The position numbers and the translations under genes were made by a program. From an uncultured archaeon (GTDB taxonomy: Archaea > Asgardarchaeota > Lokiarchaeia > Sigyniarchaeales > SOKP01): a DNA stretch of 55,619 nt. How positions within the stretch are numbered: position 1 is the stretch's first letter; every line of letters begins with the position of its first letter. Shown one piece after another: positions 1 through 55,619 of this stretch. The stretch spans positions 1-55,619 of the forward strand of contig CAZWEM010000025.1 of the NCBI GenBank assembly GCA_964632315.1. The letters are read 5' to 3'. Below the pieces are notes generated by a model that saw nothing but the letters and a program-made list of their open reading frames with translations, had not been told where the DNA came from and did no database searches.

Positions 1-6921: not shown

Positions 6922-8841
6922 ATGAATAACATGACATTATCTGATTTATCGGACCATGATTGGAGAAAAAAGTGGAAGAAAAAAGAAATAACAGCAAAGG
7001 AAGCTATTGGTAAAATTATCCCCGGAAACCGAGTCTTTATCGATACTGCTTGTTCTGAACCTCAAGCTCTTACTACAGAATTAATTCATGCTTCAGAACA
7101 ATTAATTGATACAGAGATCATTCATTTTCTGACCATTTTTCCTGAAAAATATTTCAAGGATAAAGCAGAAGATTTATTTCGCCATAATGCGTTCTTTATT
7201 GGAAAAACTTTAAGAGAGGAGATAAATAAGGGACAGGCCGATTACACGCCAATACTAGCAAGCGAAATTCCTTCACTCTTTTTAAGCGGTCGGAAAAATA
7301 TTGATGTTGCGCTCATTCAAGTGACTCCCCCAGATCGCTATGGATTTTGTTCCTTTGGTATAAATGTAGATATGGCGAAACCGATTTCTCAATCCGCATA
7401 TTTGACAATTGCTGAGATAAATCCTCAAATGCCTCGAACCTTGGGAAATAGTTTTATTCACATGAAGGAGATCAATTATTTTGTTTATAATGATGCCCCC
7501 CTATTAGAATTCCATTTTAAAGAGAAAGACGATAACTTAGATAGAATAGGTCAGAACGTTGCCAATCTTGTTGAGAACAAGTCAACTATTCATATTGGAA
7601 ATGGATATTTACCTAATGCATGTCTGAAATACTTGATGGATAAAAAGGATCTTGGCATGCACAGTCATTACATTACAGATAATATAATTCCGTTGATTGA
7701 AAATACCGTATTGACATGTCGCAAGAAGAATTTTCATCCTGAGAAGGTAATTACGAGCATGGTATTAGGGACCAAAAAACTCTATCATTTTGTAGACAAT
7801 AATCCTTACATAGAGTTTTATCCCACGGATTATGTTTGCAATCCTAAATATATAGGCATGAATAAAAAAATGGTTTCGATAAATCAAGCATTGCAAATCG
7901 ATCTGACTGGTCAAGTAAATACCTCATCAAAAGGATATGGCTTTTATTCAGGTATAGGAGACACGGTAGATTTCATGAGAGGCGCTGCCTTTTCAAAAGG
8001 AGGAAAACCTATAATAGTCTTACCTTCGACAAGAAAGAACGGATCAGTATCTACTATTGTTCCTCATTTAGATGAGGGTGCAGGAGTGATTTTATCTCGA
8101 GCTGATGTGCATTATGTAGTTACTGAATGGGGAGTCGCATATTTACACGGGAAAACAATAAGAGAGAGAGTTCTTGAATTAATTTGCATTGCTCATCCAG
8201 ATTTTCGGCAATCTTTATTAGATGAAGCTAAGAGTTTGAATTACGTGTTTTCAGATCAAATGCTTCCTTGTGATGATGAAGGTAGGATCTGCTTGTATCC
8301 AAGTAAGTATGAAACGATTTTTCGAATCGCAGGGGTCGGGAGAGTGAGGATTAGACCCGTGAGAACTACTGATGAACCCCTTTTAAAAGATTTATATTAT
8401 TCATTGAATGAGAGAGACAGATATCTCCGTTTTTTCGAAGTAAAGAAGGAGTTTACGCATTCAAAAACCCAAAATGAAGTAAATATCGATTATGATAACA
8501 TTTTCTCTCTTGGGGCATATATCGGAGATATAAGCAAGGAAGAGATGATAGGGAACGCAACGTATTATTTGAATCCTACTAATAACATGGCAGAGTATAG
8601 CTTTTTGGTGAGGGAGGATTTTCGGGGAAAAGGATTAGGGTCTTTTTTATATCACCACCTCATTATCATCGCCAAAGAAAAAGGTGTCAAAGGATTCTAT
8701 GGGAACATACACATCCAAAATAAGAATACTGTCCAGATCATCAGGAAAGGTGGTTATACAAAGATAACTCCTCCTGAAGCGGGTGAAAAGGAATTATTTT
8801 ATGAAGTTTTTTTTGATAAGGAAAATTCCATTGATGATTAA
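6922..8841 (+). CDS. Acetyl-CoA hydrolase/CoA-transferase-like domain fused to a C-terminal GNAT acetyltransferase
   Basis: DVALIQVTPPDRYGFCSFG and RADVHYVVTEWG motifs; GNAT motif VREDFRGKGLG. Confidence 0.9.
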   Translation: MNNMTLSDLSDHDWRKKWKKKEITAKEAIGKIIPGNRVFIDTACSEPQALTTELIHASEQLIDTEIIHFLTIFPEKYFKDKAEDLFRHNAFFIGKTLREEINKGQADYTPILASEIPSLFLSGRKNIDVALIQVTPPDRYGFCSFGINVDMAKPISQSAYLTIAEINPQMPRTLGNSFIHMKEINYFVYNDAPLLEFHFKEKDDNLDRIGQNVANLVENKSTIHIGNGYLPNACLKYLMDKKDLGMHSHYITDNIIPLIENTVLTCRKKNFHPEKVITSMVLGTKKLYHFVDNNPYIEFYPTDYVCNPKYIGMNKKMVSINQALQIDLTGQVNTSSKGYGFYSGIGDTVDFMRGAAFSKGGKPIIVLPSTRKNGSVSTIVPHLDEGAGVILSRADVHYVVTEWGVAYLHGKTIRERVLELICIAHPDFRQSLLDEAKSLNYVFSDQMLPCDDEGRICLYPSKYETIFRIAGVGRVRIRPVRTTDEPLLKDLYYSLNERDRYLRFFEVKKEFTHSKTQNEVNIDYDNIFSLGAYIGDISKEEMIGNATYYLNPTNNMAEYSFLVREDFRGKGLGSFLYHHLIIIAKEKGVKGFYGNIHIQNKNTVQIIRKGGYTKITPPEAGEKELFYEVFFDKENSIDD

Positions 8842-9068
8842 ACTTTCTCCTTGAAGTATATTAGATCTATGTCATAGAAATCAACGATTGATTCTCTATT
8901 AATTGGAAGTATAATTCCTTTATTAAAGAGGCCATATCTGAGACCTCTAATTTAATTAATCGAGTTTTTATGATTAGATAAATATGAATTAGACTTATTT
9001 CATTTAATAATGTATTTTCATATTGATCGTAATTTTTAACTTTCTTCTTTAATTATCTCACTAGTCCT

Positions 9069-9875
9069 ATGAAATACATATATACAGATTACCACGTTCA
9101 TACTAATTGGAGCTTAGATATCATCGAAAATGGTCCTAAGTTCGAGGATTACATTTCTATCGCAGAGAATAATCGAATTAACTTATGTTTCTTAGATCAT
9201 TATGAACTCTACTATATTGAAAAAGACCGTTCGAATCCATTTGCTAATCAAAACATCTACAATTATTTAGAAAAAATCGATCAACTTAAAGAAACATATG
9301 ATTTCATCTTATCCGGGTTAGAAGTCGATTATTACGTAGATAGAGAGGAACAACTCCAAGAACTCATGGATGATCTGGGAAATGAGATAGACTTCGTTGC
9401 GGGAACTGTCCATGAATGGATTCCAGGATATCCAATCACTTTACGTGAAAAACTGATAGATCTCATGAAAAAAGTTCCATTGAAACAAATTATTGACGAG
9501 TTTTTTGAAGTCACTAAAAAACTGATTCATTCAGGAATTTTTAAAAATATATGTCATATTGATACGATTTTTCGCTATATTAACGAGGATGATATCATTC
9601 CGCCAAAAGATGCAGATATTTCAGATGAGAGAGTTATTGAATTGGGACGGATTTGCAAGGAAAAAAAAATAGCCATCGAGTATAATTTATCTGGTTTTAA
9701 ATTTCCGATTAATAGGCCTTTCCCTTCAAAAACCGTCGCAACTCAGTTAAAAGAAGAGGGTGTAAATTTCTTTATAGGATCTGATTCACATTCGATAGAT
9801 TATTTTGAAGAAACCATCCCAAAGCTCAAGAAAGCACACGAATTCTTGAATCTTAATTACAAAACAAGATATTGA
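9069..9875 (+). CDS. PHP-domain phosphatase (HisK/HisJ-like)
   Basis: DYHVHT, DH, GLEVD and GSDSH motifs. Confidence 0.85.
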   Translation: MKYIYTDYHVHTNWSLDIIENGPKFEDYISIAENNRINLCFLDHYELYYIEKDRSNPFANQNIYNYLEKIDQLKETYDFILSGLEVDYYVDREEQLQELMDDLGNEIDFVAGTVHEWIPGYPITLREKLIDLMKKVPLKQIIDEFFEVTKKLIHSGIFKNICHIDTIFRYINEDDIIPPKDADISDERVIELGRICKEKKIAIEYNLSGFKFPINRPFPSKTVATQLKEEGVNFFIGSDSHSIDYFEETIPKLKKAHEFLNLNYKTRY

Positions 9876-10603
9876 TCCTCATGACGTCGAATCAGCTCTT
9901 ATCGAGAATAGATCAATGGGATCGATCGGTAATTTTAAAAATAAATGGATGGGGAGGTAAAAATTTCACATTATTTTTAAGGGGTTTATCTTTTCTGGGA
10001 AGGGAAACCGTATGGATCAGTTTAATGATCTATTTCTTCTTTATTTGGTATGATCCGGTTTTATTTTCTCAGATTTCGGCTACTTTCTTGTTCGGAGTTA
10101 TTACGATAGCACCAATTAAAATGATAATCAAAAGAAAACGTCCTTTTAAAAGTTTGAAAGAAATTAGAATTTTAGAACCTCGACCTACTTCAGGAAGCTT
10201 TCCATCTTGGCACTCGTACAATGTTTTTTCTCAAGGATTATTATTTTTAACTTTATTTCACTCACCTCTTTTAACCATTGTTTTTTTGATTATAGCATTT
10301 TCAGTCGCTTTTTCACGGATTCAATTAGGATCGCATTATCCGAGTGATGTAGTTTTTGGATGCATTATGGGAGTGATTGGTTATCTAATTTCAATCACTT
10401 TCTTCTCGAATTTTTTGCTGTTTATAATTGGATTCTTCGAAAGATTCATAATTATTAAAATTGAATATCAAGCATTTAGTCCATTACTAAACGATTTTTG
10501 GTACATAATCCTTGTTTTTATCGCGTATTTAATTGTTTTATATATTGCTTTTTATAAGAGAATTAAAAAATACATGTTAAAAATGAGATACAAGGAAATA
10601 TAA
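9872..10603 (+). CDS. PAP2-family membrane phosphatase
   Basis: KxxxKRKRP, SFPSWH and SRIQLGSHYPSD motifs. Confidence 0.9.
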   Translation: MILMTSNQLLSRIDQWDRSVILKINGWGGKNFTLFLRGLSFLGRETVWISLMIYFFFIWYDPVLFSQISATFLFGVITIAPIKMIIKRKRPFKSLKEIRILEPRPTSGSFPSWHSYNVFSQGLLFLTLFHSPLLTIVFLIIAFSVAFSRIQLGSHYPSDVVFGCIMGVIGYLISITFFSNFLLFIIGFFERFIIIKIEYQAFSPLLNDFWYIILVFIAYLIVLYIAFYKRIKKYMLKMRYKEI

Positions 10604-10606
10604 TAA

Positions 10607-11851
10607 TTAAGGAAGATCTAATTTCTTTTTCTTGTCGAAAAGCTGTTTTAATTCATCTAAAACCTTTAAGCGAGAATTTCCTGGGTTAGATGCCTGACTT
10701 GGAGGTTGAAAAGATATAGGGACACCACTCTGAGCAATCTGAAATGCCCCACTCTCTATTGCGCGAAGGCGACTATCTATGTCGTTTAATTGCTTTGAGA
10801 TGCTTTCGGACAACCTAATAACGGCATTCATTGTTTCTTCTAACGTTTTCCCTAATCCCTCGACCTTTTTAAGTGTAGGGTTCGTTAGAGAATCGGTAGA
10901 TTTCATGACTTCTTTGATATACCTTGAAAACTGAGGTTCATTGGTGATCAAAGAATAAATTGACGTTAAATAAGCTTCATAATCAAATCCATATTCAGTT
11001 AGAAGTTGGTTGAGATTATCTTTAAGCAATTCAATATTTAACAATACTTCAGGTTCACCTTTTAAATCAGGGTCATATTTATGAATATAAACCATCACAA
11101 ATGGCTCTTCTTCCAAAATTTTTAATATTTCTAAAATATCTTCAAAATATTCAAAAGATTCAGCAAATCGATCAGGGTCTTGTACATCTATAACATAAAT
11201 TAATAAATCAGTCTTAAGGAAATATTTTTCTGGATTTTGGATGTATTTATTCCTATATTGGACTTGTCCTCCAAGATCCCAAAGAAATAAATCGATTTCT
11301 GAGTCTTCCACTTTAAGATGTTTGCGCTCGACTCCTTTTGTAGGCTTTAAAGCTTTCAGATCGTTAATTCCCAATCTACCACCGAATTGTGAGAGGATTG
11401 CTGATTTCCCAGCGTTATCTAATCCCACTACTACAACTTTTTGGGCATCAGGTTCAAAAGTTTCTTTCTCTTCCTTGAGCGCGTTAATTATCGAACTTAT
11501 TGTAATGACTTTTTTTAAATTTGATTCAATATCTGGAGATTTTTCCTTTAATAGCTCAATTTCCTCTTCAAGTTGCTCTTGTAATTCAGCAGCTTTAATG
11601 GGATCTTTGGTTGATTCTATTTTATTTAAAATATTAAATGGATCTTCCCTATCTAATTTAGAAGCATCCTCAATGTTGGATATTTCTAAAACTTCTTTTA
11701 ATACTTTAGCAGTCTTTTTATCTAAGAATTTATAAGAGTAAATGGGTAATTTTAGGATATCCTCAATATTTTGTAATTTTGAAATTTTAACCGTGTTTTG
11801 GTCTAAGAATTTTGAAAAGATTTTGATAGTCTTAGTAATATCAGATTCCAT
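10607..11851 (-). CDS. Arf/Rag-like small GTPase with N-terminal extension and C-terminal coiled coil
   Basis: GLDNAGKS, PTKG, WDLGGQ, HKYD and TSIY motifs. Confidence 0.85.
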   Translation of the reverse strand: MESDITKTIKIFSKFLDQNTVKISKLQNIEDILKLPIYSYKFLDKKTAKVLKEVLEISNIEDASKLDREDPFNILNKIESTKDPIKAAELQEQLEEEIELLKEKSPDIESNLKKVITISSIINALKEEKETFEPDAQKVVVVGLDNAGKSAILSQFGGRLGINDLKALKPTKGVERKHLKVEDSEIDLFLWDLGGQVQYRNKYIQNPEKYFLKTDLLIYVIDVQDPDRFAESFEYFEDILEILKILEEEPFVMVYIHKYDPDLKGEPEVLLNIELLKDNLNQLLTEYGFDYEAYLTSIYSLITNEPQFSRYIKEVMKSTDSLTNPTLKKVEGLGKTLEETMNAVIRLSESISKQLNDIDSRLRAIESGAFQIAQSGVPISFQPPSQASNPGNSRLKVLDELKQLFDKKKKLDLP

Positions 11852-12002
11852 GATGTTGAGTATTTTATTTTTTTGCTTTTTAGTTATAGTTAATTTGGTA
11901 AAGATTTAAATTTTGACTAACTAAATTTAAATAGTTTATTTATTTTAAATACCATACAAAAAGAAAGCATTCCAAATACATTTTTTTAATGGGTTAGGGT
12001 GT

Positions 12003-12920
12003 ATGCCGTCGAATTTAGAGGATGATGACTTTTTCGATGATGAGGAGGACATAACATGTTGCGATAATCCCAAGATCAGTGAAGAAGATGGATTTTATGT
12101 TTGTCTTAATTGTGGATTTGTATATAGTAGAATCTTAGATGATTCACCTCGAAGGGCATTTACTCAAGAGGAAATTCAAAAACGGAAGAGTAATGAAAGG
12201 GTATATAGCCCCATAGGACCACGTACAATCATTAGGGGAAGTAGAGATGCACGTGGAACGCTCCTAAGCCCTAAATATAAATCAAAATTTAATAGATTAG
12301 CAAAAATCCATCGATCTCTAACAACCAGTTATGAACGTAATTTATGGATTGCGTTACCAAATTTGCAACGCTTACAAAAAAGGCTTGCGATACCTGATAC
12401 TGTTGCAGAAGATGCTTTACGAATATATACTCAAACAGTTAAGAAGAAATTAACGATGGGAAGAAGTATTGATACATTATTATCAGCATCGATATTTTGC
12501 GCTTTAAGGGTACACGGAATACCGAGAACAGTAGAAGAGATAACTAAAGTAGCACAAATTCCAAAGAAAAAGGTAATAAAAAGTTACCGATTAATTTTAA
12601 TGGAAGTTTTACCCAATCTAAATTTAAAAGTACAACATTTTACCGCAGATAGGTATGTGGATAAGTTTATTGATGAATTGTCATTATCCATGCAATGTAG
12701 GAATATTGCGGTAAAACTCATTGGGAAGGCAAAAGATCACGGATTTAATTCTGCAGGGAAAGATCCCAAAGGAATTGCTGCAGCAGCAATCTATATAGGT
12801 TCCAAAATGTGTAATGAAAATCGCACACAAAAGGAAATAAGTAAGCTTGCTCGTGTAACTGAGGTAACATTGCGCATGCGAGTGAAAGACATTCAAAATT
12901 TCGCCGAAGGGTTATTATAA
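12003..12920 (+). CDS. tfb: Transcription initiation factor IIB (TFB) family protein
   Basis: Zn ribbon (CC..CLNC), two cyclin folds, GKDPKGIAAAAIY and TQKEISKLARVTEVTLR. Confidence 0.93.
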   Translation: MPSNLEDDDFFDDEEDITCCDNPKISEEDGFYVCLNCGFVYSRILDDSPRRAFTQEEIQKRKSNERVYSPIGPRTIIRGSRDARGTLLSPKYKSKFNRLAKIHRSLTTSYERNLWIALPNLQRLQKRLAIPDTVAEDALRIYTQTVKKKLTMGRSIDTLLSASIFCALRVHGIPRTVEEITKVAQIPKKKVIKSYRLILMEVLPNLNLKVQHFTADRYVDKFIDELSLSMQCRNIAVKLIGKAKDHGFNSAGKDPKGIAAAAIYIGSKMCNENRTQKEISKLARVTEVTLRMRVKDIQNFAEGLL

Positions 12921-12998
12921 TCAATCAATATCATTTTCTCGTAAGCTTAATGAGCAGAACAAGGGATTAAAGGCAACCTAATGTAATGGATTAAATTA

Positions 12999-15900
12999 CT
13001 AGGGCTCTCTAAATTGTATCAAGACCCTTTCTTCTTCAAATATCGGAAGTAAATCGAGCATTTCAATGATTTTAGGATCATATTTCTCAATTTCATAGAT
13101 AATTGTATCTATAAGGAATAAAATTAATTTGATTGGGAATGTGTCCTCAACGAGTCTTCGATTTAATCCTAGTGAATTTAGAAACGTGTTAACATTTGCT
13201 TGGATATTCATGATATCGTCCTTTACTTTTAAAGAAACTAGTCCATATAACAATAAATGCAGAGAGGAACTAGTATAATCCTGTTTTTCCGAACTCCATT
13301 TGGCTAGTTCTAAATAATTTTCTGCTAATTTCTTAAAATTTTTAGAGTCAAGTAGATTAAGTGTTTCTTGATAATATCTCCTTCGCATTGCCTTTCTTCT
13401 ATTAAGAACCCTTGAACGGTCTGCTCGTACATCACTCGTTTTTTGTCTTAAACTGGCAAAATCTTGTTCTAATTTGATATTGCGTTTCTTTAATTCCCCC
13501 ACTTGTTTCCTTGAGAAATTATCTGATTCAATTTCGCTCTCTTGGCCTTTAGAAAAAAAGCCTTCTAAAAGTTTAACTTCTGGATCGAAGAAGAATAAAT
13601 TACTTTTAAGAATATTAACACCATAAGTAATTAGTTCTTGATTCTCATGTTCAAAGCAAGTAAACAATAAATCCATTAATTTTACTTCAGGAAAATTTTC
13701 CACATCTTTATCATATCTTGATATTTTATTCAAGTTTGTGAGAAAATTTACTTTAGCATCCTTTACTGTTTTGATTTTTAAGTCAATAAAACTGCCTACG
13801 ATTACCCCTAAAAGTGCTTGTTTGATGAAATTTTTCTCTGCTAATTTTGGGATTTCATTAAAATAACTATCAATCGCCATTGTATATCTTATTTTGGTTA
13901 AATCCTCTAATGCTAATTTCCAATATTCATTTTTCATTAACTTTCGTTTTGAGATTTCCTGCTTGTCCATTTTAATCTTGTTTCTTAAGAACACCATATC
14001 TTCTCTTATTATTTCGAAATTGACCGTTTCTCCAGGAGCAATCTTATCTTCAGAGGGAAATATTTCTCCATAGATAAAACTTAAAAAGTCTATCTCTTCC
14101 TTAAATAGAGCCGCATCTTTGATGAATTTCAACGCATCTAAATATTTATCTTCTCCTAAAAGTCTATAGACATTAAATAAATATTCAGCAAGACTAAAGG
14201 GAAATAATTCAATGATTAATTTTCCTAAGCCCGATAATTCTTGTTTTATGTTTTCTAAAAATTGATCAACGTCTTCTACTTTTCCTTGAATGAGATAAAT
14301 CAAAACAATCATCAACAAAGAAATACCCGCTATATTATATCGTTCATTATCGATGAATCTTTGAACACTATTTTTATATTCCGCAATTGCTTGTTCGAAC
14401 TCTTTATCTTTTAGATTTTCTAGTGCTTTATTAAAATAGATCCTTTTTAGCGCATTACGTTGCCTAAGTAGATCCATTTTATCATGACTCGCTTCTTGTG
14501 CCTTCCTCCTAATAATTACTATTCTTTCCTTTAAGTCTTCTTTCTCCCTGCCTTTTTCTAATTGCTCTAATTCTAAATGACTTTTTTCAGATTCCTTGAG
14601 ATCAATCTTTTTATGGACTTCTTTCTTTAATTTTTTATCAAGCATTTTATCGCAGTATTCATGAGCCGAAGAAAAGTCTCCATTGTTGAGAAAAATATTG
14701 ACCAACTCAACGTTAATTTCATCTAAATCAAAGGTTTTATCGTCTAGATATCTAGATGATATGATTTCAATTTTTTTTAGGAGATTTTTGACCTTCATAA
14801 TGCCTTGCTTGTCAGTTTGTTTCTTTATAGTTGATATTGCTGTGGCTTTGATAAATTCAATGAACTGTTCGCTAATTTCTACTGCTTGATCATAGAGCAT
14901 ATGCTCTCTATAAAGTATTATTATTTTCTCATAATCTTGCTCAATATCGGGGAAATTAACCAAGTCCTTTATTTCTATTAACATTTGTTTAATAGATACA
15001 AAACGATTCTTCAAGAATGAGCGTTGAGTTTCTAAAGACATTAAATTATAATATTCAAAGAACGAATTAATTAGATTAACCTTTAATATAATCTTTACTG
15101 CTTCAATTAATATTCTATTTTGAGCTTCAACTTTACCAATTTTATTAAAATAATCAGCAAGTTTTTTGAGATTGATTATGGCTTCCTTATAATCATTATT
15201 TTTTAGTAAAATTTGAGATTTTTCGATTGCTTCTTGACTCAAATCGGATATAATTTGATTTTCAGCATCAATAAATATATTAACCACATCTAAACCTTGT
15301 TGAATGTTTTGTTCGATATCTTTCTTTTTGGATTCTTTATACTCATCTTCGCTCTTAGAGATTCTTTCTGTTAACTTCTTTTTTACCAGTTTTGAGTTTA
15401 TTTTGTTCATCAGCAATGAAGTCATCGCAAAATCATAATTTTCAAGAAAAAGTTGTATCAATAAATCAAGTTGGGAATCTAAGTCTGTTTTTTCCACGTT
15501 ATAAGCTATCCAAAGATTTTCAATTTCATCATACGTTTGCTTAGCAGCATACTTTTCTCTATTCACTAATTGCTTATCAAGTAATTTAATTAGAATTTTC
15601 TCTAAATCTGAAGTGAACCTTTCTAAAATATCAAATAATCCCTCTCTTTGGTATAAAGTGATTGTCCGATAAAGTTGATCTCGAGCGTTTTGATAGTTTT
15701 GTTTCTCTACTAAAAATTTAATGGAAATCTCAATGATCTCGGGAAGCTCCATTAAAATTCTTCTTGAAAAATCATGATCTAGGCTTTCAAATATTTGAAA
15801 TGCATTATCAAACTTACTCGCAGATATCCAAGATATGATTGCCATCCTAAATGCTTCTTCTTTCACATTTTGGGCTTTAGGTAATTCTATTGCAGACCAT

Positions 15901-16742
15901 TGAGCAGCTTCAAGATATTTTCTCGCTGCTTTGTTAAATTCTTTTTGACTAAAAGAATGATTAGCCTCAGAAAGCAAAGATTCTGCATATAAAGTTTTAA
16001 AATTTGTAACCTTTGTTTTATCTATATTTCCGATCACATTTGATGCCTCCAAGAAAAGATTTGAATCAGAAAAGAGCAAGGCTGCTTTTTCAGCCATGAT
16101 ATAGTAATTTTGTTTGTTAAATATATCTGCAATCATTGCTGCCTTACGAGTAGCCCTTGCTGCTTGTTCTATAAGCCCATTTTTATAGTAAAGATTTGCT
16201 AACTGAATAAAAATGGGATATCTCATCCAAGCATTTTCGATATTAAGAGGAGTATCCCCTGTGATTATAGCTTCGCATAAACATTGTAAAACTTGATGGA
16301 AGTTTTGATAATTTAAATTGGCAAATCCTTCCAGATCGGGATGATTAACCCATAATTCTTCCAAAAGATCATTTACAGCTATAGGAAGAATACCGGAAGA
16401 GTCTAAATATACTAAAACAACTGGAATTCCTCTTTTAGTTGACTGAATGATAGGAAGTACTATCTCGAAAAATTCTATATCCTCCTTACTCATTGGATTT
16501 AAAAAGTAGATAATTCCATCAGCCATGGGAATAATGCTATCCATATCAGTATTTACCATATCATTTACAAGATTGATGTCCAATTCACATTTATTTTCAA
16601 GAACGTTAACTTCGTTAAACCACTCAATTAAAGTGTCATTTTTAATACCAGAATCATCAAATGCTAAGCTAACGAAAGAATTTGTTATTTCAGGATTCCC
16701 TAGTATTAATACCTTAAAATAGAAAGTAGACAGATTAATCAC
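12999..16742 (-). CDS. Large alpha-helical TPR/SNAP-like repeat protein with a degenerate N-terminal GTPase-like domain
   Basis: FKVLILG...ADGIIYF...IPVVLVY strand pattern without a GKS/T P-loop, followed by helical repeats. Confidence 0.65.
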   Translation of the reverse strand: MINLSTFYFKVLILGNPEITNSFVSLAFDDSGIKNDTLIEWFNEVNVLENKCELDINLVNDMVNTDMDSIIPMADGIIYFLNPMSKEDIEFFEIVLPIIQSTKRGIPVVLVYLDSSGILPIAVNDLLEELWVNHPDLEGFANLNYQNFHQVLQCLCEAIITGDTPLNIENAWMRYPIFIQLANLYYKNGLIEQAARATRKAAMIADIFNKQNYYIMAEKAALLFSDSNLFLEASNVIGNIDKTKVTNFKTLYAESLLSEANHSFSQKEFNKAARKYLEAAQWSAIELPKAQNVKEEAFRMAIISWISASKFDNAFQIFESLDHDFSRRILMELPEIIEISIKFLVEKQNYQNARDQLYRTITLYQREGLFDILERFTSDLEKILIKLLDKQLVNREKYAAKQTYDEIENLWIAYNVEKTDLDSQLDLLIQLFLENYDFAMTSLLMNKINSKLVKKKLTERISKSEDEYKESKKKDIEQNIQQGLDVVNIFIDAENQIISDLSQEAIEKSQILLKNNDYKEAIINLKKLADYFNKIGKVEAQNRILIEAVKIILKVNLINSFFEYYNLMSLETQRSFLKNRFVSIKQMLIEIKDLVNFPDIEQDYEKIIILYREHMLYDQAVEISEQFIEFIKATAISTIKKQTDKQGIMKVKNLLKKIEIISSRYLDDKTFDLDEINVELVNIFLNNGDFSSAHEYCDKMLDKKLKKEVHKKIDLKESEKSHLELEQLEKGREKEDLKERIVIIRRKAQEASHDKMDLLRQRNALKRIYFNKALENLKDKEFEQAIAEYKNSVQRFIDNERYNIAGISLLMIVLIYLIQGKVEDVDQFLENIKQELSGLGKLIIELFPFSLAEYLFNVYRLLGEDKYLDALKFIKDAALFKEEIDFLSFIYGEIFPSEDKIAPGETVNFEIIREDMVFLRNKIKMDKQEISKRKLMKNEYWKLALEDLTKIRYTMAIDSYFNEIPKLAEKNFIKQALLGVIVGSFIDLKIKTVKDAKVNFLTNLNKISRYDKDVENFPEVKLMDLLFTCFEHENQELITYGVNILKSNLFFFDPEVKLLEGFFSKGQESEIESDNFSRKQVGELKKRNIKLEQDFASLRQKTSDVRADRSRVLNRRKAMRRRYYQETLNLLDSKNFKKLAENYLELAKWSSEKQDYTSSSLHLLLYGLVSLKVKDDIMNIQANVNTFLNSLGLNRRLVEDTFPIKLILFLIDTIIYEIEKYDPKIIEMLDLLPIFEEERVLIQFREP

Positions 16743-16900
16743 CTTCTAGTTATAAAAAAGAAAAAAATTAAACACTTTTTAGTCATTTACAATTTCATTC
16801 TTTAAAAATATAAATATAATTAAAGGTTTTCAATTTTGTGGATATTTTAAAAATTTTGCAGTTGATTTAAAAAATAATATTTGCTTGAGAAGAATCTTCA

Positions 16901-17554
16901 ATGACTTACGTAGACAGAAACTTGGAAATTATTAAGGAACGAATGATCAATCAAATGGAAGAATCCTTCAATTTAGGCAGGAAATTAATAGATTCCGAAT
17001 TAGACACGGGAATGCTAAATTTTGTAGTGAAACCTGTAGTAAAAGCATTTTATGATTATTGGTCTCAACATGATGCTCGATCTGGCACTGTCAAGCAAAT
17101 CCAAGTAACTTTAAATGCAGGAAAGGAAATAATTCTCAAAGGAGATTCTGAAACCCAATTTCAGGAAGTTTTTGATAAAACATTTCCAGAATATCTTAAA
17201 GGAGACCAGACTTATCGCCAATGTAGCAAGCGTCATAAAAATTATGAGAGATTAAAGGAAGTAGCTAAAAACACTTATTTGAATTACCTTAAAGAAGTAA
17301 TAATGCTTTTAAAAGTGGAAGAGGAAGTAGATGATTATGGTGATTTAGCTACTTATGCATTTAAAACAAAAGAAGAAGCAAAAAAGATATTGATAAATCA
17401 ACTTGAGTATACGGATAAAGCTATTCACATTGTCGAGGAAGATCCAAGCATTTTAAATGTTCCATTTGGAAGAAAAATTATTTTAAAGACATTAAGAAAG
17501 GGATTCGAAGTTTCAAAAAAAGAATTTCTATTTGCTATTGACGATACGTATTAA
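16901..17554 (+). CDS. Hypothetical protein (tandem paralog A)
   Basis: Aligns along its length with 17636..18298. Confidence 0.85.
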   Translation: MTYVDRNLEIIKERMINQMEESFNLGRKLIDSELDTGMLNFVVKPVVKAFYDYWSQHDARSGTVKQIQVTLNAGKEIILKGDSETQFQEVFDKTFPEYLKGDQTYRQCSKRHKNYERLKEVAKNTYLNYLKEVIMLLKVEEEVDDYGDLATYAFKTKEEAKKILINQLEYTDKAIHIVEEDPSILNVPFGRKIILKTLRKGFEVSKKEFLFAIDDTY

Positions 17555-17635
17555 TTAAAATAAGTCAAAATTTAACTTTAAATAAACTTTAATATAGGTA
17601 ATTATATTCAATATTTTCATTTAGAATAGGTATAT

Positions 17636-18298
17636 TTGATGGAGCACGTGGATAGGAATTATAAACTCATTTACGATCGCATGGTTGAACAGATGGACAG
17701 ATCTCTTGGCTATGGGAAGATGTACGTGGATTCTGAGCTTAATGCTGGTGTCTTGAATTTTATAGTGAAACCGATTGTTAAGTCATTTTATCAATATTGG
17801 AGCGATAAGGAAGCGCGTGTGAGTACTCTCGAACAAATTAATATCACGTTAGATACAGCAAAAAAGTTATTATTGAATGGAGGGGTAACAGAAGAAAAAT
17901 TTAACCGGGAAGTAGAATCAAGTCTTAAAATATACCTTAAAAATGACCAAACTACCAGTCAATGTAAAAAAAGCCATAAAAATTATAAAAAGCTTCTTGC
18001 AATCTCAAAAGATATATATGTTTCTCAAGTTAAAGAAGCAATAGTCATGTTGAGTGTTAGGGAAGATGTAAATACATATAATGATCTTTCAAGAGTCGCG
18101 TTTAAAACAAAAGAAAATGCATATAGAGCTTTAATGATACAACTCGATTATAATGAAGTAGGTATCTCTCTTTTAGAAGAGGATGAAAGTATTTTAAAAA
18201 TAGCTGCTGGTAGGGACATTATCATTCGTGTTCTAAGAAAAGGATTTGAACATACCAAAACTGCTTTAATCGAAGAACTGGATGAAATTTTCAATTAA
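17636..18298 (+). CDS. Hypothetical protein (tandem paralog B)
   Basis: Shared motifs VDRN, DSELxxGxLNFxVKP, CxKxHKNY and LRKGFE. Confidence 0.85.
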   Translation: MMEHVDRNYKLIYDRMVEQMDRSLGYGKMYVDSELNAGVLNFIVKPIVKSFYQYWSDKEARVSTLEQINITLDTAKKLLLNGGVTEEKFNREVESSLKIYLKNDQTTSQCKKSHKNYKKLLAISKDIYVSQVKEAIVMLSVREDVNTYNDLSRVAFKTKENAYRALMIQLDYNEVGISLLEEDESILKIAAGRDIIIRVLRKGFEHTKTALIEELDEIFN

Positions 18299-18341
18299 TA
18301 GGTTAAGCCTTTTTAAAATAAGAAAAATTAATTGAAATAAA

Positions 18342-19385
18342 TTGAAGCAGAATAACGTTAAAAGATCCATTTATCTAAATATTTTCCAGATCCTTTTTAT
18401 ATTCATGATCTATTTCTACATTTCTGAAGCATTTGGTTCTATTTCTGCTCCTTATATTCTGAATGAAGGTTTTTCAATTCAATTTAATGTTTCATTATTG
18501 ATATTTGGTTTTCTATCCATTTTAGCAGGGCCAATACAAGGACTTATCTCAGGATTTTTGGGAGAGCTATTTTATCAAATGGCTTATTTTCACGCAATCT
18601 TTATCGACTGGTGTTTAATAGTAGCATTAATAGGATTTGCGTGTGGAATTTATCGATATAAACCTCTAAAGTATCATGAAGGAATGAAAGTATATTACAC
18701 TTTTTTAATTTTAATCATATTAACTTTTGCTGTAATGATTTTAATCTTTTTATTTCAGATAATAATTTATCAGAATCAAATGAGCATTGATATAATTTTC
18801 ATAGATTATGGTTTCAAATTTTTCACACAATCCTTGATATCCTTGATTTTTCCTCTTCCATTTTTGCTCATTTTATATGATAGGATTTTATCAAGCAAGG
18901 AAAAGATTATTTACAATTTATTTCTTACTCATCATCCGATAAATGCTAACGATCATACCTATTACTTGGAATTTGGAAGAACTCGAATTTATTTCTGTTC
19001 ACGATGTTCTGGAGTGATAATTGGGATTATAGCAAGTACTTTTATTTTTCATTTTATCAATTTAACATTTGATTTAATTATTTCTCCAGAAGTTGCACTC
19101 ATTTTATGCATTATTCTTCCTATTTTTGGCATAATTGATTGGGGAACCCAAAAACTTCAGTATCGAAAAAGTACAACTTTCTCAAGATTGCTTACAGGAA
19201 CTTTAATAGGATTTGCGATGAATCTCATATCCTATACGGGTCAATATTATCTCTATTTGATACTTATTGTTACTGCATTTTTTGTTTTATTTTTCCTTTT
19301 AGTATACTTGGGTAATAGAAAAGAAATGAAGAAATTTAAAGAAGAATTGAACCCCCTTTCTGAAGAAAATGAAACCTCTAAGTGA
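18342..19385 (+). CDS. Membrane protein: ECF S-component-like domain plus DUF2085-like domain
   Basis: GPIQGLISGFLGE motif; FCSRCSG and IIDWGTQ motifs. Confidence 0.7.
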   Translation: MKQNNVKRSIYLNIFQILFIFMIYFYISEAFGSISAPYILNEGFSIQFNVSLLIFGFLSILAGPIQGLISGFLGELFYQMAYFHAIFIDWCLIVALIGFACGIYRYKPLKYHEGMKVYYTFLILIILTFAVMILIFLFQIIIYQNQMSIDIIFIDYGFKFFTQSLISLIFPLPFLLILYDRILSSKEKIIYNLFLTHHPINANDHTYYLEFGRTRIYFCSRCSGVIIGIIASTFIFHFINLTFDLIISPEVALILCIILPIFGIIDWGTQKLQYRKSTTFSRLLTGTLIGFAMNLISYTGQYYLYLILIVTAFFVLFFLLVYLGNRKEMKKFKEELNPLSEENETSK

Positions 19386-19400
19386 TTACTCATTAAGAAT

Positions 19401-19940
19401 ATGATCTTCCTTCACGGATTAGAGTCTTCTGGAGAAGGCTTTAAAGCAATACTATTAAAAAAATTGTTTCCTGAAATTATAACACCTACTTTCTTTGCTT
19501 ATTCCTCAAAAATCTCAGTGGATCATGTCTTAGAGATTAGAATGGAACAATTAGAAGAATTAGTTCATGATAAGTCAAATTGGATAATTATCGGTTCAAG
19601 TTTTGGAGGTTTAATGGGCACGATTTACGCTTTAAAAAATCCTAAAAAGGTTAACCACTTAATTTTATTAGCTCCATTTCTAACTTCTCCTAAATTTTAT
19701 GACTCCCTAGTTATTCCTATCGATATTCCTGTATTTGCCATTCATGGCATCCACGATTCTGTCGTATCGGCAAGAAAGGCAAGAGAATATGCTAATAATC
19801 TGTTCTCAAATTTGGAATATATATTTGTAGATGATGATCACCAGTTACATCAAACGGTAGGGAAGTTAAATTGGATGAGCTTAATAAACGATTATCCTAT
19901 TCAAAAAAAAATTGTTCCCTCCGAAATAATAAGACAATAA
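19401..19940 (+). CDS. YqiA-like alpha/beta hydrolase
   Basis: FLHGLES, GSSFGG, HGIHD and DDH motifs. Confidence 0.88.
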   Translation: MIFLHGLESSGEGFKAILLKKLFPEIITPTFFAYSSKISVDHVLEIRMEQLEELVHDKSNWIIIGSSFGGLMGTIYALKNPKKVNHLILLAPFLTSPKFYDSLVIPIDIPVFAIHGIHDSVVSARKAREYANNLFSNLEYIFVDDDHQLHQTVGKLNWMSLINDYPIQKKIVPSEIIRQ

Positions 19941-20060
19941 TTGGACTCCGTTTTTTTTAATATGAATAAATCTATTTTTCTTATAGATCTTTATTTTGAA
20001 GAAAATAATCACATGTGATAATAAAAAAATTAAATAAAATAAAATTAAACATAATATAAA

Positions 20061-21677
20061 GTGAGGAAGTGTATGCCACCAAAAATTTATATCTGCAGAG
20101 AATGTGGATACGGTTTTCCACCAGAACTTTCACATCTTATTGAGAATAAAATTCAAGTATATTGTGAGATGTGTGGAACCCCCTTTTCGCTTGCAGGTGT
20201 TGAATTTAAACAACCTAAAATCCAACCTCAAGAATCACGCTTCAAACCTTATTCTAGAGAAGCTTTAAAAGAGCGGTCTCGAAAGAAATTCAGTAAAGCA
20301 ATAAGAGTACTCGATCATTTGTCGTATCTCCCTATACTCATTTTTTCAAGTATTTTTATAACTACTAATTGGATGTATGTTAATCAAAGCAATTGGATTC
20401 CAAATGTAATTAGTAATATGCTTATAGCACTCGTAGGGTTTCTAATTGTTGTTTATGATCTTAAGCGAATTACACCAAGAGTTAAAGAAGAGAAATATGA
20501 TGAAATTGTATTAGATTCATTTTGTTTTGGTATTCTTGGATGCATTATATATGGTACGGGTACAATCTTGCTGATTAAGGGTATTTTGATTATCATATAC
20601 AGTTCTATATATCATAAAAGTGAAAAGCATAAAATATACACTTTTGGATTAAAATTAAAAAATTCAATAAATCACTTTTCAGGATTGGCAGGATTTGTAA
20701 TTTTATTTTTAGTAACCGCATTCGTTTTGAACGGTACTATTGATGGTTCCAACATATACTACGGTTTAGACTTACTCCGCCAAAGTCTAGGAACATTAAA
20801 TTCAATTATATCATTGACAATATTCATTACTGTAATCGCAGCCATAATTTTAGTTCCAGTCATATTAATGATTATTGATATGCGGAAAAGGAGATCTACG
20901 AAACAAAAAAAGGTCTTCAAATTTGGAGATTTCATTTCTTATTTCATAATTGGAGTAATCTCAACAGCAATTTATGCAACTGGTATCTTCATCCTTCTTA
21001 AAAGCATATTGATTTTTCTATTATTCGTTGGGAAACCTTTTGATTGGGAAGAAGAGTTAATACTTCCTTCAAGAACTCACGAGGCAAGAATGATACAGCA
21101 AAAACCAATCACTTATGAAGAAGAGGTGCCACCTCCGGATAAAAAAGAAGAATTTCTAGAAAAACAACCTTCACTTTCTGAAAAAGAAGAACTTAAAACT
21201 ACTCCGAAGATTATTGAAAAAGAAAAGGAAGCAATAAAAATTGAAACAGCTGAAGAACTAAAGAAAGAGAGAGAGACAGAAGAAGAACCAATCGACGAGA
21301 AAGAATTACGACTTCACGAATCTTTATTACCCGTAAAGGATGAAAAAGATAAAAAAGTAGTAAAAAGGTACCTAACTAAAATTTTTAACGTAGTCTCAAA
21401 AGATATCAAAGATAGAATAATGGAATTAGACATTCCGAAACAAGATAAGAAAGAGGTATTACAAGAATTAGCATTCCTTACGAAGAAAGAACAGATGAAA
21501 CACATTGAAGCAATTGCGAACTTATATAAGGAGATCCCTCACATGTTAATTGAACGCATAAGAAAGCTCCCCAATGTAGAACCTGAACATTACGATAAAA
21601 TTATTGCTCAATTGAAGTATATGGATTTTGAGGAACAAATGGAATTTGTTCAATTTTTAGAGGAGTATTCAAAATAA
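20061..21677 (+). CDS. Zn-ribbon membrane protein with a charged cytoplasmic tail
   Basis: CRECG...CEMCG, multiple TM helices and an E/K-rich C-terminus. Confidence 0.75.
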   Translation: MRKCMPPKIYICRECGYGFPPELSHLIENKIQVYCEMCGTPFSLAGVEFKQPKIQPQESRFKPYSREALKERSRKKFSKAIRVLDHLSYLPILIFSSIFITTNWMYVNQSNWIPNVISNMLIALVGFLIVVYDLKRITPRVKEEKYDEIVLDSFCFGILGCIIYGTGTILLIKGILIIIYSSIYHKSEKHKIYTFGLKLKNSINHFSGLAGFVILFLVTAFVLNGTIDGSNIYYGLDLLRQSLGTLNSIISLTIFITVIAAIILVPVILMIIDMRKRRSTKQKKVFKFGDFISYFIIGVISTAIYATGIFILLKSILIFLLFVGKPFDWEEELILPSRTHEARMIQQKPITYEEEVPPPDKKEEFLEKQPSLSEKEELKTTPKIIEKEKEAIKIETAEELKKERETEEEPIDEKELRLHESLLPVKDEKDKKVVKRYLTKIFNVVSKDIKDRIMELDIPKQDKKEVLQELAFLTKKEQMKHIEAIANLYKEIPHMLIERIRKLPNVEPEHYDKIIAQLKYMDFEEQMEFVQFLEEYSK

Positions 21678-21682
21678 AAATA

Positions 21683-22588
21683 ATGAGCTTTCAGAAAATG
21701 TCGCTTGAAAGAAGAAAGGAGCCAAAAGAAAATAAAAATGAAAAAATGTTAGAAGAAAGCTCATTTAGAAAAGTAGATTTTACTCCCCTTAAAATTAAGG
21801 AAGATGTAGAGCCCGAAGTTGAAGAGATCACTGAAGAACTTTCTGAGATTGAGACCGACGTATTAAATATCGCCGAGGATATCTTAAAATTGAAGCGATA
21901 TGATGCCGATTTTGATCTTGAAATAGAAACGGAGGCAGAACTCCAGAAATATCCAATTATCGAAAAGTTATATGCTAAATCCATCGCAAAACTTGCATAC
22001 AAAAAGGGATATAGTAAAGAAGAGATCTTCCTGGCAATAAGAAGCTTAGAAGAGAAAAATTGGATTGTAACTAATGAACGGAGAACTAAATTAGAAATCC
22101 TTCAAAATGAAAAGTTGATGGAAATTTTAAATTTCATAAAGGAACATCCAGGCATACATGCAAGAGATGATTTGATTGAAAAAGAATTGAATATCACGAG
22201 AACTCCATTTTTAAAGCATGTGATGACATTAGAAAATTTCAAGTTAATTCGTTCAAAGAAAATAGGAAAATCATTACATTATTTTTTGGAAGATATGCCT
22301 GAGGATTTTGATAGATATCGAGTAATATTCGGAAATGATTTGATCCCAAAAATAATTGAAGAAATTTTTAAACAAGAGACAATATCAATATCGGGGATTG
22401 GTGATAAGCTTGATGTATACCCCGGAACAATTCAATACCATTTTAAGAAATTAAAAAAACTCGATCTCGTTAAATCTTTCAAGAATCACAAGAATGAAAA
22501 AATTCATCTAGTTAACATTGAATTATTGAAAAGTTATAATGAGTTTTTCAAAGAACCAGATTTCTCTAAATTACTGAAAGGGCTATGA
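21683..22588 (+). CDS. Winged-helix domain protein / transcriptional regulator
   Basis: IKEHPGIH and GTIQYHFKKL wHTH patterns. Confidence 0.75.
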   Translation: MSFQKMSLERRKEPKENKNEKMLEESSFRKVDFTPLKIKEDVEPEVEEITEELSEIETDVLNIAEDILKLKRYDADFDLEIETEAELQKYPIIEKLYAKSIAKLAYKKGYSKEEIFLAIRSLEEKNWIVTNERRTKLEILQNEKLMEILNFIKEHPGIHARDDLIEKELNITRTPFLKHVMTLENFKLIRSKKIGKSLHYFLEDMPEDFDRYRVIFGNDLIPKIIEEIFKQETISISGIGDKLDVYPGTIQYHFKKLKKLDLVKSFKNHKNEKIHLVNIELLKSYNEFFKEPDFSKLLKGL

Positions 22589-23473
22589 ATAAACCTGAGT
22601 TATTAGAGTTTTAATTTTAGGAAGAGCATTGATAACAATTTTTATTGCGTTATCTATTCCATTTTCCATGTTAGGATGTATCTGATTTGACGTTAATAAA
22701 TCATATTCAGGGTGCCCAGGGAGGTCCGTTATTGAAAGAACTGAAGCAGTTTTCAAATCAAAAAATGCCCCAAGGAGGAAAAGAATTGAGGATTCCATAT
22801 CGATCCCCCTTACATTTATTGATTGAAGTGCGCTAATAAATTCTGATGTTTCACAGAATAAGGCATCAGTAGTCCAAAAGTCTACAGCCTTTATATTACA
22901 GTTTGATAAAGAATGTCCTGCTTGTAATAAGATCTCCTTCAACACTTCATCAGGTTTGGAAATATAAACAATTTGATTTCCGAATTCAACTTCTCGCGTT
23001 CCAAATAAGGGATTTTTAATTGAATTTAAAATCTCTTGAAGAGAACTATGAGAGCGAACATATTGGGGAGAGGTACCATCGTCACAATAAGCAAGTTTAG
23101 GAATGAGAACATCTCCTACACTAATCTCATCCTCTTCTCCCGCTATAGCACCACATAAATCTACCCTCACAACCACCTTTGTCTTACATCTCTTTAAACA
23201 TTCCAAAATCATTGCGACATTTGGACAACCAACATTGGAAAGAATTATACTTACTTGTACCCCATTTAAGATACCATTATATACTCTGCCATGTTTGATT
23301 TTATTTTGTAATTTTTTCACCAGTTTTTTCATCACGTTTCTAACCGCTGGAAGGATTACGATTTCGTTCACATTCGATGGTGATGTTTCAAGAAGCATTC
23401 TAACTATTTTCTCATCAACAGAGATAAATTTTAGCCCGAAATTCAACAATTCTCCCTTTATCTTATTTATCAT
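22583..23473 (-). CDS. Nucleoside phosphorylase family protein
   Basis: VGCP, RVDLCGA, TTDALF and IDMESS motifs. Confidence 0.85.
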   Translation of the reverse strand: MINKIKGELLNFGLKFISVDEKIVRMLLETSPSNVNEIVILPAVRNVMKKLVKKLQNKIKHGRVYNGILNGVQVSIILSNVGCPNVAMILECLKRCKTKVVVRVDLCGAIAGEEDEISVGDVLIPKLAYCDDGTSPQYVRSHSSLQEILNSIKNPLFGTREVEFGNQIVYISKPDEVLKEILLQAGHSLSNCNIKAVDFWTTDALFCETSEFISALQSINVRGIDMESSILFLLGAFFDLKTASVLSITDLPGHPEYDLLTSNQIHPNMENGIDNAIKIVINALPKIKTLITQVYS

Positions 23474-23640
23474 GAGTTTCAGTTAAGAATATTATTTGGA
23501 ATTGATTATAATTTATAAGTTGGTTGCTAATTATTCCAATACTTATATTTCGTAATAATAATTTTTAATACTTTAATAAAATACCTTTATCTATAATTAT
23601 TTAATACCACAATATTTCAAGAAATGAACGGTACGTTGAA

Positions 23641-24927
23641 ATGAACAATCACTTTATCATAGATAACAAGATTACGAATGAATTCGTGGAGAATTATACG
23701 AAAACAACTTATCGAATTGTTGGATCCCAAAAGCATTCAGCGATAAAGCCATGCCACTGGTTAGAACAACGCTTAATGACCGGGCGAGATAATAGAAATT
23801 GCTATAAAGGAGTATTTGGAGTAGAAAGCCACAGATGTTTGCAAAATTCCCCATCCATGCCTTTTTGTAATCATCAATGTGTTTTTTGCTGGAGAGATAT
23901 TGAGTTAGGTTCGTTGGGAAGCGAATTTATTGTTGATCCAGATGAACCAAAAGAACTAATTGATGATATGATAAAACACCATGTGGATATCATTAAAAAT
24001 CACTTACCCTTGAGGAGATATTTAGATAATTATGAAATAATGATTGATATTCTTTATTTCATGCTGTTAAATAAGACGTATCATACAATCAATTCCTTAT
24101 CTCAAGCCCTTCACGTGAGTAAAAATAAAATTGAAAGAGCAGTAAATCTTCTTAAGAATCAAAAGTTTATACATCCAGATAATTCATTGAGGAATTTTAT
24201 GATTGAGGGAGAAATTTCTTGTTGTATTGATTCTAGAGAAGAAATAGTAAATTTAATTAATGCGATATTGACTAATCCAGATGATATAATGCAAGCACAT
24301 GGAGAAGCAATGATTCCAAATCATGCCGCAATTTCACTTGATGGAGAACCATTGTTGTATCCAAAAATATCAGGATTTATTGAAGAATTCCGGAAAAGAA
24401 ACATGACTAGTTTCGTTGTCACAAATAGTACCCTCCCGAAAACCGTTGAAAATCTTGATTCCTTCCCTTCTCAGATGTATTTTACGCTTCCTGCAACTGA
24501 TGAGAAATTGTATAAAAAAGTATGCCGACCAATGATTAAAAATGGCTGGAAGAAAATAATGGACACAATGGACTTAATTGAGTCATTGAACACGCGAACA
24601 TTAATCAGACTGACTGCTGTGAAAGATCTTAATATTAATGAAGAAATGGTTAAAGAATATATAAAAATTATAGAAAAAGCTAATCCTAATTTTTTTGAAA
24701 TTAAAGGTTTTACTTTACAAGCAAAAGCATTACTACTTAGTAAGAGAATGAGTACCTCAGAACCATTGAGTAATTTCTTTCCAGAATATGGGTATCTAGA
24801 AAAAATCGCACATCAATTTGAAAAACTCAGTAGTTTTTCATTGATATATACTAATGAAGCAAGTAGAGATTTTCTATTCGCTGTTAATTGGAAGGAGAAT
24901 GAGGATCCTAAGATTAAAATGCCTTGA
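23641..24927 (+). CDS. taw1: 4-demethylwyosine synthase (radical SAM) with an internal HTH-like insertion
   Basis: HSAIKPCHW, CYK, SHRC, CNHQCVFCWR and HAAISLDGEP motifs. Confidence 0.9.
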   Translation: MNNHFIIDNKITNEFVENYTKTTYRIVGSQKHSAIKPCHWLEQRLMTGRDNRNCYKGVFGVESHRCLQNSPSMPFCNHQCVFCWRDIELGSLGSEFIVDPDEPKELIDDMIKHHVDIIKNHLPLRRYLDNYEIMIDILYFMLLNKTYHTINSLSQALHVSKNKIERAVNLLKNQKFIHPDNSLRNFMIEGEISCCIDSREEIVNLINAILTNPDDIMQAHGEAMIPNHAAISLDGEPLLYPKISGFIEEFRKRNMTSFVVTNSTLPKTVENLDSFPSQMYFTLPATDEKLYKKVCRPMIKNGWKKIMDTMDLIESLNTRTLIRLTAVKDLNINEEMVKEYIKIIEKANPNFFEIKGFTLQAKALLLSKRMSTSEPLSNFFPEYGYLEKIAHQFEKLSSFSLIYTNEASRDFLFAVNWKENEDPKIKMP

Positions 24928-24979
24928 TCCACCTAAAAAAAATAGTTCTTCTGTTTCAGATTTAATTTTAATACTTCTT

Positions 24980-25621
24980 TTACTTCAAGAATTTAGGCTG
25001 GTTAAAAGAAAAAGTAACGAACTTAAGTAATTTATTGAGGTTTGTTCTTTTTAATGCGGAGAATTCCAAATAGGGAATTGATAGTTCATTCTTAGAGTTG
25101 TAATCATCCAGATGAATCAGATTCAATCCAAATTCCTTTGCAAGGTTTAAAAAGAAGTTTATATTCTTTTTCATATCAAAGTTCGAGACCTTATCAATTT
25201 TATTGAAAATAATTAATGAAGGGATTCCTAATTCATCAATGAATTTGATTAATTCAAAACTTAAAGGAATGGTTTTTGTATTTTGAACGAAGTACTTGTT
25301 TAATTCATCTTCTATTCGAAGAATATTAATGACTATGAGAGAGAGAAAATACATCTGATAATTTCTCTCAATATGAAGGACAACTTGATTTTTTATGTGT
25401 TCTTCTCGTCGATGACTTGATTTTGTCATAAAACCAAATCCAGGTAAATCCACTATTTGGTAGGGCATGCTATCTTGAAATATAGGCCTAATTAATAAAG
25501 TACTACCTGGTTGCTTGCCACTTTTTCCCTTAAACTTACGAGGATTGGGTAAAAGTAATCTAGTAATCGAACTTTTGCCCACATTAGAATTTCCTATTAC
25601 CATTAAGGACTTTTTAGTCAT
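24980..25621 (-). CDS. engB: EngB/YsxC-family GTP-binding protein
   Basis: GNSNVGKSS, PGST, DLPGFG and NKID motifs. Confidence 0.8.
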   Translation of the reverse strand: MTKKSLMVIGNSNVGKSSITRLLLPNPRKFKGKSGKQPGSTLLIRPIFQDSMPYQIVDLPGFGFMTKSSHRREEHIKNQVVLHIERNYQMYFLSLIVINILRIEDELNKYFVQNTKTIPLSFELIKFIDELGIPSLIIFNKIDKVSNFDMKKNINFFLNLAKEFGLNLIHLDDYNSKNELSIPYLEFSALKRTNLNKLLKFVTFSFNQPKFLK

Positions 25622-25644
25622 CTTCCTACTATTGTTTGTACAAT

Positions 25645-26529
25645 TTATATATCGAGAAAATCATCAGCTAGAAAATCCTTAAACATTTTTTTCTTTTCCT
25701 CTTCTTTTATGATCGGTCGTGTGCTTATGGGTTCACCTACTTCTTCAAGAATCTCTTTTAAGATTTTTATTCCTATGTTTATTTTAAACTTGCTTCCGCT
25801 AAGATATCTGATAATCTGTTTATTATTTAGCGTAAGTCTTAAAATATATCCCAAGCCAAAATAAAATTGATGTTCTGGAATTGGATCGATTGGACTCTTG
25901 CTTGTTATTTCTTTTAGCATATCATATAATAATTGCTTACTTGCCACGTTATCTTCAGCTTGAAATGTTAAGTAGTACAACGCATGATACCAGATCTTAT
26001 CTCTTCTATTGGATGCATATATGACGAATTTTTCAGGAGTTATGACTTCTTTTTCCTCTTCTTCTTCACGTTCCTGTAACTCTTGTTTAATACGTTCTTC
26101 TAGTTCTGTTGATATAATAGTTTCTTTTGGAATTGAATCTTGTTCAACTCCTAATTCTTCTTGTTTAACAGATTCTACTGCTTCCTTCATTTCTTCTAGT
26201 TCATCAAAGTCAATATCATCTAGATCCGAAAAGTCAGTAAGTAATTTTTCTTTTTCAGAAATATATCTCTCTTGATCGGAAATTGAAACTTCTGGAGCAT
26301 CCAATGCTCCCGATTTGGACATTTCTTTAGCGTTGGGGATGTCTCCTTCTTTTACCTTCTTGATTGCTTCCTGCATTGCTTTTAATTCTTCAAAGTCCAA
26401 ATCATCCAAATCAGAAAAATCAGATTCTAGGTTTTCCATTTCGTGTAAATAAGCTTCTAAATCATCCTTTTCTGCTTCAGAATTTTCATCATCTGGAAAA
26501 CTATCTTGCAGTTCTGGATCTTCTGGCAT
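25645..26529 (-). CDS. Acidic hypothetical protein with an internal repeat
   Basis: Two copies of DFSDLDDxDFxELxxMxEA. Confidence 0.75.
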   Translation of the reverse strand: MPEDPELQDSFPDDENSEAEKDDLEAYLHEMENLESDFSDLDDLDFEELKAMQEAIKKVKEGDIPNAKEMSKSGALDAPEVSISDQERYISEKEKLLTDFSDLDDIDFDELEEMKEAVESVKQEELGVEQDSIPKETIISTELEERIKQELQEREEEEEKEVITPEKFVIYASNRRDKIWYHALYYLTFQAEDNVASKQLLYDMLKEITSKSPIDPIPEHQFYFGLGYILRLTLNNKQIIRYLSGSKFKINIGIKILKEILEEVGEPISTRPIIKEEEKKKMFKDFLADDFLDI

Positions 26530-26687
26530 ATTTATTAGTGGTAAATTTCATTTCTATTTTCTAATATAATTTTTTAATTCTTTAAATTTTAAGATTTTTG
26601 TGAATAAATGTATAAATAATTGTAATCATTGATATCATTATTCAATTCTAAATTAAAAATGCTCATTCAGCGAATTGGTTTGGAAAA

Positions 26688-27233
26688 ATGGGAGAAATAA
26701 AGCATAAAATTGTAGTAATTGGAGCTCCAGCAGTTGGAAAAACATCATTAGTACGAAAATATACTAAAGGTGAATTTCAAAAAGAATATATCTCGACGTT
26801 AGGAGCACAATTTTCCAGATATGAGGAAATGATAGAGAATAATAAAGTTGAATTAATCATTTGGGATATAGCGGGACAGGAGGCTTGGGAAACGATGCGA
26901 AAGAAGTTTTACATTGGAAGTAGTGCGGGAATTGTCGTATTCTCTCATGCCTTAGATGAACTAGAGAGCATCTCTGAGATTCAAAAGTGGATGGATGAAT
27001 TAAGATCCAACTGTGGCGAGATTCCTGTCATGCTTTTTGGAAATAAAATTGACCTAATTGATACAAATGACCTCGAAAAAAATGAGAAGTTAAGAGGATC
27101 TGATTCTAACATTGAAAAATTGATTGAAAAGCATAACTTCTTGGAATATTATAAAACAAGCGCGCTAACGGGAGAAGGAGTAAAAGAAGCTTTTCAGTCA
27201 TTAGTTCATAAATTATATCATGAAGCTAAATGA
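26688..27233 (+). CDS. Rab-like small GTPase
   Basis: GAPAVGKTS, WDIAGQE, GNKID and TSALTG motifs. Confidence 0.92.
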   Translation: MGEIKHKIVVIGAPAVGKTSLVRKYTKGEFQKEYISTLGAQFSRYEEMIENNKVELIIWDIAGQEAWETMRKKFYIGSSAGIVVFSHALDELESISEIQKWMDELRSNCGEIPVMLFGNKIDLIDTNDLEKNEKLRGSDSNIEKLIEKHNFLEYYKTSALTGEGVKEAFQSLVHKLYHEAK

Positions 27234-27294
27234 TTTTAAAGAACATTTAAAAAGTTTAAATAAGATAAAAAAAATAACAAATAATAGAACTAAG

Positions 27295-29577
27295 TTAGGT
27301 TTTTTTATAGATAAATCGTTCCCAACTTTTTGTATTTGGCATTTCTACCGGCATATCTTTTCTCTTTCGAATCTCTAAAATGAGTTCCTCCTCCAAATTG
27401 CTTGGAACTTTTTCAAATCCAGAGAATTCATAACCAAAAAATGCCCTACCCTGAGTTGTACCTCTTATTTCATCTGCGATACCAATCAATTCTGCAGCAG
27501 GCAGTTCTCCCTGCACTCTTATATATTCTCCTTCTGGGATTACATTATTGACGCGTCCTCTATGTTTATTAATAATTGCTAACACGCCAGATTCAGTACC
27601 TTGAGGAGTTTTAACATCAATTTTCTGAATTGGTTCAAATAAGTGAGGTTTGGCATCCATCATTGCAAGGGAAAATGCTGAAAAACTCATGCTTGCAATT
27701 TGATTATATCCTGTATGTGCTGGGTCTTCATGAATCGTAAGATCAGTGAAAACTACTTTAAGTCCTGTAGCGGGCTCTTTTGCAAGGATTGCACCATCTA
27801 CAAAATCCCTGAACGCTGCGGAAAGATATGACTTAACTCTATCAAATCGTTGCAAACCTGATGTTCCATTTACTAATAAATTACCATTATATACATCCAC
27901 GATTCTTCTTGCTTCTTTGGCGTCCCATCCAGCTTCTTCACGTAAGATTTTAGCTCTCTCCTTTTCATTCATCAAATCGTGAATCCTCCCCGTTTCTATC
28001 ATTTTTTCTGTCTTTTCATCTAAAGGTTCTATGTGCATGAGCATTCGATTATGACTATTTGAGGATTTAGTGTAAAAGTCCTTGCTTGGTTTTGTAATTT
28101 TTTCTCGATACACTATAATCGGCTCACCGATATTAATTTTGACTTGATTGTTGATTCGCTTCGTTAAAATATCAATTTGGAGCGGGTCAATTCCAGAAAG
28201 GATATACTCTTTTGATTCTTTGTCTAATCGGAACTGTGCAGTTGGATCCGCTTGAAGCCATTTTCCTACTACACCTCCTAATTTAGCCAAATCATGAGGA
28301 TCTTGTGGTTTTATGCTTCTTGAAACGACAGCTTCACAAGCGTAACTAATTTTTTCGAATGAGGGTAATCTTGCTTGTTCTTCTTTGTCTTTTGGGACTT
28401 CATTAGCATTCATGAATGTTTCGCCTGATGGACAAATGAAACCATAGAGTGCAAATAAATTGCCTGCTGGAACTTTATCCATATCTAAGATATCAGTTAT
28501 TTCCATGACCCCTAATCTTTTAATTCTATTTGATGTTCTGTTACCAATGAGATAAATCGAATCAGTTTGGTGGAACGTTCCTGAAAAAACTCGCCCGATG
28601 AGAGTTGCTTGATAATTTCTCTTGGGGTCTAAAAAGATTTTGGTTATCATCCCATATAATGGTCCATCAGGATCACTTTTTACTAAGGCTTTTCCTAGTT
28701 CTGAGTTTAAATCTCCACCCCATAAATGTGGTATTCTATAACTCGCAGCTGAAATTGGATCTGGTAAATGATCCACGACCATTCTCAACATGGGTTCATC
28801 TAATGGTAAATTTTCTCTAAGCCATTGAATATTTCCTTCATTATATTTTTCAAAAACCGTGATGGGAGTGTAACCTTTTTCTTTTAAGATTTCATAGGTA
28901 CATCCCCATCCATGTTTTGCTGAACCGAAGGTGACACTATTCTGGGCAAAGTCTACACCCCAATCTGAACCTTCAGGGCGAACTTTCTTAATTAGATCAT
29001 TTACTTGCCTAGTAATTTCATCAATTTTTGCATAAGTTTGCTCGGGAGTTAATTTCAGTTCACTTATCAATCTATCAACCTTATTTATGAAAAGAACGGG
29101 TTTACAAAGTTCTTCTCCAACAGCTAACCTGATGTTCGTTTCTGTTTGAGTCATCACGCCTTCTAAAGCATCTACTAAGATCATTGCTCCATCACTGCCT
29201 CTCAGGGCACGAGAGACTTCCCCTGTAAATGAAATATGACCAGGTGTATCGTTTATTTGGAAGATGTATGGATCAGTATCCTCCGGAGTACGAGGGTCTC
29301 TAAATGAAAGTAATACTACGCTTGTAAAAATCGTAATGCCGCGTTCCTGCTCCTCGTCTTTCAGTAGAAAAAGGAGACCTTATTCTAAATCTGAATCTGT
29401 CATTTGGAGCTGTCCGGCATCTTCTTCTCTCATCAATCCGGCTCTACGCAAGAGATAATCTGAGGCAGTAGTTTTCCCATGATCGATATGAGCAACAATT
29501 GAAAAAATCCTTTTTTTGCTGTAATCGGTGCTTGCCACCATACGAGCGATGTCTTCAGGGTTCTTTACTTTTACCAT
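27295..29577 (-). CDS. fusA: Elongation factor 2 family GTPase (probably the divergent paralog), split by one BHB intron. Exons 29577-29389 and 29358-27295 (750 aa spliced)
   Basis: AHIDHGKTT in ORF 29380..29577, then EQERGIT, DTPGH and NKVD in the same frame after the stop-containing insert. Confidence 0.93.
29359..29388 (-). other. BHB intron in the EF-2 gene (30 nt, in-frame TAA)
   Basis: T-TCAG-AT^T-TAGAA...TTCTA-CTGA-AA^G-A: perfect TCAG/CTGA helix and intron hairpin, weak exon-side helix. Splicing gives QMTDSDDEEQERGIT. Confidence 0.92.
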
Positions 29578-29743
29578 GAAAAATTCACTTTTTTCTCGTT
29601 TTAATTTTATATTTTATTCTGTATGTTGAATAAAACATAGCAAATCATAAAAATTTTATGTATATCGGCTATAAATAATATCTTTATGAGTTAAATGGGA
29701 TATAAGGTCCATTTTTTGAGTTATATTGCTTAAAAACTGACAC

Positions 29744-31210
29744 TCATATAGGAGGATTGAGAAATGGCAATACCATATTGATTAAGACAAATAATGCTTT
29801 TTTAGCTGAACTTTTCTTTGCATTTGATGATCGAGCGAGATTAATTAGAGAGAAATTATCTGGTAATTTTTCTCTTACTTGATGCATTAAGAACTCGGTG
29901 AATTCAGTATGGTCTCGAACATTTTCAACCCATAAGTACTTGTCTTTTTTAATATAACCTGCATTTTTCTCTTTAAATCGTTCTGCGTGTTTTTTATCTT
30001 TTATAGGAGGACCTTTTCTAAGAAAGGTTTTAGATATTATTGGATCCTCACAATAAAATGCCAAATTATATTCTTGAATTGAATCTTCAAAATAAAGTTC
30101 AAACTCGATGGATCCAAATCGTTGTTCATGGGAAGCTTCTCTTTCTCCTAGGGATTTTATGCTCTCTGCTAAGGAATATAGTTTATCTCGATTGATGGTA
30201 TAATGAACTTCCGTATCGTTATTTTTTAGTTCTACGATGAAGGTTTTTTCCTGAAGAGGATGTCCTTTATCGATGGTTAATTCTTCAATTGGAAAAATTT
30301 GAAAGAAATCCACTTTTGGATTTTTAATAAATTGTGAGATTTTGTAATTACAATATTTATATGCCCTTAATGATATCGCAGAGGCTACATTTCGATTACT
30401 ATCAATTGGATCTATGATGATAAGAGGATCTTCTTTCATGTGAATGATTTTTCTTATCTGATTCTTCGAACGTTTATAATAATCTAAATGATTATTAGGT
30501 AAATTGCTAAAATCAAGAAAGAGAGATTCTAAGTTCTTATAATAATATATTAACAATTCGGCACTGTACCCAATAAAACCCATTCTTCCAACAGCACTTT
30601 TATCACCATAGCAATGACATGATTTAAAAAATTGCTTTAATAGCCTTACGTCATTTTTTTGACTCACAGTAAGGTTATCTCGGATGAAACGACCATGCCA
30701 TGGAGATCTATCAACTGAAGTGATTGGTCCATTCTTTTTTATGTATTCTAATTCCAGATCAAGATAGAGTACGATGTCCACATGAATTTCTGTTCTCTCT
30801 GAAACGTAGATAGCTCTTACATATGGATGTTCAGCGTAAAAAAGGCTTGGCTCTTTAAATTTTGTGTTTTTCAAGCTCTTAATAATCCATTCATTGCAGA
30901 GGTGCAAAAAGTATTGCTTAGATTCTTGTTTCAGCTTATTTTTACTTAATTCTTTATCTTTTTTTTCGAATTGAGTCATTTTTAAGCCGATAAAAAAATC
31001 TACGTCAAAATCATCCCTTAATTGGGTTTGTTTGATCCCAGTAGATCCTTGAGGTTCCATGGAGGTGTATTCAATGTCTAATTCGATTGCTCTCGCTTTA
31101 AGATACCTTTTTAATTCCTCAACAATATTATCAATGACTTGACTTTCTTGTCGAGTCGGAATAATCTCTGGTAATACTCTATTAAAAATTTGATTGAATT
31201 TAGACATCAT
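29744..31210 (-). CDS. cca: Archaeal class I CCA-adding tRNA nucleotidyltransferase
   Basis: GS..DVD, YAEHPY, VDRSPWH, VRLLKQF and DPIDSNRNVA motifs. Confidence 0.9.
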   Translation of the reverse strand: MMSKFNQIFNRVLPEIIPTRQESQVIDNIVEELKRYLKARAIELDIEYTSMEPQGSTGIKQTQLRDDFDVDFFIGLKMTQFEKKDKELSKNKLKQESKQYFLHLCNEWIIKSLKNTKFKEPSLFYAEHPYVRAIYVSERTEIHVDIVLYLDLELEYIKKNGPITSVDRSPWHGRFIRDNLTVSQKNDVRLLKQFFKSCHCYGDKSAVGRMGFIGYSAELLIYYYKNLESLFLDFSNLPNNHLDYYKRSKNQIRKIIHMKEDPLIIIDPIDSNRNVASAISLRAYKYCNYKISQFIKNPKVDFFQIFPIEELTIDKGHPLQEKTFIVELKNNDTEVHYTINRDKLYSLAESIKSLGEREASHEQRFGSIEFELYFEDSIQEYNLAFYCEDPIISKTFLRKGPPIKDKKHAERFKEKNAGYIKKDKYLWVENVRDHTEFTEFLMHQVREKLPDNFSLINLARSSNAKKSSAKKALFVLINMVLPFLNPPI

Positions 31211-31317
31211 TGGGTCAGTAACTTATTTTTGAATCTAATATAGATGAAAATGCATTTCTTAGATATTAATATTTATGAATTAATCATCTTTCTGCAATAG
31301 GATGAAGTAATTAGAAA

Positions 31318-33147
31318 TCACATGCCCCACCATGGATGATTTAGTTTTCTCATGAGGATGATGTATTCTCTTAACGCTTCTCTTTGATCCGTGGTGAGTT
31401 CGCTAAGAAACTTTCCCATTAATTGCCTCACGTGAGATTCTGGCACACTGACATAAAGGGTTTCATCTTTTCCGATATCCTTTCCAATTTCTATACCGCG
31501 TACCGATATAGCTACTTCATCATCTTTCACAGCTTTTTCCATAGTTTTTCCTTTATCTTGTATTTGATGTACTCTTCTTGCTCTCTTTCCGTTCGAAGTT
31601 ATTAAGGGTACCTTGGGAAGAAGAGTTCCAGCTTCTATTCTTACACCGAATACTGCAGGGTCAGAATTTCGAAAGATATACTCGGGAAACATTTTCAGTT
31701 TTGCTGGTAAAACTAATTCACTCAATCCCTTAGCGGTGTCTTCAGCTCTTCTCGTCTCCGCATATTCTATATAATCTTCAAGTAATCTATAAATCACATT
31801 ATTAGTAAAAATCCTAATATTATCAGCGATAGCTTGCTCATTCGCTTCTGGTAAAACGGGAACATTAAATCCAAGAACGCTAGCGGAATACGGATCAAAA
31901 GTACGTACGATGCTTGCATTCATCACATCCTCTTTTTTAATTGGCCCCACATCGGCAACACTAATCTTAATCCCATTTTGACTAAAATGATTTTCTAGAG
32001 CTTCTAATGAACCTAAGGTGTCAGCCTTTAAAACCACACCTGCTTTTTCAGTCTTTATTCTAATTGCTTGTACTTCATCTTGAATTTCATTAAAAATTAT
32101 TTCATCTTGAGAGGGATCTCCAACTACTTTGAATGGAGAACCGGCAACCACATCATCAATATTAGGTGCTAAAATCTTAATTCCTGCAGCAGCACTGACG
32201 AATTCTTCAGAGTCAAATTTCTGACGGGGGTCGCGAATCTCATCTAGTGGTTTAGGCCGTAATAATGCCCTAACTTTTGATTTAATAGGTGCTTCCAAAC
32301 CACCAACGTAAAATTCATCTCCTTTGTGCAAAATTCCATTATAAATTAATACATCCATCGTAATCCCTTGGCCTTTCTCTTTTTTCACTTCTAATACAAC
32401 TCCTTTAGCGGGACCTTCAGAGAATTGCAGGTTTGCAGTCAGATACTGTTGAACGAGTCCCATTAGAACCATTAATAAAGTTGAGATTCCCTCACCTGTT
32501 TTAGCACTAGTGGGTACTATAGCAATTTTTTTAGTGAAATCTTTTATCTTATCATAACGATCAATACCTTTGAAGCCTTCTTCTAAGAAATTGCCGACAA
32601 TACTCAACAATTTTTCATCTAAAAAATCCTTAACATGTTGTTTTTGACTATTATAGGAATCTAAAAAGTCTGCATCTTGTTTTGATTTCCAACCAGAAAC
32701 TCGATCGATTTTATTCGCAGCAATTACAAAGGGAGTTTTTCGTTCTCTCAAAATCCTCACGGATTCCCATGTAATAGGCATTGTTCCTGCTGTCACATCA
32801 ATCACCAATATCGCAATATCAGCAACTGCTCCACCCCGTTTTCTTAAATTCAAGAAAGCAGCATGCCCTGGAGTATCAACTATAAGGATTCCTGGTAGTT
32901 TAAATTCTTTTTCAGCAAATTCTTGTTTAGATTTTTTCAAGAATTCTTTTATGTCTTCTGTAGGGAAATAGGATGCCCCGATGTGTTGCGTGATACCAGC
33001 AGCTTCACGCTGTTGGACTATAGTACCTCTAATATAATCAAGAAGACTTGTTTTTCCATGATCAATGTGTCCTAAAATACATGCAATGGGAGCACGGATA
33101 ACTTTATTTTCAGATATGTTTCTCTCACCATCCAAGGAGAATTTCAT
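31318..33147 (-). CDS. infB: Translation initiation factor aIF5B (IF-2)
   Basis: GHIDHGKT, GITQHIGA, DTPGH, NKID and ADTLGSLEAL motifs. Confidence 0.96.
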   Translation of the reverse strand: MKFSLDGERNISENKVIRAPIACILGHIDHGKTSLLDYIRGTIVQQREAAGITQHIGASYFPTEDIKEFLKKSKQEFAEKEFKLPGILIVDTPGHAAFLNLRKRGGAVADIAILVIDVTAGTMPITWESVRILRERKTPFVIAANKIDRVSGWKSKQDADFLDSYNSQKQHVKDFLDEKLLSIVGNFLEEGFKGIDRYDKIKDFTKKIAIVPTSAKTGEGISTLLMVLMGLVQQYLTANLQFSEGPAKGVVLEVKKEKGQGITMDVLIYNGILHKGDEFYVGGLEAPIKSKVRALLRPKPLDEIRDPRQKFDSEEFVSAAAGIKILAPNIDDVVAGSPFKVVGDPSQDEIIFNEIQDEVQAIRIKTEKAGVVLKADTLGSLEALENHFSQNGIKISVADVGPIKKEDVMNASIVRTFDPYSASVLGFNVPVLPEANEQAIADNIRIFTNNVIYRLLEDYIEYAETRRAEDTAKGLSELVLPAKLKMFPEYIFRNSDPAVFGVRIEAGTLLPKVPLITSNGKRARRVHQIQDKGKTMEKAVKDDEVAISVRGIEIGKDIGKDETLYVSVPESHVRQLMGKFLSELTTDQREALREYIILMRKLNHPWWGM

Positions 33148-33162
33148 TTAAAATAATAGTGG

Positions 33163-33184
33163 ATTGTAAAAGAATTTTTACAAT
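33163..33184. promoter_or_regulatory. 9-bp inverted repeat between the divergent infB and HNH genes
   Basis: ATTGTAAAA-GAAT-TTTTACAAT. Confidence 0.35.
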
Positions 33185-33219
33185 TCGAGTGATCTTTTTC
33201 TTTAAATAGATATAGATAG

Positions 33220-34977
33220 ATGAAATGTATGAATTATCAATTTTATCTACTAATTATTATTATTAGCTGCATTGTAATATTACTAATTGAACTTTTTTTC
33301 TATCTGAAAAGAAAAAAATCACTTAGAAGCCTCCCATCTGAAATAAAAAGTGATTTTAATGTTGAAAAAATAAAAATCGCAAATTATCCAAATTTTTTTC
33401 CAAGAAAGGCTTGTTTAATTCTTTCAAATTATATATTTAATCTACTTTCTAATAAATGTATTAGCGATGAAAGATTAATTCTTGAAATTATTTTATTAAA
33501 ATATGAAATTATCGATGATGCATTTAGACGACAGCAAGGAAGTAAAAACTTTGATAAAATAAACCGAATGTTAAATGATGAAAACCTTAGATTACAAATC
33601 TTTAATTACTTAAAGGATTTAATCCTTATAGCTAAACATTTCTATAATTTTGGTATAAATAACGAATTTGTCATAAGAGATTTTGTAACATCTCTAATCT
33701 CAAAAGGCATTACTTTGGGGATGACAACTAATTCATTAGAATATAAAATACCAGAAATATTTGATTTTCTTAAAAAGAATAATGATAATTTTAAATTACA
33801 TAGAAAGAAAAAGCAAGAATTAATCAACGAAAATGGGTATAAAGAATGTTCCAAATGTGGAGAAATGAAACCATATGTTAAATTTGATACTACTAAGGGA
33901 AGGTTAAGATATATATGTAGAGAATGTGCAATTATCGAAAAATCTATCTATATTTTCAAGAAAAAAATCAAAGTACTGAAAAATTTGTTCAAAAACATAA
34001 AATGTAATGAATGTGATGTGAGTATTGAAAACCTTCCATGTTTAGAAATTCACCATAATAATGCAGATTTTAAAACTTGTAGTTGGAGGGATCTTACTTC
34101 AAGAAATAGTAGAGCGATATTAGAAATTCTTAAAGAAGAAAACGTGGTAATATTATGCACAAATTGTCATTTAGTAAAACAAGCAAGGAATTATTCAGAA
34201 CATAAGATTTTTATTTTAAATAGTTTTTTTTTAAAAGCTTCTGAAGATGTCATTCGAAATATTGTCTATAATTATGTTAAAAGCCAAAATCTAAATTATC
34301 GTTCTACAGAAAAACAACAAATTATAAAATGGATTAAGAAGAGAATCGTAATATATACACTATATAATGATAAGTGCATTGGATGTAATAAAAGTCTTGG
34401 TGATATTGAATTGGCATCATTTGAATTTCATCATATATTCGGGAGAATTGACGATAAATTCAAATGGCAGGAGATATCTATGCTAAATTTAGAGCAAATA
34501 TTTTCTCATTTAATTAAAGAGAAATGTGTATCTTTGTGTTCAAATTGCCATCAGATTATTCACGCGACAAATTTTGTTGATAATTTAGATAAAATATTTC
34601 CTCAGAAAGATAAAGAATTGATTGAAAAGGTTAAATCTAATTATGAAAAGATTATAAATAATATAACTCAATTTAATTACAACACTAAGCATCAACCTAA
34701 TATATTCACTTTAAAAAATTGGTTAACAGTAACTAAAATTAGGATTACTAGCCTGTTAGAAAGACACAGTTATAGTATAAATGAAATTTGTGAATTATTG
34801 GATCTAAAAAGAACAGATTGTTTTACAAAGTTAAAAGATTTAGAATTAAGAGGCTTTGTTTTAAAATCGGAAAAACGAATTTTCAAATTCTCATTAAGTG
34901 ATGAAGGTAAGGAATTAATTCGTTTATACAAGGAGTATAGAAAGGAATTAGGAGAATTATTAGGATTAAATTTTTGA
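33220..34977 (+). CDS. Tandem HNH-nuclease-like protein with N-terminal TM helix, Zn finger and C-terminal wHTH
   Basis: CSKC..CREC, two CxxC-(E.HH)-LCxNCH modules and a C-terminal HTH. Confidence 0.75.
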   Translation: MKCMNYQFYLLIIIISCIVILLIELFFYLKRKKSLRSLPSEIKSDFNVEKIKIANYPNFFPRKACLILSNYIFNLLSNKCISDERLILEIILLKYEIIDDAFRRQQGSKNFDKINRMLNDENLRLQIFNYLKDLILIAKHFYNFGINNEFVIRDFVTSLISKGITLGMTTNSLEYKIPEIFDFLKKNNDNFKLHRKKKQELINENGYKECSKCGEMKPYVKFDTTKGRLRYICRECAIIEKSIYIFKKKIKVLKNLFKNIKCNECDVSIENLPCLEIHHNNADFKTCSWRDLTSRNSRAILEILKEENVVILCTNCHLVKQARNYSEHKIFILNSFFLKASEDVIRNIVYNYVKSQNLNYRSTEKQQIIKWIKKRIVIYTLYNDKCIGCNKSLGDIELASFEFHHIFGRIDDKFKWQEISMLNLEQIFSHLIKEKCVSLCSNCHQIIHATNFVDNLDKIFPQKDKELIEKVKSNYEKIINNITQFNYNTKHQPNIFTLKNWLTVTKIRITSLLERHSYSINEICELLDLKRTDCFTKLKDLELRGFVLKSEKRIFKFSLSDEGKELIRLYKEYRKELGELLGLNF

Positions 34978-37848
34978 ATTTAAATACTTTTTCAGATAGC
35001 GAGCCGTATGAGACTCTTTATAATTAATTATAAATTCTGGAGATCCTTCAGTCACAAGATATCCTCCTTTTTCACCACCTTCAGGTCCAATATCAATGAT
35101 GTAATCAACACTTTTGATAACATCCATATTATGCTCAATAATAACAACTGAATTTCCCTTTTTCACTAATTTCTGTAATACATTAAGAAGTGAATTGATA
35201 TCATATGCATGTAATCCAACTGTTGGCTCGTCAAGAATGTATAAAGTATTTCCCGTACTTTTCTTTCGTAACTCCCTCGCAATTTTTATCCGCTGAGACT
35301 CTCCACCACTTAAAGTGGTTGATGACTGACCTAATTCTAAATAACCCAATCCCACATCAACTACCGTTTTTAAAGTGCGCTTTAATTTGGGAAAGCTATC
35401 AAAAAATTCAAGAGCTTGATGGAATGTCATTTTCAAAATCTCCGAAATATTTTTACCCTTGTATTTAATTTCAAGAGTTTCAGCATTGTATCTTTTACCC
35501 TTACATAAATCACATTTAATATATACATCGGGTAAGAAATACATCTCTTTTTCTATGTACCCAGTACCCTTGCATTTTTTACAATGTCCTGATTTAGTAT
35601 TAAAGCTAAATCTACCTTTTTGATATCCTCGTTCTTTTGACTCAGGAATACCAGCAAAAATGTCTCGAATATAATCGAAGGCTTTGGTATAGGTTGCCGG
35701 TACCGATCTCGGCGTTCGACCGATTGGAGATTGGTCAATGTTAATGATTTTATCAACATTTTTATAGCCTTCTATTGAATCAAATTCTCCAGCATTCAAT
35801 TTGTTACTACGGGTGTTGATAATGTTATGCAATCCTTTATAGAGACAATCAATAATAAGACTAGTTTTTCCCGCTCCTGAAACACCTGTTATACACGTAA
35901 ATATCCCCAAAGGAATTTTAACATCTATATTTTTGAGATTATTTTCACGTAATCCTTTAATTAAAATGTAATTTTCCGGTAATGGTCTTCGTTCTTTTGG
36001 AAGTTTTATCTTTTTCTTCCCAGATAAATATTGCCCAGTTAGACTATTAGATCTCAAAATTGTCTCAAGATCTCCTTCTGCGACGATTTCTCCACCATGA
36101 TCCCCAGCGAGTGGTCCTAAATCAATGATATGGTCTGCATTTTTCAGGATCTCATCGTCATGTTCAACTACTATCACCGTGTTTCCCATATCTCTTAACT
36201 TTTTGAGCATTTTAATTAATCTAGAGATATCTCTTTGATGGAGTCCAACCGAAGGTTCATCTAAGACATATAACACGCCTACCAAACTCGATCCTAACTG
36301 AGTTGCAAGCCTTATCCTCTCAGCTTCTCCTACTGAAAGTGTATGGGAACGCCTGCTCATTCCAATGTAGTCTAAACCTACATTGTCTAAAAATGACAAT
36401 CTGTCCTTGATCTCCTTTAAAACTTCTTTAACGATTGCTTGTTGCATGTCATCTAATTGCAGGGCTTCAAAAAACTCGATGGCTTCTTTGACTGGTAGGT
36501 CTGAAAGTTTTGCGATGTTAATATCTTTAATAGTTACTGCTAAACTTTGAGGGTTTAATCGTTGGCCATTACAGTGGGGACAATCAATTTGATTCATGAA
36601 TCCCTCATAAGCCTCTCTTGCCCATTCTGAGGAAGTTTCCATGTATCTTCTGTGAAGCATGGGAATAATTCCTTCAAAAGGTCTTGAATATTGCCACATT
36701 CCATTTGTAATTCCGTTATTATCATATTTGGAATGATCATTGTCTCTTTCAAAGCGGAATGGTATGCTTTCTTGTCCAGAACCATAAAGTAATTTACTAA
36801 GTTTTTCAGGTTCAATATCTTTTATAGGAATATTATTGGTATTAAATCCATAATAATCAGCTACTTGATCTAGCATTTGCCAAGAATATGCTGTAAGTGT
36901 GCCAAATCCTGGTATGTTTCTAATAGGCGTTTCTTGGAGGGAAACATTTAAATCATTTCCTAAAATTAAGGAATAATCAAATTCCATCACTGTTCCAAGA
37001 CCGTTACAAAATTTGCAACTACCATGAGGAATATTAAATGAAAACATTTTATGCTCCAATGGGGGGAATGAAATGCCACAATCAGTACATGCTAAGTGTT
37101 CAGAGAATGTTTCCTCTTTTTCTTGATCAACTACTTCAATTATCACCAAACCTTCAGTTAAATCAAGAGCAGTTTCTATAGAATCTGCTAAGCGAGTCTT
37201 GATATCTTTTTTCATTACCAATCTATCAATAATAACGTTAATATCATGCTTCACGTTTTTATCCATCGATATGTCTTCCTCAAGCGTGTATTGAATTCCA
37301 TCAATCTCGACTCTGACATATCCCTGTTTTTTCAAATCTTGGAGTAGATCTTTGTACTCTCCCTTTCTATCTCTTATCATTGGTGCTTTAACAATAAATT
37401 TCTGACCCTCTGAAATTGAGGTTAATACTTGATTGATTATTTGCTGAGGAGTTTGAGGTCTAATCTCTTTTCCACATTGTGGGCAATGTGGAATTCCTAT
37501 ATTGGCATATAACAACCTATAGTAATCATAAATCTCAGTAACGGTTCCAACCGTACTTCTTGGATTTTTTGAAAGAGGTTTTTGCTCGATTGCTATTGCA
37601 GGAGATAATCCCTCAATTGAATCTACGTCTGGTTTATCCATTTCTCCCAAAAATTGTCTTGCATAACTTGATAACGATTCGAGGAATCTTCTTTGTCCCT
37701 CAGCATAAAGCGTATCCATTGCTAATGAACTTTTTCCACTCCCGCTTATCCCAGTAATAAGGACTAATTTATTACGGGGTATAACCACGTTTATGTTTCT
37801 AAGGTTATTCTGACGAGCACCCTTAATGATAATTGATTCGTTTGACAT
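34966..37848 (-). CDS. uvrA: Excinuclease ABC subunit A
   Basis: GISGSGKSS, Zn fingers, two ABC ATPase modules and LSGGESQR. Confidence 0.97.
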   Translation of the reverse strand: MSNESIIIKGARQNNLRNINVVIPRNKLVLITGISGSGKSSLAMDTLYAEGQRRFLESLSSYARQFLGEMDKPDVDSIEGLSPAIAIEQKPLSKNPRSTVGTVTEIYDYYRLLYANIGIPHCPQCGKEIRPQTPQQIINQVLTSISEGQKFIVKAPMIRDRKGEYKDLLQDLKKQGYVRVEIDGIQYTLEEDISMDKNVKHDINVIIDRLVMKKDIKTRLADSIETALDLTEGLVIIEVVDQEKEETFSEHLACTDCGISFPPLEHKMFSFNIPHGSCKFCNGLGTVMEFDYSLILGNDLNVSLQETPIRNIPGFGTLTAYSWQMLDQVADYYGFNTNNIPIKDIEPEKLSKLLYGSGQESIPFRFERDNDHSKYDNNGITNGMWQYSRPFEGIIPMLHRRYMETSSEWAREAYEGFMNQIDCPHCNGQRLNPQSLAVTIKDINIAKLSDLPVKEAIEFFEALQLDDMQQAIVKEVLKEIKDRLSFLDNVGLDYIGMSRRSHTLSVGEAERIRLATQLGSSLVGVLYVLDEPSVGLHQRDISRLIKMLKKLRDMGNTVIVVEHDDEILKNADHIIDLGPLAGDHGGEIVAEGDLETILRSNSLTGQYLSGKKKIKLPKERRPLPENYILIKGLRENNLKNIDVKIPLGIFTCITGVSGAGKTSLIIDCLYKGLHNIINTRSNKLNAGEFDSIEGYKNVDKIINIDQSPIGRTPRSVPATYTKAFDYIRDIFAGIPESKERGYQKGRFSFNTKSGHCKKCKGTGYIEKEMYFLPDVYIKCDLCKGKRYNAETLEIKYKGKNISEILKMTFHQALEFFDSFPKLKRTLKTVVDVGLGYLELGQSSTTLSGGESQRIKIARELRKKSTGNTLYILDEPTVGLHAYDINSLLNVLQKLVKKGNSVVIIEHNMDVIKSVDYIIDIGPEGGEKGGYLVTEGSPEFIINYKESHTARYLKKYLNSKI

Positions 37849-38036
37849 TCTTATATTTTCGTAATTCTGGAAGTCAAAAAAATTTTTCTAAAATGTTCTA
37901 AAACCTTATAGAAGTATTAACAAATAAAAAAAAATACTGAATCTGGGTTGAGAATTTATGAATTATCAAAGAAAGTTTAAAATTATTGAATGCTCAACAG
38001 AAAAACTTGAATAGGATATTTTGATTTTATTCATTT

Positions 38037-38666
38037 ATGGCTGAGCATGATATAAAAACAATTGTATTTGATTTAGGTGGGGTCTATTTTACTTCTGGCA
38101 CCACCTTAGCAATTGAAAAGATAAAGGAAATTTATAATATCGAAGACGAAACATTACTAAGAGAAATTTTCACCGACAGACCGACTAACGAGGGCTATTT
38201 ATTAAGGAAAGGGCTAATCACCATTGATGAGTTTGAAGAACAATTATTTGAAAAGTTAGGAATTGATCGAAAGGAAAGAAAACACACGAGATATATATGG
38301 TTTGGCTCTTATTGTGTTCATTATGGAATTGAAGAATTGGTTCAAGTATTAAAGAAAACTTACAGGTTAGTAATTTTTAGTGGAAATGTTCGAGAACGGA
38401 TTGAATATCTAGATAAGAAGAGTGGGTTTCTGAAATACTTCGATGATACCGTGTTTAGTTTTGATTACCAACAAAATAAGAATGATATTGAATTTTATGA
38501 AGAGTTAATCAAGCATTTAGGATGCAAGCCTTCTGAAGCATTATTAATTGATGATGAGAAAAAAAATATATTGATTGCTCGATCCTTAGGGATGAATGGA
38601 ATACATTATTATTACACTGAAAAATTAATTGAGGATTTAAAGAAGTATAATATAGGTATAAATTAG
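38037..38666 (+). CDS. HAD-family hydrolase
   Basis: FDLGGV and LIDD motifs. Confidence 0.88.
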   Translation: MAEHDIKTIVFDLGGVYFTSGTTLAIEKIKEIYNIEDETLLREIFTDRPTNEGYLLRKGLITIDEFEEQLFEKLGIDRKERKHTRYIWFGSYCVHYGIEELVQVLKKTYRLVIFSGNVRERIEYLDKKSGFLKYFDDTVFSFDYQQNKNDIEFYEELIKHLGCKPSEALLIDDEKKNILIARSLGMNGIHYYYTEKLIEDLKKYNIGIN

Positions 38667-38673
38667 TAAAGAT

Positions 38674-40680
38674 TTATGCTTTGATTTGAGACTCTTGTTT
38701 TAATTCCGAGATTTTGTCTCTTAAATATGCTGCATCTTCAAATCTCAATTCTTTTGCTGCCATGAACATTTTGTTCTCTAAATATTGAACAATGACATCG
38801 AGATTTCCTTCTTTTTCTAGTTCTTCTACTTTATCTTGAATTATTTTCTTGAGACGTTTTGACTCTTTTTCCTTGATTTCCATCACTTCGGAAAGAGAAT
38901 CCAATATATTTTTCTTTATTGTTTTGGGAGTTATATTATTTTGCATGTTGAATTCTTCTTGTTTACGCCTTCTTCGGTTTGTTTCATCTATAGCACCCTT
39001 CATTGCAGGAGAAATCCTTTCTGCATATAGTATAGCCCTACCTTCAACATTTCGAGAGGCTCTACCTATAGTCTGGATTAATGATCGAGTATCTCTTAAA
39101 AAACCAAGTTTATCAGCGTCTAAAATGGCAACTAATTTTACTTCGGGGAGGTCTAATCCTTCTCTTAATAGGTTTATTCCTACGACTGCATCGAAGGTTC
39201 CATTCCTGAGTTTACGAAGGATCTCAAATCTTTCTACAGTATCAACTTCGGAATGAAGGTAGGCAATCTTAATTCCCAATTCAGTATAGTATTCTGAGAT
39301 ATCTTCAGCCATTCTTTTTGTGAGGGTTGTTATAAGAATCCTCCCATTATTTGAAATGACTTTTCTTAACTCCCCTAAAAGATCATCAATTTGGTTTTTA
39401 GCGGGTCTTACTTCAACTTGAGGATCTACTAAGCCTGTCGGGCGAATAATTTGTTCCGCAGATATTCCGTTACTCTTATCCAGCTCGTAATCACCAGGAG
39501 TAGCAGACATAAATATGATATATTTAATTTTCTCTTCCCATTCTTCAAAGGTGAGCGGGCGATTATCAAAAGCACTAGGAAGCCTCCATCCATATTTCAC
39601 TAAATTTTTTTTTCTGGATCGATCACCACCAATCATACCATGGACTTGCGGAATTGTCACATGACTCTCATCAACTACAATTAAAAAATCCTCGGGAAAA
39701 TAATCAATCAAACACATTGGGGGAGTTCCAGGAGGTCTTCGATCGAGATGTCGGGAATAATTTTCGATTCCCTTACAATAACCAAGTTCTCGCATCATTT
39801 CAAGGTCAAATTTGATCCGTTTTTCCAGTCTCTGTGCCTCAGCATATTTTTTCTTTGCCATTAATTCTTGCAGTCGTTCCTCCAATTCTTTTTCAATTGA
39901 TTCTAGTGCCATCAATTTATTTTCTTCTGGTATGATAAAATGAGTAGCAGGAAAAATTCGTATATTAGATACTTCATCTATTACTTGATTAGATATAGGG
40001 TGTATCTCGTGTATTGATTCAATTTGATTTCCAAATAAAGATATTCGTATGGCAGTATCTAAATAAGCAGGATAAATGTCAACAATATCTCCTTTAACTC
40101 TGACAACACCCGGTTTAAACTCGATATCCTTCCTCTCGTAATTCATCTTAATCAATCCTTTAAGGATATCTCTCCGGTTAATTACTTGACCTACTTCCAA
40201 GTTTAAAGAAACTGCAGTCCAAGTTTCAGGGTCTCCTATACCATAAATGCAAGAAACGGTTGCAACAATAATAACGTCTTTTCGAGTCCTTATAGCATGA
40301 GTTGCCGCTAGTCTGAGACGCTCGATTTCTTCATTCACGCTAAAATCTTTCTCAATATACATTCCTGTAACTGGCATATATGCCTCTGGCTGATAATAGT
40401 CATAATAACTTACAAAATAATGAACAGCATTTTCAGGAAATAATTCTTTTAGCTCATTATAAAGCTGCGCTGCAAGAGTCTTATTTGGAGCCATTACTAA
40501 AGTAGGTTTCTGTATATTTTCTATAATGTTAGCGATGGTGAAAGTTTTACCAGTTCCGGTTGCCCCAAGTAATGTTTGAAATTTTTTTCCATTTTTAATG
40601 TTTTTCGCTAATCTTTTTATTGCTTCAGGCTGGTCTCCCCTAGGAGTAAAATCAGATTTTACTTTGAATTTGACACTCAT
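38674..40680 (-). CDS. uvrB: Excinuclease ABC subunit B
   Basis: GATGTGKT, YYDYYQPEAY, DESH and C-terminal UVR domain. Confidence 0.97.
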   Translation of the reverse strand: MSVKFKVKSDFTPRGDQPEAIKRLAKNIKNGKKFQTLLGATGTGKTFTIANIIENIQKPTLVMAPNKTLAAQLYNELKELFPENAVHYFVSYYDYYQPEAYMPVTGMYIEKDFSVNEEIERLRLAATHAIRTRKDVIIVATVSCIYGIGDPETWTAVSLNLEVGQVINRRDILKGLIKMNYERKDIEFKPGVVRVKGDIVDIYPAYLDTAIRISLFGNQIESIHEIHPISNQVIDEVSNIRIFPATHFIIPEENKLMALESIEKELEERLQELMAKKKYAEAQRLEKRIKFDLEMMRELGYCKGIENYSRHLDRRPPGTPPMCLIDYFPEDFLIVVDESHVTIPQVHGMIGGDRSRKKNLVKYGWRLPSAFDNRPLTFEEWEEKIKYIIFMSATPGDYELDKSNGISAEQIIRPTGLVDPQVEVRPAKNQIDDLLGELRKVISNNGRILITTLTKRMAEDISEYYTELGIKIAYLHSEVDTVERFEILRKLRNGTFDAVVGINLLREGLDLPEVKLVAILDADKLGFLRDTRSLIQTIGRASRNVEGRAILYAERISPAMKGAIDETNRRRRKQEEFNMQNNITPKTIKKNILDSLSEVMEIKEKESKRLKKIIQDKVEELEKEGNLDVIVQYLENKMFMAAKELRFEDAAYLRDKISELKQESQIKA

Positions 40681-40810
40681 ATTTATCCATTACGAAACTT
40701 AAACTATAATAATTTAATGAGGATGCGAATATAAACACGATAAGACAATAAAAATTGTAATGAAACAAAACTTAAGATTTTTATGAAAAAAAGTGAAAAA
40801 TTCTTTAGTG

Positions 40811-43800
40811 CTAGGAAATCACCGTTTCAAGGTGAGAATCTTCCGCTCCTTCTCTGGTTAGTACAAATATCTCTAATTTGTTCCCAACATTTACAGTACC
40901 TATTATTAATTCAAGATTAGTCATGCTAATTGAAAGTTGTAATGAACTGTCATATGCTATGATATCTCCAATTTCAGTAAATGGAATTAACGTTCCATTG
41001 ATATAAACAGCATCAAGAGTGACATTTAGTTTTCCAGTATTTAAAATATCAATATTTACATTGGATAGATCTCTAGCAACCGTTCCCGGAGTGTTTATCT
41101 CGATGGCGTAAAGATCAGAATTTACAATTGCAGTTAAATCAATTAAATTGCTTGCTGTGGTATTTGTAAGCACCTCAACAGATAAGGTATTTGTCGCATT
41201 GATATTAAAATCTGAGATATTGAATGAAATTAAGGCACATTCTTGAATGCCTAATACTTTATCTCCATAATCGAAAGTTACATTATTATCTACAGATAAA
41301 ACGCTCGTACCATTCAAAACGATATCACTCAACTCAAAAGGTTGGTCACCAGTATTTTTGACCAAAATTTGTCCCGTTTCATTTGCCCAAATCGATGACA
41401 CCCTAGTTCCTTTTACATTCTCCAGAATTTGAACATCCGGTCCATCATTAATAGTTTGTAGATAAGCGATATCCGATGCTTTTGTTGATCCATCAAAATT
41501 TGCGGTGATTACCACCCCAACTTCATCATTCACATCAAGACTTATGTAATCTGAAGCTCTAATAGAGACAGTCTTTTCTTGTCCTGGAAGCATATTAAAT
41601 GGAGTGAACGATGTAGATATCCAAGAACTAGTACCCTTCAAATAAATGGAATCCATACCTAGTATGATATCTCCTGTATTCTTCAACCTTAAACTCAGTA
41701 CACTGGTTCCGTTATCATAAGTATATGCATGGGTATCACTGAGATCTATAGGAATTTGATTCCTGAGAGTTGCATTATTTAGTGCTATAGATAATTCTGG
41801 AGAGACTATTCGATCTTGCGGTAAGACTGATATCTTGAAATTTGGGTAATTAGAAGTCAACAATATCTCGTCCTTAATATTATTAGGTGTACTAACTCCA
41901 ATTAATTGCTCAGTTCGAAGAGGATAGAATGGAATCTCTGAATTTTTAATTAGAAAAGTTGCTTTTTGCCCAGGTTCTAAGATAACTGAACCACTTTCTA
42001 AAAGGATATTACTAAATACATTATCTTCAGAATTGTGATATACTTTATCTAATACAACATTAGTTTTTCCAGTATTTTCAACCTCCAAATGGATATTTGA
42101 AGATGACTCATTGACTTGTTCTACCCAACTATTTTTTCTATTTATCCTTATCTGACCCTCAGGAGCTTTCTTTACCAATAAATTACTTGTTGAGTTCGTG
42201 AAAGTATACGTTTTACCTGCCAATGCAGGAGCCTCTGCTTCTACGGTAATATTAACCACGTTATCAATGTCAAAATCTCCTCCACCACGTTTTATATCAA
42301 CCCAAACAAGATCCTCATCACTTGAATTTATCACGTTATCAGGACTTTTTCCTAAGTAATAAGCATAACTAACATCATTGACCTTTACATCAGAGATGGT
42401 AAGATTTTTATCCCCTGTATTAGCGATTTTGAAAGTGGCAAAATCAGTATCGTAAACTTCTGCATCCTTAATAGAAAATGAAGAATCCAATGCGGTATAA
42501 TCCATCTGGTAAATCTTTACCATACCAAGAGTCGAATTGAAGGCTGATTTAAATACTTTGAAATCATAATTTCCATGATAAGGAATATCCGTTACCCAAT
42601 AATTTCCATTATCATCCTTACGTTGGCTGTTTATCTGATACTGATAATATTCAACAAAATTTTGGGGTTGACCAGATATAGGGTCGGTAGGCAATCCGTA
42701 AAACATAAGCCGTACAATTTGGCTATTAAACCACTTCGATTCCGGACTGCCACTAGATGCATTCCAGTACTGGTTTTCATCAAATACGCTATTTTCTGCC
42801 CAATTGGGCTTTTCAAGGCCCATCTGTTTATACTTTTCGTAATGATCATTACAGATTCGCAACATCCAGGGCCACTTTCCCTCATCCCCACCTAATGCGT
42901 TGTAAAGGAATCCAAAATAAACAAGCACATAATCCGCATGTAACTTACGGAAGATTTCTGCACTATATAACTCATTCGTTTGCGTGAACGCCATACCTGT
43001 AAGTCCGATCCGAGTGGAATTAACAGTAGCATTGTCGTTTACAGTCGTCATATTTCCTATAGCTGTTATCCAGTAGCCATAGTCCCACCATGATACTACG
43101 ACTGTTGTTCCAGCCAAGTTGGTCCTTGTCCAAGTAAGTGCTTCTTCCCAATCATGAAACTGACCTCCGGGTGAAATTTGACTATAAGCAAGATCGGTGG
43201 TTGATACTTGGGCAGCATGAGACACTTGTACAAAACACATAATACCTACAATGAAATATACAAGTCCGATTTCAAAGTTTCCAACCGTAGATTTTATTTG
43301 TCGTTTCCTTTTACGACTAATATTTCGACGTTCTCCAAAGAAGCTCCCAAAAATTTTCAAGATATTACTTAATCCGTAAGCTCCAAGAAGAGATGCTGCA
43401 GGGGCAAAGAGTAAAATGATCCTTATCATACTTCCAGTGAAATAGAATAAAGTAAGCAAGAAGACAATTAAGAAAATATCGATATAACTTGAACGTTTAA
43501 ACGCAAAGAATACACCTAATGGTAATAACATTAAGGGTATCAAGGTGTTATAATAAAATACACTCCATGAGCTGGGAGAATGTTCAGCAACTGAAGCAAC
43601 TAAATTTAACTGCTCTCTTAAAAGCGGGCTCAAAATGCTCTGTAGTCGGTTTCCAATTCCTAACGGAATCAGATTTGGGTTTATCCATATAATAACTCCA
43701 ATTATAACCGCAATCGGAATGATCCCCCATTTTACAGCATTAAGAACATTCTTATAAAATCTCGGATTGGATTCTTTCTTGGAATATATAAGATGGAACA

Positions 43801-44662
43801 CTAGTAATAAGATAATAAAGAAAAACACGCCTCCAATGTCTAGACTGCTAAAAAGCTCATTATAATTGAAAGTAATATATAAAGAAAAAATAAGTAATCC
43901 AGTACCGACCACACCAGTATAAGAAATTAATACTTTCGCGTTATACTTGCCAACTACAACAATGAGACCTACAATCAAAGGTAAGAGATAAAAAACGAAA
44001 TTATATCCCCCCCATGAGAGAGATAAATATCCTAAAAATATACCCCCAAGAATAGAATCAGTAATTTTTCCAGTTCTCATCGCTTTAATGAAAAAGTATA
44101 AAGTCATCAAAGTCCCAAATACACCAACTGTTTCGTTGTCAAAGAAGCCAGCGGCCGTTCTTTGCATGAATCCTACATTGAAAGCCATAAAGAATGCAAA
44201 AAATAAACCACATTTTTTATCGAGGACTTCTTTTCCAAGTAAATAAGATGCAAATACAGAAGCTCCTCCCATAAATGCTGGAAAAAAGAAGCAAACATCA
44301 TATAATGAAACAGGAATTCCCAACGTTGTAAAAAATTTGTAAATCGCAACAACCGTGAATGTAAGCCCGGGTCTTAGATGCCCTCTAGGAAATCCTTCTG
44401 GAAACCAACTTTTGAAATCTCTCCAGTTAAAATATTGGTACAATGTATGATCTGATAAATAATTTGCATTATAATATTGAATCCATGGATCAAAAGCCTT
44501 AATCATAAAATTATTGACTACTATTGGAGATAATCTAATTCCGATTGCAATGACTACGAGTAATAATAAAGCAAAAAAGAGCAAGAAGTTTTGAGCTTTT
44601 ACTGTTAACCCTGCGCGAATTCGATCTCTGAAGTTTCTAAATACATTAACGATAGCACTCAT
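40811..44662 (-). CDS. aglB: Oligosaccharyltransferase AglB/STT3 with a long C-terminal extension of beta-sandwich repeats
   Basis: FDPW, DNE, SVAEH, WWDYG and DEGKWPWM motifs. Confidence 0.93.
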   Translation of the reverse strand: MSAIVNVFRNFRDRIRAGLTVKAQNFLLFFALLLLVVIAIGIRLSPIVVNNFMIKAFDPWIQYYNANYLSDHTLYQYFNWRDFKSWFPEGFPRGHLRPGLTFTVVAIYKFFTTLGIPVSLYDVCFFFPAFMGGASVFASYLLGKEVLDKKCGLFFAFFMAFNVGFMQRTAAGFFDNETVGVFGTLMTLYFFIKAMRTGKITDSILGGIFLGYLSLSWGGYNFVFYLLPLIVGLIVVVGKYNAKVLISYTGVVGTGLLIFSLYITFNYNELFSSLDIGGVFFFIILLLVFHLIYSKKESNPRFYKNVLNAVKWGIIPIAVIIGVIIWINPNLIPLGIGNRLQSILSPLLREQLNLVASVAEHSPSSWSVFYYNTLIPLMLLPLGVFFAFKRSSYIDIFLIVFLLTLFYFTGSMIRIILLFAPAASLLGAYGLSNILKIFGSFFGERRNISRKRKRQIKSTVGNFEIGLVYFIVGIMCFVQVSHAAQVSTTDLAYSQISPGGQFHDWEEALTWTRTNLAGTTVVVSWWDYGYWITAIGNMTTVNDNATVNSTRIGLTGMAFTQTNELYSAEIFRKLHADYVLVYFGFLYNALGGDEGKWPWMLRICNDHYEKYKQMGLEKPNWAENSVFDENQYWNASSGSPESKWFNSQIVRLMFYGLPTDPISGQPQNFVEYYQYQINSQRKDDNGNYWVTDIPYHGNYDFKVFKSAFNSTLGMVKIYQMDYTALDSSFSIKDAEVYDTDFATFKIANTGDKNLTISDVKVNDVSYAYYLGKSPDNVINSSDEDLVWVDIKRGGGDFDIDNVVNITVEAEAPALAGKTYTFTNSTSNLLVKKAPEGQIRINRKNSWVEQVNESSSNIHLEVENTGKTNVVLDKVYHNSEDNVFSNILLESGSVILEPGQKATFLIKNSEIPFYPLRTEQLIGVSTPNNIKDEILLTSNYPNFKISVLPQDRIVSPELSIALNNATLRNQIPIDLSDTHAYTYDNGTSVLSLRLKNTGDIILGMDSIYLKGTSSWISTSFTPFNMLPGQEKTVSIRASDYISLDVNDEVGVVITANFDGSTKASDIAYLQTINDGPDVQILENVKGTRVSSIWANETGQILVKNTGDQPFELSDIVLNGTSVLSVDNNVTFDYGDKVLGIQECALISFNISDFNINATNTLSVEVLTNTTASNLIDLTAIVNSDLYAIEINTPGTVARDLSNVNIDILNTGKLNVTLDAVYINGTLIPFTEIGDIIAYDSSLQLSISMTNLELIIGTVNVGNKLEIFVLTREGAEDSHLETVIS

Positions 44663-44811
44663 AAATTTTATCCTTAAAGTTTTTATTTAATCATTTTTAA
44701 TAAATTTCTAATTAAAACTTAGAATATAAAAATTTCTTATATCATTAAAAGATGATGGTTTCTCTCAGAAAACCGTCACGATATTTAAACAATTACATAT
44801 AAACTCGACCC

Positions 44812-45657
44812 ATGGACGCTAAAAGATATTTGTTTAAGTTTTTTTATGTTGGATCCAAAAAATATCATGGCTCTCAACGACAGAATGGTTTAGAGACCAT
44901 AGAAGATTGCATAATTAATGGATTGACGAGTAAAGGATACATAATAAATGCTAGTTCTTCAGGTTTTGAGGTGGCTAGCAGAACGGATAAGTTAGTTTCT
45001 GCGAGAGGATCAGCTTTTTCTTGTAAGCTAAAAAAGGAACCAATATTGATGGAAATAAATTCTGTTTTACCGAGAGATATAGGAATTTGGGCATTTGTGG
45101 AAGTCCCCGAATCCTTTCTTTCTAGATATAATGCTATATATAGGCATTATAAGTATTTTTTGCCACTCGATTATTTCAAAAATGGGAAACGTTTAAAATT
45201 AAATTTAAAAGCAATTAGGAGGGGTTGTAAGCTGACGAGTGGGAGGCAGAATTTTAAAAATTTTTACAAAATTAGTCTGGATGTCGAAGAAAAAACAGTT
45301 AGGGATTTACAATTATCAGTTATCAAGGATGAAAGTATTTTAATTTTCAATTTTAAAAGTCGAGCATTCCTAAGGCAACAAATCCGAAAGATTATGACTA
45401 AAATTATAGAATTAGGTAAAAAAGATATTAGTATAAGGGAATATGCTGAATTATTAGATCCAACAAAAGAATATTCATTTCCCCCAGCAGATCCAAATGG
45501 ATTAATTTTATGGGATATTTCATATGGAAAGAACCTTAAATTTAATATAGACCAAAATTCTTTAGAAAGAATGATGGAATATTTGAATGTAAATTATTTA
45601 TACCATAAAACAAGATCAAAGTTATTCGAAAGTTTCCAACAAGACAATTTTGGCTAA
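44812..45657 (+). CDS. truA: tRNA pseudouridine(38-40) synthase
   Basis: HGSQRQ, SRTDKLVSA and FLRQQIR motifs. Confidence 0.9.
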   Translation: MDAKRYLFKFFYVGSKKYHGSQRQNGLETIEDCIINGLTSKGYIINASSSGFEVASRTDKLVSARGSAFSCKLKKEPILMEINSVLPRDIGIWAFVEVPESFLSRYNAIYRHYKYFLPLDYFKNGKRLKLNLKAIRRGCKLTSGRQNFKNFYKISLDVEEKTVRDLQLSVIKDESILIFNFKSRAFLRQQIRKIMTKIIELGKKDISIREYAELLDPTKEYSFPPADPNGLILWDISYGKNLKFNIDQNSLERMMEYLNVNYLYHKTRSKLFESFQQDNFG

Positions 45658-46593
45658 TAAAGCTTTCAATTGTATCTCTTCTGTTGCACCTTGGCTCAAG
45701 CGATATTCAAATTCAGCTAATAATTTTGATAATTCAATTTTTTTCTCTTCTGGTATGTTTAAATCATACATTTCTCGATGAATATTTTTAATTATATTAA
45801 TGCCAGAGAGTCCATACTCTTGAGTAACATCATCGAGTAGTTTAATTGAAAGTCGAAGCTGACCTTGAAGAGCCACATCTATTATCTCTTTAATTTTATT
45901 TGATGGAATTTCTCCCGCAACTCGATATACTATATCTTGATCAATTTTTTTTGAAATAGTTCCACAAGATTGCAAATAATTTATTGCTCTTCGACAGTCA
46001 CCTTGCGAAACCTTAACCAACGCATTTAATCCGCTTATACTGATTGATAACTCTTCTTTCTTAGCGATTAATTTTAGACGTTGCTTTATGTCTTCATCGT
46101 TAAGAGATGAAAATCTAAAAATTACACATCTTGATTGAATTGGGGCGATTATTTTATTCGAGTAGTTACAGATTAAGATCATTCTACAATTTGCTGTATA
46201 TTTTTCCATTGTTCTTCTTAATGCTTGTTGTGCTTGAGAAGTCATGTTATCAGCTTCATCAAGAATCAATATTTTAAAGGGAAATTCCATGGGCGGTTGA
46301 GATTTTGCAAAATCTTTAATAAAAGTTCGAACTACGTTAATTCCTCGTGCGTCACTAGCATTTAATTCTAAATGCGTTCTATTTGGAGTTCTTTTACTTC
46401 CATATATTTCTCTCACCATTGCAAGGGCAGATGTAGTCTTTCCAGTTCCGGCAGGGCCAGCAAATATTAGGTGCGGCATAGATTTATCTTTTACAAATTG
46501 TTTTAGCCTATTGATTATCCCCTTCTGATTAACAATTTGATTCAAATTTCGAGGGCGATATTTTTCGACCCAAGGTCTATTTTTGATTGACAT
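45622..46593 (-). CDS. rfcS: Replication factor C small subunit
   Basis: PWVEKYRP, GPAGTGKT, ELNASD, DEAD and SRC motifs; no intein. Confidence 0.96.
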   Translation of the reverse strand: MSIKNRPWVEKYRPRNLNQIVNQKGIINRLKQFVKDKSMPHLIFAGPAGTGKTTSALAMVREIYGSKRTPNRTHLELNASDARGINVVRTFIKDFAKSQPPMEFPFKILILDEADNMTSQAQQALRRTMEKYTANCRMILICNYSNKIIAPIQSRCVIFRFSSLNDEDIKQRLKLIAKKEELSISISGLNALVKVSQGDCRRAINYLQSCGTISKKIDQDIVYRVAGEIPSNKIKEIIDVALQGQLRLSIKLLDDVTQEYGLSGINIIKNIHREMYDLNIPEEKKIELSKLLAEFEYRLSQGATEEIQLKALLAKIVLLETFE

Positions 46594-46696
46594 TGTTATA
46601 GTTAAACTAATTAGAATTGTCGGTTTATATTAATATATAGTCACAAGAATAAAAATTTCTTTGTTTGACTATTTAAAATTTAGAAGTGGTATTAAC

Positions 46697-48004
46697 ATGA
46701 CTGATTATAAAATAACTAAAATAAAAAGTCGGTGGATTTTAGATTCCAGAGGAAACCCAACCGTAGAAACAGATGTTTACTCTGATGATGTATTTGCGAG
46801 GGCCGCAGTACCATCCGGAGCTTCTACGGGAGTATCAGAAGCCTTAGAATTGAGAGACCAAGGTAAAGCATTTCATGGAAAACATGTGACTAAAGCAGTA
46901 TCTAATGTGAATGAAATCATTGCGAAAAAGTTGAAGGGATTTGATGTTCGAGAACAAGAAACAATTGACAAAGAAATGATTGATATTGACGGTACGTCAA
47001 ATAAAAGTAGTTTAGGAGCGAATGCGATTTTATCTGTATCTCTAAGTGTGGCAAAGTTGGCAGCAAAGATTTTAGACAAACCATTATTTGCTCATTTGCA
47101 TAACTTAAGTTTTCATAAATCTCGCAAGGATTATCTCTTGCCTTTACCTTGTTGCAACATCATTAATGGAGGAGAGCATGCAGGAAACAATTTAGCAGTT
47201 CAAGAATTCATGGTGTTGCCTTTAGGAGCAAATAGGTTCTCACAAGCAATAGAAAATGTCGTAGAAGTTTATCAGACATTAAAACTATTATTGAAGGATA
47301 AATATGGTAAATCTGCGATTAATGTTGGAGATGAGGGAGGTTTTGCCCCGAATTTATCAACCACACATGAAGCTATCGATGTAATAGTTAAAGCAATTGA
47401 AAATTCAGGTTTTAAAATGGGTACCGATTTTTATATCGGGATGGATGCTGCTGCAAGCGAATTTTTCAATGATGGAACGTATCAAATCGATGGTAAGAAG
47501 TTAGACGAAACAGAATTACTCCAGTACTATCTGGATCTCATAAGAAAGTATCCATATTTAAAATCGATTGAAGATCCTTTTGATGAAAAGTCCTTTGACA
47601 GTTTTGCTAAGCTTACAAAAGAAATTGATGAGTCAATTCAAATTGTGGATGATGATATTACTGTCACTAACATTGAACTTTTACAGAAGGCAATAAATAA
47701 AGGATCTGGGAATGCTCTACTGCTTAAAGTGAATCAAATAGGTAGTCTAACAGAAGCTATTGAAGCTAGCAAAATGGCTTTTAAAAATGGCTTCAATGTA
47801 ATGGTTTCACATCGATCTGGGGAAACTGAAGATCCTTTTATTGCTGATCTTGCTGTGGGTCTATGTACAGGTCAGATGAAAAGTGGAGCTCCTTGTAGAG
47901 GGGAAAGAACTAGTAAATACAATCAATTACTTCGAATTGAGGAGTTTTTAGGTGAAAATTCCGCTTTTCCAGATAGATTTGATTCGTGGAAAAAATTTCA
48001 ATAA
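46697..48004 (+). CDS. eno: Enolase (ATG at 46697 preferred over the upstream TTG)
   Basis: DSRGNPT, PSGASTG, GDEGGFAP and SHRSGETED motifs. Confidence 0.97.
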   Translation: MTDYKITKIKSRWILDSRGNPTVETDVYSDDVFARAAVPSGASTGVSEALELRDQGKAFHGKHVTKAVSNVNEIIAKKLKGFDVREQETIDKEMIDIDGTSNKSSLGANAILSVSLSVAKLAAKILDKPLFAHLHNLSFHKSRKDYLLPLPCCNIINGGEHAGNNLAVQEFMVLPLGANRFSQAIENVVEVYQTLKLLLKDKYGKSAINVGDEGGFAPNLSTTHEAIDVIVKAIENSGFKMGTDFYIGMDAAASEFFNDGTYQIDGKKLDETELLQYYLDLIRKYPYLKSIEDPFDEKSFDSFAKLTKEIDESIQIVDDDITVTNIELLQKAINKGSGNALLLKVNQIGSLTEAIEASKMAFKNGFNVMVSHRSGETEDPFIADLAVGLCTGQMKSGAPCRGERTSKYNQLLRIEEFLGENSAFPDRFDSWKKFQ

Positions 48005-48005
48005 G

Positions 48006-48659
48006 TTAAATCTGTTTTATAAATCTATAAATCCGTACATTAATCTCTTTCATCTTTTTACTATGAAAGGGAAAAGATCGCTCCAATCTCATTTGGAATG
48101 GAAATGAGTAATCAATAGCCCACCCGTTTTTCCCAACAAACTTAGAAATAAACTTGAAAACATCTTGATGATCTAAGTGAATAGAATAAATCACATCAGA
48201 ATAAGTAAAAGCACTCATTAGAAAAACTCTATCTGCTCTTTTTCTTTGAACTCCAAAAGGAGGATTCATTATTGTCGTTATTTGTACATCGTCTAATAAA
48301 AAATGCTTATTAAAAGAGAAATGACTGACATCCATGCAAATGGGGTAAATAACCTGGTGCAATTTGAGCTGAAGAATATTTCTTTTAAAAATCTGGATAG
48401 CATTCCAGTCCAAATCAATGCCTATAACTTTAATTGGATTGAAAAAACTACTAGCTAGTGATAATCTCCCTGTACCAGTTCCAAGATCTATGATTAAGTT
48501 TTTGTAAATATCGTTAAATTCAAACCCAGCAAAATAAACAATATCCACAGCACTGATAGCATCAATACAATATTGCTCTAATTCTATTTTTGGGTTAGAG
48601 AATGAAGCAGTTTTTTGAATTATGGAGATCAAATTCTTTTTCTTTATTGCAATCGCCAA
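48006..48659 (-). CDS. METTL5-like N6-adenine RNA methyltransferase
   Basis: LEQY, DLGTGTG and NPPFG motifs. Confidence 0.88.
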   Translation of the reverse strand: MAIAIKKKNLISIIQKTASFSNPKIELEQYCIDAISAVDIVYFAGFEFNDIYKNLIIDLGTGTGRLSLASSFFNPIKVIGIDLDWNAIQIFKRNILQLKLHQVIYPICMDVSHFSFNKHFLLDDVQITTIMNPPFGVQRKRADRVFLMSAFTYSDVIYSIHLDHQDVFKFISKFVGKNGWAIDYSFPFQMRLERSFPFHSKKMKEINVRIYRFIKQI

Positions 48660-48750
48660 AGATAATCCCTTTTTTTTCTTATACTACATTATCAATAAAT
48701 TTATTTATTTTCTTTAATATTATCTTATTGGAATTATTGGAAAAACAGAG

Positions 48751-49356
48751 ATGTACATAATGAAAGAACCTGTTAAAAGCAAAGACATCGTGACAACGGG
48801 ACAGTACTTAGGTGTTGTAGAAGAATACTTACCGGATAAGCGGTCAACTTTTATTAAAGATGGTAAAATATTTGCAGCAAAAACCGGGATAGTCACGATT
48901 GATAAAAATAAAAGAGAAATTGAGATAAAGGGACATCAAGAAGAAGATAGAAAAATAATTCATATAGGAGATATTGTAATTGGAACTGTATTATTTTTAA
49001 GGCTTTACTCTGTAGGAATTAATTTTCATGCAATAAATCAAAAATTACACTTCAATAGTTCATATTTTGGCAACATTCACGTGTCTCAAATATCTCATAG
49101 ATATATAGATAAAATTTCAAATGCATTTCAAATCACTGATATTGTGCGAGCTAAAGTCATTGAAGAAGAAGCTAATGAATATAAATTAACCACCGTAGGT
49201 AAAGAATTAGGAGTAATACATGCTGATTGTACCATATGTGGAACTCCATTAGATAAAGTTGGAGCGGATAGATTACGGTGTGATCGATGTGGAAACATTG
49301 AAACCAGAAAGCTCGCTTCAGATTATCGAAATGTTTCTGAAAATCTAAGATTTTAA
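48751..49356 (+). CDS. csl4: Exosome complex RNA-binding protein Csl4
   Basis: S1 domain, LGVIHADCTICG and CDRCGNIETRKLA. Confidence 0.92.
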   Translation: MYIMKEPVKSKDIVTTGQYLGVVEEYLPDKRSTFIKDGKIFAAKTGIVTIDKNKREIEIKGHQEEDRKIIHIGDIVIGTVLFLRLYSVGINFHAINQKLHFNSSYFGNIHVSQISHRYIDKISNAFQITDIVRAKVIEEEANEYKLTTVGKELGVIHADCTICGTPLDKVGADRLRCDRCGNIETRKLASDYRNVSENLRF

Positions 49357-49396
49357 TTTTTTTATTTGTTAACTAATTCAAATGCCCGATTGAATC

Positions 49397-49621
49397 ATGA
49401 CACGAAAGGGAGGAAAGAGAATCATCCATTTTTATAATCAAAATGGAGAGATTAACAGCGTAATACATTTTTTAGAAGAGATTCAAAAGAAAATCAATTA
49501 TTTAAACCTTAATTGTACCGTAGAGGGAAAAGACATAAAGGTGACAATTTTTGGAACAAGAGACATGCAAATACTAGCTATTGAAAGGTTGAAAGAGTTA
49601 GCAGAACGATTTTTAGCATGA
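49397..49621 (+). CDS. Small hypothetical protein between csl4 and rpoL
   Basis: 74-aa ORF, co-oriented within the cluster. Confidence 0.65.
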   Translation: MTRKGGKRIIHFYNQNGEINSVIHFLEEIQKKINYLNLNCTVEGKDIKVTIFGTRDMQILAIERLKELAERFLA

Positions 49622-49730
49622 GAAAAAGCGGTTTAGTAAGTAAAAAACCCCAACCAAGATTTAGAAACCAAAAAGCATTTATTTTAAGCTAGATTAGTTT
49701 TAATAAGTCTTATTATTAGGTGCAAGCAAT

Positions 49731-50207
49731 ATGGCAAAAAAACCCTCAAAAGAAGAGGAAGAAGAAGACGATTTTGATGAGGATCTTTTTGATGATGGTA
49801 TGGCCGATGAATATCCAAAAGGGAGTGAATCATCGAGCAGTGCAGAATCCTCATTTGGTTTAGATGAATCTGAACCCGAAGAAGAGGAAGAATTTGATCT
49901 TGAGGAACCAGAGGTAAAAAAAGATTATAAGCATCTTAAACTTGAGATTAAGAAGGGTTTGAATGAGAATGATTATGTTTTATTTGTAACAGGTCAATCC
50001 CATGGCTTTTGCAACGCACTTGTAAAACATCTTCTTTCTATAGATGGGGTAGTGTCTTCTGCTTATAGAATTACTGTAATAAAACCTCCTGAAATCTTTA
50101 TTAGGCTTAAAAATGGTTCTAAAATCAATGATGTCTTATTTCAAGCTATTGAAGCTTTGAGGAACGAAGTAAAAGACGTGGAAAAGTTATTTAAAAAACT
50201 CATGTGA
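49731..50207 (+). CDS. rpoL: RNA polymerase subunit L (Rpo11) with an acidic N-terminal extension
   Basis: GQSHGFCNAL..GVVSSAY motif; position downstream of csl4. Confidence 0.8.
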   Translation: MAKKPSKEEEEEDDFDEDLFDDGMADEYPKGSESSSSAESSFGLDESEPEEEEEFDLEEPEVKKDYKHLKLEIKKGLNENDYVLFVTGQSHGFCNALVKHLLSIDGVVSSAYRITVIKPPEIFIRLKNGSKINDVLFQAIEALRNEVKDVEKLFKKLM

Positions 50208-50237
50208 TGAATCGATTGAATAATCTCTCGTGATTCC

Positions 50238-50687
50238 ATGTATGACTTTTTACTGAAAGATCTTAAAAAAGATTTTACCCGAAAAAAGATCGGAACAGAT
50301 AAAGGATTAGCAAAAATTGGAGATGGAGTTGTAAATCTCTCATATTCTTTAGCAAAATCGATTTATCTCACTCAAAATTCAAAAACCAATAACATTATCC
50401 GTACTGGAGTTAAAGTTAGTAAAAATGTACTTGCCGAGGCACTTAAGTTAGCAAATATGAAAGAATTCGCTAAAAACAGGGCTGATGCCCATGATATGGC
50501 TGATACTGTTGAAGCATTAGTTGCTTTTGTATATCTAAATAATTCTGTTAGCATGAATGATATCACAAACCATTTACTCGAGGAATTATCTGGAAATCTC
50601 ATGAATAGACAAGAAGAAATTGAAAGTGCACGTAAAGCTTTTACGAGGCTTCTCAATAAAATGAAACAATATTTACCTCTAAACTAA
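50238..50687 (+). CDS. Archaeal RNase III-like domain protein
   Basis: DKGLAKIGDGVVNL and ADTVEAL motifs. Confidence 0.8.
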   Translation: MYDFLLKDLKKDFTRKKIGTDKGLAKIGDGVVNLSYSLAKSIYLTQNSKTNNIIRTGVKVSKNVLAEALKLANMKEFAKNRADAHDMADTVEALVAFVYLNNSVSMNDITNHLLEELSGNLMNRQEEIESARKAFTRLLNKMKQYLPLN

Positions 50688-50693
50688 ATAGAT

Positions 50694-51179
50694 TTAAAAA
50701 GTGGAAATTTCATATTCTAATATTTCTTTCATTCGTACTCTTAATTCAGGACGGATTGCTGACATGCCATAGGTCTTTAAACCACCTAATTTCTGTTGCA
50801 CTTCTTTAGCGCTTAATGCACCCGGCAGATCTTGCTTATTTGCAATAGCAATTATCTTAGTTCCTAATGTTCGCTCAAATCTGTCATAAATCCGTTTTGT
50901 TTGCTCTACGTTATCTTTTGTTGAATCACAAACAAGCACGGTTAATCCAGCTCCTCGTAAAAAATCTTGCCACATGAACTTGAACCGTTCTTGACCTGCA
51001 AGATCCCAAATTGAGCATTTTCTCCCATTAAGAAGGGACTCCTCAACCTCTAAACCTATCGTCGGATCTCTCTCTTTTAGAACTTCCTTCCCTTGAAGCA
51101 AAGACAAAAGAGAAGATTTCCCTACTCCTCCTTCTCCTACAATACATATCTTACTCTTCGTTGTTTTCAGTAAAACCAT
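50694..51179 (-). CDS. Arf-like small GTPase (ATG at 51179 preferred)
   Basis: GEGGVGKS, PTIG, WDLAGQERF and ANKQDLP motifs. Confidence 0.9.
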   Translation of the reverse strand: MVLLKTTKSKICIVGEGGVGKSSLLSLLQGKEVLKERDPTIGLEVEESLLNGRKCSIWDLAGQERFKFMWQDFLRGAGLTVLVCDSTKDNVEQTKRIYDRFERTLGTKIIAIANKQDLPGALSAKEVQQKLGGLKTYGMSAIRPELRVRMKEILEYEISTF

Positions 51180-51245
51180 CCCTTTCAAGTAAATAATGTC
51201 GTTAATTAGAAAGGGCAAATCGATCTACTAAAATTCAAATATTAT

Positions 51246-51260
51246 TTGCATGTCATGCAA
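51246..51260. promoter_or_regulatory. Palindrome, possible regulator binding site
   Basis: TTGCATG-T-CATGCAA in a divergent intergenic region. Confidence 0.3.
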
Positions 51261-51402
51261 GTATCACTAAGAAAAGGGGGGTTCACCAGTTTATTTTAAA
51301 AAAGTTGGGTAATGTTAAATAATTATTATTTAAATGCACCCATTAGTAGTCATTTAAATTGAACTTCTTTTTCTAAGAATATGAGGTAATACCTCAATTT
51401 TA

Positions 51403-51606
51403 ATGAAAAGAGGAGATGATAATATGGGAGGTTTTGGAAAAAATCTTAAAAAGGGTTTCGCCAAGGTCGCTGGAGGTATCGCTGAGGAACTCACGGGAAG
51501 TGAAGCCGTAGGAAAAGGTGTTAAGAAAGGAGTAAAGAAAGGAAGCGTGAAAAAAGGCCTTAAGAAAACCTATAAAGAAGGGAAAGAGGAATATTTCGAA
51601 GATTAA
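51403..51606 (+). CDS. Small Gly/Lys-rich protein
   Basis: ORF with KKG repeats; AGGAGA precedes a second ATG. Confidence 0.65.
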   Translation: MKRGDDNMGGFGKNLKKGFAKVAGGIAEELTGSEAVGKGVKKGVKKGSVKKGLKKTYKEGKEEYFED

Positions 51607-51959
51607 AAGGATTTTTCAATTCTATATTCGAATTCCGATATCGTGAGTGATATTTAGGTATTGGAGATAAAACTCTATTTTATACATTCTTATCTAATAA
51701 ATCTTCTGAGGAATAACTATTTCTTATCTAAAGGTAAATTAAACAAAAAAGTTTTCACATAGTCTTATTCATTTTAAGACAAGCTAATTCACCTTGTTTT
51801 TAGTATTGGTAAGTTAATTGATTTTCATATTCAACTGAGTAAATACTTAATCCGCTGAAAATAAACATCTTTTATGTACTTTTTAAAGGACTTTACAAAA
51901 ATTTATATAGATACAAGATAATTTATTTAGCAACCAATAGTAGAGACTCCAGAAGCAAA

Positions 51960-53663
51960 ATGAAAAGGAAAGATATTTTATTGTGGATTCTAATAAGTGC
52001 TCTAACAATTTCGATCATAGGAAATGGGGTTCTCATGAATATACTATTCACTATTAACAAAAATCAGACATCAAATACACGAGATCCTTATACGTTCATC
52101 TTAGCTATCTCTAGCTATTATTTTAAGATAATAGATCCTATAGATGTTTATCCTAGTGAAGATGATTCCGATATTATTTTAGATCAGGTAGTAGAAACTT
52201 TATTTACCAATAATTTACGAGATCCAAACTTGCCCCGTATAAATTTATTAGCTGAATCATATTATTGGGAGAATGAAACAAGGCTTCACATCAAGCTTCA
52301 TGAAGGCATTTCATTTCATGATGGTACTCCATTTAATGCTGTGGCAGCAAAGTGGAATTTAGATCGGTTGTTATATCTTACCAATTGTACGGGAACAAAT
52401 CATGGAATAGTTGCTCAAACGCGATCTTTATGGTTAGGACCAGATGGTAAGACGCCCATCATAAATAATACTAAGGTTATTGGAGAGTATAACATCACCA
52501 TCACTTTAAATGTTCCCTACGGTCCTTTCTTGAATACATTAACGTTAATTAATGCTGGAATGATTTCTCCCAGTACACATAAAAGTGATTTCCATTCTTT
52601 CATTGATATTACCGATAAACTGGTGGGAACCGGTCCATTCATGTATAAACATTATATTCCGGGAGTAGAGGTTAAACTTACACGGTGGAATGGGTACCGA
52701 AAGCATGTAGCTTTTTTCCAAACAATTCAATATAAAATTTATGATGATGCTAATACAGCTCAACTAGATTTACTTAGTGATAAGATTGATTTTAGTATCT
52801 TTGAGGGTTGGTATTATTATTGGGATTACAGTAATGTTACCATCAAGCGATTTACTGATGATACCGGTATACCCAGTCTTAATTACTATTATTTAGGTAT
52901 AAACAACAAGAGGTATAATAATACTTGGAGAAAAGTCATTTGCAATGCGATAAACTACTCTTACATAATTGAAGAATTGCGACTTGGAGCTTCACTTCGA
53001 TCGTATGGTCCCATCTCCCCAGGTTTTGGGACAGTTTTCAATGCTTCCGTTCCCTCTTGTTCGATACCGAATAATAGCAATTTAACATTAGCTAGAGAAA
53101 CAATGGTCTCCATGGGCTTTGGAGAGCTTGGATGGACAGATGATCAATGGATAGAGCAAGCAGAAACTGATCCTTTCCTATCTATAGACTATAATTATAA
53201 CCTTGGAAATGCTTTTAGAGAGGATCTCATGGTTGGACTGAAAGAATGGTTAAAACAGATCGGTATTGCTATTATCGATGATGGGGTGTTATGGTCCCAA
53301 TTTTTGGACTATCTAAATAATGATCAAGATTCTCTAGGATTATTTTCCTATGTAGGCAGCCCAGATTATCTCGATCCCTATAATATTCTGCAAAAATTAT
53401 ACGATCCATTATCCTCTTTAAACAGTGCCCAAGTAAATGATACCAACTTGAATGAAATGATGAAGCTTGCTTTAGAAACAACCAATGATGATGCAAGAAA
53501 TATTATTTATAAAAATATCCAAGGCTACATGGCTGAGCAGGGGTACTATAATGCCCCATTATACCAAACAAAAATATTTTATGTTCATTCAGCTGACCTT
53601 CGAAATGTTCCATATAATGCAATGAAAAAGTTCCAAGCTTATGGAATTTGGCGGGTACTCTGA
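51960..53663 (+). CDS. ABC transporter substrate-binding protein (OppA/DppA, family 5)
   Basis: FHDGTPFNA and GTGPF motifs; N-terminal anchor. Confidence 0.9.
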   Translation: MKRKDILLWILISALTISIIGNGVLMNILFTINKNQTSNTRDPYTFILAISSYYFKIIDPIDVYPSEDDSDIILDQVVETLFTNNLRDPNLPRINLLAESYYWENETRLHIKLHEGISFHDGTPFNAVAAKWNLDRLLYLTNCTGTNHGIVAQTRSLWLGPDGKTPIINNTKVIGEYNITITLNVPYGPFLNTLTLINAGMISPSTHKSDFHSFIDITDKLVGTGPFMYKHYIPGVEVKLTRWNGYRKHVAFFQTIQYKIYDDANTAQLDLLSDKIDFSIFEGWYYYWDYSNVTIKRFTDDTGIPSLNYYYLGINNKRYNNTWRKVICNAINYSYIIEELRLGASLRSYGPISPGFGTVFNASVPSCSIPNNSNLTLARETMVSMGFGELGWTDDQWIEQAETDPFLSIDYNYNLGNAFREDLMVGLKEWLKQIGIAIIDDGVLWSQFLDYLNNDQDSLGLFSYVGSPDYLDPYNILQKLYDPLSSLNSAQVNDTNLNEMMKLALETTNDDARNIIYKNIQGYMAEQGYYNAPLYQTKIFYVHSADLRNVPYNAMKKFQAYGIWRVL

Positions 53664-53774
53664 TCTTTAATACACTTCAATCTGATCTTTTCAGAATTAC
53701 AATTTTAAAGGATTAATCATATTATGTTTATTAATCTCTAGTTGTTAATGGGTTAATTTCAATATTGGCTTTAA

Positions 53775-54677
53775 ATGGATATTATGATAGAAGATTCAGC
53801 TTTAATCTTAAAGAAAAGATGTGATAGGGAAGAGAAAATTCCTCCTCAAGAAGTTCAAGAACTCCTTAATCAATCTGACTTGATATCTAAACTTTTGGAA
53901 ACCCCAAACCGGCCTCCCAACACGTATGTAGGGCTCAGAAATTACATGTGGAGATTAGTGGAATTATCTGAAATTCCTTTCACGCATACATTAGAGAAGG
54001 TTCAAGAATGGATAAAACTATTAGTAGAAAAATCTTATATCTCGGAAGGATTCACGTTGGAGGGAAAAAGGGATAACTTACTCGCGTGTCACAGCGCTAT
54101 GATTACCACTATACTAATTAGAATGGAATATGAAGATATGGAAAAAATCAATGCTGGAATAGACTGGATTTTGAAATATCAATCAGTTGAGCGGGGAAAA
54201 GAATGTACTTGGGAAGGAAAAGACCTTTATACCCGATTTGGAGGGTGCATGAAGAAAATTCCTTGTTTTTATGGAGTTGTCAAATCAATGAAGGCACTTT
54301 CAGAATACAATAAACGTTATGGAGGGTCAGAGAAACTGACGAGCAAGTTAAATCAGGGATTAGAATATATTCTCGAACACGATGCGTACAAGAAGTTGTC
54401 TAATGGAAACCCAATTGAAGATTCCATGATACAAAACTTTTATCCCTACACCTATAAATCCAACCTCATTGAAATCTTGGCGCTTCTGAAAGAAAACGAT
54501 TTACTTGAAGATAAAAGATGTCGTGATGCCCTACAAATCTTAAAGAAAAAGCAGCGTTCTGATGGGTTTTGGCAAGCAGATGTGTCCTACATGAAATCAG
54601 CATGGATTGATTTTGATGTACCTAAAAAACCTGGTCCTTGGATAACTCATGTGATAAATCAAGTATTAACGGAATAA
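53775..54677 (+). CDS. Prenyltransferase/terpene-cyclase-like alpha-alpha barrel hypothetical protein
   Basis: WILKYQ and KQRSDGFW QW-type repeats. Confidence 0.6.
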   Translation: MDIMIEDSALILKKRCDREEKIPPQEVQELLNQSDLISKLLETPNRPPNTYVGLRNYMWRLVELSEIPFTHTLEKVQEWIKLLVEKSYISEGFTLEGKRDNLLACHSAMITTILIRMEYEDMEKINAGIDWILKYQSVERGKECTWEGKDLYTRFGGCMKKIPCFYGVVKSMKALSEYNKRYGGSEKLTSKLNQGLEYILEHDAYKKLSNGNPIEDSMIQNFYPYTYKSNLIEILALLKENDLLEDKRCRDALQILKKKQRSDGFWQADVSYMKSAWIDFDVPKKPGPWITHVINQVLTE

Positions 54678-54701
54678 TCTTAATAAAGGGAATACATAAA
54701 T

Positions 54702-55421
54702 TTACAATTTTTCGGCATAAAACCATAACCGTGTTCTAAAATCAGTGGTGATCGGGTGTATTTTAACCTTTGAAAAATGAGCATCTCTCAATGCATTGGT
54801 TAATTCAGATTCTTTCATTAAAAATACTCTGCGCCTTCTTTTTCTGAAGGATACATCTATTTTACCCAAAGTAGAGCCAAAGAAGATCCCATTGTTTTTA
54901 AGAACTGCAAATGCATGGTTAAGATATGCTTTTACATTTTCAAATTTTGATAAAACATGTAAATTGCTACCTGAATATACAATATTAAAAGACGAATCTT
55001 CAAAGGGAAATTCTTTCGATACAACAAATCTATCCTTTATCTCTTCTTTATCCAAATAAAAGTCGAACCCAATTTTTATATTTCCCCAGTCTAAATCGTA
55101 GCCAGTAATGTTCTTTTTAGGAAATCCATCCTTGATCAATGCGCGTATATCATCCCCGGTTCCACATCCATAATCCAGCAAAGTCCCTTCATATTTCAAA
55201 ATGTCTGAATAAGCAAAATGCGAACGATTATTGGGTCGACCGATTCTTTGCACAATTCTGGGGTATCTGATTTGTATTTTTGCATATTTTTCGATTAATT
55301 GTTCTAAATAATTATCTGGATATACTATGCCTTGCGATTTAAGCCTTCCAAGGATTTTGTCAAAATCAGAAGGAATATCAAAATGGAAGACTGAATCAGT
55401 TTCATTGTGAATTTTTATCAC
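54702..55421 (-). CDS. Class I SAM-dependent methyltransferase
   Basis: LLDYGCGTG, FPFEDSSF and LKNNG motifs. Confidence 0.9.
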   Translation of the reverse strand: MIKIHNETDSVFHFDIPSDFDKILGRLKSQGIVYPDNYLEQLIEKYAKIQIRYPRIVQRIGRPNNRSHFAYSDILKYEGTLLDYGCGTGDDIRALIKDGFPKKNITGYDLDWGNIKIGFDFYLDKEEIKDRFVVSKEFPFEDSSFNIVYSGSNLHVLSKFENVKAYLNHAFAVLKNNGIFFGSTLGKIDVSFRKRRRRVFLMKESELTNALRDAHFSKVKIHPITTDFRTRLWFYAEKL

Positions 55422-55582
55422 CTTATTAGATTAGAGTCCAGCATGCTAAATAATCTTTCCTCGTACTGAGTCTTTCTGAATTGGATAAGTTCTTAATTAT
55501 ACTAATCCATTAAATTTATAATAAACTTGAAAAAATAAGATGAATTTGACAAATAAAAAGAACAAAAAAAATAATTTTACAC

Positions 55583-55619
55583 TTACTCGGGCACTATGTC
55601 TTTAACTATGCCGACTGCG
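55583..55619 (-). CDS. C-terminal end of a gene entering from the right (AVGIVKDIVPE*), reminiscent of the EF-1alpha C-terminus
   Basis: Only 12 codons are visible. Confidence 0.35.
   Translation of the reverse strand, partial: AVGIVKDIVPE

What the first reader, a model, noticed from the sequence alone, without database searches (positions are those of the whole stretch)
29359..29388. A second, distant gene (EF-2 family) has a stop-containing BHB intron in switch I, so the system is not locus-specific
Seen: a 30-nt insert with an in-frame TAA sits just before EQERGIT. It forms a TCAG/CTGA central helix, ATT and AAG bulges and a hairpin. Canonical cleavage gives EDAGQLQMTDSDDEEQERGIT, the same spacing as typical archaeal EF-2. 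The rest of the 750-aa frame is intact. Inference: mRNA introns are dispersed in this genome, and making this translational GTPase depends on splicing. Standard annotation would call it a split pseudogene.
Basis: partly seen in the sequence, partly recalled or inferred. Interest (0 to 1): 0.93.

Follow-up and report, generated by a model that had tools for sequence, protein, structure and literature searches.

The report
tRNA-type mini-intron splits Asgard aEF-2
The only true elongation-factor-2 gene of this Asgard (Promethearchaeota) archaeon is broken by a 30-base hairpin insert with a stop codon; the insert has the shape that the tRNA-splicing enzyme cuts, and comparison with 128 related genomes says it is a real intron that must be cut out of the mRNA, which papers I could search report for only one archaeal protein gene (cbf5).

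Summary
Observation confirmed, interpretation supported; splicing itself is not shown at the RNA level. On the minus strand, window 29388-29359 is a 30-nt insert with an in-frame TAA inside an otherwise intact 750-codon gene.

- **Shape:** it folds as 4-bp helix TCAG/CTGA, bulges ATT and AAG, and a 23-nt hairpin. Cutting after nt 2 of each bulge gives ...QMTDSD|DEEQERGIT, exactly what intronless orthologs encode.
- **Distribution:** of 128 family genomes holding the gene, at least 20 in three genera carry the insert at this site. The hairpin shows compensatory changes. Four further sites in the first 65 codons carry similar 30-31-nt inserts, and all obey the same cutting rule.
- **Selection:** exon 2 has no stop in any genome, and dN/dS is 0.05-0.08 in intron-bearing lineages.
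- **Host gene:** this is the bona fide aEF-2 (HxDxxHTG loop); the genome's other copy is the aEF-2p paralog.
- **Machinery:** the genome encodes a two-subunit EndA with the broad-specificity loop, and RtcB. One of its tRNA-Pro genes has an intron of identical 1+23+4+2 build.
- **Stop codon:** TAA is the main stop, and no suppressor tRNA exists.

RNA contigs did not cover the junction. Earlier agents of this scan reported the same kind of mini-intron in other genes of this genome. I verified acs (at least 5 introns, same window) and leuS myself.

The parts
29389..29577 (-). Exon 1 of aEF-2: 63 codons, MVKVKN...AHIDHGKTT...QMTDSD (P-loop/G1 and the start of switch I)
   Evidence: Pfam GTP_EFTU profile positions 3-37.
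29359..29388 (-). 30-nt BHB (HBh'-type) mini-intron: 1 nt of B1, 23-nt hairpin, 4-nt H3', 2 nt of B2
   Evidence: Exact 30-nt gap against 23 intronless orthologs. Same-site inserts in 20 genomes. Structure predicted independently by RNAalifold.
29391..29394 (-). H5' strand of the central 4-bp helix (TCAG, in exon 1; Ser TCA plus the G of GAT)
   Evidence: Pairs with CTGA at 29361-29364. Invariant in 19 of 19 aligned intron alleles. The Ser codon is TCA in only 8 of 28 intronless alleles.
29388..29390 (-). 5' bulge B1 (ATT); the inferred cut lies between 29389 and 29388
29365..29387 (-). Intron hairpin h' (TAGAA-T-AAGG / TCT loop / CCTT-T-TTCTA)
   Evidence: 94.8% of cells in this helix are paired across 17 distinct alleles. 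Compensatory changes occur at two pairs (GC<->AU, UA<->AU).
29380..29382 (-). In-frame TAA inside the intron; it ends the 65-aa ORF if the RNA is not spliced
   Evidence: TAA is the commonest true stop in this genome.
29361..29364 (-). H3' strand of the central helix (CTGA, in the intron)
29358..29360 (-). 3' bulge B2 (AAG); the inferred cut lies between 29359 and 29358. It is not closed by an outer helix.
27295..29358 (-). Exon 2 of aEF-2: 687 codons plus stop, DEEQERGIT... through domains II-V, with the diphthamide-loop variant HEDPAHTG
   Evidence: TIGR00490 aEF-2 profile positions 62-718, E 1.4e-170. No internal stop in 128 orthologs.

Best explanation
Window 29388-29359 (minus strand) is an archaeal bulge-helix-bulge intron of the relaxed HBh' type in the pre-mRNA of the organism's only bona fide elongation factor 2.

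Inferred mechanism: the (alpha-beta)2 tRNA-splicing endonuclease EndA recognises the 4-bp helix TCAG/CTGA with its two 3-nt bulges. It cuts after the second nucleotide of each bulge. RtcB then joins the exons at TCAGAT|GACGAG, and the 30-nt intron is released.

Only the spliced mRNA encodes a complete GTPase of 750 aa. Unspliced mRNA stops after 65 codons.

- **Shown:** the motif, its register, precise presence/absence among orthologs, structural covariation, purifying selection, and the presence of the enzymes.
- **Inferred:** that cutting and ligation actually occur, and that EndA and RtcB are the enzymes responsible.
For: 1. **Precise boundaries.** 23 intronless orthologs have an exact 30-nt gap and read QMTDSD[D/E]EEQ[E/A]RGIT. 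Three of them are identical to the predicted product.
2. **Persistence.** The same-site 30-nt insert is found in 20 genomes of three genera of one family. Exon 2 (687 codons) has no stop in any of 128 genomes.
3. **Selection.** dN/dS is 0.075 and 0.053 for intron-bearing alleles against their nearest intronless alleles, versus 0.060 for an intronless pair. Intron-bearing alleles are saturated at synonymous sites relative to each other (pS about 0.76-0.80, pN 0.10-0.14) yet remain intact.
4. **Structure.** 96.4% of cells are paired, against 27-48% when the partner is slid. Two pairs show compensatory changes. The covariation score is 0.133 against 0.069 for shuffles, with 0 of 500 shuffles reaching it. 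RNAalifold finds the same fold unprompted.
5. **The rule generalises.** Inserts at four other positions of the same gene in relatives all restore the conserved residues when cut after nt 2 of each bulge. The positions are TD|SD, AH|ID, ID|HG (30 and 31 nt) and HG|KT.
6. **Machinery.** There are two EndA genes, one mapping to the catalytic half and one to the structural half of fused EndAs. The catalytic one aligns end to end with A. pernix EndA (3P1Z_B, E 8e-34) and keeps the Y/H/K triad. It also keeps the K44/R46 equivalents of the Crenarchaea-specific loop, which confers broad specificity (PMC3241643; PMC5829648). RtcB is present.
7. **A tRNA comparator.** tRNA-Pro(GGG) in the same genome carries a 30-nt non-canonical intron of identical 1+23+4+2 build, also ending in AA.
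8. **Essential host gene.** Only two EF-2-family genes exist. This one has HxDxxHTG. The other lacks the loop and is aEF-2p (PMC6143161).
9. **Not an assembly error.** The exact 65-aa fragment is on 20 contigs from several public sources. An independent DNA run covers the site without an indel.
Against: - No RNA read or contig spans the junction, so splicing is not shown.
- The outer exon-exon helix is essentially absent, so the 3' cut site is not a closed bulge.
- The fold is no more stable than shuffled sequence (z = 0.12).
- In this AT-rich genome, BHB-like motifs are no commoner than a mirror-topology control, either alone (6123 against 6047) or combined with an ORF-merging test (43 against 40). 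The motif by itself proves little.
- No Asgard EndA has been assayed on an mRNA substrate in the papers I could search.
- Ribosomes coupled to transcription would meet the TAA unless splicing is fast or translation is delayed.
Confidence: 0.85

Rival explanations
1. The gene is a pseudogene: a small insertion with a stop has inactivated it, and the BHB-like fold is a coincidence.
For: There is an in-frame TAA, and gene callers split the gene into two ORFs. BHB-like motifs are frequent by chance in this AT-rich genome.
Against: The insert persists in 20 genomes of three genera while exon 2 stays open in all 128. dN/dS is 0.05-0.08. This is the only bona fide aEF-2 in a genome that is 99.5% complete. 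Five positions all obey the same cutting rule. The chance of the motif in the exact register is 7e-5.
Confidence: 0.03
2. The ribosome bypasses the insert by translational hopping, as in phage T4 gene 60. Peptidyl-tRNA-Asp would take off at GAT before the hairpin and stop codon, and land on GAC after it.
For: In G000 a GAT precedes the insert and a GAC follows it. A stop and a hairpin lie shortly after the take-off codon, as in gene 60 (gene 60 features recalled from my own knowledge).
Against: In G016, G015 and other alleles the codon after the insert is GAA, which does not match tRNA-Asp. Hopping would give a product one residue shorter than all orthologs. The inserts at the other sites have no matching take-off and landing codons, yet all fit the BHB rule. 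The invariant 4-bp helix and the 3-nt bulges have no role in hopping.
Confidence: 0.03
3. The insert is removed from the RNA, but not by EndA and RtcB. Another endoribonuclease and ligase, or a self-cleaving activity, does the job.
For: The 3' site is not a closed bulge. No enzyme assay exists for this substrate.
Against: The cut sites fall exactly where EndA cuts a 3-4-3 BHB. A tRNA in the same genome has an intron of identical build. The EndA alpha subunit carries the loop known to allow relaxed motifs. 30 nt is far too small for a group I or group II ribozyme.
Confidence: 0.05
4. The two ORFs are made as separate polypeptides, or TAA is read through, so the protein works with the 10 extra residues or as two pieces.
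For: The insert is a multiple of three. ARAGORN listed a 'tRNA-Stop (tta)'.
Against: That tRNA is an artefact. After removal of its 30-nt BHB intron it is a clean tRNA-Pro(GGG). TAA ends 1229 of 1789 long ORFs. Relatives carry a 31-nt frameshifting insert and inserts in the middle of the P-loop (AHID|HGKT), which cannot work as split or extended proteins. No start codon follows the TAA until codon 133.
Confidence: 0.02

Closest known systems
BHB intron in the cbf5 (aCBF5 pseudouridine synthase) pre-mRNA of Desulfurococcales and Sulfolobales (Watanabe 2002; Yoshinari 2006; Yokobori 2009, PMC2738675)
   Same: It is a short intron (16-44 bp) in a protein-coding gene with a BHB-like, often relaxed motif. 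It is cut by a heterotetrameric EndA. It disrupts a functionally critical region, is present or absent among relatives, and must be spliced for function.
   Different: cbf5 is one gene with one position in Crenarchaeota. Here the host is an Asgard archaeon and the gene is the translocase aEF-2. There are five positions in the first 65 codons across one family, up to two introns per allele, a nearly fixed 30-nt build, and other genes of the same genome are hit as well (acs, leuS). cbf5 splicing is shown experimentally; this one is not.
BHB intron in the 5' UTR of HVO_1309 mRNA, Haloferax volcanii (PMC7714728)
   Same: An mRNA substrate of the archaeal splicing endonuclease, confirmed in vivo and in vitro.
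   Different: It lies in the untranslated leader and does not interrupt a reading frame. The enzyme there is a homodimeric alpha'2 EndA that acts on a canonical BHB.
Non-canonical tRNA introns of Asgard and TACK archaea (PMC5829648; bioRxiv 10.64898/2026.10.13.758758)
   Same: Same motif and the same presumed enzymes. The genome's own tRNA-Pro(GGG) has a 30-nt intron of identical 1+23+4+2 build. Repeated gains and patchy distribution are described for Asgard tRNA introns.
   Different: The host RNA is a messenger. Splicing must therefore precede or compete with translation, and the reading frame has to be restored exactly. The preprint does not mention mRNA.
HAC1/XBP1 unconventional mRNA splicing (IRE1 cleavage; RtcB ligation in metazoa; named in PMC13149111 and PMC8718801)
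   Same: Spliceosome-independent removal of a short intron from an mRNA by a protein endonuclease acting on RNA structure, followed by tRNA-ligase-type joining. The splicing changes what protein is made.
   Different: The endonuclease (IRE1) and the motif (two 7-nt loops) are different. That system is regulatory and stress-induced, in eukaryotes. This is a resemblance in mechanism only, not membership.

Membership tests
Archaeal BHB (EndA-type) intron | Central 4-bp helix flanked by two 3-nt bulges on opposite strands | tested here: met
   TCAG/CTGA with ATT and AAG. The helix is invariant in 19 alleles. RNAalifold predicts it.
Archaeal BHB (EndA-type) intron | Both flanking helices present (h and h', strict hBHBh') | tested here: not met
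   h' is a 9-10-bp hairpin. The exon-exon helix h is only about 1 bp. This makes it the relaxed HBh' class, which (alpha-beta)2 and epsilon2 EndAs accept (PMC5829648).
Archaeal BHB (EndA-type) intron | Cutting at the symmetric bulge positions restores a functional RNA | tested here: met
   The junction gives exactly the ortholog sequence and spacing. The same rule works at four other sites of this gene, in acs, in leuS and in tRNA-Pro.
Archaeal BHB (EndA-type) intron | The genome encodes a splicing endonuclease able to take relaxed motifs, and an RtcB ligase | tested here: met
   Two PF01974 genes that behave as alpha and beta subunits. The alpha subunit keeps the catalytic Y/H/K triad and the K44/R46 equivalents of the CSL. 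RtcB hit at E 1e-170.
Archaeal BHB (EndA-type) intron | The spliced RNA (and the excised or circular intron) is observed | tested here: inconclusive
   RNA-library contigs cover only 28060-28791 and not the junction. No intronless copy with G000's flanks was found in JGI metagenome contigs.
Archaeal elongation factor 2 (bona fide aEF-2, as opposed to aEF-2p) | Five-domain EF-2 architecture with GTPase motifs | tested here: met
   GTP_EFTU, EF-G_D2, EFG_III, EFG_IV and EFG_C hits. TIGR00490 profile 62-718 for exon 2, 568.9 bits; this is below the 738-bit cut-off, as is the paralog's score.
Archaeal elongation factor 2 (bona fide aEF-2, as opposed to aEF-2p) | Domain IV diphthamide loop HxDxxH[R/T]G retained (R702T in Asgard genomes with two copies) | tested here: met
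   HEDPAHTG is present in exon 2. The C59 copy lacks the motif. Criteria taken from PMC6143161.
Group I / group II self-splicing intron, or intein | Ribozyme core of hundreds of nt, or an in-frame protein-splicing domain | tested here: not met
   The insert is 30 nt long and carries a stop codon. The window has no Rfam match.

The most novel reading that the evidence does not exclude
Lokiarchaeia-type Asgard archaea run a genome-wide mRNA splicing system that depends on EndA and RtcB.

- Dozens of roughly 30-nt BHB mini-introns are gained, lost and slid within protein genes.
- Essential translation genes are affected: the sole aEF-2, leuS and, per other notes of this scan, uS8.
- Some introns are in frame and stop-free, so they pass as small 'insertions' in databases.
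- Making the translation machinery would then depend on prior RNA splicing. That implies that translation is kept from running on nascent unspliced mRNA in the closest prokaryotic relatives of eukaryotes.
Probability: 0.6. Interest if true: 0.9.

Novelty: new variant of a known kind. Interest (0 to 1): 0.8.

Why it matters
- **Scope of archaeal mRNA splicing.** In the papers I could search, splicing of a coding sequence in archaea rests on one gene (cbf5) in Crenarchaeota. Here the same chemistry interrupts the single true translocase gene of an Asgard archaeon. It does so at five positions across one family and alongside other interrupted genes in the same genome. That turns a curiosity into a system.
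- **Annotation.** The gene is on record as two ORFs. Stop-free introns in the neighbouring acs gene are translated as false 10-aa insertions.
- **Phylogenetics.** EF-2 is a standard marker for the archaea-eukaryote relationship, so broken or padded sequences would distort trees.
- **Open questions now testable.** How can a cell with coupled transcription and translation tolerate introns in messengers? How do such introns arrive, slide (TD|SD against SD|D, 6 nt apart across a repeated hexamer) and get lost precisely?

Tried and rejected
1. **RNA evidence.** Three RNA-library runs hold near-identical contigs, but only at 28060-28515 and 28574-28791 inside exon 2. Nothing covers 29359-29388, so there is no verdict on splicing.
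2. **Spliced junction in JGI metagenome contigs.** An exact search for the junction with G000's own flanks gave 0 hits.
3. **Thermodynamics.** The MFE fold has the expected shape but is no more stable than shuffles (z = 0.12). It cannot be used as evidence.
4. **De novo counting of introns in G000.** The motif alone gave 6123 hits against 6047 in a mirror-topology control. The motif plus an ORF-merging test gave 43 against 40. There is no excess, so my scan cannot estimate how many introns the genome holds. Most hits were gene boundaries, for example the C1 thiolase end and start.
5. **Candidate at window 36601-36626.** This is a false positive; uvrA is an intact 960-aa ORF.
6. **Candidates in C3 (E2-like gene) and C38 (M32 peptidase).** I left these unresolved.
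7. **TAA suppression.** ARAGORN's 'tRNA-Stop(tta)' is a mis-parsed tRNA-Pro(GGG) with a BHB intron.
8. **dN/dS between the three intron-bearing genus-mates.** It could not be computed, because synonymous sites are saturated. I used nearest-neighbour pairs instead.
Full report
**What is there.** The finding lies in a minus-strand gene, window 29577..27295. Read straight through, this is 761 codons with one internal stop, TAA at 29382-29380. ORF listing splits it into a 65-aa and a 629-aa ORF.

The 30 nt at 29388..29359 read T / TAGAATAAGGTCTCCTTTTTCTA / CTGA / AA. Upstream, the exon contributes TCAG (29394-29391), which pairs perfectly with CTGA. ATT and AAG are the two 3-nt bulges, and the 23 nt between them form a hairpin (TAGAA-T-AAGG, loop TCT, CCTT-T-TTCTA).

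Cutting after the second nucleotide of each bulge is the position at which a canonical tRNA BHB is cut (the 37/38 geometry, from my own knowledge of the motif). It joins TCAGAT to GACGAG and gives ...EDAGQLQMTDSD|DEEQERGIT and a 750-aa protein.

Two qualifications apply. The exon-exon outer helix is only about 1 bp, so this is the relaxed HBh' form. The minimum-energy fold has the right shape but is no more stable than shuffled sequence (z = 0.12).

**Is it more than chance?** A composition-matched random 37-mer satisfies the helix and at least 8 of 9 hairpin pairs in this fixed register in 144 of 2,000,000 trials. The register itself is fixed independently by orthologs, as the next section shows.

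**Comparative evidence.** Orthologs were found in all 30 relatives searched. At the N-terminus, 23 of them read straight through as QMTDSD[D/E]EEQ[E/A]RGIT, and three read exactly the predicted product QMTDSDDEEQERGIT. A DNA alignment shows a clean 30-nt gap at exactly 29388-29359. The junction cannot be moved by one base without changing conserved residues.

Across the whole family (135 genomes, 13 genera), 128 hold the ortholog, and none has a stop inside the 687 codons of exon 2. After fetching the upstream parts, 20 genomes from three genera turned out to carry a 30-nt insert at this same site.

- All aligned alleles have TCAG/CTGA. B1 is ATT or ATA, and B2 is AAG or ATG.
- On 19 aligned alleles (17 distinct), 96.4% of cells are paired, against 27-48% when the partners are slid.
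- Two hairpin pairs show compensatory double changes: GC<->AU in 3 distinct alleles and UA<->AU in 4.
- The covariation score is 0.133 against 0.069 for shuffles, with 0 of 500 shuffles reaching it.
- RNAalifold predicts the same structure unprompted.
- The exon-side helix strand is the Ser codon TCA in 19 of 19 intron alleles but in only 8 of 28 intronless ones. This is suggestive only, since the sequences are related.

**Other intron sites in the same gene.** Relatives carry similar inserts at four more positions in the first 65 codons.

| Site | Position | Genomes | Build |
|---|---|---|---|
| A' | TD\|SD, 6 nt upstream of site A | G056, G051 | ACAG or ACGG / CTGT helix |
| B | AH\|ID | G068, G063, G114 | 30 nt |
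| C/E | ID\|HG | G016 (31 nt, frameshifting), G052 (30 nt) | 30-31 nt |
| D | HG\|KT | G045 | 30 nt |

In every case a 4-3-[23 or 24]-4-3 register exists that restores AHIDHGKT or QMTDSD exactly under the same cutting rule. G016 and G068 each carry two introns. Inserts in the middle of the P-loop, one of them not a multiple of three, cannot be tolerated in a protein. They must be removed.

**Selection.**

- Intron-bearing G016 against its nearest intronless relative: dN/dS = 0.075.
- Intron-bearing G015 against its nearest intronless relative: dN/dS = 0.053.
- An intronless pair: dN/dS = 0.060.
- G000, G016 and G015 are saturated at synonymous sites relative to each other (pS 0.76-0.80), with pN 0.10-0.14 and intact frames.

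On a maximum-likelihood tree of 26 orthologs, the three intron alleles of the genus are scattered, needing at least 3 changes. Since the intron sequences are similar within a genus, I read this as old presence with repeated precise loss, but gain by transfer is not excluded. None of 12 genomes from the other three families of the order has the insert.

**What the gene is.** Exon 1 matches the start of GTP_EFTU (positions 3-37). Exon 2 continues it (49-187), followed by the EF-G domains II-V. Exon 2 covers TIGR00490 aEF-2 positions 62-718.

The genome holds only two EF-2-family genes. Narrowe et al. 2018 (PMC6143161) give the criteria for telling them apart. In Asgard genomes with two copies, the bona fide aEF-2 keeps HxDxxH with R702 changed to T, and the paralog aEF-2p lacks the loop. 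The window gene has HEDPAHTG, while the C59 copy has no such motif. So the interrupted gene is the organism's translocase. Without removal of the insert, the cell would make a 65-aa peptide and, at best, a 629-aa fragment lacking G1-G3.

**Machinery.**

- G000 has two EndA genes. One maps to the catalytic C-terminal half and the other to the structural N-terminal half of fused endonucleases. This is the (alpha-beta)2 arrangement reported for Asgard archaea (PMC5829648).
- The alpha subunit aligns without gaps to A. pernix EndA chain 3P1Z_B (E 8e-34). The alignment includes the catalytic Tyr/His/Lys and the Crenarchaea-specific loop, with Lys and Arg at the K44 and R46 positions. That loop confers cleavage of relaxed and non-canonical motifs, and K44 is the RNA-recognition residue (PMC3241643).
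- RtcB is present.
- The genome's tRNA-Pro(GGG) carries a 30-nt intron at a non-canonical position with the same 1+23+4+2 build. Its helix is UGAU/AUCG and its bulges are ACG and AAU. Removing it turns ARAGORN's spurious 'tRNA-Stop(tta)' into a clean 74-nt tRNA-Pro.

**Rivals.**

- *TAA recoding* is excluded. TAA ends 1229 of 1789 long ORFs, and the only candidate suppressor tRNA is an artefact.
- *A pseudogene* is contradicted by persistence, selection and essentiality.
- *Translational hopping* fits G000 superficially (GAT ... GAC). It fails in alleles where GAA follows the insert and at the other sites, and it would give a product one residue short.
- *Split or extended proteins* fail on the P-loop and frameshifting inserts.
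- *Removal by other enzymes* cannot be excluded without an assay, but it is unparsimonious.

**Not locus-specific.** In the same window the acetate-CoA ligase gene (minus strand, about 1765 to 1) is interrupted several times.

- At 788-819 there is a 32-nt BHB insert. The exons abut on TIGR02188 at positions 288 and 290, with the junction codon between them.
- BHB hits lie at 572-601, 433-462, 326-355 and 135-164.
- The first three of those are in frame and stop-free. They appear as exact 10-residue insertions against solved Salmonella Acs (2p2j) inside YTAPTA, GEPINPEAW and WQTETGG.
- A 14-residue insertion remains without a motif hit at my thresholds.

On contig C41, leuS has a 30-nt insert whose exons abut at TIGR00396 positions 76/77.

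My own genome-wide scans could not count introns, because BHB-like motifs show no excess over a mirror-topology control. One of my candidates (uvrA) was false. Earlier agents of this scan reported the same kind of mini-intron in other genes of this genome: thiolase, uS8, histone, TBP, and gyrB with an RNA contig lacking the intron. I did not re-test the former. My acs results agree with the latter.

**Provenance and reality of the DNA.** Records of relatives are titled Promethearchaeota archaeon and Candidatus Harpocratesius repetitus (Loki), so this is an Asgard genome of the Lokiarchaeia type. It is 4.45 Mb, 33% GC and 99.5% complete, with some high-GC contaminant contigs. The exact 65-aa and 629-aa ORFs are on record as separate proteins in NCBI, JGI and ENA sets. 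The 65-aa one is on 20 contigs. A DNA run covers the site without an indel. The insert is therefore real DNA, and it is currently mis-annotated.

**Literature.** The papers I could search document BHB introns in archaeal messengers only in two cases. [quoted passage not shown] A 2026 preprint describes heavily interrupted Asgard tRNA genes with repeated gains but does not mention mRNA.

**Verdict.** The best explanation (0.85) is an EndA/RtcB-spliced HBh'-type mini-intron in the essential aEF-2 mRNA. The mechanism is a known kind. New here are the host lineage, the gene, the multiplicity of sites and the genome-wide spread. The missing piece is direct RNA evidence at this junction.

Noticed in passing
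window 135-819 (minus strand), acs gene about 1765 to 1: The acetate-CoA ligase gene carries at least 5 BHB mini-introns: 788-819 (32 nt) and 572-601, 433-462, 326-355 and 135-164 (30 nt each). Three are in frame and stop-free, so they are translated as false 10-aa insertions inside conserved motifs. A further 14-aa insertion (about 650-691) had no motif hit at my thresholds. The gene runs off the contig start.
   Followed up: partly
G000 contig C41:26254-26283 (minus); L063:2555-2584: A 30-nt BHB insert (TATG ATA [23] CATA AAA) in leucyl-tRNA synthetase. The exons abut exactly at TIGR00396 profile positions 76/77.
   Followed up: yes
G000 contig C15:60320-60423 (minus); L035:101-204: ARAGORN's 'tRNA-Stop(tta)' is really tRNA-Pro(GGG) with a 30-nt BHB intron at a non-canonical position (D-arm / anticodon-stem junction). 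The intron has the same 1+23+4+2 build as the mRNA introns. ARAGORN finds only 30 tRNAs in the whole genome, so most tRNA genes are probably hidden by such introns.
   Followed up: yes
L051 (G056) and L052 (G051), against site A alleles: An intron with a similar hairpin sits 6 nt upstream (TD|SD) of site A (SD|D). The exon there is a near-repeat, ACAGAT-TCAGAT, and the intron's H3' strand reads CTGT instead of CTGA to match. This looks like intron sliding by one hexamer.
   Followed up: partly
aEF-2 orthologs, codons 1-65: All five intron positions found in this gene lie between the P-loop and switch I, in the first 190 nt of a 2.25-kb gene. No stop-carrying insert was seen in the remaining 687 codons in 128 genomes. 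A 5' bias like this recalls intron-poor eukaryotes, or selection for early termination of unspliced messages. Stop-free in-frame inserts upstream would have been missed.
   Followed up: no
L005 (G016) and L049 (G068): Two relatives carry two introns each in aEF-2: P-loop plus switch I. The G016 P-loop intron is 31 nt with a 3-of-4-paired central helix (ATAG/CTAG).
   Followed up: partly
G000 contigs C36, C74, C80, C82, C87, C90, C98, C103-C117: About 20 short contigs have 41-70% GC against 33% for the genome. They are probably contaminants of the bin (contamination estimate 8.6%).
   Followed up: no
G000 contig C3:12836-12863 (minus) and C38:31692-31722 (minus): BHB-plus-ORF candidates in an E2 ubiquitin-conjugating-like gene (..PPFFQSK... 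/ ..PNIDSS..GKLNICLD) and upstream of an M32 carboxypeptidase-like gene. The C38 insert resembles the aEF-2 intron in sequence (TCAG ... TAGAAGAAT...ATTTTA CTGA AA).
   Followed up: no
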